A stretch of 63,937 bases of DNA, filler included, from Choristocarpus tenellus KU-1152 (Eukaryota; Protista; Phaeophyceae), in the NCBI GenBank assembly GCA_964200185.2. It is 14 parts of 14 records of this genome, joined end to end, with 100 filler letters (N's around TTAATTAATTAA, not from the genome) between each part and the next. Parts side by side here need not be neighbours in the genome. Positions count along the whole stretch, not along the records: positions 60,633 to 63,937 come from CAXNAD020020919.1; 13 more parts are not named here. The stretch is one strand, 5' to 3'. Of this stretch, positions 1-63,937 are shown in pieces. Below the pieces are notes generated by a model that saw only the letters and a list, made by a program, of their open reading frames with translations, was not told the origin of the DNA and ran no database searches. The translations under genes were made by a program, and so were the position numbers. How positions within the stretch are numbered: position 1 is the first letter of the stretch; each line of letters starts with the position of its first letter.

Positions 1-110
1 TTCGTCCTCACTTAACCCCAACCAATCCACGAAAACCTGGTATTCACATCCTTCTACCCTGCGCACTGCCAGAATACCAGACATTTCAAATTCCTCCTGG
101 TTCTGTATGT

Positions 111-373
111 GAGCAAAAGTATCATCATAGAGGGTAGAGCCGCATCCATTGGGGGGCCAAAATCCAATGTTGCGATTTTAATGTAATTTTGGATAGCGTG
201 TTTGTTAGGAAGTGTCAATATCCATGTTCCGGGACACACCTTCCCATAATCAATGCATTTTACCTACTCCTAAACATTTTGGAGTAGGTAAATGTCATTA
301 TAAAATACATGGGAAGTCAAGCCCCAAATGGACAAACAGGGAAAAACTCGTACCCTCTAAAATACTTTCTCTC
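111..373 (-). mobile_element. MITE family A, full copy
   Basis: TIRs GAGCAAAAGTATC..AGAGGGTA / TACCCTCTAAAATACTTTCTCTC; flanks TGT|TGT (3-bp TSD). Confidence 0.93.
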
Positions 374-3300
374 TGTACTAGAATGTTGGCTTCATCTCTG
401 TGGTCTGGTTCAGCTCCTTGTCTGCATAGGATCACAACCTCTTTGACCGCTGCATCATTGCTGCTCTGCAACGATACCCAGATTTGTCCATGTGTCCACA
501 CACCATCAGGTGTGTCAGCAGATCCTTTGCTTTATCAGGTATCCACAGTGGGGCTGTAACCGCAGCACCCACCTGCATCATACCATCCTGGTCATGATGT
601 ACACGGCCAGCAGAGGTCATGAATCCTCTGCTTTCATGCACCATCACACCCCCTAGGGCCTTGCTGGCCGCTAGTTGTGCCTCATGCACCACCTCTCTCA
701 ATGACAGGGTGTCCTCTCCCTGCACCTCCGTAGACATGGCTACGGCTCGCACCGCCGCCTTATTCACCATGGCCCAGTGTAGCCGTGGTCCCTGGAAAGA
801 ACTACTCAGGAATTCCAGCGGCTCATGACTCACATTTTCCACTGCCACGCCTCCAATCAGCTCCAACTGAGGGATCTGTGTAACAAAACACCCCCAGTGC
901 TTGTCAGAGGCGTGTGGAGACATCAGCACAGCACACTCCTCCCTGGGGTGTGAGAGCTCCACCGCCTGTGAGACAAGGTTCACCCCGCTGGCATCCGTCA
1001 CCAGCCGGTAGCCCCGCCCCTCAGGCTTGGGCAATGGCAATGATAGGTTGCTCCATACATCCTGTGGGGTCCACCTCAGCACCTCCAGTACGACCAGCAG
1101 GCCCACAAGTCCTGCCATCCAGCTGTGTCACTCCGGATGGGACACCCTGGGTCTGACCTTCACAGGAGTCGCCCCTTCCTTCAGCACCACCAGTATGGGA
1201 TCCACCTTGGCAGGTGGGTCACACATTGTTCCAGGTGGCTATCACTTGTTGTAGGCGCCCCCAGGCACCCAAGGCCATCCCAGCCCGTTGTGCCTCTTGT
1301 AAGGAAGTTTCTGAGGCCAAGCCCCGAATTTGTTTTCCTCCTCTGCAGGGTCCATCATGAGCTCAGCACCTTGCTCCAGTAGTGTAGAGACGGAGTCTTA
1401 GCCTTTGTCCAAATGAGCAGTCCCCATGCTCTATTGCATCACCTCCACGGTAACACTCACACGCTGCATAGAAGTAGTATCTTGTACCAAACCTGCGATG
1501 TGCAGTTCTATCTTTCTTTGAGCTGCCTCCTAAAAAGAATTGCTTCATGCCAAGGCCTAACATATCTCGCAATGTCTTGCTGCCCAAATTAACACACCAT
1601 TATTGTCATGGTATAACTAACTGCCAAGACAAGTTTCTCACCACCACCGGCCCATAGCCTGAGTGGAGTGCCACATTTACGGAACTAGTCACACTCCCTA
1701 TGGACTCAGATAATCCATTTGCGATTTTGACGGGGAAGGGTTGGTGGAGGAGCTTGGTTAGCACTGCTCCACCAAAATGCTGTTGCATTTTTTTCACCAG
1801 GCTCTCAGATATGCCGGTGATCCCTGACCCTGGGTCCATCAGGGCCTTCATACTGAACAGCAACTTCCCATGCATGTTGACCCCCACTGGTGTGACATCT
1901 GCTGTACCATGGTAGCTCACCCCTTTCTACATCCAACCCTTCCGTAGCTAGGGACACATCCTCATGCGTGCGCAGGATTTTCCGCAGGCCAGTATAGCCT
2001 GCATAAGGATATTGTTGAGATCCGGGCTTGGTGGCAGCAGAGGGCTCCCATGATCCACATCATCAGGAACCATCTCGTCGACCCTCACTGCCCTGTCACT
2101 CGTACTCCCACCACCAGTGTCTTACCTTAACTCGGTTTCAGGCTATGGAGCTAGCCCCTGCTGACCCCTTGTATCTTGGGCTGCATCTAGACGGCTTGTT
2201 CCTCCCCCTACACTTGAGGGTTGCTGTCTGGGACCCCCGGGTTGTAGTCTATGCCTTGGTTCAGATATCTTCCCAGGATCTATACTGTTAAAGTATCGCC
2301 CAAATCATCCAAAAGAATAAAGGTGATAAAACCAGGGAGAGTGCTTGATGTCTGTAGAGTGATTGATGAAAGCTAAGTGGGGCATGCAGCACCCCAGAAA
2401 ATTAGAAATATTTCCTTATATATAAGAATTGTTTTCTTATAGCTAATCACTACTAAAACATTTTGATAACTTAATCACTAATGATTATTCTCTTACTCCA
2501 TATACAGTTCACCACAACTGTCCGATAGAATTGGAAGAGTCTGATATCGAACATATACCTCTAGCACGATGTTGTGGATGCCTCTGCTGCTGATGTTGCT
2601 GCTCCTTCCGGACTCCAACCAGCAAGCTTCGGTTTTGAGCATGTTTATGCCCAACATTACCACATGCATCACAAATCCCTTGAAACTTGTTCTTCCTCAC
2701 ACTCAGTCCACTACCAGGTGTGCCTTCCCCTGGCTTGCCATTCGTCTCCCCAAACTTAAGCTTCCCCTCTTGGTGTTTGCCACCAGGTTCACCTTGCTTG
2801 GTTTGTTTCGTTTCATATTTCCGGGCCCTCTCATACATTCTCCAATTTTCGGGTTCCTCCTTTACCAGCTCAAAGATCTGGTCTTTTTCCTTTTTTTTTG
2901 CTTAGGACCCCTAGCCACACACTTAACAAATTCAGCCTTAAACGCAGGGGGGTTTAAGCCCTCAATAAAGGCCTCTGAGAGTACCTTTCTCGGTCCTGCC
3001 TTCCAAGTCTCTCCTACTTGTCCAGCATTATTCGAGTGAAAATATCTTAGAGGGTATGAGTTTTGCCCTGTTTGTCCATTTGGGGCTTGACTTCCCATTG
3101 GTTCTTTTATGACATATTTCTAGTCCAAAATGTTTAGGAGTCGATAAAGTGTATTTGTTATGAAAAGGTGTTTCCGAAACATAGATATAGACATTTCCTA
3201 ACAAACATAATAGCCAATATTACATCATAATCGCAACATTGGATTTTGACCCCAAATGGACACGGCTCTACCCTCTAAGATACTTCGGCTCATTTCAGAA

Positions 3301-3900
3301 AGCACCATCCAGGTTATCATATTTCCAGATAGCTTTCGATGTCCTGGATCACACCCATGACCCTTTGTTTCCCATCCGGGCCACCCTCTGCAAATCCCTT
3401 TGAAATTGCCCAATGTCGAAGGTTCCGCATTCGTCATCGACTCTCGCCACGTTCTTAAAACGTTTTAAGGAGTTGCTCCTCTGTCGCTGCAGCCCAATTG
3501 TATTTCAGATTGCCCCACACGAGTGCATGCTTGTCTCTGAGCAATGGTTAAGGACACGGACAGCGCCATGAATGCAATTTGCACACCTCCTTTTGAGTGT
3601 TGTGTCCTAACGCTCATCTCATCATTCGCATTGGGCTGTCAGAAACTCCCTCACGTCCTCAGCAAGTCTCTCAACCCGTGGAGGTTGAATATACTGCACG
3701 ATCAGCAATTTAGACCAATCGGTCTCTCACAAACCCCCTCAGGCTGCGCCAGGTCCATCTCCGTCGTTCATTGACATATTGGACCCTGTCAATCAAGTAA
3801 CTATGCTGGTTTCTCCCTGGTTGTGTGCGCTCCAAGCTCCAGCAAGCTCCCGCGATCACACATTGACCTTCCACAGCCAATTCTAGTGCCGCGCTTGATC
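374..3900 (-). mobile_element. Degenerate Ty3/Gypsy LTR retrotransposon (gag, protease, RNase H, integrase remnants)
   Basis: Minus-strand order: Gag zinc knuckle CDACGNVGHKH (ORF 2509-2838), aspartic protease ALMDPGSGITGIS (1606-1920), RNase H LVTDAS...FLSSSFQG..LHW (432-1118), integrase Zn-binding-like LMVCGHMDKSGYR. Many stops and frameshifts; LTRs not identified; boundaries approximate. Confidence 0.8.
3034..3291 (+). mobile_element. MITE family A, full copy (258 bp)
   Basis: GAGTGAAAATATCTTAGAGGGTA ... TACCCTCTAAGATACTTCGGCTC; flanks ATTC/ATTT; interrupts the Gypsy gag region. Confidence 0.93.
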
Positions 3901-4578
3901 CTACGGTCAGGTCTTGAGAAAATTCAACTGAATTATAGACAGTTCAACGACAGGAACTGATCTATGCTAGCTTGTAAGGACTCCACCCCACGTTGGGGCT
4001 TACACCTCTGTTATTTGTTAAGGCAGTGAGTATAGGTCGAGTCAAGGACCACATATGCTCCAAACATCAAATAATGCAAATGCCTTAGCTATGTTAGGAA
4101 CACCCTCCATCCTGTGTCCACAGTGACCATAAAGGGAATTGGTGATGGGTATCATATATCTGATGGGGAGGGTCTTCCACTTGTTTTAAGTGGAATGGCT
4201 CCATGTATTCTGCTAACGTCAAGTGACTCCCACTCCCAGATACACTTTTGGTCGCAAATGTCCCTTCAAAGCCTGTGCACATCAATATTTTTCATCACAT
4301 ACTCAACCATGTGTTAGAACACTAGTCAACCCTTGTGTATACCGAGGAGAAAGTCAGCTGACTAAAATCAACACAAATCCTTTTCTGCAATTTATTGAGT
4401 CGATTTTACATTAAAAATATATTTTATTTTGTTACTCTACTTTTTTAGATTATATAAAAAGTTTTGGTAACTTTATAATTATAAATATTTGTACAGTAGG
4501 TACCCCGATTTTGTTCACCGATGGGCATGCCCGAAAAAAGCGGCACATAATTGAAGTGGTACAATATCGTTTTTGTAG

Positions 4579-4837
4579 TAATTAATTGTGGTTAGCTGGG
4601 AAATCAATCGTCGAAGCTGTTAATCGTGGCATTCCTGGGAAATCAATTGTGGTGAGCTGGGAAATCAATCGTCGAAGCGACTAATTAATCGCGGTGAGCT
4701 GGAAATCAATCATCGAAGCGACTAATTAATCGTGGCGAGCTGGAAAATCAATCGTGAAATCGAGTGATTAATCGTGGTGAGCTGGGAAATCAATCGTCGA
4801 AGCAACTAATTAATCGTGGTGAGCTGGGAAATCAATC
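4579..4837. repeat. Minisatellite, unit about 42 bp
   Basis: Unit AATTAATCGTGGTGAGCTGGGAAATCAATCGTCGAAGCGACT, about 6 degenerate copies running into the gap; no unique spacers. Confidence 0.9.
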
Positions 4838-4937
4838 NNNNNNNNNNNNNNNNNNNNNNNNNNNNNNNNNNNNNNNNNNNNTTAATTAATTAANNNNNNN
4901 NNNNNNNNNNNNNNNNNNNNNNNNNNNNNNNNNNNNN
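4838..4937. other. Artificial contig linker (first of 13)
   Basis: 100-bp block of Ns around TTAATTAATTAA (stops in all six frames). Others at 7709-7808, 13513-13612, 16776-16875, 19419-19518, 25445-25544, 36519-36618, 40163-40262, 42993-43092, 46583-46682, 54281-54380, 57762-57861, 60533-60632. Confidence 0.98.
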
Positions 4938-5032
4938 TGTTGGATTAAAAATGAAAACAAAAAACAGTTGTTTAACCCAAACAGACCCCCCCCCCCAAAC
5001 CCCCCCCCCCCCCCCCCAAGATACTTTGACCC
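4938..5032. mobile_element. MITE family C terminus
   Basis: Poly-C then AAGATACTTTGACCC, reverse complement of GGGTCAAAGTATCTT. Confidence 0.75.
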
Positions 5033-6354
5033 TCGAGATATGAAACCCATCCATGTCTTATATCGCAGTTAGTTTTCCTTTCCGCATTCGTTATCACAGG
5101 GCATATTGATGTGACATCTAAACAAGAATGCATCAAAACCCTTGCGACCAGGTGTCACTCCCTGCATAGATATGTTTGGGACGAACTGAAGAACGCCTAT
5201 GTCGAGATGGAAAAAGCTGAAGATGCCAGGATCTCAATGACAATTGGCGATTATGTTCGGTGAGAGTGTTCCCGCTCCTTCCCTCCCACAAACTGCTCTT
5301 TCCATCTACCACACATATTTCGAGGCAGTGGAATTCATTAGGGGGGAATGACTGACGAGGAAAGAAAGGGAAAGTGCTCCTCACCAGCCAACTAGACGAT
5401 TTCAGTGACTAGAGTGCTCGACTCACACAGGGTACATAACAGCAACAGTCTATGGTCTTACCTTTTCTCCCTTACCCACCTTCCCTAACCCTTCCCCACA
5501 CCTAAACCTGGATTTCCTCTACCTGAAAATTGCAACGGAAGGTACCTTAATGTCTGGACGGATGCAATGCGATGCCGTGCTGCTGGGAGAACTTCACCAT
5601 CAGTATTCAGAGTCACAAGCATCTCGGGTAGTGCTGTTAACATCTCTTTGGTGGATGAGGCAATCTACCTCACTGAAATGGACTTGTCACGGTGAGCTGG
5701 GGGGCTTAAGTAGGAGGGGAGGGGGAAGAGAGAGATATGGAATATATATATATATATATATATATATAGAAAGAGAGATGAGATGTTATCAGAGTATGAT
5801 CGAGAACGATATGTGCATCTCCTCCTCTAATGAAAATCTACTTCCCCCTAGCTTCCGTCTTGTGCCTTGAGTAAGATAACTAATGCACATCAATTGTGTT
5901 GGTGGCGTTAGCTGTCACAGAAAAAAAAAGTTTGCACTTTGTTTTGTTTTGTTTTTTCTCGGGTGATGATGTCACGTGTTTACACTACTGTTTCTTTTTT
6001 TCTACAATAGGTTGTGCAACTAGCATGCTTTAAGTCTCATGTGGCCAGAGCATGATGCGCTACCTGACCAATATATTACCAGTCACAAGGGTATGAGGGT
6101 TCGGCGAGAGGTGAAATGTGGGTGGTATTTTGGCAGTATTTGTCGTACAGGTGCCACGCCAAGTACTGGATATGCTATAGGGACGATATGTGCACGCATG
6201 TCCATGGGGTTTTTCTTTATTGAGGTGGCATTGGGGGAGAAACAATTGTGTTTCCGTCTGGGAGCAAAGAGTGAATGGGAACGAACACTGGGATCATCTC
6301 CTTCCCCAACTGCAATGTGATTCTTCTACATTTTGATCCCCACAGACAGAGTTT

Positions 6355-6416
6355 CAACCCTAACGCCAACCCTAACGCCAACCCCAACCCCAACCCCAAC
6401 CCCAACCCTAACCCTA
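6355..6416. repeat. Interstitial telomere-like (TAACCC/CAACCC)n
   Basis: Degenerate CCCTAA hexamers; shorter tracts near 7553-7577, 18273-18306, 50418-50436, 53073-53092, 53441-53453. Confidence 0.8.
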
Positions 6417-7808
6417 TATTGCATGTAGAGCTCTGTATCACGAATCGTATACACTAAGCTCCATGCGTGAAATTTCCACCTTCCTCCCCCCTCCTCTTCT
6501 TCTCTTTTCCCATTCTTCCTTGTTCTGTTCCCAGCCTTCCACCACCTCACTCCGCACCTGGACCTTATCCAGACCTTATCCAGACCTTATCCAGACCTTG
6601 ACCAGACCTTAACTGGACCTTAACTGGACCTTAACCAAGCGGCGAGGTACACTGGACTCATTTTTTTTTCTTTCTGTAGGGATTGCATACAGTCCTTGGT
6701 GCCATTTGAACTGACGTTACTATTACACTATCATTGCGTTACTATTAAGTTACTATTACATTACTATTGCATTGTTTTTATAGCAATGACTTCGTGCTCT
6801 TTGATGACCTTTGGCCGTCAGGTATCTTCCCGAGTGCGCTAGGAACCTCACTCGAAACTTCAAGTTGGACGTTTTTCCTGGGGGGGGGAACTGTGCACTG
6901 CAGTTTGTTCCCTTCGAGGGCAGGCCGTCCATGGGCCCCAAACTGCACATTGGGCCGCCTGGGAGGTGCGTTTGTCTAACGATAAACAATTGAAGTGATT
7001 GGAATCGGGTCAAAGAGTGTGGATTGCGTCTCCCCTGGGAGGTGCACAGTTAGTGAGAATTAAAAAAAAAAATGAAATTGGTCCTGGAGCATGGATTGCA
7101 TCTCCCCTGAGAGGTGCGCAGTTAGTGAGATTAAAAAAAATAAGAAGGTTAGAGGTGCTTTGAGTTCCTTGAAAAATGTAATCACGTGTATTGTAGGATG
7201 GTTTGGGGCTTTTCAATGCGAGAGGAAATCCGGTTTGGTTTGGAACTCCTCACTATTTTGTGTGTGTTTTTACTAACCCTCTGGTATAGGGCTATATATA
7301 TATATATATGTATATATGTATTTATTTATTTATTTATTTATGTATGTACGCACAGTTAAAAAAAAAAAATACCAAGTAAGAACCTTTACAAAGAAGTTTC
7401 ATGGTGGTGGCTGTAATAGATCAATCAGTCGTTCCAGACCCGATTTTTGTTTTTGAAATTCGGATCTGTTTGTGTGGAAATTGATTTCAAAATTTCGTGT
7501 TCGAGCCTTGAACCTTGTTCCGATATGATCGTAGTACCTTTGTGAGGGGTGGTCAGGGTTAGGGTTAGGGTTAGGTTTTATGGACTGACAGTCGCAGGGT
7601 TTGGGTTAAGGTTGTATGTTTCTTTTGTGTGGGGGGGGGGGGAGGGAAGGGGGGGGGGGGGGGTATTTGGGGGGGGGGGGTGGGGGTGGGGGTTGTTTTG
7701 GGGGTCGGNNNNNNNNNNNNNNNNNNNNNNNNNNNNNNNNNNNNNNNNNNNNTTAATTAATTAANNNNNNNNNNNNNNNNNNNNNNNNNNNNNNNNNNNN
7801 NNNNNNNN

Positions 7809-7874
7809 CATGGGAAGCCAAGCCCCAAATGGACAAACAGGGCAAAGTTCGTACCCTCTAAGATACTTTCACTC
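7809..7874 (-). mobile_element. MITE family A, truncated by contig start
   Basis: CCCCAAATGGACAAACAGGGCAAAGTTCGTACCCTCTAAGATACTTTCACTC. Confidence 0.9.
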
Positions 7875-8248
7875 CAACACCCATCTACAAACCTTACAGA
7901 TATATATGTAAAAGTTCATCTTACAGAGGGTCGGACCTAAGTACACCTTTGCCCTGTCCCTCCTGCTGCCACTGGATGAGGGCGGCTGCTTCTAATAGTT
8001 GGCATAGCTTCTCTTCTCCTCTCTAATTCCAATCTTGATGTCTGGCTTGTCCACAAATTATGCTGAACCGATCAAAGGGCTATTGCCAAGAATAAAGTCC
8101 TTCATGTTATCCACCTGACTAAAACAAGTAAAATTAAGTCCTGCTGTCATCTCCAATGGTCCAAGCTTGTGGCCATTCTTGTTTGCTATTGTCTGCTCTT
8201 GAACATTGTGCATGGTGATAGACGAGCACAAGGCTAGTTTTAGTAGCT

Positions 8249-8506
8249 GATTGCAAGTATCTTAGAGGGTATGAGTTTTTCCCTGTTTGTCCATTTGGGA
8301 CTTGGCTTTCCATGTTTATTTCTATGACATATTCATACTCGAAAATGTTTAGGAGTAGGTAAAATGTATACTTTATGAAAAGGTGTGTCCGAAACATAGA
8401 TATTGACACTTCCTAACAAACACGATAGCCAAAAATACAACAAAATCGCAACATTGGATTTTGACCCCAAATGGATGCGACTCTACCCTCTAAGATACCT
8501 TGGTTC
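8249..8506 (+). mobile_element. MITE family A, full copy (258 bp)
   Basis: Both TIRs; flanks AGCT|AGCT (4-bp TSD); splits the helicase motif RQQL. Confidence 0.93.
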
Positions 8507-9245
8507 AGCTGTTGTCGGTAGTCTTTCAACTGCATCATTGCCACACCAAGATACCTCAATGGGAAGCACGGAGATACAATAAAGGTGCTTGTCCGGAATG
8601 GGGACCCCATGAAACCATGAAACTCAGTGTCGGGATCTTATCCTGTACGTACATGTTGACCTTCATCACCCCAAGATATCTTTTTCACCAGACCCACCTC
8701 CAGCGAAAGGGTGCATTTGAGCATGACCTTAGGCTACCTAGCCACGTAGATTGTGATTAGGTTCAAGCCCTGTGACCAAATCTGGAGATATCTGGGCCTT
8801 GTTTTTCAAGTGCTCCATTTCAAAACCTTACTTTAGCCACCACACACACCCCAGACGTATCACCTCCATGGCATTGTAATCACCGTTTTTGTTCTTGAAA
8901 TAGAATAACGGATATGCATCCTTGAAGGATTCCAATGCTTAAGGTGCTTCATTTTTTTAAGCACTTGAGGAATACCCAGTCTTCCTGTGTGAGATTCTCA
9001 TCATTAGCTTGCACGAGAATCTCCAAGAAATCATTTTGGTTGTCACGCCCATCCCCCAAGAATGACCACATCCTGAAAGGAATAATATGCAGTGAATCTA
9101 ACTTGATTGCACTCCAGAGATTTGTCGTGACTCCATCTATACGGAGCTCCCGCCCCCCAACAGACAGAATCAAGCCTAGTTCACACGTCATGATCATGGA
9201 CATGACCCGAAACAACTCCATTCTACACTCGGTCGTCTGATAGAA

Positions 9246-9493
9246 GAGCGAAAGTATCTTAGAAGGTACGAGTTTTGCCCTGTTTGTCCATTTGGGACTT
9301 GGCTTCCCATGTTTACTTTTATTACATTTTTCTACTCCAAAATGTTTCAGAGTAGGTAAAATGTGTATGTTACGATAAGGTCTGTCCGGAACAAGGCTAT
9401 TGACACTTCCTAGCAAACACGATAGCCAAAATCGCAACATTGGATTTTGACCTCCAAATGGACACGACTCTACCCTCTAAGATACTTTGGCTC
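9246..9493 (+). mobile_element. MITE family A, full copy
   Basis: GAGCGAAAGTATCTTAG ... CTAAGATACTTTGGCTC; flanks AGAA|AGAA (4-bp TSD). Confidence 0.93.
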
Positions 9494-9978
9494 AGAAAGC
9501 ACTCACAAAAAGTATGTAAACTGCTGCACTCCATCCTATCCCGATATAGGTTGTCCCCGTGCGATTTAACAGGATACCCTCTACATCGCAAAGATACTCA
9601 ACTCCACATTCAACCCGCCCCACCCTACTTCATTGATTGGTTTTGTGTCAGTGTCAGATTTTGTGATCCCTTTAGACATAATGTACCTGCCCGCTTACAT
9701 GTTGCCCAACAATAATCTCTAATTTATTTCTAATCTCAAGTGTAAGAAGAAGGAAGAAGGAAAAAGGAAGGAGGATGGAGAGCGTTAGAGAAACCCCAAG
9801 GAAATTCGCCTGGATTCACAAATCTAGCCTTTTCCCACCGCAATTCAGGCTTTGGTTTGAAAGATAATCTGACCTCGATCAGGATCGGACCTGAGTATGT
9901 CAAGGATGGATGGTGGTGGTGGGTGGTGGTAAAGGACGCTGAAAAGTACCGTTAAAAGACTCCGATGCCGAAAAAGAG

Positions 9979-10050
9979 GGTGCGTAGAGGGGTTCGAACC
10001 CTCGACCACCACAACCCAAATGCGGTATGCTACCACTGCACCATACGCGC
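9979..10050 (-). tRNA. tRNA-Pro(UGG), atypical; may be a pseudogene or SINE head
   Basis: Reverse complement folds as a 72-nt cloverleaf: GCGCGTA TG GTGC AGTGGTA GCAT A CCGCA TTTGGGT TGTGG TGGTC GAGGG TTCGAAC CCCTC TACGCAC C. One C-A acceptor mismatch; T5 run 3 nt downstream. Confidence 0.8.
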
Positions 10051-10170
10051 TGCAGCGAACTTGATTTCATATCGAGAAATTCATATTTCGAAATGAACAA
10101 AACTATTATGCTCCTACTACTACTATTTGTATCTACCACCATCAAATACCCAATATTTACTACACATGCA

Positions 10171-10470
10171 ATAGACGTGTCGTACGTTTTAAGCTGGAGA
10201 CACCAGGGAGATGGGCAAGGAGGGGCTTGTTAGGTTCTTGGGATGCTTCTCTAGGTCTTCACCCTGGAGTGTAGGACTAAGCTAGGTTGGAGGCACAGGA
10301 GGCCGGTGGTGTAGCATAGTTGGTAGTAAAATAGTAAATAGATGAGAGAAAATTTATTTCACATTTACGACAACTATTACTTTTTTAGAGGCTCTTCTGA
10401 CATTTGAATGGTTTTCCATTGGTTTTCCTCCTGACACATCTGAAAAAGTCAGAGGGTATAATAATAAAAA
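10171..10470 (+). mobile_element. 5'-truncated LINE 3' end (same family as 29187-29990)
   Basis: AGACGTGTCGTACGTTTTAAGCTGGAGACACCAGGGAGATGGGC aligns with 29711-29755; ends in a CTCTGAC..GTCAGAG hairpin plus TAATAATAAAA. Confidence 0.75.
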
Positions 10471-12765
10471 TATACGGTAATGGGGGTTCTTATTATATTG
10501 AACTGACTTTTCACCTGACACATCGGCAAAATGTCAGATGGTATATATTATAAAATAAAACATATACAGTAGTGGCATAGTTCCTCTCCTATGGGGTATC
10601 ACGGTGGGAAGGCAAGACCTAATAGTTTTAATACTGTACTGGCTTACCCATCATTACGTCCTCGTACACCACGGATACTCTATACTACTCACCAGCTTCC
10701 GTCGAAGGAGCGCGCAGTTTCGAACCCGGTCCACCACGGATTTTCTTCTCCGACAATATCTGGTTTCGAAGGACCATGGCGTAAACACAACTGTTGAACA
10801 GAAGGGTGAAGATAGACCTCCAGCCTGTCATTAACCCACAAAAAAGAACGTGGAAAACCTGATTTGTGCTGGCAAGACACTACTGAGCCCGGACAAGTTC
10901 TAACCTCGACCCCTCCACCTCCACTATCCTTCTATCCCAATGAAGGTGGTGGTGAGCAATCGTTTAAAGAAGATGACCCATGCCCTCGATAGCAGGGCTG
11001 TAATACCTCACCACGGTTAACTCCTTGACGTACTGAGAGCCCTGGTGATCAAGAACGATCTCCAGTCCAAGGTGGAGGAGGTCCTTTCCTTTGCAGATAT
11101 GGCTGTTAATGCAAATTGTTGGATTGGCCCCTCAGTTTACACCCTCCACTCAACCGACTACATTGGAGATGGACTGCTTACTCAAAATCATCGTTCTTTC
11201 ATCATCATTCTCTCTACTCTAAGCCATGTGAAGTACTTGGCTACCACGTCCGGAGAAGATCTGTCCGACAACTTTGTAGAGATATGTTGGCAAAACAAGG
11301 GTTCACTGGACGGATGCGGGAATGTCGTGCTTACTGCAAATTGTGGATGGTGAAGAGGGGTCCCTTGTTAGAAGACGACGACCAAACCGCACACAATACC
11401 TGCACCTACCGCTCTTTGCAGTTTGTAGTGTGTAAAGCTTTTATTTGGCCAGGTCTAAATTGTAAATGAGGCAAAGTAAATGAGAGGTGTACCCAGGTTT
11501 GTATTTCAAGGATTCTGACTAATGTACATAATTCGTTTTTTTTTGTACAAATACGTACAGGTAACGTTTCCGAATTGTCTCGAAAATTCCGAACGATAGA
11601 GGAATCAACGCTCTCAAGTCAATCTTAGCACTTCATCGATAGAAACAAGGATGAATCGCAAAAGGATTCAGAAAAGTAACCTAGAACGCAAGACGGGCAA
11701 ACCTGGATACCTCTCATTTACTTCAGCTAAGAGTTGATTACGGCAGCATCCAGGGCAATCGTAACTGCCGGTTCTAAGTCCAGTTAGGGAAAGGTCGCCT
11801 ATGTTAAGAATATAGAGTCTAGGAGGATATTGCAGGATGTTTCTGCATATAGGTAGTCTACCTGCACCATGGTGGAACGGCTAATGTATCTCAGCCTGCT
11901 ATTCTCTTTCATACATTCTCAAAGACAAACATCCAGCCCAGTTTGACGCCACGCCAGTGGGAGGTAACATCTAGTAATTGGAACGTAAAATTCAAAATAC
12001 ATATGCTTGTAACCCAGGTAGTAGGGGAGGTCAAATGCCGAACCATTGACAAGTAATTGCCTGTCAATCACAGCATCCGTTTCGTTCAGAGATATCAAAA
12101 CCTTTGACTCTTCCATCATTCTATTCCTACATTTCTGTTTCTCACTCTGTTGAATTGTTGCCAATTTTTTTCTGGTTCCTTATCAAGGACGTCTATGAAT
12201 CCCTGGAGTGTGAGAGAGACCTGCGAGAGACCTTTAACAGATTAACTAGTTTTAACCTATTCTTCAACTTTCCGCAGGAATAAGGTAGAAGAGTATCTGT
12301 CATCAAAGAAAAGAAGACTGTTGCTGTGCGCAAGAGAAATGATGGATGATTTTTGCAACTACTTTGGAAACCGGAATGATGATGAAGAGGAACAGGTCTG
12401 ATCCCCATGGAGAACTCAGGAATATTATTACGATCGTTTACGATGCCGTACTCCCTCATACAAGAAAAGAGAACCTCACTAGTTGTCAACGACACTAACC
12501 CTAGCCCCCCTCCCACACACGAGGGGTGAAGAGGTGAAAGACAGCGTTCCGGACTGCATCATACAACCTCAACCCCTACTCACATTCGCAAACAAGAAGA
12601 GGACTGACGAGGTACCAGATTCCACAAAAAACAAAGCTTCTAGTTCTCATCAAAACGTTTATTGTTGAAAGTGGATGCAACTATTCATCACCGTCAACAA
12701 GCATGAATAGGACTGACCAGTGACCACTCTTCCTGCTTCTCCATATCAAGTCGGTACGCCCACAA

Positions 12766-13196
12766 GACCCAAAGTATTTGAAGGGTAGGAGTTTTACCCT
12801 ATTTATCCGTTCGAGGCTTGATTTCCCACGCTTTTTTTATGCCCTTTTTCGGTTTTCTGTGTGAACATTTCGGATTTCGGAGTAGGTAAAATGTAGGACT
12901 ATGAATGACCCGAAGTATCTGGGGGGGTGGGGGAGGTCTACACGAGGGAGTCCATTTGGACCCAAAATCGGGAAAGGTGCATTTGCATTATCCATCCGAC
13001 GTATGGCAACCAAATCACCCCAAAATCGCAATATGAAAAAATTGACCCCAAATGGACGACCGCCACCCCCTCCCAGATACTTTGAGCCAATGGTGTGTCC
13101 TGAGCAAGGATATTGACACTTTGCTAACAAACACGATAGCCAAAATTAATCAAAAGCGCAACATTGGATTTATGACTCCGAACGGACGTGGTCCTA
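12766..13196 (+). mobile_element. Diverged MITE family A copy containing a nested family B copy
   Basis: A-like sequence 12766-12906 resumes at 13089 (AATGGTGTGTCC..GATATTGACAC); right TIR is cut at a TA. Confidence 0.85.
12907..13088 (+). mobile_element. MITE family B, full copy (182 bp)
   Basis: GACCCGAAGTATCTGGGG ... CCCAGATACTTTGAGCC; flanks AAT|AAT (3-bp TSD). Confidence 0.92.
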
Positions 13197-15824
13197 CTGT
13201 TACACCTGAATACGACGAGTATTTCTCCCCGCGTTCTAACAAGCGCGAGCAGTATTCACACGTGGGGAACCTTATAAAGAGGAACTCTGATTTGCTAAAG
13301 TCGCAGAGTAAGATCTATAACTCGGGAATGTATGCAACGGTTTTCAGATGTATTTCAACGTCTGTAAAAAAAAGAAAAGATAAATGCCCTATTTGTGAAT
13401 CGTGTGATTCTGTGGTGGCGTGGTTCACTCAGGCGAGGGTGGTGAAGAGAATCACCAGGCAAGACGGACCAGACGAACAAAGACGAACCGTAACCAAGGG
13501 TACGTGTTACAGNNNNNNNNNNNNNNNNNNNNNNNNNNNNNNNNNNNNNNNNNNNNTTAATTAATTAANNNNNNNNNNNNNNNNNNNNNNNNNNNNNNNN
13601 NNNNNNNNNNNNAGATGAACAAACAGATCGAACATCTAATGGTGAATCATCTGCTTTGGGATGGGGGAGACCCTCAGAACAAGGGTCTGCATCAAGCCCC
13701 CCCCCCCCGAGTAAAGAGTTGTATAGCAGAGTGCGATGGGATAGAAACACGAGCACAGGGTCAGGTCCTCCTGTTAGTGAAATGCAACATTTTTTTCTGT
13801 AAGACTTCAATAAATTTTTCAGCAGGCTTTTTGCACAAAAGGGACCACACACCGCACTATCTCCTGCTTGTCATCAAATAGGCCATCGGGCAAATATCAT
13901 ACAGGTGGTTCGTGCTCAGCGACCCATGTACAGAAATAAAAACTGTAACGTGAAAGGGTCTGGGCAAGTAGATGATCGGCGCATACGAGGTATCCATTGA
14001 CCAAGCCTCGCTCCGCTTCTCACATAGACGCAGAATAACAGAGCTACAGTAGGGCTGCAAGTTCATGAGCCATCTATCTGGCACGTTACTTAGCACGATG
14101 CTAATAACGTCCAAAAGAAATGATCAAGTCACTACTTCTGCACAGCATGGCGTGCACTTGCACAAATCTTGTCCTCTTGACTCTCGTGGGGGGGACCCAC
14201 GCTAAATTTCTCAGATGAGTGGGAAGGAGCGAATTAGAAGGAAGAAATGTAGACAAGCCGGTAGATACACTCTTCTCACAATGAATAGTGCTTGCCATTA
14301 AAATTAAACCTGTCGGCATGCACTTCAGGCAGGTGCTACACCCACAAACCTTTTTTCTATTTTCAACAGAGGAGTACATCCCCAGCAGGCAACAGCGACT
14401 GCCCCTGAACTTTAGCGTGTGCTTTGAAGCACTAAAAAAGCAACTAAACCATAACATTTCTGCTCCGAAAGAAGTAGGCCTTGACCACAGATACTGCGGT
14501 TTGCAATGTACACAACGTACTCCAGAAAAATAAACATGATTTCGACCTGTTTCTTTCCGAGAAAGGAAACGCATGAAAGAATGTGACTAAGGCAAATAGG
14601 GCGTGCCTGGAAGGCAAGACCGCAGAGGGCACAGGGTCCGGGTAAAAACCAGGAACATGTTTGCACTTACACAACATCAACGCAGCATGTGGTGTTTTGA
14701 CACCTGGCAACAGTTGAGTTGGTTAAGCATACTGTTGGGGCTAGGGTAAAGCACACGCAATGAAACAGCACAACCGAAGCGAACGGAGATCACAAGAGGT
14801 TGCATCTGGCCAAATCCCGTATCATTATAAGGAACCCCTGAGCTTACAAAAAGGGAGATGCAGGGTTTGAATCTCTCTGCATTAGTAAGAAGCTGTGCTC
14901 TTTGCAAGACTTAACTCATTGGAAGGAGGGCAGCAACATGAGAACAAGAGGATCGCTGCTTTGACAGTGTGGGTAGAACTGGACCGGGTGGGGTGGCCAT
15001 GCAGAGTATCTCAACCTGACCTTGTGCAGGCATGCTTAGGGAGATTGGTCTCGATCAGGTGGTCTTGGAAACTGTGGGAGATACGAGGCCCTACACCTCA
15101 CTAATGTTGACTCTGGAACATGTTCACTGACCCACCCAAACAGTGCCGTGTAGTGTAGGTTGGTAGATTCGCTACTAAGTAGGATGGGTAAAGCCAATCA
15201 CGAGCCATGAGAGTCTATGTGCCTGATTTTTTCTACACAACATGATTTCAGAGAGACTATGAACAGGACAAAACACCTTTCCTCACCACAACCCCACCCC
15301 AAGGATGATGGTGACCTCTTCTCGACACCAGACGGTCTAGTGTACTTCAGCATACCTTGGAGTATTTATTTGTGTCATAGGTCATTCTCAGAATTAAGGT
15401 GGGGGGTAAACAGTATGGGAGATCAAAAGAGGAAACGCACCCTGTTTGACTCACTACAATATATATATATATATATATGTATGATCATTTATCGGTGCTG
15501 AATGTTTGTATCTCTGTAAAACGTCCCCCACCACCCTGATCTGATGAGGAGACCTCGCCAGAAGGTGTGTATAAACTGAAAAAACGTGTAAGAACGTGGA
15601 GAGTAGAGGAGGGCAACATCTGTCTCCTTCCCATGTGCTACCTCTTCTTATCCCCGGTAAATCCGCACCAAAAAATATGTAAGACCCTTACATGAAAAAA
15701 AAACAAATAAACATCTCGCTCAGAAGTACTGTGTGGTACACGTTGGCCTTCTCAATTCAATCTATATTTGATCTGCTTCCAGTCAAAACAACACCCTCAT
15801 TATGTTGTTTTAAAAAAGACTTAC

Positions 15825-16705
15825 ATGCAAATGATGACTCCCAGGAAGAGTCACATGCTGCAATTTATCCCCCATCACGGCCTTCCTCTCCTCAACAAGC
15901 GCTGCTTCCCTCCCCTTGAGCATGCCTGCATCCCCGCTAATTAGTAGGCAGGGGCATGTTATTTCCTTTAGGAAAGCACGTACCGCCTCCTCTGTCATGT
16001 AGCCCGGGGAAAAAGCTCGAAGTCTGCAGGAAAGCGAGAAAGTAGCCCATAAGAGCAAGTGCAGGGGGGGGTGATAACATTCGCCAAAGGCACGATTGAT
16101 CTCAGGGCTGTTATTGTTGTCAACTAATATTGATGCCCTTTCACAATCTGGCAATATATTATTCGATGAATAAGTCAACAGTACATTGTACATCTCAGTC
16201 ACCCTAAGGGAAGGTATGAAGTATGCACTAGGGACACATTTTCCACCTCACTCTCAACCCCTAATTCTTCCTGCTCCAATGTGACAGCAGCAGCACGCTT
16301 GAACTTATGGACCCTCATGCTCAACCATTACCATACTAGAATATGTTTCCGTACTGGTATGGTCGCTCACCCGGGACTAACGTTTTCCACCTGAACGGAA
16401 AGGTACCACGACATGTACTTCCTGCAGCATTGAAGTAGTAGAGCGTGTGGCACCTACTCAATCACAAAATATGACTGATGATACCATTGCACCCAAGATT
16501 CAACAGTTATTATCCTACCTGATACCATAACCAGGAGTTGCAAAGAAAAAGGGGAGGGAAGAGTTGAGAGGCAATGTTATTCGAGACAGAACCTGACACA
16601 CACCTGACATCATTCAAAAACTTGACCCCACCATCCTCCCCAGATGGAGCAGTGCCTCCAGCAACAAGACATATTGCTCCATCCCTGCTCAGTGACTGAT
16701 CTTCT
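15825..16705 (-). CDS. Alpha/beta hydrolase (serine hydrolase-like), partial; exons about 16705-16604 and 16023-15825
   Basis: GT-AG splice in phase 2 gives GGVKFLNDVR|LRAFSPGYMTEEAVRAFLKEITCPCLLISGDAG...HVTLPGSHHLH, the C-terminal region with the catalytic His. 5' boundary obscured by poly-C; last exon not found. Confidence 0.82.
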
Positions 16706-16875
16706 GACCCCCCCCCCCCCCCACCCCCCCCCCCAAGTTCCGCCACCAACACAAGCACAGTTGTCCCACAAAGACNNNNNNNNNNNNNNNNNNNNNNNNN
16801 NNNNNNNNNNNNNNNNNNNTTAATTAATTAANNNNNNNNNNNNNNNNNNNNNNNNNNNNNNNNNNNNNNNNNNNN

Positions 16876-16911
16876 GTGTAGATCCCCCCCCCCCTCCAGA
16901 TACTTTGGGTC
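16876..16911 (-). mobile_element. MITE family B end at contig start
   Basis: GTGTAGA-polyC-AGATACTTTGGGTC. Confidence 0.85.
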
Positions 16912-17710
16912 TTAATGCAATCCCGTGTTTGGTGAAAAGCTGCATTAAAAGCTGACCTGATGCTTGATGAGTGCAATCATGCTTTCCACATAATGTTGTG
17001 AAGTGGTGATTAGAATTCAATTGACTAGATAATTCTCAAATAACTCAATTCTGCTGTTGTTGGTGCACAAAAGGAGGTATGCTGAGTAGTGCATAGTATT
17101 GCGAGGCAAACGCCCCCCAGCTAAAGAGGGGCCCTATCAGAGGTGCATAATTTTGACTTGCACACTTTTCTGTGCTCTTTCTCAATCGCCAGAGGATTAT
17201 TGCTCATATTGTGTTCAAACAAAACTGAAGAGCATGTGGCAGAGGAATTGACCTCGAAGAGCAAATATGGATTTACCACGATTATAATACATGAACTCTC
17301 TTATACATGGAGTTATTGGGATGTCGCTAAATAAATGAGGGGAGGTAGACCTTAAATAATTAACACAACAGAAAACGGAGTACAAGCACAATCGAAAGGG
17401 TTATTAGTGCTTACAACTTCACCGTATCAAGAACTAGTAATAATGATCAATAAATGCAATGTTAAATAGTTGTCAACAGGTCCACAAACGAGAACAAAAA
17501 AAGACCAATAGCCGAACTATTCGTCTATTTTCTTGTTGTTTCTTTAAAGTACTCTGTAAATGAACTAAGTCTATTAACTGTCATGGTTAGCAACAACATT
17601 TTTTATATTACAGCAAGAGACCTGAGCCTTAGGTTTGGTCTTTCAAGCCTCTGAAATACCACTACTGTTACACTATTATTGATATGACACCATTGATAAA
17701 GAGAGTAGTA

Positions 17711-18188
17711 CTGTTACAGGCTAGTAGTAGCGCGAGTATTTCTTCCCGCGCTTTAACCGGCGCGAGCAGTGCATACGCGTGGGGAACCCCAAAAGGGGGA
17801 ACTCCGATTTGCTGAAAAGTTGCAAAATAAAATTTGTAACTTGGGAAGGCCGCAAGGGTTCTCAGATATATTCTTGCGTCAGTAAACCAAAGAAGCCCCA
17901 ACGGTAAATGATGATAAGATATCCTAAAAGCGACTCCAAATGACTCAGTTCGGGTTCAGACACCCAGATAAGTCACTCTTAACTGATACCGATACACATT
18001 CATATGCTGATTGATTGATTAAGAGTATCCCTGATCTGCTGAGCTGACGTTTGTTAACCTGCGGATTGGACCCCTTTGACTGTCGGAGTATCCTGGGAGC
18101 CTCGTACGAGCATCGGCATCATCTATAGGCCTGTGGATTGGAGCCACACATCCTGTGGAGGTAAGCTTCTGGAGCGTGCCTGTAACAG
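17711..18188. mobile_element. TA-flanked non-autonomous DNA transposon (478 bp)
   Basis: TA|CTGTTACAGGC ... GCCTGTAACAG|TA; the inverted match extends over 15 bp including flanks. TA|CTGTTACA also occurs at 13195, 17663 and 24997. Confidence 0.65.
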
Positions 18189-19218
18189 TACTCCACATTT
18201 GACACTGGTGGTTCCCAAGACAGAAGAGCCACTGTCATTTTCTTTTCACTTTTTGTACACATTTTCGAAAACTTAACCCTATCCCCAACCTCAACCCTAA
18301 CCCTAACTTGATTGTGTATGAAGATGTCACTAACCCACCAGGGAAACATTGTAGGAGTAATGCAGCAATGCAGAGTGCTGTGAGGAACCACCTCTCGAGG
18401 ATCCACCACTTTTTACCTTTTCACTAACATTTTCGAAACCCCAAGCCCTAACCTTCATTTGAAGAAGTGACAAGTATGACAGCAGTGGTTCCCAAGACTG
18501 GGGGCTTCCCCTTTGCGCTCCAACGTCAAACATTCTTCACCAAGAAGTGCAAAAGTGCGATAAATCACACATCCTGCACAACTTTCTTCTCGACTACTTG
18601 CCTCCTTTCGAAATGTGTTCTACCTAAGTGGATGGCGATATTGCATTATTTATGGTCGGAGTGGGTGGGTTGAAAGTATGATACATCAAGAGGATGCCAC
18701 TCCCAAGAAGGCTGCACTGTTGATTGAAGACTGAAATAGCAACTTGCCTCTGATCCCAGACGGTTACTTAGTCACCTATTGCACCAAAGGTTACGAAGGT
18801 CAAACCTTCACCTTATGGAGACACTTAAGAGATTGTTGGGCAGGGGCTGATGTTGATGATGTTATCAGCAAGGAGGTGGAGAAGTGTGTATAGGTTCCAC
18901 TCAATCCCTCCATGACCAAGAAACATAAGCACAGTTCTGAACTAACCGTGAATCCTCCTCGAATCGGGAGCAAGGGTAGCAATGGTCACGTTGTCCTAGG
19001 TCTACAGAACCTATTAGGTGCCCCCTCGCCATCGAAAAGGAAGGATGGGAGTAACGTTGGTGCCTCAGCAACCCATGGATGCGGGTCCCACCTCCATGGA
19101 CGGTGGCAGTGGTCTTCATACTGTCTGCGATGAAGTAGGGTGTACAACAGGTTCAAGTTCTCCTCTGAACATTTCCTCTGTGGAATGTAAGGATGGGGGA
19201 AATAAGAACGGTGGTCAA

Positions 19219-19399
19219 GGCTCAAAGTATCTGGGAGGGGGTGGCGGCTGTCCATTTGGGGTCAATTTTTCATATATCGCGATTTTTTGGTGATTTGATC
19301 GCCATACGTCGGATGGATAATGCAAATGCACTTTTCCCGATTCTGGTCCAAATGGACACCCTTGTGTAGACACCCCCCCCCCCCCAGATACTTTGGGTC
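19219..19399 (-). mobile_element. MITE family B, full copy (181 bp)
   Basis: GGCTCAAAGTATCTGGG ... CCCAGATACTTTGGGTC; flanks TCAA|TCAA (4-bp TSD). Confidence 0.93.
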
Positions 19400-22300
19400 T
19401 CAAGGATGGAGAAATCACNNNNNNNNNNNNNNNNNNNNNNNNNNNNNNNNNNNNNNNNNNNNTTAATTAATTAANNNNNNNNNNNNNNNNNNNNNNNNNN
19501 NNNNNNNNNNNNNNNNNNCCGCACCATTTTCGGTCAAAACCATCCTCAATAGTAGGCTCCATCCTCAATTTTTAAAATCCACTGTTAGATGTTCATTGAT
19601 TGGTCAAATATTTGTCTGAACGTAACTTGAATCAAGAATCATACACGTCTCTTCAGTTCCAGTCCCACCCTCCTTCCCCATTCGAGCATGGAATCCCTTT
19701 TTAAGTCACCTTAGGAATAGAGTGGGAGAGGTACACTAGGACAACATGGTCGGCCTTAAAATGCCAAGAAAAGGGCGCACATACGCACGATATGGGGCTA
19801 GAGTGGTCTTATTTTAACAAGGTCGTTAGTAGTAACAAATCTCAGTATTATGTATGAGAAAGTTTCATTTTTGTTCCCTCTCCTAGAACAGAACGTTCAA
19901 GAAGACTCAATCTGGGATGAGGAACTTTGAAGATCCTCTGTTTGTGATGGTTGAAGTATTTGTAAGACCTTTATCTATTGATTTGTTCAAATAAAATGTG
20001 AATTGGAACAACACACCACCCAGAAGCTGGACCACTCCCTACAGAGCGACGTTGTAGTCTTAATTGTCCTAGTTTTTAACCCTTCAAGACAAGATGAGGA
20101 AGAAGTTGCTCGTTGTTATCACCTCGCTGTGGCAAATCAAAGACACATCCTTAGCCAAACGTCAGTCAGAGATCGAATTGCCACAGCCTACTCATTCTGG
20201 AAGGCAAGGTAGGGCATGGCCAGAAGATGATACGGACATTGACAAGGACAGTGGTATAAGACAAGAGAATGATGATCACGCTGAAAGTACTGAAGAAGGA
20301 GGGGACGGACAAGAGGGTGATGTGGGAGATGACCTTTGGATGGAGGAGAGGGGGGAAGGATACGCTGAGGTGTGCTTTGGACCGCACGTGAAGGATACCT
20401 GTGGAGTATTTCCCGATGACGAGTACGATGCTTGGCCCAGATCGACGTTCACGTAGCACTGTCCGCAAATATTTGAGTGGACCTGTTGATATCTTGTAGC
20501 ATTTTCTACAAGCGTGTGTGCCCTCTTGACTGTTTGCTGACATTAAACAAAGTGTCCATGACTTTGTAGTACGGCGCTGAGATGCATCCAGATTTTGTGA
20601 GTGTGTTGCCTAAGTTCGCACTTCTGGAAGATTATGTGGGAATTTGACCTTGTTCGCCCTGGGATTGCTGAGAATCCGAACATACGGTCGCGTAGTGTGT
20701 AATTGGAAGTGAGACACAAGGCACACTCCTCCTGAACTGACGCTGCAGGCGCCAATGCCAACACTCCAACCAAATGCAATCACAGAACCTGCCAGAGAGT
20801 GGACGAAAATCATTGACAGCGGCGGGGGCTGGGGTGGATGATTACGAATGCAGTTATGACAGTGAGAACGAGGAATATCAAGACTCAGATTTCGAGGAGG
20901 GTGAGCAGCACGGATGGCAGGTGTGTCTTGCACAAGTGCATTGTGCTATCCCCTGCGTTTGAGGGTAGACTTTTTATTCGGCGGTATCGGGATGCCATTT
21001 TAAAGGGCTGATGGAGAGAGGAGTCAAAATGGGCTTTCTTAGACACCAACTTGTGCTGGGATGTTTCTGCTCCGTTCCCAGGCGGACGTGTTCCACACGC
21101 GCTCGAGTTTACCCCAGGTCATGGTCTCAATATATACTCTGGACTACATGTGCGGTAATGTGATTGATGCTATTCCCAAAATATTTCAAAACCTTAACCT
21201 AAAAAATCCCTCTGCAGGATCAGGACGTGGAAAGGCATTTGCCTGACATTTATGCTACCAGTTCTAGTGATTACTCTCCTGGCAGAGGGACTAAAATGGC
21301 AGGGGGAGTTATAAATAGTGTCAGTTCCGTTACTGGCAAGTCAGTCCGAGCCATGGTGGGTACCCTTCAGCCGAAGTCCGTCACGATTGAAGAGATCGCA
21401 ACAACCTGGAAATTTGAGCAGGTGAATGCCTGTTTTTACCCTCATCCTCTGTCATTTTCCCTTTCCACTGAGATATTTGTTTGTCCAGTTCTCATCAGCA
21501 GATTTTACATTTCCAGCATTCCCCATAAAAACTCTGGTAGAGAGCAATGAGTAGAGGGTTGTTGGTGCTGATATGGAGGCCCAAAAGAGTAATTACCCCA
21601 GTAGGTTGTAATACTCTGCAAGCCAAGTTCCCCCTCTGGGACCACACAACGTATGGTCCATGCAACACAATTTCCGACTGTATGCTGGAGAGTATGTGGC
21701 AAAGTATGAGAGATTGCAAGAGATGAGGCATGACCAAGTTGATGACCTTGATGAGAGGATTCCAAATCTGGTTTAGCTTGACTATGAGAAAGACGATTTT
21801 TTTTCGTCCATAGTTAATCCTCCCGATCTCGTCTCTAATCCTCCCGAAATTTAATCATATTTGGTGAAATGATGTTGTGTTGACCCAAGATGATGCCTCT
21901 CCAATCGGAAATGACTCAAGCTTTACAAATACCATCCAATGTCTATAAAACTGCCGATCTTCAGGAATAGATCGATATGTGGAGGCTAGTTTATTGATGA
22001 TGCTGTACTGTATGAACCATTTATCGCTCACACTGTAAGTTCCAAATCTCCAAGTGTTGCAACTGCCATTATTGCAGCTAATGGTCCAGACCAACTGCAT
22101 TCGTAAAAGAGTCTCTTTATTGAGAACTAGACTTTTCCCTAGAAATTGAGAAAAAGGGTGGAATTTTAATGCTTCAAGGTAGAGCTCTGTAGTTCAGGTT
22201 CTTGTATACATGATGACTCTACCAAAATGACCTTCTAATGTCCCTCATATGAACAGTTTTCAATTTTCGCTAGTTTCTCAATCAATTTTTCGGAATTTCC

Positions 22301-22788
22301 ATTCCCTGACAGAAAAAATGGCATCCTTATCTTGACAAGCTTGATCTGAGCCAGGCTCCAAACGGTTTTGTAAGTAGATCAAAAGGCTATCAAGGGTCAG
22401 CTCCCTAGGCTGGCATTACTTTTTTGGAGTCTGGAAGTGGAAATTGGAACCACCATTTTGTCAGACTGACAGGAGCGTTTCAAGAATAGATGCATCAAAT
22501 GCTAAGTGCCACTTGTGGTAGGGTAGAGTGCACACAGGTTTGGGCTGACACATTTTAGTTGGTGGAACGGCAGCAGTACTTCTGTGGGCTGTCAGCTATG
22601 TATCATTCCTGCAATGCCTGCTCTGAGACATACGTTGGCCTAGCACTTTGTATTTTACTTAAGAAAGCACGTGATGGAGTTGCTTTACAAGCAATACCTT
22701 TTCTACCCAGCATATTACTTCACACAGGTTTGATTGAGAAGTGGATGTCATGAGTAAGCTGATGCTTTTTACCTTCCTACTCTCCAAG

Positions 22789-23508
22789 GTGATTGGAAAA
22801 CCCCCTGGTGAGGTGCAGAAGTGTGCGGCCACAGTGGAGCTGCGGAGGGATGGCACCGTTGTCACCACTTTCAGGGGGCGAGAGTTTGTGTCAGAGTACA
22901 CTTTCCGTGCACACGCCTGGCCAAGGGCATGCTCAATTGAGGTGTGCATTGTCCTTTGTGTGTGTGTGTGTGTGTGTGTGTATGAGACTAGATTACTGTT
23001 GCTGAGGAGTGTTAGTCAAGGCGTTTCTTTTCCTGTGGTATCATTCCATCACCATGCAAAGTTTTTCTTAGTGTTGACATCATGCCTGAATCCTCCCCCC
23101 TGACAGTTTGAGGCTGTGGCCTTCCAGGGCCCGTGGGATGAAGAACCAGTCCTCAAGTTCTACCGAGTGAGTTGCACACCAATTCTTGGATAATACTCAA
23201 GAGCGCTGTGTGTAGTGTCCCCTATGCTTGTGTGGTTATCACTTAGCAGCAACTTGAATTGCTTACACTTCCCTCTCGCACAAAAACCACAAAACTCTTC
23301 TCATTCACAGGGTGTGTTTTCTCGGAAGCTCATGGACCCCAAGATCATAACATTAAAGGGCCACATTTTTGATGTAACAGGAAAGATGATGTGGAAACAC
23401 CGAGTCAGGTCGGGAAAGTTTGTTGGTAAGCAGCGCCGCCCCATGGTTGCACAGAGAGGGAAGTCCAAGAAAAGTAAGTCAATCAGTGAGGCAAAGAGGA
23501 AGACCTGA
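22789..23508 (+). CDS. Hypothetical protein, last three exons (22789-22941, 23107-23166, 23311-23508)
   Basis: Clean phase-0 GT-AG splicing gives an open frame VIGKPPGEVQ...YTFRAHAWPRACSIE|FEAVAFQGPWDEEPVLKFYR|GVFSRKLMDPKIITLKGHIF...KRKT*. Recalled as resembling uncharacterised diatom proteins; not verified. Confidence 0.78.
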
Positions 23509-25552
23509 CTGCAAGGGAGAGAAGGGAGTTATTGCACATGAGAGTGAGGGTGTATTATAGTAGAGCATCATGGAGGATGCTATCGTACACTAGGTTTGTA
23601 CTGACCTGCAGCTTTAAGACTTTCCTTGCTCATTGAACTGTTGACCCACTAAAAATAAGATAATTTCCAGTGTACAGGGAAAGACCACATGCAAGTAAGA
23701 GATCAATAAACCAAGGATACTTTCCGACACATCCATAGTGTAATCCTCATGCTATCATTTATGATGCGGAAGGGACGGAAGTGGTTGCTCTGTTCCCACT
23801 AAGATTTGATGGCGTGTTTCATCTACACACTGCAGAATGCATTGTTTCATAGTAGATAAATCCTTAATTGTGCTATTATTAGTATATCTTCACTTTAGCC
23901 TGGGGACTATCCCCTGCACTACCTCATGTAAACTACAAACTAAACCCTCTTTGCTTTACGACAAATTGTAATTCCTTGTGTATGCCTTGCCTCTTACACA
24001 TTAGGTTCATCCCACCCGCTCCTCATTGTTCTGCTTCCTCCCTCTAATCTCCCTAAATAGTGACAGCCTACCCACCTTGTTCTTCAAATCGACGAACTAT
24101 TACAGGCTGGTTTTGTTGCATGTTCAAAATAACGATCATTGAGTACTTATAAAATAAAGAAAAAAGTTGGGTATCTCGTGTTTTTGATCAGTGTACAGTC
24201 ATCCCCTGTTTGTGCAACATCCATTGTTCTCAACATTCAAACACAAACAGCCATTTTACGACCAATTTTTTTTTCCAGAAATCGAGGCAGTACCATACAA
24301 ACTGCAACATAATTGCAGGTAAATCGTGTCTCCCCTACCCAAATTATTACTTAACGCCTTACCATATCATATGCTCATGTACAGTACTAATACTTCACAT
24401 ACCACCTCAGTTCCTCTCACAACGATAAGGAAATAAAAAATCTATTGGCATAAAAGGAACCTACAGAAATAGGCCAAAAAGTATACAGCGTCCTGATCCT
24501 ATGCCTGCCATACAATACAATCCTCCCATGATACTTTCGGCCTCTTCTGTGGAGAGTATGATGTACACGAGAGGTGTAACCCTTTGAGCTGTTGACACAT
24601 ATAATGCAATCCATGTGCTTTCTTCTCATGATATATGCAGCAGACCTTCGCTACAATCAGAGCAAAGACATCCCTAGTATCCTGCTCGAATTCTTACTTT
24701 GTGCAATCCCGTTTGGGAGGTATATTCTTCCATGCACACCCAACCTAACCTCACAAACAAAAAACAAAAATACGTACTGCTTGTCTGTATTTATCCTTCC
24801 ACACAGGGCTCTCCTCAACTTGAACAAAACTTAAATCACAATATAATTTCAAGAGACAAGTACTGGTATATGGTCAACCACTACCAGGGCCACAACAGAC
24901 ATAAAATCGAATAGTCCAGAACCATGAGTCAACTTTGGCAGCAGAATTTTTGAGTCCCACCCCAAACTACAGTGACCTTATGTTCCTCACTAAAAATACT
25001 GTTACAGGCTCCTTCTACTATCAACACCAAATCTGTCCTAATCTGTCCTACCCTTGACTTTGCCCACCTTTGACCTCTTTCACTTGGTAAAGACACTCTG
25101 TTACCTTATCTACTAACACCCTCCGACATAAGGCTCATGCGATCGAGGTTACTGAATGAGTTGTCCTGGACGTGGTTTGCAACTTGTAGAGGTCTGCCCT
25201 CCCCACACCTTCCCGCACCTCCAATGTCACCCCCATTACCATTGCCATCCTTGCCCCTCATATTACCACCACCCACACCAGGCCCCCCAACACCCGTTTG
25301 CATCACAGACATGCCTGCAAAGTAAACACTGCCCCCATTTTCCCCATGATTCATTTCAATGTCAAAAACATCGTTTAGGACTGTATCCTAATGTACAAGT
25401 CAGAAGCATAGCAAAATTGGAGTTTGGGGGGGGGGGGAGGGAGGNNNNNNNNNNNNNNNNNNNNNNNNNNNNNNNNNNNNNNNNNNNNTTAATTAATTAA
25501 NNNNNNNNNNNNNNNNNNNNNNNNNNNNNNNNNNNNNNNNNNNNGGGGGGGT

Positions 25553-25593
<41 letters not shown>

Positions 25594-25696
25594 GCCTTAA
25601 CCTGTGGAGGGAGGTGGGTGGGGTGTAAGGTTTGGCCTGGAGTGTAGTGTGATGAAAAATGGTGGATTTGGACTGCAGTGGCGTTATTCAAACAGG

Positions 25697-26407
25697 CTAT
25701 ATGCCCGCTAGGGAGGGGGTGGATCTTTGACTGCTGGTGAAAGCAGTGTAGGTGTGATTGAAAGGTGTGGGGATGGGTAGGTGTGTTCCACAGTGGGGGC
25801 ATGTGAAGGGGTGTCTTACGTCTTCACAGAGGCTAGCCATGCAGTTGGGGTGGAGCGAGCACCCACAAGGGAGGGTAGCACGGTAATCTGGGGGGAGTGG
25901 CTCTAGGCAGCTTGGGCAGGTGGGGAATGAAAGGGGAGGGGCTAGGGGGTGGGGGCATGAGTGGAGAGTAGGCGAAAGGGAGGAATGGAAAAAGAGGTAG
26001 AGAACGATTGTGTGCAGATGGATTCCAGCACGGCTTCGGTTCCCACACTCCTCTCCATGGCAGCGTAGTAGCGTTCCAGGGTTGCGGGGGTCGGCAGGTG
26101 GGGCACAGGATGGGGTGTAGGGGCTAGGCGCGGAGGTAAAGAGTCGAGGCACAGCCCAAATCGAGGGTGTGTGTGTGTAGGTGAAGGGGAGTACTGGCAG
26201 TTGTATTTGGGAAAAGCATATCCCGCAGTGTTCCAGTGTGAGCTGGTGTGGTTGCTGAGGTGGGTGTGGGTTGGAGTCACCAGTGGGGGAGGCTGGCTGT
26301 TGGATCCCAGTGATACCTCCAGTCGCCAGCTCTCCCGTCTCCTCCTTGTCGCTGTCGAGGAGGGGCGGCCCCCTCTTCATGCGACCTTCGTCGTCCTCCT
26401 CTACCAC
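25697..26407 (-). CDS. RING-finger-like, Pro/His-rich ORF, possibly from a transposable element
   Basis: CPSC-x13-CGC-x2-H-x2-C-x13-CPHC cross-brace pattern; additional upstream CGIC. Confidence 0.5.
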   Translation of the reverse strand: MVEEDDEGRMKRGPPLLDSDKEETGELATGGITGIQQPASPTGDSNPHPPQQPHQLTLEHCGICFSQIQLPVLPFTYTHTPSIWAVPRLFTSAPSPYTPSCAPPADPRNPGTLLRCHGEECGNRSRAGIHLHTIVLYLFFHSSLSPTLHSCPHPLAPPLSFPTCPSCLEPLPPDYRATLPCGCSLHPNCMASLCEDVRHPFTCPHCGTHLPIPTPFNHTYTAFTSSQRSTPSLAGI

Positions 26408-26760
26408 CTCCCCAGCCCCATCACCGTGTGCGCCTATTCAGCTCTCTGTCCGACGTTCGCCATCCTGCGAAACCGAAACCTGTCCGCCTATTCCTGAAGC
26501 AGAGTTGTGTGCCCCACTTGTATTACTTCCTTGCCCCTTGCCTATCTCGTGGACCGTCACCACCGTCCTCTGCCACCTCAACAACCCCATTCCCATGTAC
26601 GCCTATTCCGTTCTCTGTCCGACCCTTACCATCCTGCAAAATCGAAGCCTGTTCGCCTATTCCCGAAGTAGAGTTATGTGCTCCACTTATGCGAGTTCCT
26701 CACTCGTTGCCTATCTTGTGCACCGTCGTCGCCTTCCTCCATCACCTCCCCAGCCCCATT
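26390..26760. repeat. Diverged tandem duplication, unit about 175-180 bp
   Basis: CGCCTATTC..TCTCTGTCCGAC..CCATCCTGC..CGCCTATTCC.GAAG.AGAGTT occurs twice. Confidence 0.8.
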
Positions 26761-26958
26761 TATATAGGATATATCAACAAGATCACACATGGCCAAGTCT
26801 GTACAGAAGGGAATGATCTCACTAAACACACATGATTTGTAACGGCTAGGTTTGTCGTAACATGGACCTTGGAAAGAAACCTAGCACGAAATTTTAACCT
26901 AATAATAGAGGCTTCACATGCGAGGGATCTGCCCAATAGCACAAAAAGAATTCGCATT

Positions 26959-27156
26959 CTGCATCAACCATCTCTTCAATAGTGTCCAGCAATGGAGTTT
27001 GACTACAGGTAGAAGGGATTGAGGTGTGTGTCTGACAATGATCACACATTCAACACTCTGCATCAACCATCTCTTCAATAGTGTCCAGCAATGGAGTTTG
27101 ACTACAGGTAGAAGGGATTGAGGTGTGTGTCTGACAATGATCACACATTCAACACT
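26959..27156. repeat. Exact 99-bp tandem duplication
   Basis: 26959-27057 is repeated at 27058-27156. Confidence 0.95.
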
Positions 27157-29186
27157 TTGTGCTTAACAACAGCAAACTAATAATATCCCTGGGAAGAGGA
27201 GGAGAGTATTAAATATCGTGCAGGGACTGCTTCTGTGGGTTGGGATGTAGCAGAGTTTGCGTTTTCGTGCGCGCTTCCGTGACACACATCGCCATGCCTG
27301 GGTGGGCAGGTTGGCAAGAGGGTACTGACAGGTAGTTGGCTAGCTGGGTAGTGTCGTTATACCGACCTATATTGCATGATAGTGAACTGCGTGATCCCTT
27401 TTTCTCTCTACCAGAATGCTATCCCTACACCAAGGCATTGTTTAGGGGTATTTCCCTATGCTTACACTCGGTGGCACACTTGGTAGAAGAGTACCCCTTG
27501 AGACATCTTGCTTGATCTATACTTGGTATTCTTCTTGAGTGATGTTTGTTAGTTGTCTGGAACTTTGTTTGCATTTATTGTTCCCAGTGCGATGAGGTCC
27601 CTCTTGAGTTACTATAGAGTAGGATCCGTAGGCAATGTCACAACGAAAACTACCATTGCAACCTACCTTCTCTTGACACTTGAAATGTGTAATCCAATTA
27701 TTTCCTTCAAGGTCTATGTGGGGGTATGGGGACGAGTTCATCAGACCTCTTGATGGACAAAAAACATTGGTGAGAGTTTAAAGATTCGCATGATAATCAG
27801 TGTTAACCTGAGGGACTGAGTTAGGGTGTGGTCTGTACTCCTTTGTGTTGCTGTGTTTGTGTCTGTTCTTCAAACAGTATATGATGATGAAGCTCTCCCT
27901 TTCTCTCTTAGGTATCCCTTGCAAGAACGCCATCTTCTGCGCTTGATTCCTACATCTCACGTTGCACTATTCCTTACGACTTGTGTACAGCATTTCACTC
28001 ATCTACAGAATTACGCAGGTTCGGACAAACCATATTCCGACAGACCTCACTGTTGAGCATTTATCTTGTCTCCTGTCAAGTACTCCTGAGTCTCACTTGC
28101 ATCAACCATAATGGAGGGAAGATACTACCGACCTTCCACGACCAGGATGGGAGACGTTGGGCCGCGTACAATGCAAATATACAGACCTGTGCGTCGGAAA
28201 CAGGGAGGAAATATGTCTTGGGGGGAAAGAGAAGCAGAAGTCTTACCACCTAGCAGCTACGATGCTCCACGTGTTGCAGTATCACAGGAATAAAGGCACA
28301 CAGAGGGGTGCTGTGCCTGGGTAGTAGAGATTGCTGGGTAGCAGGGATGAGTCACACCTTGTGTACAAGGGGTGAGCTATGCCAGGCAGGATATTACAGG
28401 CCTGTACCAAGTTATATGATCAAGCTAAACTTAGTGGTGTAACTGTGGGGTCTGTCTGTGCATAACCTCGACCTTCCACACAGTGCAGTAGCTTGCAAAG
28501 ACAGACCAGCCAGGGTAATGACAGACAGCACACAATCAAACCACATTTATAGACATTTGAATAAAACATACGATAGGAGTGCAGGAGGAAGGGAAGGAAG
28601 GGGATAGTGTCTAGTGATATATTAATAGTAATAGACACTAGTAATAACATACCGACTAACATTTTTGCATTAATGATAACCGTCTTGAACGATACTTAGA
28701 AGTATTGTTACAATGCGCTCTGCAAGCGACCTCCGTTACAAAACGCTCCGCAAGCTTACCGTGATGGGACATGCAGCTCCAATTCATAAGAATGCATTTG
28801 TACCATGACGCTCGTACAAGGTCCCATGATGGAGATGTCGTCAAGCATGCTGGATCTCTCACTTCTATTATTTACTTATAGGTATCATTATTATGTTATA
28901 AAGGGACTGGCAACTATGTACCACCTTAATGGAGCATCAAAATTACTAAATAATAAATAAATATACAAGTACAAATGTAAAATACAACATTCCCTGCACG
29001 TACCCCGGAAGTCCACATCCTGGCAGCCCATGACGCCAGGATAACAAGGAGGGCTCAACATGAGATCACATGCCTCCTGAACAGGATCCGTTTCGACTCC
29101 TTCTAGACACAATTAGTCGGCCTACCTAATGAAGTACACCAGGGGAAGGAGAGCTCATCATTAACCCTAGTACGTAACCGAAGCCA

Positions 29187-29990
29187 GTGTGGATGAGGGG
29201 CAAACGCATGAGCCCCAACCCAACCCCTAGAGCCAGCATGCCAGATCCCCCTCTAGAATTCAAGCTTATAGCCAGCAGATCCCTAGGGAGGGAGGAGGCC
29301 CTCTCAAACAGGTGCCCAGTGGCGAGGTGCAGGAGGCAAAATGTCGACACCAGACATGCCCGTACCTGCCCCAGGGCAGGAGGACAGGTTCGACAGCACA
29401 CACCAATGGTGAAACGTCTAAGCCAGCTATGCAAGGGATTGGACATCCCTTGCACTACAGAGGACGGCAGACCCTTCATGGTAGACAGAAATATCTGCAT
29501 GGGGGCTCTTTTGATCCTCGCAGTTATAACCTCAACAACACCTTCGCGGTGGAAAGTTTAGGGTGCCTCGGCAAGCAAGCAGAATGCTTCCTGGATGAGC
29601 TGGCTACACATATGGTGGGGAGGAGAGGAACTGGAGGATACAGCAGGAAAGGAACGGTTAAATCCTGGCTACGCCATATTGTCTCAGTAACTATGCAAGT
29701 GGCACTGTCTAGACGTGTCATGCGTTTTAAGCTGGAGTCGCCAGGGAGATGGGCACGGAGGGGTCTGTTGGATTATTGGGATGCCTCCCTAGCTCCTCAC
29801 CCTGAGGTACAGAAATAGGTTGACAGAAAGGCAGTGATACATAATATATAGTAGTGGAATGACAAATAGATAGTGTTTTTCGCAGTTGTGACATATTTCA
29901 TTTCTTTGGGGCTTATACTGACATGTTAATAGTTTTCATTGATTCCCCCCTGACATACCTGCAAAAGGAGGGCATAATAATAAAATATAT
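29187..29990 (+). mobile_element. Non-LTR retrotransposon 3' fragment (CRE/R2-type: zinc finger plus restriction-like endonuclease region)
   Basis: CPVARC..HARTCPRAGGQVRQH zinc finger, then after a frameshift FAVESLGCLGKQAECFLDELA...IVSVTMQVALSRRV; ends in a hairpin and TAATAATAAAA. Confidence 0.78.
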
Positions 29991-30062
29991 AATATCTAGG
30001 ACTTCAAGGTCGTGATACGTTTATGAAACCCGATCAAGACATATCGCCTACAACAGTATTCA

Positions 30063-30195
30063 ACAGCCGATTTCAAAAGTGGAAAACATAATATTGTAAT
30101 ACAAAAAAATATATATCGACACTTTATCCCAGTCAATTTTGGGTCAAGCCCATCCTCAATGAAAAGCTCCATCCTCAATTGTTGAAATCGGCTGT
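30063..30195. mobile_element. Small MITE (family E)
   Basis: TIR ACAGCCGATTTCAA / TTGAAATCGGCTGT then TA; internal CCATCCTCAAT twice. Related end at 19519-19587. Confidence 0.75.
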
Positions 30196-30936
30196 TATTT
30201 GGAGGAATGCCATTGTATATATTACTAGTTAATCATTTCAAAGTCGAAATAACTTATAATTCATTGATTCAATTTAGTTTAGGAATGATCCCGAATTGTG
30301 GTTAGAAGCACCATTCCTAAACTAATCCAGAATTCTTGAGCATACACAAAATGTCAACAATATCTCCAGAAGAAACAAATAAAAATGTGACTGTCTTTCT
30401 TCTAAGAAATCTCACTCGAAGGCTAATCAAGCCTCAATACGACAACTTTTTTGAAGCACTAAGGCACGAGGATGCTCAATAACGTAGGGTTGTCAATCAA
30501 AGGTATTTAGGAGTATAAGCTAAATCGACTTGAAGGTTCTCAATATACTTGGTTATCATTGAATTGCACACAAAGCGCTCAGGCAGCAAGGGTCCCCAGG
30601 TGGTGATGAAAGTTTTTGGAGGTCAGTTATTTTTAGGTAACACTTATTTGCGTGCTTTTCTCTCACTGCTAATGCTTCTCATACTAACTAGTATGCCGTA
30701 TTTTCAATTTATAACGCCCACAATTTATGGTTTTTAGGTAACTTTCCACTGCAGCCATAATAAATAAAATAAGTGTACGGCCTCTGTTCGTGCCTTGGTT
30801 GCCGCATATTGGGGTTCATACATCACAACATTCGTTGGTCCAACTCCTCCCTCGAATTCTGGTTATTCACCCTTGACATTGCCACCTCGATATCTTTCTT
30901 TAGTGGTGTTTTTTGTGATGTAGGACTGGATAACAG

Positions 30937-31113
30937 GAGTAGGTAGATGGGAAGATAAGGAAGACAGTAGTAGTAGAATATTTGATAGTGGTGAAGTAAC
31001 TGATTAGTGGTTTCCACACTTACAATGAGTAGGTAGATGGGAAGATAAGGAAGACAGTAGCAGAATATTTGATAGTGGTGAAGTAACTGATTATTGGTTT
31101 CCACACTTACAAT
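30937..31113. repeat. Near-exact tandem duplication, unit about 88 bp
   Basis: GAGTAGGTAGATGGGAAGATAAGG...CCACACTTACAAT twice. Confidence 0.9.
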
Positions 31114-34100
31114 GTTTTATAGTGTTCTTATGTTTAGGATATTTTATTTCTTTAGGGCTAATAACGAATATATATAGTTTTCATTGGTTTCCCCCCTGAC
31201 ACATCAGCAAAATGTCAGAGGGCATAATAATAAAATAGTAGGTAGTGTTGTCATATCTTTGTTAGATATAGAGGACGTTACAGGACCCGTTAGGGATAAA
31301 AAATAAGCATAATCTGAACGAGCCGTTCAGGGATTATGTGGGAGGTACGAAAGAACCAGGATATCTCTTTACAACTTTTGAATGAACTATGTAATGAACC
31401 CTAGTATTGGAAGATATTCGTCATGTTCGTAAGGATATTTTATAAGGGAACCTTGTTGTATATAGTTCAGTTTTGTTTTAAAAAGAAGTCTTTGAAAGTG
31501 ATCACTAACTCTAAGTAAACGAGGGTTACACTTTAAGGATGCTAATACATATGTGTAATGTTCGACTTTTTTTTTTTATGTATGTAGGACATTTTCTGAA
31601 TCGTGTCGGAAATGTTTCAAATAATAGAGAAATAGTTGCAAAATTAGAACTTCATCCGTAGAAATATGGGTGAATTGTAAAAAATTGAAAAACAGAATTG
31701 AATGTAAAACAGGGAAAACCTAACCTCCCATTTAGGTTCACTCACTCTTCTCCTCTTCTACAAAACGTTATTAGAGATTAGATATAGGTCTATTGTCTTC
31801 TCCCATCATTCACAAATCTATAAAATGTCAGAAAGCTTACTAATATACATATTTAGGAATTTGTAAGGGAACAAAAGAAGCAAGGAACCAATTGATGTAT
31901 ATTGAGACTATATAGAAGAGAACTCAGATCCTTTTTGATAAATAGTTGGAAGGAGTACTAAAGAACTACATAGAACTCTTCTGTTTGGACAAGACAACGA
32001 AGAACCAAAGAAAACTTGAGAGATATACGATCGAAAATATTTTATTTTTTAAGTTTGAATATTATTATATACTATTATTAATATTTTTTACGCATTAATG
32101 AGAGATGATCCCAACGTGTGGTTAGAGGCGAGTCAACACACACCACCAAAATGTACCACTTTTCTTATTTCTAACTATTGACAATATTAAGGTATGAAGT
32201 ATGAAGGTATTATCGGACTCTTCAATCTAGGACATAAATTGGAAGGTTTCAAAGAGTTTCACCTTTGTTGATGTGGGAATATTTGGGAGGCTAGGGTATG
32301 GGGGGTTAACTCGGAAGTGGGGGAGAGGTGTTGGTGGGAACGCACAAGGGGGTGAGGTGGATTTAAGATGTAAGGGATGTGGTGAATTTGGCTGTGAACG
32401 CCTTAGTGAAACAGGTTTTGTAAGGACAGGAATAACTTCCTCTTCCATGGTAAGTGTGTGAGAGGGACCCAAAGACCTGGTACTGATATTTTCTCCAGTT
32501 TTTTTGTAGTATGCAGGAGCGCACTGTCTGGCTCATACGCAAGATAAAGAAGAGCTACCAGTAATGTACAGACACAAGCGACACAGGCAAGGAAGGATGA
32601 ACAGGAAACACTTTGTTTATAGGGTATATATGTGAGAGAGCGTGGAACTGGTAATGTGTACTTGGCTTTCTACATTATGTACGTGAGAGAGCTGATACTA
32701 GTAACGTAGAAACCGACAAATAGAAAGGCGAATAGATAATAATTACTTAGTTTTACGTGCTACTATGTATGTGAGGGGGGTCAAAATGATCGTGAGGATT
32801 CCTATCTGTAGGGGTATTATTATTTTTATTATAATAGTTACAACATATAAGCGCCTCTAGGAGGAGCTAGACTCCTCGAGGGTTGCACGTAGAGTAGGGC
32901 AGGGGAAGAGAGGGGGGAGTGCGATGGCTTGAATCCTTGTGTCTTTGAACATGAGGGAGCTTAGCTAGTGTTTCATACTACATAGTATGGTCCTTTCCTG
33001 TTATTATGTTGTTGTATTCTTTGTATGTTTTTTGTTTCCGCACTATATTGTATTGCTTGTATTATTGCATTCTTTGCTTCATACTTCTTTTTTCTACATG
33101 ACATCGTCTGCAACATGTGTAGTGGGCATATTGATAAAAAATATTGTAGGACCTTGTTACCAATACCGACTCTCTTCCTTCCGTGTAGGATTGTTCGCAC
33201 ACTCATGCATGCTTCTTCCCAATATAATAGGCCTTTCCGATATTTTGGCTCCTCTCACGTACTTACCATATAACTATTTAGGCCTCTCTCGTATGCACTG
33301 TACAACCCCAGTAGTTCATGCCGCTGCAAACCTAATGGGTCTATAGAGCTAGAGCTGTTCTTTCTCTTTCTGAGTTGTTTGAAGTTAGAGGTCTATGATA
33401 TATTACTATACCTCTCTACAACTTCCATACACCATATCATTATCCTACTTCACCTCACTCTCTTATGCTTGTTGTCCATGTACTCACGCATACTTACTTC
33501 AAAACGTCCAAAACACTGAAAAATAAGGAAAACCTTACTAGCACTGACTCTATACAACTACACGAAAGAGTCGGTGTTGGTAATGAATAGACACTTAGAC
33601 AAGCGACAGACAGATAGAAAGATAGGAATGACTCAGTTTTACATGGTATGTACGTGAGAGAGACACAAACGATATTATGGCTTGGACATGCATTCGCACA
33701 TACTCCGGAGTACTTGTTTCAAAATTTAAACTCTGAAAAATATAGAAATCTTAAGCACCGGCTCAGACAGACAGACAGACAGACAGACAGATGAATGAAC
33801 GAACAAGAATTATTTGCTTTTACATTATACGTACTTGAAAGGATCCAAAAGATTGCAATGGCCCCTATCGGGGAATAAGTAAATGGATAGGACTCAGCTT
33901 TCGAATGACTTGGAGAAAAAAACAACGGCTCTATAGGGCGGGTAGGTTTGTAAGGTAAGGAATCACTTAGCTACTAAAATGTAAATTATGTGAGGTAATC
34001 CCTTCTTTCATACACATATTTAAGGCGTGTTGGTTTTTGCTCTTACTTACTTGAAAATACACCCAGGACCTCGAGGAGCAGGCGTTTCCGTTTGCACATT

Positions 34101-34139
34101 CTAGATACTCACATTTGGCCTCAATAGGCCAGAAAAAAA

Positions 34140-34399
34140 AAGTGAAAGTATCTTAGAGGGTGTACGAGTTTTGCCCTGATTGTCCATTTGGGACTTGCCT
34201 TCCCACGTTTTTTTTTATGACATTTTCCTACTCCAAAATATTTTGGAGTGGGTAAAATGTATACGTTATGAAAAGGTGTGTCCGGAAGAAGGATCTAGAC
34301 ACTTCCTGACAAACACGATAGCCAAATTATATCAAAATCGTTACATTGGTTTTTGGCCCCCAAGTGAACGCAGCTCTACCCTCTGAGACACTTTAGCTA
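34140..34399 (+). mobile_element. MITE family A, full copy
   Basis: AGTGAAAGTATCTTAGAGGG ... CCCTCTGAGACACTTTAGCT; inserted in an A-run. Confidence 0.9.
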
Positions 34400-34676
34400 A
34401 AAAAATTAGGGTGGTTTCCACACCTTGGGATACGCGTAAGTGTACGGTATGTCAAGACTGGTCTTACCTCATGTGAGCTATTTTTCGTCTTACATACGTA
34501 GGTACGCCTTTAACATCTTAGTTGGGTTGTATTCGATATGTAGGTAAGGACTCAAAGGGCCGGTGTTGATAATATTTCATACTCTGGAGAATTTTTCATT
34601 TTTTTGGAACAAGTATGAGAGAACGAACAGCGATCCTGCGTGTGAAGACGAGAGTTTGTACCAGTAACGTAGAGAC

Positions 34677-34934
34677 GAGGTAAAGTGTCTTCGAGGGTAG
34701 AGTCATATCCATTTGGGGGCCAAAATCCAATGTTGTGACTTTGATGTAATTTTGACTATCGCGTTTGTTAGGAAGTGTCAATATCCTTGTTCCGACACAC
34801 CTTTTCATAGTTTTACACATTTTACCTACTACGAAATGTTTTGGAATAGGAAAATGTCATAAAAAAAACGTGGGAAGTCAAGCCCCAATTGGAAAAACAA
34901 GGCAAAACTTGCACCCGCTAAGATACTTCAGTTA
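34677..34934 (-). mobile_element. MITE family A, diverged full copy
   Basis: Both TIRs recognisable; sits inside a family D repeat. Confidence 0.88.
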
Positions 34935-35135
34935 TAGACTGATGAATGGATGGACAGGAATTACATCCTTTCATATCATATATACTTGAAAGAGTCGGTA
35001 CTGGTAATGAACAGATAGACAAATAAACGGATGAACAAACAGGAATTACTTGATTTTATACTGTACGTACATGAGATGGGTAGAACTTTTTTTTTTTTGA
35101 GATAATAATAGGATAAATAATACTATTGTGTTGTA

Positions 35136-36313
35136 CTACCTCCATGCCATAAGTCTGTGCCGCGTTGTCCATACCTTTTGAAGATATTGGTGAAAATCAT
35201 TTCTGAAAGAAGATTTGTAATCCTTGACGAATTTATGGTTAGGGTCAGCTCTTTTTATGAATATTCCCCATCCGTCACAATTTTGTCAGCCACAGAAAAA
35301 TTCTCCATGTCTACCTTCAGCGTGTTTTCAAGCTCACCAGACAACTGCCTCTTCCTTACCTCTATGTGCTCCATGCTGAAGTCATTCCCCCCTTTCTACC
35401 TAAGTACTTGATTGTACACCACAAAACGGAGCTGCCAAGCCCTCTCAAGTGTGGTTTCATCACACTCCTCATACCGTTTCTTAATGACCTTCACCATCTC
35501 ATCAATGGACTCAAACTGCTCCCCCATCACCCGGCATTTCAAAGACCTGATGAAGCACAGGTCCATGATATTAAGGTCGGCGGAGTTAGATGACTGCGTC
35601 ACAAGCCTAATCGACCACCCCTTAGTCTTCCCTGCCCCGGACAAGATTTCTGAGTTGCCCTTGCCCGTATGGGGGATGACACCGTGTTGCTGAATGACGA
35701 CGTGCTTTCCCTCCAACCAAGGCATCTTGGTCTTGATTGCAGGCAATAACTCCTCCGTTTATCACTTCTTGTACCACAAGTGGTCTAAAGTACGATCCTG
35801 CTCATACGTATCCCCCTTTTTATGGTTCTTACTTGTCCTGTCTGCCGTTTTTGGCACACACACATGCCAAACATCAAGCTTTCCATCAAAGCTGTGAGCG
35901 GAATCTGGGCGGGCGTTGGTCGCAATGATCATGATTTTGGGGATATGAATCTTGTGCTGCACAGTAGGGGACCCTGGAAGGTCGTTATCATCCTCACGCA
36001 GAAATACCCTAACCCTTTCCCTATCAGCCATCACGTAAAACCAGCTTTCAGCCACATGGATCGTGTTTGCCATGGAGGCATACGCAACATGATTCCGGTC
36101 CACTTGATCGCAAACAACGTTCATTCTCCATACATTTAGTCACAATTTAAGCTTGGGTTTGATCCAGCGGTGATTCGGCATGGCCTCTATATCATCCAAC
36201 CACCTGTTTATGGTGCTTGTGCTACGACTCAGCTCCTTGGCGACCATCTTCGTTGTCACCTGACGCACTGTGGATGACCCATTATCGGAGTTGATACTAT
36301 GTATTGCGACCAT
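35136..36313 (-). mobile_element. Plant-type mariner (DD39D-like) transposase pseudogene with one TIR
   Basis: IHVAESWFYV (IHIDEKWFY), VIQQHGVIPH (IQQDNAxPH), QSSNSADLNIMDLCFIRSL (QPPNSPDLNxLDLGFF); first two catalytic Asp residues are mutated. Terminus TA|CTACCTCC at 35134-35143 resembles the Stowaway-type CTCCCTCC. Confidence 0.88.
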
Positions 36314-36450
36314 GAGTGAAAGTATCTTAGAGGGTACGATTTTTGCCCTGTTTGTCCATTTGGGGTTTTGGCTTCTCACGGGTTTTCAATGACATTTTAC
36401 CTACTCCAAAATGTTTCGGAGTAGGTAAAATGTTTTTGTTATGAAAAGGA
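36314..36450 (+). mobile_element. MITE family A, left half, interrupted by family B
   Basis: GAGTGAAAGTATCTTAGAGGGTA...ATGAAAAGGA followed directly by a B terminus. Confidence 0.9.
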
Positions 36451-36518
36451 CACCCAAAGTATCTGGGAGGGGGGGGGAGTCTACACCAAGGTGTCCATTT
36501 GGACCAAAATCAGGAAAA
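36451..36518 (+). mobile_element. MITE family B, truncated by gap
   Basis: CACCCAAAGTATCTGGG..GTCTACACCAAGGTGTCCATTTGGACC. Confidence 0.9.
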
Positions 36519-36618
36519 NNNNNNNNNNNNNNNNNNNNNNNNNNNNNNNNNNNNNNNNNNNNTTAATTAATTAANNNNNNNNNNNNNNNNNNNNNNNNNN
36601 NNNNNNNNNNNNNNNNNN

Positions 36619-36770
36619 GTCTACACCAGAGTGTCCATTTAGACCAAAACCAGGAAAAAGTGCGCTTTCATTATCCATCCAATGTATGGAACCAAATCAC
36701 TCAAAAATCGCGACAAAAAAAAAAATGTCCCCAAATGGACAGCCGCCACCCCCCCCAGAAACTTTGAGCC
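36619..36770 (+). mobile_element. MITE family B, partial at contig start
   Basis: GTCTACACC...CCCAAATGGACAGCCGCCACCCCCCCAGAAACTTTGAGCC. Confidence 0.88.
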
Positions 36771-37984
36771 TATGTGTCTGTGACGGTCTTGAACTAGAAC
36801 AAATAGTGTTACAGTTGTATATATATACAACTCTCAATCCACTATTACTTCATTAGTGCGGCAGGGTCAAAACGCCGAATTTGCATCTTTATTTCATATA
36901 TTCTAATACAATTTGAATAATTATATTATAGTGCACACGCGTCACAAAAAAACTCTCGCCAACCACATTTGCTACTAACCCCACACTCTTCTTCACTCAC
37001 TCAGCAACAAACAATGGGCCTCGACAATATAGAAGTTTTGCTGTCGAAGTTCTTCGAGAGGACCATAACCATCGCACCATAGATGTAGGATGGCTACCCG
37101 TCAGCCACTGGGTGATCTCGCTAACAACGGGAATGAACTCGTGGACTCCGGAGGGTACACCCCAGGACATCCCAAGGGTAAGGCCAGACCGCCATCGCAG
37201 CTAGACACACTCCAATGTAGCCTTTGCATTCTGTAATTACTGGAACGAGGGATTAGCGCTTGAATACTAGACACATGGCAAAGCGTATGGTCACCATATC
37301 CTTCCGAAATCACACATTGCATCGAAATCAGAGACACGTGGTGTTCTCCAGTTACACTGTAGCTCGGAACTCGTGACGCACACGTCCTCCCCTCAAGAGC
37401 AGGACGAAATCTAACGATGAAGATCGTGTCCTCCAATACATTGAATCCGATATGTATCGGAAATATACTATGTTCCTTTCTGTTTCTGTTTCCAATCCCA
37501 ACCCTAACACCTGTCCCAACGCTAACCCTGTGCCTCAGTCCCAACACCATCCCTGACCCTTCAAATCCCGAAACTATACCAGCACATGTTTCGCTCTTCC
37601 TTCATCCACTCGCCTCGTGTAATTTTTTCCATAGTTTAAAAGTTGCGGTGGTCCACATAACGACTTATTTGAAGGCACGCTCCTCCAATCCATCATCATC
37701 GAGTTTCCAACAACTCAAGTGCAATCTCATATTCCCTGTAGAGAAGGAGGCACAAACAATGGTATGTGCATATCTGGGGATATGTACAGACCTACACCAC
37801 ACGAAACGTTCGGTGTCCTTTTCACCAAAAACGTATCCTACACAATAGTTTACCGTACGTCAGAACACGTCAATTTTTGTACATACATATGCCCATATTT
37901 TCGGGGGTGACACCCACCAAACATTTGTCAACCGTTTTCCAAAAAATCAGATCAAAGCATACACTCTGCCGTTCGACAAACTAC

Positions 37985-39320
37985 CTAGCACATATACTAC
38001 ATGCATGCCCTCCCCACTCACAATAATCGGCCTCTGTTTGCCACTAGCGACAACCCTAACCCGTACGCACCTTGTCCGCCAATGCACTAATCACGTCATA
38101 GAAATCGTTGCAAATTTTGTCATATCTTGTGCCTTCCCTTCACGTCGACACCACCCGCGACATGCTAATCGCACATACACACTTCTCCATCGACCGCATA
38201 CCGTCCGTGCACTCTTGCAACCATCGCCCTCTATTTTGCAATAGCCTGCCAACCGACAAACTAACCCAAACCTCTAAGTTATCCTTTTCTTCTCTCACAT
38301 TAACATCTGTCGTTTAACAAACAATTGTTACAGAAACAGGTAGCACATATACGATGTGCACGGTCCCCCCCACTCACAATAATCGGCCTCTATTTGCCAC
38401 TGACAACAGACTCAGCCCTCTCGCCCCATGCAACCCATGAACTACACACACAATAGATATCGTTGACTCATTATGTCACACCCGTCCTACCCTTCTCATT
38501 GACACCACGCGCGACGTGCTATTGCATATCGCACTTCTCAATTGACCACACACCATCCGTGCACACTTGCAATCATCGCCCTCTATTTTGAATTAAGTCT
38601 GCCAATCGGTAAACTCATGCAAAACTCCAATTTTTTGTTTTCTTCCCCGTATCAACATCGGCCATATACCCATCGCTTGTTGCAGGAATAGATAGCACAT
38701 GTACTACATGCATGATTCCCCCACTCACAATAATCGATCCCTGTTTGCCACTGGCAACAGACTGCCCCCTCCCTCCCCTTGCTAACCCATACACTAAACA
38801 CGCAGTAGATATCGCTGACCCATTATGTCTGATCCGTGCCTTTTGTTCACATCGACACCACACGCGACATGATAACCGCACATACGCACTTCTCAATCAA
38901 CCGCAGACCATCCGTGCACACTTACAATCATCTCGCCCTCTATTTTACAGAAGTCGGTCAACTGAGTAAAAGTATCTTAGAGGGTACGAGTTTTTCCCTG
39001 TTTGTCCTTTTAGGGCTTGGCTTCCCACGGGTTTTCAATGACATTTTACCTACTCCAAAATGTATCGGAGTTGGTAAAATGTTTACGTTATGAAAAGGAT
39101 TGTCCAGAAAACGGATATTGACATCTCCAAACAAACATGATAGCCAAAATTACATCAAAATTGCAACATTGGATTTGACCCCCAAATGGACACGGCACTA
39201 TCCTCTAAGATACTTTGACTCACTGTCAAACTAACCCAAAACTCTAAGTTATTGTTTTCCTCCCCATATTCACATCTGCCATTTACCAAACATTTGTTAC
39301 AGGAATAGGTAGCACATATC
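37985..39320. repeat. Diverged tandem array, unit about 355 bp, three units plus the start of a fourth
   Basis: TAGCACAT..AC...CCCACTCACAATAATCG recurs near 37986, 38341, 38692; TAGCACATAT again near 39310. Confidence 0.85.
38964..39221 (+). mobile_element. MITE family A, full copy (258 bp)
   Basis: Both TIRs; flanks ACT|ACT. The first array unit gives the empty site (CAACCGACAAACTAACCC), consistent with a 3-bp TSD. Confidence 0.94.
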
Positions 39321-41557
39321 ATCCCAAAGAAAATGCCATAACATCGATTTGATGACAGGACCCCGCCTCGGTACCAACACTGACTCCAACATGTACCACC
39401 CCTCCCTGTATACCCACAATCACCACACTCTTAGGATTGGACGGATATGGACGGCAGACCGGACAGTAACACATCTACGAAACTTCTATGCATCGACATT
39501 TTCTGAACACAGGAGATAGTCCACCTTCCGGCTTACAAGACCGACTGCGCGGGACGACAAAACCCATGTGTCCCAAACCTCAGTGGCACAGAGCCCATGC
39601 ACAGGTTCTTCACTGATCTGCTCACCACCGAAGACTCCCTTACATTGATATACGCCGAACTGTCGAGCTAATGCACAAACTGTTCCATCGGCAACCTGGA
39701 CCAATGCTGGTGGCAAGTAACCCATGTGCCCCCGCTTAAGGAGATAGACTTAGGATTTTCCACGGAAACAGGAACCAGCGATATGTATCTGAGAAGCCAG
39801 CCGTCAAGGAAGAAGAGACAGCTCACTGAGGGGAATATATGCATTGTGCGGATGCAGTCACCGGTGTACGATGGTATCGAGTTCTTGCCGTTCACTGTCC
39901 ACCGCAAGGACATGATTCGATGGAATACCAGGCACTACTCCAGCTACGGAGGGATGGTCAGTGCTGGAGATGAGGTCGTCTTTGTCACTGAAGACTTCGA
40001 GGTGCTGAGGGCTAGCTTTGTTGATGGAGTGCCAACTATTCACATGTCACGGACGGACAAGGTGAGTAACGCTTATTTTTTTTGAAGGGAACAATGCTCC
40101 ACACGAATGAATCCACGCTGTCTGTATACAGATATTGCATATCCCCTTATATCCCCTCATACNNNNNNNNNNNNNNNNNNNNNNNNNNNNNNNNNNNNNN
40201 NNNNNNTTAATTAATTAANNNNNNNNNNNNNNNNNNNNNNNNNNNNNNNNNNNNNNNNNNNNGGTTAATGAAGTCTCCAGTTGGGTGGAAATTTGTGTGA
40301 AAATCAACGTTGGTTTTTGGGGTGGGGGGGGGGGGGGGGGGTGCAGGGGGTCCTTAGTATATAGATCAGTTAATGAATTCTATTGTTTTCTTGAGTGCTT
40401 TTTTGGGGGGTGGGGGGTGGTTTGGTTTCCTGTCTTATTTTTTTTTCTTATTGCATCTACTATGTTATACTTGGTTATCGTTTTTGCAAAGTTGAAAAAA
40501 ACAAAAGACTAGTACCTTTTTTTGTTGTTGTGTTGTTGTGCGTATACCTTTTTTTTGATGGGGGGGGGGGGGGGGGGGGGGTTTTTTTTTTTTTTTTTTT
40601 TTTTTTTTTGTTTTTTTGTTGTTTGTTTGTTTTTTTTTTTTTTGGGGGGTGGGGGGGGGGGGGGGGGAGGTCTTCATTTTTGCATTTGATTTTGTTGTTA
40701 TGGATTCATTAAGTTCAGAGACGATTGAATTTGATGGATACTCTTACATACATTTCTTCATTGTGATGCCAACGGCCGTTTGAGTATGGCTGAAATAAAA
40801 ATATCGGTACTACTATTTTGCGAGGTGGATATTTTTTGTGTTGCGAGAGAATATGGTGAGAAAAAAAAATCAACTTTTTTTTTTTCTTTTTCCTCGCTGA
40901 TTCTTGTGTATACAGATGGTGATTTGCTTGTTTGTTCCTCGTCAGAATTGAATGCGAGTGTGTGGCAAGTGAGAATTTCTCAGTGGATTGATTCGCCTTT
41001 GCTTGTTATCTCAAGGTGCCATTTGAGGAGGGATGGATAAAAATCTAATGAATATCTTGTCCTTTTTAAATATTCTCTCTCAGCGGTGTCACGATCAATT
41101 CTTGATAGGGGGACCACAGCGTAGAAATTTTATGTATTTTTTCTTTAAAAATAGGTTGATACGTACCATCATTCAATGTCTGGGTCCCACTGTGGTGGCC
41201 CTTTTTGTGATGATGGGCTGCTCTTCTCGTCTTCTCTTGACTTTGATGTTGATTATATATAAAAGAGCGGCAAGCCAAAAAACTCTCCATGTGTAACTTA
41301 GTCGGGTTGTACATCGATATTGTTCAGTGGACATGCTGCTATGTCTTTTGTGAACTCCATATACAGTCCATACTCAATTGACCTGGCACATTGAAAGTTG
41401 TGTTCATAGTAATAGTAGTAGTAGCGGCAGTGGCAAAAATAGGAGGTAGAAATTCGAGGTAGTAATTACTCAGTGTACGGAGGTTTTGGTACTTGGAGCA
41501 GTGCATACATTAATCCAACTTTATTAGTGATGTTACAACATGGCTGTATGTGTGTAT

Positions 41558-41745
41558 GCCTCAAAGTATCTGGGAGTGGGTGGCGGCTGTCCATTTGGGG
41601 TCAATTTTTTCATATCGCGATTTGTGGGTGATTTGGTTGCCATACGTCGGATGGATAATGCAAATGCACTTTTCCGGATTTTGGTGCAAATGGATACATT
41701 CCCTTTCGTGTAGACCCCCCCCCCCGCCGCCTGATACGTTGGGTA
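41558..41745 (-). mobile_element. MITE family B, full copy
   Basis: GCCTCAAAGTATCTGGG ... GATACGTTGGGT. Confidence 0.9.
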
Positions 41746-42948
41746 TGTGAGTGTATGTAATTTATGTGTTTATGTTTCTGTATTTTGAACAGGTTGGAGT
41801 TGTTTGGCAGAGTGCTTTTTGCTCCTGTTGAACAATGAACACGATTGATTACCTTACCTGCCTGCTAACCTAGAATGCAACAAATATGGCGTGGAAATAC
41901 TTCATTTCAATCAACTTTTAATTTTCTTTTTCGGGTAGTGCAGGAGATTCCGTCTTGATTGGCCTGTCCGGTTGACTTTTGGCAACGTTCTTGGCTTTTA
42001 ATTAATCATATCATGGGTACACACAGCACATGCCCCATCCATGTTCCGGGTAATCCGTTTCGTAGACTTTTCAGGATCTTTTTATAGTATGTGTGCTGGA
42101 TGTCTAAGACCTGTCTCTTCAACTGTTACTCACTGAATAACGGCCTCTGAACCATGTCCAGGAATAAGAAACGGAACTTGAACTATCTTTTAAAAGCATT
42201 TTGGAGCAATCTATCAGGAACCGAGTTAGTGACTCAGTCTTATGTGTTGTGAAACATACTTGAACGATAAGCTGTAAACATATCATGTGTATGGTGGAGG
42301 ATTGTATCCCCCCACCTGTCCACACTTACATAGATCCTTACATAGTACGTACATCATACATCAGCACCCCTATATTTTATTTTGTGGTGAGTGACAGGTT
42401 GGTTAGAAAAAAAGCATGGCTTTTCCCTTAGCCTCAGGTACTTGACAGTACGATTACTACATCGAGTTGTAGAAATGTAGTATGAATTGTTAATTAGAAC
42501 GGTTTACAGCGCATGCGCACACACACATTCAACGGACGGGTCTCTATTCACTGGTTGAACTGCTGAAGAAGCGAGCTTTCCGAAACTAAATCAATCTTTG
42601 TCCTCTCCTTCAGTTCTTATTGGACGTGGTCAAGTCAGTAAGCATACAGTCAATTGTAAGAAAAGTGTATCGTTTTAAAATTATTTTATGCTCCCACTGA
42701 CTGACATTTTACGCATGCAGTGGGAGGGGGAACACAAAGCAACGCGTGCCTCCAGGCGTATATTATTTCATACATACTGTAATAATAAATTATAATAAAT
42801 ATTTAGATGCTGTTTTACATACTGCACATGGCTCTTTTACATTGTGTGTATGTGGTGCCAGATTTCTTGTTTGTTGCATCACCGATCCAATCGCTGGTTC
42901 CACAACGCATTACGCTCATGTGATGTATTGGTCACACAGCTCCATAAT

Positions 42949-42992
42949 GGGTCAAAGTATCTGGGGGGGGGGTGTCGGCGTCCGTTTTTCAC
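42949..42992. mobile_element. MITE family C terminus
   Basis: GGGTCAAAGTATCTGGGG..GGCGTCCGTTTTT; another C end at 43093-43150. Confidence 0.78.
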
Positions 42993-43313
42993 NNNNNNNN
43001 NNNNNNNNNNNNNNNNNNNNNNNNNNNNNNNNNNNNTTAATTAATTAANNNNNNNNNNNNNNNNNNNNNNNNNNNNNNNNNNNNNNNNNNNNTTGTTTGC
43101 CAGAACCGGCCGCCCCCCCACACCCCCCCCCCCCCAAGATACTTTAACCCAACTTGACACAAACATATCTGGACACTAAGAGTCAGTACATATAATATTT
43201 CTGTCAATGACTCTCCATCCTATTACATAATCCACCCGTGGTGTCTATGTGTATCAGCAGCACTATCTACAAACAATGAGAACTTGATTGACAGGTTGCT
43301 AAGCACAGCAAAA

Positions 43314-43400
43314 GAGTCAAAGATTTTAAGAGGGTTGGAGATTTGTCCTGTTTGTCCGTTCGGGGCTTGGCTTCCCAAGGACTTATGCCCATTTTCGCTT
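43314..43400 (+). mobile_element. MITE family A-related single end
   Basis: GAGTCAAAGATTTTAAGAGGGT..CCTGTTTGTCCGTTCGGGGCTTGGCTTCCC. Confidence 0.75.
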
Positions 43401-43650
43401 TTCAGTGTGGGGGCTACATCTTCCCGGGCAACGTCTAAGGAAAACTGCGACAACATCCAACTCCAAGATGAGGATGAGGGATGGACTGGTCGGAATCTCC
43501 AAGGGAATCCACCTCCTGAGTCGTCCACGGTGCTCAGAAGGTCCTGGGCGATCCTCTGGTCAGGGGATAGGAGTGGAAGTACCTCAAACCCAAGAGTCCA
43601 AACGGGCATCCCAACCAACAAGCCTTTGAACAATAGCTTATCATCAACAA

Positions 43651-43908
43651 GAGCAAAAGGATCTTAGAGGGTAGAGTCGCGTCCGTTTGGGGGCCAAAAT
43701 CCAATGATGCGATTTTGATGTAATTTTGACTATCGTGTTTGTTAGGAAGTGTCAATATCCTTGTTCCGGACCTACCTTTTCATAATGTATACATTTTACC
43801 TACTCCGAAATATTTTGAAGTAGGTGAAAGTCGTATAAATCCCAAGGGAAGTCAAGCCCCAAATGGACGAACAGGGCAAAACTCGTACCCTCTAAGATAC
43901 TTTCACTC
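43651..43908 (-). mobile_element. MITE family A, full copy (258 bp)
   Basis: Both TIRs; flanks ACAA|ACAA (4-bp TSD). Confidence 0.94.
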
Positions 43909-46900
43909 ACAACAAGCATTCAGCGCAATAGCTTGCCTTGATATCTGTGTGGCGTTGTGCTGAATTGCACGGGTCATCTCACCAATGATAGTGTGTATTA
44001 TTACAACCTTACGCAGATCACAACTAAGCCCCTGGATTAACAATTCCTACCAGAACTTTGCACGTACTGATGGAGGTGTGCAGTTATTATGGGGAAAAGG
44101 AAACAAGTGGTGGTACGAAGTCCTACCTGACACCAGTACAACCTATAACACTATTCCACCGCAACATTTGTTACAACCCAGCATTTGTTTGGACTTATCT
44201 AAGTGGTGACAGTATCCAACCAGCATCCAGATAAGAAGAGTTTTGTTAATCTCTTTGTATTTTAGTGGTCCTTCCACGAGCATTCCCCTCACTGGTCAAG
44301 TGTTGACTGCCATGTGATGTAATACTGCTAAAGTAAGTATTCCAACCGTTGTCATACTGTAAACACAAACATGTCTCACATACTCTAGGCGTATTGAACT
44401 TTCTATGATATCATATCTACATGCAACCACCACAGCAAGGAGGAAAAGATTCTCTCACTTGTACAAGCTTGACACTATAATCAATCTTAGCCCTAGATCC
44501 ATCCATTCATCATGCGAAGAATGACATCATCTGATATCTTGCAACAAGATCACGCTACTAACTACCTATTTTTATCCCTAACTTTTAACAATTCAGAGAG
44601 CTTCACGTATTGTAGTATTCTTTCATACTAAGTTAAGCATATCTACATGGGTTATCCACATACCAAATCCCCTCCTTAATTTCGAGGTTATATCAAATGC
44701 AACTATAAAGAGGATCTAAAATTTGCAAAACGAAAGGTGGGTTTCATTGAGATGTCGCACATAAGACAGGTATATCACATGGTCTCCAATTTCTCTGCCC
44801 CCATCCCTTCTTTCTAGCCTCTTGACTGCTGCATTTGGACTTTGAACAACCATAAACGACCAAGAAAGGATTTTGATGTTACTGTTCCACTTCCTGTGCA
44901 CGAAATACCCCAGCTTGCAGGCTTTTGTCTCGAGTCTTCAAGAAACCCAGCCACCTGTTTGTGGGAATGGAGAATATTGTGATATGTTGGTGGTATGCAT
45001 TGTTTTATCAGTCCGATTGTACTCAATTGAGGCAAGTGTAAATATCTCTGTCTCCTCCCTCATTAAAATTTGAACAGAAAATTGAAGAGGTGTATGCTAG
45101 AAGCTACTACCTGGCAGTGTGCTTCTATACTACACTATACAATCACCAAAACACCTTATGAAGGATGAGGTTGATATAGCTTTTGGGATGGAACACCGTG
45201 TGTTCCTGTTCAAACTTGTTTCAGAATGAGTGTGTTGGGATCACCTGAACCTCATGCTACTCCTACTCCGAATATCCCATCCTTGTCACAAGTGGACAAT
45301 TATTTTGCGTATGCTTATCACGATACTAATGTTTAATATTGCCATTTTATGTCAATACTTTCTCCTCTTAGGAGCAACCGGCAGGTCTCTTTTTCTCTCA
45401 TGCAGCTAAACTCAGTCAATATTTTGGACGTGTGAGGATGAGGAATGTGCCTATCTAGTCTATGTGACAGCATGCACCATGGAGATATTGTTGCAGAGAC
45501 GTGATGATGTGAGAGTGGGGATACAAGGTGGATGACTGCTCTAATATAATCCACTTGTACTGCAGAACAAAACACATCTACCTAGTACTTATTACCTGCA
45601 AGTCACCGACCCTCAAATCAATATATGGACCATTCTGCACACCTGTAAATAGAACCACACAACAGATCGTACCTCCTTGTTCCCATTGAGGTGCTGCAGA
45701 GTCAAGGGAGAGACGGCATGTTGATGCATTCCTGACCTTAATGCTCTTGCAGCACGATGTTGACCCTCTCCTCCCCTGCCTCATCAACGGCGTTGCTTGT
45801 GCGAGCTGTAGAGGGGATTTGCGTCCAGTTCCACTTTTAGAGGGTTGTAGCAAGATGGTTGAGATTTATGTCAATCTTCCTGCGGTTGAATATCTACTTG
45901 ATTGTTGAAAAATGATAACTACACAACACTTCCAAGTGCATATTATACTGACAGAGATGCTCCAACAAATCATCCTTTACTTTGCTCAATCTAACAGTAC
46001 TTTTCCAGACATTTTTTTATCACCTGTCCTTGGAGCTCGGAATTCATCCTAAGCTGCTCTAGCCCAGACTCCTGTGCCCGACAATTCCGTGGGCTCAGCC
46101 TTTGCCCTAGGTCCTGCCCCAGATTCTGTTTCGTTGGCTCGCCTGTCGACTGCCGGTACACCTTCTTTTGTCTCTGTACCACACATAGGTAAGCAGAGAA
46201 TATTGGGAGAAACAAGTTGCATTCCCTAGTGTGAAATCTGTACAGCATAGAATTCTCCTTAGCCAAAAGAAAACACTGTCATTGCATTATATGCAGATTG
46301 CTATACGATTCAATCCACATCACACTGCCACTGAAATAACATGATTACAAACATGAAAGGTAACATCAATCCATTCCAACATCAAAACAGTGTATGGGGG
46401 AGCACAATTAAATCATGGCATGGATCTAAATCCTGGGTTCTTGATCTGGTCTGATGAATAGACTGTGAACAAGATATTCAGATCAACTCATAGCATTTTC
46501 CAAATACGGAGTACTTAATTTAGAGCGGCACCTGGACTTGTTCATCATGACTAGTTCAAGATTCAGCTGAAGAAAAAGTCCCNNNNNNNNNNNNNNNNNN
46601 NNNNNNNNNNNNNNNNNNNNNNNNNNTTAATTAATTAANNNNNNNNNNNNNNNNNNNNNNNNNNNNNNNNNNNNNNNNNNNNCTTTTCCCTACAAACTAC
46701 AACCTAAAAAAAAACCAAAACCCCCCCCCAAAAAAAAAAAAAAAAAGTTCAATCTGGAGACACCCCCGTATGAGGAGTTGTTCCGCCTCGGCAACATAGA
46801 GCCAGTCCCAAGACTTGGCCTTGATGGCAAAAGGTTTCGCCACAGAGAAATTTCCTCGTGTTCCTCCGAGGAGGGATGGAACAAGGCGATGTAGACCTCT

Positions 46901-47943
46901 GTGAGTAGACCTCAAATTTCTTTTTTTGAAATTCTAAATTACATGAAAAAAAACAAAAACACACACACACACAAATACATAGATACATAGATACATACAG
47001 TGTAAGCAAGGTGTCGCTCTCAAGCTTACGGTACCCCGCTCTTCAGGTGAAAGCTTGTCGGCTGTGTCATTGGGATCTACTCCACTGCACATGCTGCTCC
47101 CTCTACTGTTCTACTCCTCCAGCCTTTGAATAGACTTGGAAAACCAGCACAGCATACACAGTCCCCAGCACTTGCTTGCAAGTATCATCTCTTTCTTGTA
47201 GTACTACTTACTATAAATCTAGCTCGTGCGTCAAAAAGGGGGGGGGGGGGGACAGAACCCTTCTCACCGTATGGAGAAAAACAAGGGNNNNNNNNNNCCC
47301 ATCTTTTTTTTCAATTTCTTTTTCTTTTTGTTCGTTATATTTAAAAAAAACCTCACGAGGGAAAAAAAGGGGGGGGGGGGGGGGGGACAGAACCCTTCTC
47401 ACCGTATGGAGCAAAACAAGTGCGCTATGTAGAGCAGTATTCAACAAGCACCTCAGGCTCACTTTCTCATACAAACACAGCATATTCCCCTTTGTATCAA
47501 AAGTGCTGAGTTCAAACATTGACAGTACCTTATCCCTCCACACCAAGGCCCAACTTCAACCCAGCATCCAAAAGGGGCTGGAGGTGGGGGTGGGGCGTAA
47601 GCTGGACACAAAACCAGAGTCCAAGTCCAGCCTCCAACCATGGTATACCTCTTGACCAGGGCAGAGACGTACCTTCAACCCTGGAAAGTAAAGCCCAATT
47701 CATCCTAGTTCGAGAACTACTCCACATCTTTGCCAATAGGCTTTGGAAAAAAATAGGTGGGTGAGTCCCCAAAAGGGGGGGGGGGGGGGGGGGGGGGGGG
47801 GAGGGGGGGGGGGGGGGGGGAGGGGGGGGGGGGGGTGGAGGGGAAAACATGAAAAAAATTCCACAAATCCTTTACCTCGGTAGGTTATAACACAATCTTG
47901 GTAGGTTTGAAGACAATTTTGGTAGGTTAGAACACAATCTTGC

Positions 47944-50509
47944 CTGGTCAAAGAACATATCAGAGAGGGAGGCCACAAACGACAGTGGGTCTGCTGTCAC
48001 CTCCACCTTGCGGAGAGACCTGAGGCATTAAAAAAAAATTGGGTGCAGTGGGTACAAATGTAAAAGCAAGGGCATCCAATTTAACTTGAGACGCGGCACA
48101 TGAACTAGGAATATGCCGCCCTTCGCACCCTGGTCTTTTAAGTTGAAGTAAAGATTGACAGCACGTCACAACATAACTTCAACATACAACTTCAACACAT
48201 AACTTCAACACACAACTTCAACACGCAACTTCAACACGCAACTTCAACACACAACTTGAACACACAACTTCAACACACAACTTTTTAACACACAACTTTT
48301 TAACACACAACTTCAACACTCAATGTAACCTAGTGTCTCCTGCCCCAAGGGCAAAAACTCTAAGGGCGAACCAAACAGTAATTTAAAAAAAAAAAAATGT
48401 TCCCTACATACCTATACATCGTTCTAAAGCAGTAGAGTTATCACGAAAATTACCATGGAGCAGTAAAAATAATGATGATAATTGTCGGAACACATTCTCA
48501 TTCTCACCTTCGAATCAGAGCGCTCCTCTCCCGGACGTAGGCTGCGGCTGCATCTTCTGTGTGTCCCAGTGCAATTAAGAGGGAGTAGTTGCGCTTGTGC
48601 TCATGGTAGCCCCAGGCCTGCCATATTTTCATACACATGTAAGCATACATATATTTTATGTGTATGTGTAAATATATGCATGTATGTATGTATGTAAATA
48701 TATATGTATGTATATATTTTAATATGTGTGTAGGTATATATGTATATATATGCATGTATGTATATTTATGTACTACCTAGTATGTATATATATGTATATA
48801 TATGTGTGTGTGTGTATGTATGTTTCGAGATACATGTGTTCATCAAGGGGTTAAGGAATAAGCAGTCACTATGTCTCTGTGTGAGTTTAACAGAGACATA
48901 CACATTCAACATGCACATAAATGTGGGTAACCTACATACATATACATGACAAGAACAGGTTTAATTGCAGTCACAAGGAATGATCTTTTATCAGAGCAAC
49001 GACTTCTTCAGTACTTGCTGCTTCCTACTTCATGGCACGTACTAGTGAGGATGTCATATCATGGCACCATTGGAGTGCTCTGATTCAACATTGTTGGCAT
49101 CAAACACAACCAGCACGAAAGCCAAACAGAAGGAGGGGATGAAGAAGACATAAAACAAGCTATCAACATACTACACACTCCAAGATACATGCACTCCATG
49201 ATACATACACGAACATCCGTCCATGGATGAGGCACCACCTGTATGTTCAATCAATCAATCAATCAACCAAACAACCAACCAATCAAAAACGAGTTGAGGT
49301 ACTTGACCAAGAATGAACGAACACCATACTTGCATGTAATACGCATACATGTAAAATTCCACACTTGAAAACATAGGCATACATGAGAACTGATACAAAC
49401 AGATGTACATGTCAACCATTGCCAAATCCAACAATAGGGTAGGAAACCATCTCGGACATAATGATTCTATGAACACAAACTCAATGCAACATACGGAGGA
49501 TGCCCTGCCTGATCGTCCCTCCACCCCAGTTTGTGTTTGTTCACAGTCTTGGCATAACCCACAATACATACACCATTAATAAGCACAACAGATTTTTTAC
49601 ATAGGTGGATACACGAGCATACCTACCCAGCTTCATGAACTTGATGAACTTGATGCACCTATCAAACGTGCTTCATACATTCAACTACATATATCAACTA
49701 CATAACTTGATGCACCTATCAAAAATGTCTGTATAATCAGGTCCTACGTATTGCCAGTAGGACCTCTGTTAGATACTAGATACTAACGCCCGCTGGGATG
49801 TTGAAACACAAACATGGCACGTTAGAGGCCCTTTCTTGAAACCAGGCCTCTGGGAGGGGGCTACTTGGGGACAAATATATATATATATATATATAGATAG
49901 ATATATATGTATGTATTCTGGTGATCGTACACAAGTTTTATTTCTTTTTCTTTCCATCCTCACAAAAAAAAATTAAAACAAATGAACCACTTCTCAGTGC
50001 TGTTCAAAAGGCGGTATCTCCTTGAGTCAACTACGTCTTGATTTGTTTGATTTGTTTGATTTGTTTGATTTGTTTGATTTGTTTGATTTGATTGATTTGA
50101 TTGATTTGTTTGATTTGATTCAGTCCCACCACTCTCTACGATAAAGTTTGTTTGCCTACCCTTACCAGCGAGTAAGGGCTTGAAGAGGCTTGAAAAGGGT
50201 TTTCATGAACATCGGATGGCGGGACTCCATTCTATCCATCCACCTGCACCACCATGGCAAGATAGTCGGTGCAGTTGGATCTGTTTGTGAAAAGGAATTT
50301 TAAATAAAAAGGCTGGACAAACCAGAAATAAAAATAAAATAAAATAAAATAAAGTAAAATAAAGTAAATAACAAGATGTACAACCTCTCAGAAATGCGAT
50401 CGACTATCAAAAGATAAACCTAACCCTAACCCTAACTTTCTCATACAACTTCAACATGCTCCAATTCACAATACAAAAAAATTAAATAGTAATATCAGCA
50501 GTAGTAATG

Positions 50510-50545
<36 letters not shown>

Positions 50546-50590
50546 ATAGTAGTAGTAGCAGCATTAGTAATAGTAGTTGTAGTAGTAATG

Positions 50591-50623
<33 letters not shown>

Positions 50624-51774
50624 ATGGTAGTAGCAGTAGCAGTAGCAGTAGTAATAGTAATAGTAGTAGTAGTAATAGTAGTAGTAGCAATAGTAGTAGT
50701 GGCAGCATTAGTAATAGTAGTAGTAGTAGTAATGGTAGTAGCAGTAGTAATGGTAGTAGCAGTAGTAATAGTAATAGTGGTAGTAGTAATAGTAGTAGTA
50801 GCAATAGTAGTAGTGGCAGCATTAGTAATAGTAGTAGTAGTAGTAATGGTAGTAGCAGTAGTAGTAGTAATAGTGGTAGTGGTAGTAGTAGTAATAGTGG
50901 TAGTGGTAGTAGTAGTAGTAGTAGTAGTAATGGTAGTAGCAGTAGTAGTAGTAGTAGTAGTGGGTATGACATGCAAACATCCGGTCTCACCGTAAACGTA
51001 ACAGTTTCACATATCTCAGAGATAAGTCGCGTTGCGAGTCCTGAGGCCATAGTCTCCACCTCTGAAAATATCTTGGACACCCCCCTGCCCAGGTTGGTGG
51101 CATTGCCGACATTCCCAGCAAAGGCCCTGACCCTCCTGATTAGCCTGGTTGCATCCTGGTGTTTGCGCTCAAGAAGCAACTCTTCCAGCTGATCATTAGT
51201 TTTGGTTTGTAGTTCAAAACAAATGTATATTTATTTTTTGTTGAGGTAAGGAAAGAGAGAGTGAAGAGAGAGAATTAGAGGGGGGGGGGGCACAGAAGAT
51301 CGTAAGCATGCTGCATTAGTATGACATCATTCACATTACAGCATGACACCATTCAAGCAGCAGCATGATACCCTGCAAACTACAATAATAGTTGGAGATA
51401 TTGGGTACATACATATATACACACACATGCTACATTTCAGTTACAGCAAATAAATGTTCTCATTTTAAGTTTTCTTATTTATTCCTCTTGATGAGGACCT
51501 TAAGAACAACTGGCTCATCCGGGCAGTATTAAAAAAAATATAATCTCACTCGTTTCCAGTGACAGAACCTGACCATCCGGTGAAATTATCGTTCTCTTTT
51601 TTAATTTATTTTAATTCACCTGTGAATAGTGAAGGCGGAGACATGAAAGCATGTCTCCACCTCTATGCTTGACATCAAAGCTCTTCGGCCAATGGAGTAC
51701 CATTACCACTTCATAATTGTAGTATGACACAATTGTAAAATACGACCTGAAAAATCTCTCTCTTGAATTCTCCA

Positions 51775-51809
<35 letters not shown>

Positions 51810-53266
51810 ATAGTAAGAACAGTTTAACGTGAATAAAGCTGGATGAATGGAATCGTTACTTGCTTACACTTTCGGACATTTGTAATATTATTATTTATTT
51901 CCACATATTGCTGATAACATGTATGCCAATTACCTAGCATTGCAGCAATTGAGAGACAAATGCAAAAAAGAGGAGGATACGTAATATATTCACTGCAGCG
52001 CAATGTATGACACCATTCAACATCATTCAACATCATTCAACATCATTCAACATCATTCAACAACATTCAACAAGCCCTTGCAGCTCTTCCAACTCTAAAA
52101 TACCACTGTGCTGTCACACGATATTTCCTTCGACTCTAACTCTCTACTGCGGTGGGAGACAGTCATACCGTTTATACCCAACTAACACTTCTTCTTGACA
52201 TAATACATATTGGTACAACAAACCAATACAACATACTAATACCCTACGTGGTGTTGAGATTCTTTTTAACATGCCTTGAACAAAAAAAATGTTCTTGCCA
52301 GCTGTGGACGTGAGGAAGGGCTTGTCGGGTATTGGAAGGTGAAGTACTAAGGGGTTTTTCTATGGGTTTGACGCACCTCTTCCGATAGTCCTATAGAAGT
52401 AGAAGTTACTTCCAACATTATATTAGAGTACACGGCATGGCATTTCACTGCTACATCAAACAGCTTCACTTCAACACCTTTTTAGGACTGTTAACCACTG
52501 TATTCATGTAATTGAAGAATACATCACTATCACTGTACAGACCCTTTGATTGGAACTTGCACACATGCAGGCAGTTTCTTGTGCTAACAAGTTCCTACCA
52601 GGGCCTTGGGATACCTTACATCGCCTGGGACAGCACACACATTTTTGGTCATGTATTATCCGGTTATGTATTAACAAAAAATAACTCAGTATTAAATACA
52701 CTTACTTACGCCCACAGATTTTTCAGTTCGCATTCCTAATTTCAATTATTTCAATGCCCATCGCTGATGTATGCGTAGGTGGATCAGCAAGTGAATGAAC
52801 AAGCATTAAAATTAACTTTGAAGGACAATATGCATCCTTATTACTATTAACATATATTCGTTGAACGGGTGGATGGATGGACAACATTGGCGACTTGTGT
52901 AGGTGGGCAACTAGAGAGAGATAGATAACTTGGTGGTTAAGGCATTGGATAGGAAAATGGACATCCAGGGTGAGTGGATGGAGGGAGCAGATGGAATCAG
53001 TCAGTGGGTACCTATACAAATATATATATATACATATATATATATCAGTCGATCAATGTAATTGCAGACAAACTAACCCTAACCCTAACCCAAACTATTG
53101 CAATTTTCACCACGTTATGGATGGGCAGGGGCAATCAATTTGCATAGTAAAGTAGATGAGTATGATAGATGAGTATGATAGATGGGCTTTTCACCTCTAC
53201 AGGCGCCTGGTCTAACCACTCCGGTAGCTTAATCCCTCTCATTGTGCTCGCACCCTCCCCCATCTC
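47944..53266 (-). CDS. EXO84: Exocyst complex component Exo84/EXOC8, partial; exons 53266-53195, 51188-50991, 48617-48508, 48019-47944
   Basis: In-frame splice: LPEWLDQAPVE|LEELLLERKHQDATRLI...LATRLISEICETVTFT|AWGYHEHKRNYSLLIALGHTEDAAAAYVRERSALIR|RSLRKVEVTADPLSFVASLSDMFFDQ. Fits the Exo84 C-terminal pattern WLxxxPExLDxxIAxR; LLxxLG; RSxxI; GDxxxYVxxLSxxFF. Confidence 0.82.
48167..48320. repeat. 13-bp minisatellite (CACACAACTTCAA)n, intronic
   Basis: About 11 copies with variants. Confidence 0.9.
50488..50961. repeat. Long (AGT)n microsatellite with higher-order blocks, intronic
   Basis: About 470 bp; the block GCAGCATTAGTAATAGT recurs three times. Confidence 0.95.
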
Positions 53267-54083
53267 CTGGAGGGTTGTTGGTTCATTCAGGCCGTAAGTG
53301 TTGGTGTTCTTAACTGGTTTGAACAGTTTTACAGGATAGGAACTGGTTTGAACAGTTTTACAGGTTAGGAACTGGTTTGAAACAATTTTTAGGTGGGTTT
53401 GTGGATTGAGGGGCTCTGCGACCTAAGTCTTGACAGCAACTTAGGGTTAGGGTTGGGACTAGAAGAAAAACTTGCGTATTTTAAGTTTTAAAATAAAGTG
53501 TTAAAATAAAGTGTTAAAATAAAATGTTAACCCCAGCAATAACAAACAAAAGAAAATTAATAAATAATACACACATGCGATACTCTCATACACATATACT
53601 CCGAAATGTGCATATGTTACAGTTTCATTAAAAAAATATGCATGTGATACTCTCTCCCGAGTACATCATCATTTGTAAGTGAATCATCCACACACTTAGG
53701 GGCACTCAAATCTCTGTAGCCATCTGTAGCCATCTGTAGCCATCTGTAGCACTGCTTCGACACAAGAACCAGCTAACCCATCTACCAAGGATGACAGAAC
53801 ATATTGAACCCTCCTCCATACAATTAGGCATCATCATTTATTGAACCCCTTGGTGCTCATCGCCCCTATGGTGGACACATTTCTCGATCACATGGCACTT
53901 TGTAGGTTGCTCTGTAGCACACCCACTCAGCCACAAGCTCAAACATATAGTCCAAAGGACAGACAACACAATGTGTTGCATTCAGAACCCAAATGCCTCA
54001 GGACTATAGGCAACAAGGCACTGTCTAGACAAAATGCCAGGGGGAAAGGGCTCCAACCTCTTGTCCTGAAAAGTTGCGCCGTA

Positions 54084-54280
54084 AGATTAATAAGCTTAGA
54101 TTAATAAGCTTAGATTAATAAGCTTAGATTAATAAGCTTAGATTAATAAGCTTAGATTAATAAGCTTAGATTAATAAGCTTAGATTAATAAGCTTAGATT
54201 AATAAGCTTAGATTAATAAGCTTAGATTAATAAGCTTAGATTAATAAGCTTAGATTAATAAGCTTAGATTAATAAGCTTA
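54084..54280. repeat. Perfect 14-bp tandem repeat (AGATTAATAAGCTT) x14
   Basis: No variants; runs into the gap. Confidence 0.95.
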
Positions 54281-54380
54281 NNNNNNNNNNNNNNNNNNNN
54301 NNNNNNNNNNNNNNNNNNNNNNNNTTAATTAATTAANNNNNNNNNNNNNNNNNNNNNNNNNNNNNNNNNNNNNNNNNNNN

Positions 54381-54482
54381 GAAATATTTTGGAGTAGGTG
54401 AAAGTCGTATAAACTCCAAGGGAAGCCAAGCCCCAAATGGACAAACAGGGCAAAACTAGTACCCTCTAAGATATTTTCACTC
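54381..54482 (-). mobile_element. MITE family A, partial at contig start
   Basis: Ends TACCCTCTAAGATATTTTCACTC. Confidence 0.9.
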
Positions 54483-55269
54483 GTGACCAAGTACCAGCCC
54501 CACTACACGGTGAAAGATAGAGAAAAGCGAGTCAGTAACCCCTATGAGGTCAAATGGGGGAATGGTGACTTGCGAAATATGCAGCTCCTTGTCTCCAACA
54601 CTACAGTGTTGACCAAGACGCTCCTACACGGGCCTGGTTCCGGACAAATCCCACACTGACACCATGCTGATGACATTCACGGCTTTGAGGAGCAACATAG
54701 GCCAATTTCTGTTCGTGAGTCACCCTCTCTACTTCACCAGTCCGACACATGCCTCGACAGACATGTAATGATGGAGAGACCGGACGTTCTCTAAATCGAC
54801 ATACTTATGCATTTGGTATACTGAATTTATTATCTTCCCAAAGAGTTTGTGTTCATGTGTCCTCATACACATGTTTTTATTGGCCCGGTGGCAACCAAAT
54901 TTTCGTCTCCATTATTGATGCATTCTGCCACCATAATCTATAATACCTTTACTGCCATGCCCCATCCTTCTTCCTCCCCCCTTTGCGCTGATCGGACCAC
55001 AGAGCAATTGACAGAAACCTTACCACAAATACGTTGTCGCTCAAGCATCTCGTACTCCACACCACCACCTTCAGCACAAGTCGAGATTTCCACAACATAT
55101 GACATGTCTTCCACATTCAAACCAAGCGGCGGCAACAAACCACAATCCAGTCTTTGAACCCAACGACAACTTCCCTGAGCCATAAAAACGTAGTCGACAC
55201 CCTCTCAAGCACCAAGTGTAGATCCTGAATGCACTTTAGCCCAAAATACATCATATTAGGACGGTAAGT

Positions 55270-55445
55270 GGGTCAACGTATCTTGGGGGGTGGTGGTTTG
55301 TCATAATTCGTCCGTTTCTGACCGGAGGAATTACTCAAAAATCATAGCAATTACTGTCTTCGGTCGCGGACGTTTCACGACAGAAGACAGCAATTGCTAT
55401 GATTTTTGAGCACTTCGTCCGGACTAAAACGGACGCCCCCTCACA

Positions 55446-55481
<36 letters not shown>

Positions 55482-55594
55482 ACCCCCCCCCACCCCCCAA
55501 CCCCCACACCACACACCCCNNNNNNNNNNCTCCGCCCGGACAAAAACGGCCCCCCCCCCCAAAACCGCCCCCCCCCCCCCAGATACTTTGACCC
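55270..55594. mobile_element. MITE family C, foldback copy
   Basis: GGGTCAACGTATCTT ... AGATACTTTGACCC; internal arms 55309-55366 and 55378-55435 are near-perfect inverted repeats. Right part is poorly assembled. Confidence 0.82.
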
Positions 55595-57650
55595 AATAGC
55601 TGTTCAACATAGAAGAATATAGACATTGTGTCTTTCATTAACTATATCCAGCAGGAAGTTCACCTTACCAAACGGGTAAGCAAGCAACAACAGACAGGGG
55701 GGTGGCAGCATTTGCACCATAGTTACAATATTCACAGCACCTTTCAGCGGTACTTTCTCCAGAATGGCGTTTTGGCTTTTTTTTCCCCTCGATCTTGGAT
55801 CAGCAACTGAGTTGTCTGCTGTACGATATGAAATCACACACATAGTGATGTCGTATCTTATACAAATTCTCTTGGTGTCTCTTAAGAAATAAACAAATAT
55901 CCACATCTCTCTTACCATATACTAGAAGAGCACTCCGGACTAGTATCAGGTTGCGGAATATTTTGTAAGGTGCTAATGTTTTAGATCAACGAAACAGAAA
56001 ACAATAGTAGTGTTCCACGATTGAAAGGGAGAGACACGGTTTAGAGGAGATGGCCAAGACTTTCTACAAGGGCTAAATGAGAAGGAAAAAAGGTTATCCT
56101 TAAGGTTGGAGTCAAAGTAATGAAAGGTACCCAGAGCTTTCTAAGGATGCTGACAAACGTTTTCAAAAATCTTCTTTCCTTACAAAGGTGTAAAGGACAT
56201 TTTGTGCATTGTGTCAAAAGAAAATTTCAACAATAGAAAAATAAACGCTCTCAGGTCAAACTCAGAACTTCACCCATAAAAATATGGGTGACTTGAAAAA
56301 GATTATTTACGACCTTAATACGCAAATCGATTAAATCCTGGGTAACTCTCTCGTTCACTTTGACTCACATCCTGACCATCTATCTATAGAATGGTGAATT
56401 ATACAGAATGTTTGAGAGGGAAAGACGTCAACCTTGATGTCATTTGATGCAACTTAACTACTAAAATGTCCCAGCATAGTCAGGGCGTACATCTTATTCA
56501 TTTTCGCACCAAGAGCACAGCTACTCACGAACACGGAAAGGTTTCAGGCCAACTCTGATGGTAGCGTCAGTAGGTAGTCTGGGAGGGGCCCATTGAGAAG
56601 GTGGATATATAACTTTTTTCATTTTGAGCACATCTTCGCACAATCCGTTGTTCGACTCAAGATTATCCGTCCCTGTTGTGATAACATTGCTGTTGGCGTC
56701 GTTGCTGACACTCTCCATCTTCACACCCTTCCCTCCCGCATCCTTCTCTTCTGCAAGCAGCATAGACTTCCTCGAACAAAAGGGAGTCACAACGTTGTGG
56801 AATGCTGTAGTCCTTCCCATGTTAGACGTGCTTATTCTATAGAGTCGTCAATTGGGTGCCTACAGGAAATGAGTTGAGAAGGAAGGAATGTGGACCAAAC
56901 TCACAAATATATATTTGGCCGTCAACGATGACAGTTACTGACAAAGTAGGCAAACATCAAAGAATAGGCTCGTTCAAGGAACTCATGTTTAGGATGATAA
57001 CCTCCTCTACTGTGCGTTGACTTAACCCGACCAAGGCGGAATAGTTAGTAGTAGCAGTAGTAGCAGTAGTAGCAGTAGTAGTAGAAGTAGTCTTACCACC
57101 AGTGCAACACTACCTTACCAAAATATGTTAACACTTCAAGGGCAGTGTGTTGGTACTGATGTGGATGTGATTCAGTCGGTATTTTAGAGCGGCAGCAGAG
57201 GAGGTTCTCACCCTGAACACACAACAACTCCCTTGAGTACGGACCTGGGTTTTGGTGCTTGCCTATGTCACTATCTACCATTGCTGTAGTCAAAATCGTT
57301 TTTTTATACAAGAGACCAGTTGGACCCTCCTTGTGTCCTGTTTCTGGGGTCAAACAACACAGAACATGATATGTGTCAGTGGCAGCACACCTACTGGCAC
57401 CCCATCATCCTCCACGAGTTGATGGAGTCTTTGGGCATCTGCAAAGAAGGCGCGAGGTTCACAACTTTCAACACTTACTTCTGTACGGCCTATTGCATCT
57501 TGAAAGTCTCTCTCCCTCTTCAAAGCAAACCTCATCGGGGGTTTTGTGTTTAACTCACGATAACCAAGGGCTTGAAGTAGTGGGTAACATTGAGCCAAAC
57601 CAATTGAGAGGTAGACAGGTTTAAATCATTTTGCATTCTAACTCACCTTT

Positions 57651-57761
57651 GGGTCAAAGTATCTTAGGGGGGGGGGTGGTTTGTTAGGGGGCCCCCCTTT
57701 CGGTTCAAGAACCGTTTTTTTTGCTGGGCTTTTAAATCCGGCACGTAGCGCCCAATCACAC
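57651..57761. mobile_element. MITE family C terminus
   Basis: GGGTCAAAGTATCTTAGGGG..GGTGGTTTGT; another end at 63919-63937. Confidence 0.78.
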
Positions 57762-58359
57762 NNNNNNNNNNNNNNNNNNNNNNNNNNNNNNNNNNNNNNN
57801 NNNNNTTAATTAATTAANNNNNNNNNNNNNNNNNNNNNNNNNNNNNNNNNNNNNNNNNNNNGTCGTGCATTGTGGCCTTGAACTTGAGGCATTTCCATGG
57901 CCCAATTTAGACACCATGCAACCCTTGTGTCTGAAATTTTGCAGATTCGTGTTGCTGTCTCTTACTGCGTGTTCACTGATGCCCTTGCTATCCTTAACAC
58001 AATACCAACCTTTCGCAGTGAACGCTCATGCTACCTGTGCCTGCTTGGCCTCCATATTTTAATATTACTCATGATCAAAGCTATACTTGATAGCTCAATA
58101 AGCAAAATAGTATATATTGGGACATGAGACAAATTTTACAGGACTTGTGTCTTGTTCATCCAGCTGTCAAGATTGGAGCTCATTACATTGTGTAGAAGAC
58201 CTACTGCAGAAGACTTGCTCTGAGTGCAATTATCTTCTGTCTCTTGTCTAGTTTTTTTTTTCAAGATTGGGTACTGCTGTGTGTTGTACTGAGAATATGC
58301 ACCAACCTTCATCTCAGTATTTGTCTTCTAAATCGATCTTTCCCCCCACCTGGATGCAG

Positions 58360-59630
58360 TCACTCATGCCTTCTGGAGTGGACGTGACCAAGATGCTGTT
58401 CATGACAGGAATTGACACCTCAGTGGCAGGAATCGACGGCTGCCGGGTCACTCGTTGCGGCTACACCGGTGAAGATGGATATGAGGTAGGACCTTCGTCG
58501 TTTCATTTTCCTGCCAACCTTGGTTTAACCTGCCTGCCATTTGACATCACATCTCCCTCAACCTCCCTGTCCCCAACCCTTCACCCAAGTGCTACCGCAG
58601 TTCTTCATTACAGGAAATACAAGCTTCCAGATGAGACAATATTAAGCACCTGTCTGACCTTCATGATTCTTCGTGCTCTTCAACTCTGGGAAAACCCATT
58701 GTGCCTTCCCCACCCCCCACCCCCTCTAAAACTCTTTTTTCACTCTCCTACTTACGTGAGTTTCACCATTTGCCCGTGAATCCCTTGGGGGGGGGGTTAT
58801 TCTTTCGTGTTTGTTTTTATTTTTTTAAGGTGAGTGTTCCGTATGACCAGGCTGTGGCCCTTGCACAGTCCCTACTGGCTGCTCCCGCAGTCAAGGTTGC
58901 CGGCCTTGGTGCTCGTGATGCTCTTCGACTGGAGGCGGGGCTGTGTCTTTACGGAAATGACATTGATGGCACAACCAACCCGGTGGAGGGTGCACTGGCA
59001 TGGTGAGCCGTTTTGCAGTTATGTGTGCCTGGGCAGAGTGTTTACATTTTTTGTTTCACTGGGGACGGCAAGTTTGGTGAGCATGTTGAAGTGTGGTTGC
59101 TGTCAAAAGCAGGACTGGTATTTCAGAATTGTCTGTGTCACTGTCTGTGTATCACAGAATGGCAGCAATGATTAGGTTTGTTGCATGAAATTCAGCAGTT
59201 TAGCTCTACTAAGCATCGATTTGAGCAACATACATCCATAGGCACATTCAGCTACAACAAGATGGGAAAAGATGTGTCACTTCACCTGTGATTTCTGTCA
59301 AGCCAACTCCAGTACATATTTTGTTGCTTGAACATATCCATCTACGAATTGTATTGTTATTTTTGTGTTTCTTCATTGTGCAATTAATGTCTCAGTATGA
59401 TAACTAGAAGTGCCTAGCTTGGGAGAGTTGTCTGAGCCCCTCCATTCCAGACCTCCCAGGTACATGCCACCTCCCATTCCGTCTAGCTCAAATACCGCTC
59501 CAATAACCACGAGATTTTGTGTCCCTCCACCTACTCCACCAGGACCATGGGGGGACCAAAGGGGCGCCGACGGATTGAGCAGGGTTTCCTTGGATGTGAG
59601 CACTTCCTCAATCCGGATGGAAAGCTCAAG
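58360..59630 (+). CDS. gcvT: Glycine cleavage system T protein (aminomethyltransferase), internal exons 58360-58485, 58830-59002, 59543-59630
   Basis: [15 protein letters not shown]|VSVP...[33 protein letters not shown]|[29 protein letters not shown]; GT-AG sites with consistent phases. Confidence 0.96.
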
Positions 59631-60495
59631 GTTAGAATCAGGCCCGTCACTGCAATGTACTGCGGGCACCTTACTTGAAGCATTCGTTTCATTGTAGAGT
59701 AAGATGCAACGGACAAAGTCTCCCCATGTTTGAATTTATTGTTCCTGAAGTCGCTGGAAATGGAAAAGTCTTTTTCATGTGGCAAGATGATATCTATCTT
59801 CTCGCACTTGTCAACCACTGATGAAGAACATTTGTATATCCGCATACATACATACATACACACGTGCCATTTGGGGGGAGATTAGAAGCAGACAAGGAAA
59901 CGTGTGGGCCTCATCGGGATGAAGCAGCCAGCAAGGGGTGGTACTGAGATCTTTGATGCTGAGGGCAAGGAGAAGATAGGATCGGTGAGAGCAATCTATC
60001 AGCCACACTCGAAATGAACATACTTGTAGGGGGTGAGGTTCCTTCAGAGTTGAGGAAAATAGTCATTCTGAAGGCAGTGTGCGTTCGCCTAAGCCTACTG
60101 GTGTCGTAATGGCAAGGGCATTGATTGATGTGTCTTGTTTGTCCTCCTTTGATTGGTGCAAGGATGAAAACAAATTAATAAATTTGTTAAAATGGTGAAA
60201 CTCTCAGTCTCTCTCTTGTTGCTGTAAACTCGGTGAATGAGAAACACCATGATAAAACTGTATTCAGGAAGGGGGGCTTGTGAGCAAGAATGTGTAAGAT
60301 TGAACTGATTCAAAACACTTTTTTTGGTCAGATATGGTTGTGTCCGTCTTCTGCTTATGATTGGTCGTGCACAGCTTTTGTCCATCTTCATAGGGCTGCA
60401 AGGAATTTTGTCAAAGGGGCCCTCAACTGTGACATGCTGATGTCACTGGTTAGACCTACCTGATTCTGCAATGCTTTTTTTTCACATGTCCAGCT

Positions 60496-60532
60496 GACCC
60501 AAAGTATCTGGGAGGGAGGGGGTCTACACCAG
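60496..60532 (+). mobile_element. MITE family B end at contig end
   Basis: GACCCAAAGTATCTGGG..GTCTACACC. Confidence 0.85.
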
Positions 60533-60632
60533 NNNNNNNNNNNNNNNNNNNNNNNNNNNNNNNNNNNNNNNNNNNNTTAATTAATTAANNNNNNNNNNNN
60601 NNNNNNNNNNNNNNNNNNNNNNNNNNNNNNNN

Positions 60633-60740
60633 TTACCGAAACATTTTGGAGTAGGAAAATTTCACAAAAAAAAACATGGGAAGCCAAGCTCCAAATGGAC
60701 AAATGGGGCAAAACTTGTACCCTCTAAGATACTTTCGCTC
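60633..60740 (-). mobile_element. MITE family A, partial at contig start
   Basis: Ends TACCCTCTAAGATACTTTCGCTC. Confidence 0.9.
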
Positions 60741-61061
60741 ATACGTGTTCACGCAGACTTCGAATTGATTCTTTCTATTTCTTGCAGGACAGATAACCCT
60801 GGTATCTTGTTCTGAGTTTAACCAACTGAGAGGTAGGCAGGGTTGCATTTTGAGAATGGTGAAGGAAGGGAGAAAAGATGCCATTTACAGAGTCTTTGCT
60901 TAATTGTGGTGCCACTTTGTGTGTGGAAAGGGGAGTATCAACTTTGCGTACAACAATGAACGCATGAAACAACGAAATAGAGTGTATTGCACAGGGTATG
61001 AAAGATGTCTTGATGCAAAAGGGTCCAGGCCTGCTGACCTCTCAACTGGTTTGACTCTTTT

Positions 61062-61320
61062 GAGTGAAAGTATCTTAGAGGGTACGAGATTTGCCCTGTT
61101 TGTCCATTTGGGGCTTGGCTTCCCATGTATTTTTTTATGACATTTTCCTACTCCGAAATGTTTTCTGACTAGATAAAATGTATGCGTTGTGAAAAGGTGT
61201 GTCTGGAACATAGATATTTACACTTCCTAACAAATATGATAACTAAAATTACATCAAGTTGCAACATTGAATTTTTACCCCCAAATGGACGCGACGCTAC
61301 CCTCTAAGATACTTTGATTC
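61062..61320 (+). mobile_element. MITE family A, full copy (259 bp)
   Basis: GAGTGAAAGTATCTTAGAGGGTA ... TACCCTCTAAGATACTTTGATTC; flanks TTTT/ATTT. Confidence 0.94.
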
Positions 61321-63521
61321 ATTTATAGTTTTAGGATGTAGCCCCCTTGTGAGACCTCGACCCCACTCTCTGCTTTAAGTATATGTTGATACACACTCGA
61401 GTGAGACCTATTCACAGTAAGTGCATTCACATTCTTCACGAGGGAAAAAGTCTCAGAGCATGCATCACTAACCTACACTACGGAATAGTACTGTACTGTG
61501 TACAGTACGGATCAGCCTCTTGATAGAGCATGTCACAACATACCATCACATTGAATTTCACCGGTGCTTCAGTGCACTGGGCCACCTCTCCGCGTTACAA
61601 TACTACTTCAAGCCTCTACACAGAGCACCTCCTCAGAATCAACGATCGTCCAATTCAAGGTCTTAACAAGTCATGAACCTCACACGATTCAACACCCCAC
61701 CTATTTATTATGGGTCTAACTCCACAATATATTACTAGAGATTTGAAGCAATATCTTGTAAGTAGACGAATTTTTGTTTTACCTGAATAGAAATATATGT
61801 TCACTCACGTTTGTGATCTGCCCAACATTTCTAATTTAATTTGTCAACTTTAGCAGTATAATAAGACTCAAACTTCAAACTCCCCGAAAAACAACTTATG
61901 TATATGTAATAGGGCTCAAAATTCAAAACAACTTATGTATTGACAGATCAACAGACAACTGGACAAACAGGAATTACTTAGTCTTACATGGTACGTCCAT
62001 CACAAAGGAAAATACATATGTATAGACCAATGCCGTTGCTGGTAGCACTTCCTTTATTCAAGATATTTTTAATCTTTGGAACAAGTATGTGCGATTGGAC
62101 AGGTAGGCAATATGTGGGAGGACAAGAGTCGGTACTGGTAATGAGGTGAAGTATACATCCTGTGGAGGTAACCTTCTGGAGCGAGTCGTAACATGGAGGT
62201 CCTACCGAGACTTCCAAGTTGTAACAATGCAGACATACGGGCATATAGACGAATGGACAGACAGGACTTGGTTTAACATGGTATGTAAAAGAAAGGGGTC
62301 CCTAGGGGCCTTTTCGAGGAATAATTTTTGGTAATATTACATCAAAAATAAAACAAGTGTTACAACACGCCCCAGAACTCACCTTCACAGATGTGTAACT
62401 CTAATCCAACAACCTAAAAACGACGCTACGGGGGGGGTACTTCCAGAGATGATGACCACGGATGGTGTCGGGTGATGCTTCGCTCAGTCGATATTTCACT
62501 TTTCACTTTATCAAAAGAGGCTATGGTAAGGATCACAAGTACTGAATTGTGTGGTCAGCAACTGAGCCTTTTATTAACGTCAATCACCGTTTTTCTACAG
62601 CCAAAGAGTTAAATGACATTTGCAAACTGCTGTATAAATTCTCCAATCATAAATCTTCATTCTGGAACTTCCAGGAATTGACGTTTATTCTGTGATGTTA
62701 TGTATGCATTTCGAATCTTACTCTGCATCTTCTATCACTATTCGCCTGTAACATACCCCCCAGCGTGAACTAGCAATACGTGTTTCACGCTTACCACAGG
62801 CGATTATCACCGATGAAGGCAATAGATTTCATCAATCACCTCAGATCATCCTGTAGCAAAGAGAAAGAAAGAGAAAAAAAACCCTAACTCCTACTAGGTC
62901 CAAAACATATATCCTTGTTATTTGCTTGGAGAAATCTGTCTGCGTCTAGCCTAATCTGAGTATACGTTTACTCTTTCTATAGGACAGCTTCCTTGAGGTG
63001 CCAAGTATCATCTGATTATTGCCTGCCTCATGCCCCCCAAGCACGAAGCATACTGACGGCTGCTAGTGCGTAGAACAGGCAATAATCAACATCAGCAACA
63101 ACAAAAAATGAGGCAAGGGACAGAAAAGAGAGGACTCTGAAGAAAGATAAAACGAAAAAAGAAATCAAGGGGATCAGGTACCTGGTCTGACGAAAAGGAC
63201 AGAAAAAAAATGATGCGAGGGATAGTGAAAAAAAAGAATGGAAATAAAATATACAAAGGAAAATAGAACAAAACACGGAATAAAGGGTATTAGGTACCTG
63301 GTCCACAGAAAAGAAAAAAAAATGACAAAAATATGCATCTTATATAAATTACTGTCTGTTCTGATGGAGTTCATTCATGTTTCTGACGTCTGCTGTCTTA
63401 CATTCCATGCAGGGATTATGACTATCAATGCTTGATTCCTGTGTTCTTACATGGATGGGTTAGTCCTCACGTACCTTGTCTTCCGGATGTACAGTGGTTA
63501 CCTGTTGGATAGGTTTTAGGA

Positions 63522-63815
63522 GAAGCGACTCATTTCGCTTTTGTTGAATTCCTCCCAAACTCCATAATTAAATCGTACCCTCCAGTAAGGTGGCTTGAAG
63601 TCAAAAACTGTACCTGTGTACTACTTATTTCTTCCTTTCTCGTCTTTCCACGACTTCTTGACAGTAGTACCTGTGGGGGAAAGGCGTAATGCATCCTCTC
63701 GGGACAAGGGTTTTCCTTGGCGAGAGGTGTCAGTCGGACGTGGGCTCGTGTCTGGATTGTAGAGGTTCCAGAGGGGATGGAAGACATCCAACTGTAGTGG
63801 GGTGAAGCTATCCAT
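63522..63815 (-). pseudogene. Tudor-like domain remnant, probably TE-derived
   Basis: Read through one TAG: GTTVKKSWKDEKGRNK*YTGTVFDFKPPYWRVRFNYGVWEEFNKSEM, resembling YxGxV..YxVxYxDGDxEEL. Confidence 0.55.
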
Positions 63816-63937
63816 ATCTTCTTTTTCAGCTACTCAATCTGACAATTCTCCATTTTGATACTTCCCCTCGTACTCCCTGTGCCATACATTGCATGGCGAC
63901 AATACTGCTTTTCTATCAGGGTCAACGTATCTGGGGG

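Follow-up and report, generated by a model that had tools for sequence, protein, structure and literature searches.

Two-module ends with core-to-box spacers of 17 and 7 nt in an abundant MITE family of the brown alga Choristocarpus tenellus

The window considered in this study is a stretch of 63,937 nucleotides from Choristocarpus tenellus KU-1152, and our inspection, including the count of family A copies, covered its portion from 60633 to 63937. In this portion, positions 61062 to 61320 are occupied by a complete MITE of 259 bp, with its long end on the left and its short end on the right (Table 1). The inverted-repeat search of 60633-63937 delimited TIRs of 23 to 24 nt that are 92% complementary, and inside the 23-nt TIR lies an invariant 18-nt core, AAAGTATCTTAGAGGGTA. 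Each end is made of two modules, since, proceeding inward, the pentamer GAGTG or GAATC is followed by AAAGTATCTTAGAGGGTA, by a spacer, and finally by a 12-nt inner box, GTCCATTTGGGG, which starts at position 41 of the long end and at position 31 of the short end.

The pattern G-N4-AAAGTATCT occurs three times in 60633-63937, at 61062 on the plus strand and at 61320 and 60740 on the minus strand. The box motif GTCCATTT starts at 61102 (plus strand, position 41), 61290 (minus strand, position 31), and 60700 (minus strand, position 41), and the core-to-box spacers of the ends at 61062, 61320, and 60740 measure 17, 7, and 17 nt, respectively. The three matches of the 18-mer core in 60633-63937 compare with 0.02 expected, a 12-nt word common to both arms after the TIR appeared in 1 of 20000 shuffles, and the alignment of the two arms with MAFFT opened one clean gap of 10 nt. 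Furthermore, the hairpin fold of 61062-61320 reaches -37 kcal/mol (z of -5.9), and the partial second copy is 88% complementary to 61054-61163 over 110 nt. Thus, the bipartite ends, TIR plus inner box, that a preliminary description of this DNA had attributed to family A are borne out in 60633-63937, and the coordinates and counts that it gave for the copy at 61062, with the box at 41 versus 31, proved exact.

Table 1. Coordinates of the family A features in the inspected portion of the window
Feature	Position	Strand	Basis or remark
Partial second family A copy, long-end module only	60633..60740	-	Cut at the edge of the inspected sequence
Box of the partial copy	60689-60700	-	Box at 41
Spacer of the partial copy, 17 nt	60701-60717	-	
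Core of the partial copy	60718-60735	-	
Putative 4-bp TSD, left, TTTT	61058..61061	.	3/4 match to ATTT at 61321-61324
MITE copy, family A	61062..61320	+	Boundaries agree with the repeat edges in the reads and with the empty site of a sister copy
Left TIR, GAGTG + 18-nt core	61062..61084	+	Motif count, arm comparison
Long spacer, 17 nt	61085..61101	+	Contains a weak word similar to the box (element positions 32-33)
Long-end box, GTCCATTTGGGG	61102..61113	+	Inverted repeat and shuffles
Short-end box	61279..61290	-	12/12 complementary; start at position 31 from the short end
Short spacer, 7 nt	61291..61297	-	Same length in the three full copies
Right TIR, core + diverged GAATC	61298..61320	-	Family majority pentamer is GAGCC
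Putative 4-bp TSD, right, ATTT	61321..61324	.	4-bp length established in contigs L018 and L020

As for coding capacity, the family A MITE contains only short chance ORFs, for which Pfam and Rfam returned no match. Pfam, Rfam, and tRNA scans of the whole of 60633-63937 likewise gave no match, nor did exact look-ups of four ORFs of the window. A THAP-like reading of the TTTGGGG in the box found no support and was dropped.

Sister copies were recovered through proteins. Two reading frames of the MITE gave no match in word-based protein searches, which also missed CAM9988906.1 (P0002), an indication of their low sensitivity; this unnamed protein product of C. tenellus (GCA_964200185.2) was retrieved from 1.84 billion proteins by means of a profile built on the long-end peptide. 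In the corresponding contig, CAXNAD020021862.1 (L018), a full copy spans 1283-1539; its box starts at 42 in the long end, where a T-run has one T more, and at 31 in the short end. A paralogue of the protein (P0004) pointed to contig L020, where a full copy at 1660-1918 has the box at 31 and 41, while a further candidate (P0001, contig L019) turned out to be a spurious tandem-repeat ORF without MITE and was discarded. The full family A copies of the window, L018, and L020 are 257 to 259 bp long and share 81 to 84% pairwise identity, values that fit copies of a single genome. All three combine one long with one short end (41/31, 42/31, and 41/31), and the claim that the two ends of each element are non-equivalent holds, with an offset of 10 to 11 bp, in 3/3 complete copies of this one family. 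Since all copies come from one family, common descent may be enough to explain why a long and a short end are always combined.

Approximately the last 36 codons of CAM9988906.1, together with the stop codon, consist of the MITE long end (L018:1283-1397), an artefact of the annotation being a likelier cause than exonisation. Paralogy between L018:1-2200 and L020:2095-4006 extends for over 1.9 kb, at 85 to 89% identity; the two regions correspond to a duplicated gene region or to a larger repeat, and the encoded proteins have no Pfam match.

The paralogous site in L020 is empty (...GACGG[ACTT]CGGC...), and the same site in L018 is filled, reading ...GACGG ATTT, the element, and ACTT CGGC.... The comparison of the filled with the empty site gives a TSD of 4 bp and sets the boundaries of the element exactly at GAG...(G/C)TC. 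In addition, the L020 copy is flanked on both sides by a perfect 4-bp duplication, ATTG, and the flanks of the window copy, TTTT and ATTT, agree at 3/4 positions, one mismatch thus being present in 2/3 target duplications. TSDs of 2, 3, 5, 8, and 9 bp, as well as TA, TTAA, and TWA targets, are excluded by the empty site in L020, and no 8-bp match flanks the window copy at 61062-61320.

The abundance of the family was evaluated on Logan contigs of two runs (X1 and X2), which derive from two individuals of one organism and contain the sequence of 60633-63937, aligned to 60633-61420 (788 nt) with at least 80% likeness, which yielded 27191 and 19122 aligned contigs. In run X1, the summed word depth amounts to 2.7 to 3.3 million at the long end (61065-61118), 1.8 million at the short end (61281-61307), 0.3 to 0.6 million in the interior, and 25 to 86 in the unique flank. 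The depth at the ends is therefore 10^4 to 10^5 times that of the flank, and family A-type ends are present in roughly 10^4 to 10^5 copies, both being rough figures, as depth differs from true copy number. The end modules are approximately 5 to 10 times commoner than the interior of the copy at 61062-61320, which fits the existence of several families with common ends. Long-type ends exceed short-type ends in depth by a factor of about 1.8, an excess that could point to the existence of long/long or solo-end elements. Loose ends behind 61163 had been considered as such foldback (long/long) variants, a reading that we rejected because they belong to the same family A interior, with a short internal consensus hairpin. 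In the family consensus obtained from these loose ends, the hairpin lies at 61146-61180 and is formed by CCTACTCCG, an 8-nt loop, and CGGAGTAGG; it is decayed in the window copy.

The same alignments define the extremities of the element, because they stop at 61061/61062 and at 61316/61317, with GCTC as the loose-end consensus behind 61316. It follows that the terminal pentamer belongs to the element, as GAGYG on the long side and GAGCC on the short side. Of the G-N4 terminus initially described, the starting G stands, but the following four positions are not free, as they form, in reads and sister copies, a conserved pentamer owned by the element. Read inward from the end, the majority short spacer in the reads is GAGCCGC (61294 A>G and 61296 G>T with respect to the window), and the flanks in the reads are A+T rich, without a fixed motif. 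In the Logan contigs of both runs, no indel at 5% of depth or more occurs within either end; the spacer length is thus discrete for each end type, and the continuous spacing that the preliminary description had contemplated was not seen.

Run X3 belongs to another organism of the same study, and a single one of its 12.8 million raw reads gave a match to the MITE, which indicates a lineage-specific family, absent or nearly so in that organism. Exact scans with the 18-nt core gave 0 matches in the metagenome set and single matches in viral (14) and GTDB (3) contigs, all devoid of the box and hence attributable to chance.

Pairwise mismatches across three to four family A copies revealed how unevenly the modules are conserved. 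The 18-nt core shows 0/162 mismatches over seven ends, the box 11 to 12% (13/108), and the interior 19% (83/448); the 32 nt after the box differ at 20% of positions. The long spacer, with lengths of 17, 18, 17, and 17 nt, reaches 21%, and the short spacer, 7 nt in each of the three copies, reaches 48%. The terminal pentamer differs at 10% of positions on the long side and at 47% on the short side. The invariance of the core marks it as the predicted primary recognition site, and the persistence of a perfect core in copies that are 19% diverged implies that a good part of their differences accumulated among source lineages that were active and selected for mobility. Conservation of the box exceeds that of the interior only slightly, a difference that is not significant with three to four copies. 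The proposal that spacer length is kept while spacer sequence is not applies to the short spacer; it does not extend to the long one, whose mismatch is close to that of the interior and whose length varies by one nucleotide.

We could also notice that, in 60633-63937, the CpG observed/expected ratio is 0.59 and that of TpG plus CpA is 1.16, and that several differences between copies are changes of CG to TG or CA, such as GAGCG/GAGTG and GTCCGTTT/GTCCATTT. The CpG depletion and these changes together suggest a methylation-driven decay.

The features of the ends allowed us to compare family A with the known superfamilies. The Transib/RAG type was discarded, as it needs CAC termini and a 5-bp TSD, whereas family A has GAG and 4 bp. 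The P superfamily needs an 8-bp TSD, different from the 4 bp seen at the empty site, and hAT needs, besides 8 bp, a YARNG terminus, whereas family A has GAGYG, with the G at position 1. The targets ACTT, ATTG, and (A/T)TTT are not the TTAA of piggyBac and Kolobok, and the 4-bp TSD without a fixed TA or TNA/TWA disagrees with both Tc1/mariner, which needs a TA target, and classic Harbinger, which needs a 3-bp TNA/TWA TSD. Other PHIS lineages are reported without a TSD or with one of 1 to 4 bp, with which the 4-bp TSD of family A is compatible by length. The TSD length of Ginger1/2 (4 to 5 bp) also fits, but Ginger termini are TGT...ACA, against the GAG...CTC of family A.

Judging from these end features, Sola2 appears to be the most likely source of the transposase. 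In fact, it offers the best fit because of the 4-bp, mostly A+T-rich TSD, as in family A, combined with 5'-GAG...CTC-3' termini. In particular, the Sola2 elements DFa-2/3 of Dictyostelium have ends of the type GAGC... and ...GCTC, comparable to the GAGYG and GAGCC of family A. To our knowledge, inner boxes or unequal spacers have not been described for Sola2 ends. Short TIRs are a further common feature, with 12 to 21 bp in Sola2 and 23 nt in family A. As a difference, the three target sites of family A (ACTT, ATTG, and TTTT/ATTT) are A+T rich but do not strictly correspond to the AWWT of Sola2, a group of the Sola superfamily with a DDD transposase. The described Sola2 elements have 4-bp A+T-rich TSDs (AWWT, ATAT, AAAT, and ATTT) and terminal repeats of 12 to 21 bp (PMC3627910), and Sola-2 has been annotated in the brown alga Ectocarpus (PMC12477816).

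Unequal ends are known in other systems. The P element has spacers of 9 and 21 bp, which were called "reminiscent of the 12 and 23 bp" signals (PMC7776569), some Transib elements, with functionally asymmetric ends, follow a 12/23 arrangement, and ProtoRAG has 27/31 (PMC8355894); for piggyBac and piggyBat, transposition in cells depends on unlike ends (PMC7351741, PMC11707139). The P element resembles family A in having a TIR and an internal site with a difference of approximately one turn between the ends; however, its 31-bp repeats start with CATG, its TSD is of 8 bp, and its transposase has a THAP domain, whereas family A has 23 nt, GAG, 4 bp, and spacers of 7 and 17 nt. In piggyBac and piggyBat, as in family A, the same internal repeat lies at different distances from the two tips; different from family A, piggyBac uses TTAA, has CC...GG tips, carries a 19-bp palindrome bound by a dimer of a cysteine-rich domain, and shows a much larger offset. 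RAG/Transib shares with family A bipartite signals with spacers about one turn apart, and the length of its spacers is more conserved than their sequence, but the CAC, the heptamer and nonamer, and the 5-bp TSD are all missing in family A. Thus, of the analogy with the RAG 12/23 signals that had been drawn for these ends, the one-turn offset is confirmed, but the likeness is formal only, with GAG in place of CAC and a TSD of 4 instead of 5 bp. Furthermore, the one-turn layout was overstated as a new concept, as the 9/21 arrangement of the P element had already been likened to 12/23 (PMC7776569).

On balance, we consider it probable that family A represents an abundant brown-alga MITE with two-module ends, in which 17 nt separate core and box on one side and 7 nt on the other, and for which a Sola2-type transposase is the likeliest source of mobility. 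It is plausible that one transposase serves the two non-equivalent ends. In the most likely mechanism, the core, together with the tip, would be the primary recognition and cleavage site, positioning the catalytic part of the transposase, while the box would be bound secondarily, either by a further DNA-binding part of this transposase or by another of its protomers. We infer from the arrangement of the modules that the box is bound by protein and that it may play some role in the pairing of unlike ends. The offset of approximately one turn would leave the box on the same DNA face at both ends but shifted along the helix axis by about 34 Angstrom. The two ends would then form structurally different half-complexes, as those of P elements, piggyBac, and RAG/Transib signals do.

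How far this asymmetry reflects function can be read in different ways. It is possible to hypothesize a strict spacer rule, in which only an end with a 17-nt spacer and an end with a 7-nt spacer synapse, making the family an independent functional analogue of RAG 12/23. The 3/3 complete copies with long/short ends, the lack of a common spacer indel among tens of thousands of end copies, and the short spacer that stays at 7 nt despite 48% differing positions are all consistent with such a rule, as are the offset of 10 to 11 bp, close to one helical turn (compare 11 bp in RSS and 12 bp in the P element), and the need of piggyBac and piggyBat for unlike ends in cells. However, the copies derive from one family, and their pairing is therefore not independent evidence; the depth of long-type ends exceeds that of short-type ends about 1.8 times; a symmetric foldback had been noticed in family C by the preliminary description; and lengths are not rigid, given the 18-nt spacer of the L018 copy and the positions 43-44 initially reported for family B. 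For these reasons we hold a strict rule to be unlikely, and it is equally improbable, in our opinion, that a Sola2-type or unclassified brown-algal transposase enforces the pairing of long with short ends by an independently evolved spacer rule of one helical turn. If the long/short rule were true, a natural mutational record of it would be available in several MITE families, with about 10^5 end copies.

The offset could instead be a historical accident: ancestral imperfect inverted repeats of about 50 nt would have undergone a 10-nt gain or loss in one arm, inherited by families A, B, and C, and the box would be nothing more than the better kept inner portion of this old repeat, with no separate function. 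In agreement with this, the arms realign beyond the 10-nt gap for 12 nt only and then diverge, GAG and CC remnants common to both spacers suggest a common origin, strict conservation is limited to the 18-nt core, and that of the box does not significantly exceed the interior in the few copies available. An accident accounts less well for the short spacer, whose divergence by 48% with no change in length and no common indel in the reads hints at a length constraint, for the end modules, which, box included, are far commoner than any one interior, and for the box itself, which the preliminary description had found in families with different interiors; we judge it rather unlikely, though to be taken seriously. 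A further hypothesis is that the ends differ in the number of sites, the long end having a degenerate box-like unit at 32-33 in tandem with the true box at 41 and the short end a single box (31), the offset corresponding to one extra repeat unit, similar to the subterminal repeats of Ac, En/Spm, Tn7, and Mu, which are unequal in number. In the partial copy, the word at position 33 indeed matches GTCCATTTG at 7/9 positions (5/9 in the full copy), TTTG recurs every 8 to 9 nt in the long end, and the right end of piggyBac differs from the left one by an insertion and a duplication (PMC7351741). Yet the pseudo-box is weak, its conservation does not surpass that of the interior (the long spacer has 21% mismatch), its register is off by 1 to 2 nt with respect to the short-end box, and in a T/C-rich spacer of 17 nt the probability of a 7/9 match by chance is approximately 0.02 or higher, which makes this hypothesis distinctly doubtful.

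Family A is probably an undescribed, extremely abundant brown-alga MITE family, and a full-text literature search for its terminal repeat returned no match, as did one for the assembly accession. Sola transposons have received almost no mechanistic study, and the mobile elements of brown algae have been little explored. The invariant core, the defined box, and the two spacer lengths offer a ready-made substrate definition that may be useful for finding and testing the transposase. Should the pairing of unlike ends be obligatory, the family would be an independent case beside RAG/Transib and the P element and would help to explain the repeated evolution of asymmetry. Moreover, as the MITE family breaks assemblies and enters at least one C. 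tenellus gene model, it matters for brown-algal annotation.

A second MITE-like element of 244 bp, here called Y, precedes the family A copy at 60814-61057, and only TTTT (4 bp) separates the two. It has 28-nt inverted repeats (79%), starts with GAGT, ends with ACTC, and is flanked by TTCT and TTTT; its read depth is 2 to 24 thousand, against approximately 30 in the flank. The termini of Y agree with those of family A at 14 to 15 of 23 ungapped positions, while in gapped alignment the two elements did not score above shuffles and no clean 10-nt offset appeared. It is possible that Y is a distant relative and that a related transposase moves it.

Other repeats were observed further downstream. 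A direct repeat of about 40 nt, with its units at 61956-61996 and 62250-62286 (290 nt apart), ends in CATGGTAYGT, which resembles a 5' splice site, and holds a word complementary to the MITE long spacer plus box (15/16 and 13/14 positions, individually near chance). At 63013-63088, two perfectly inverted arms of 13 nt enclose a 50-nt loop, and the nearby purine-rich stretch at 63140-63322 contains a 67-nt direct repeat (75%), with its units 116 nt apart.
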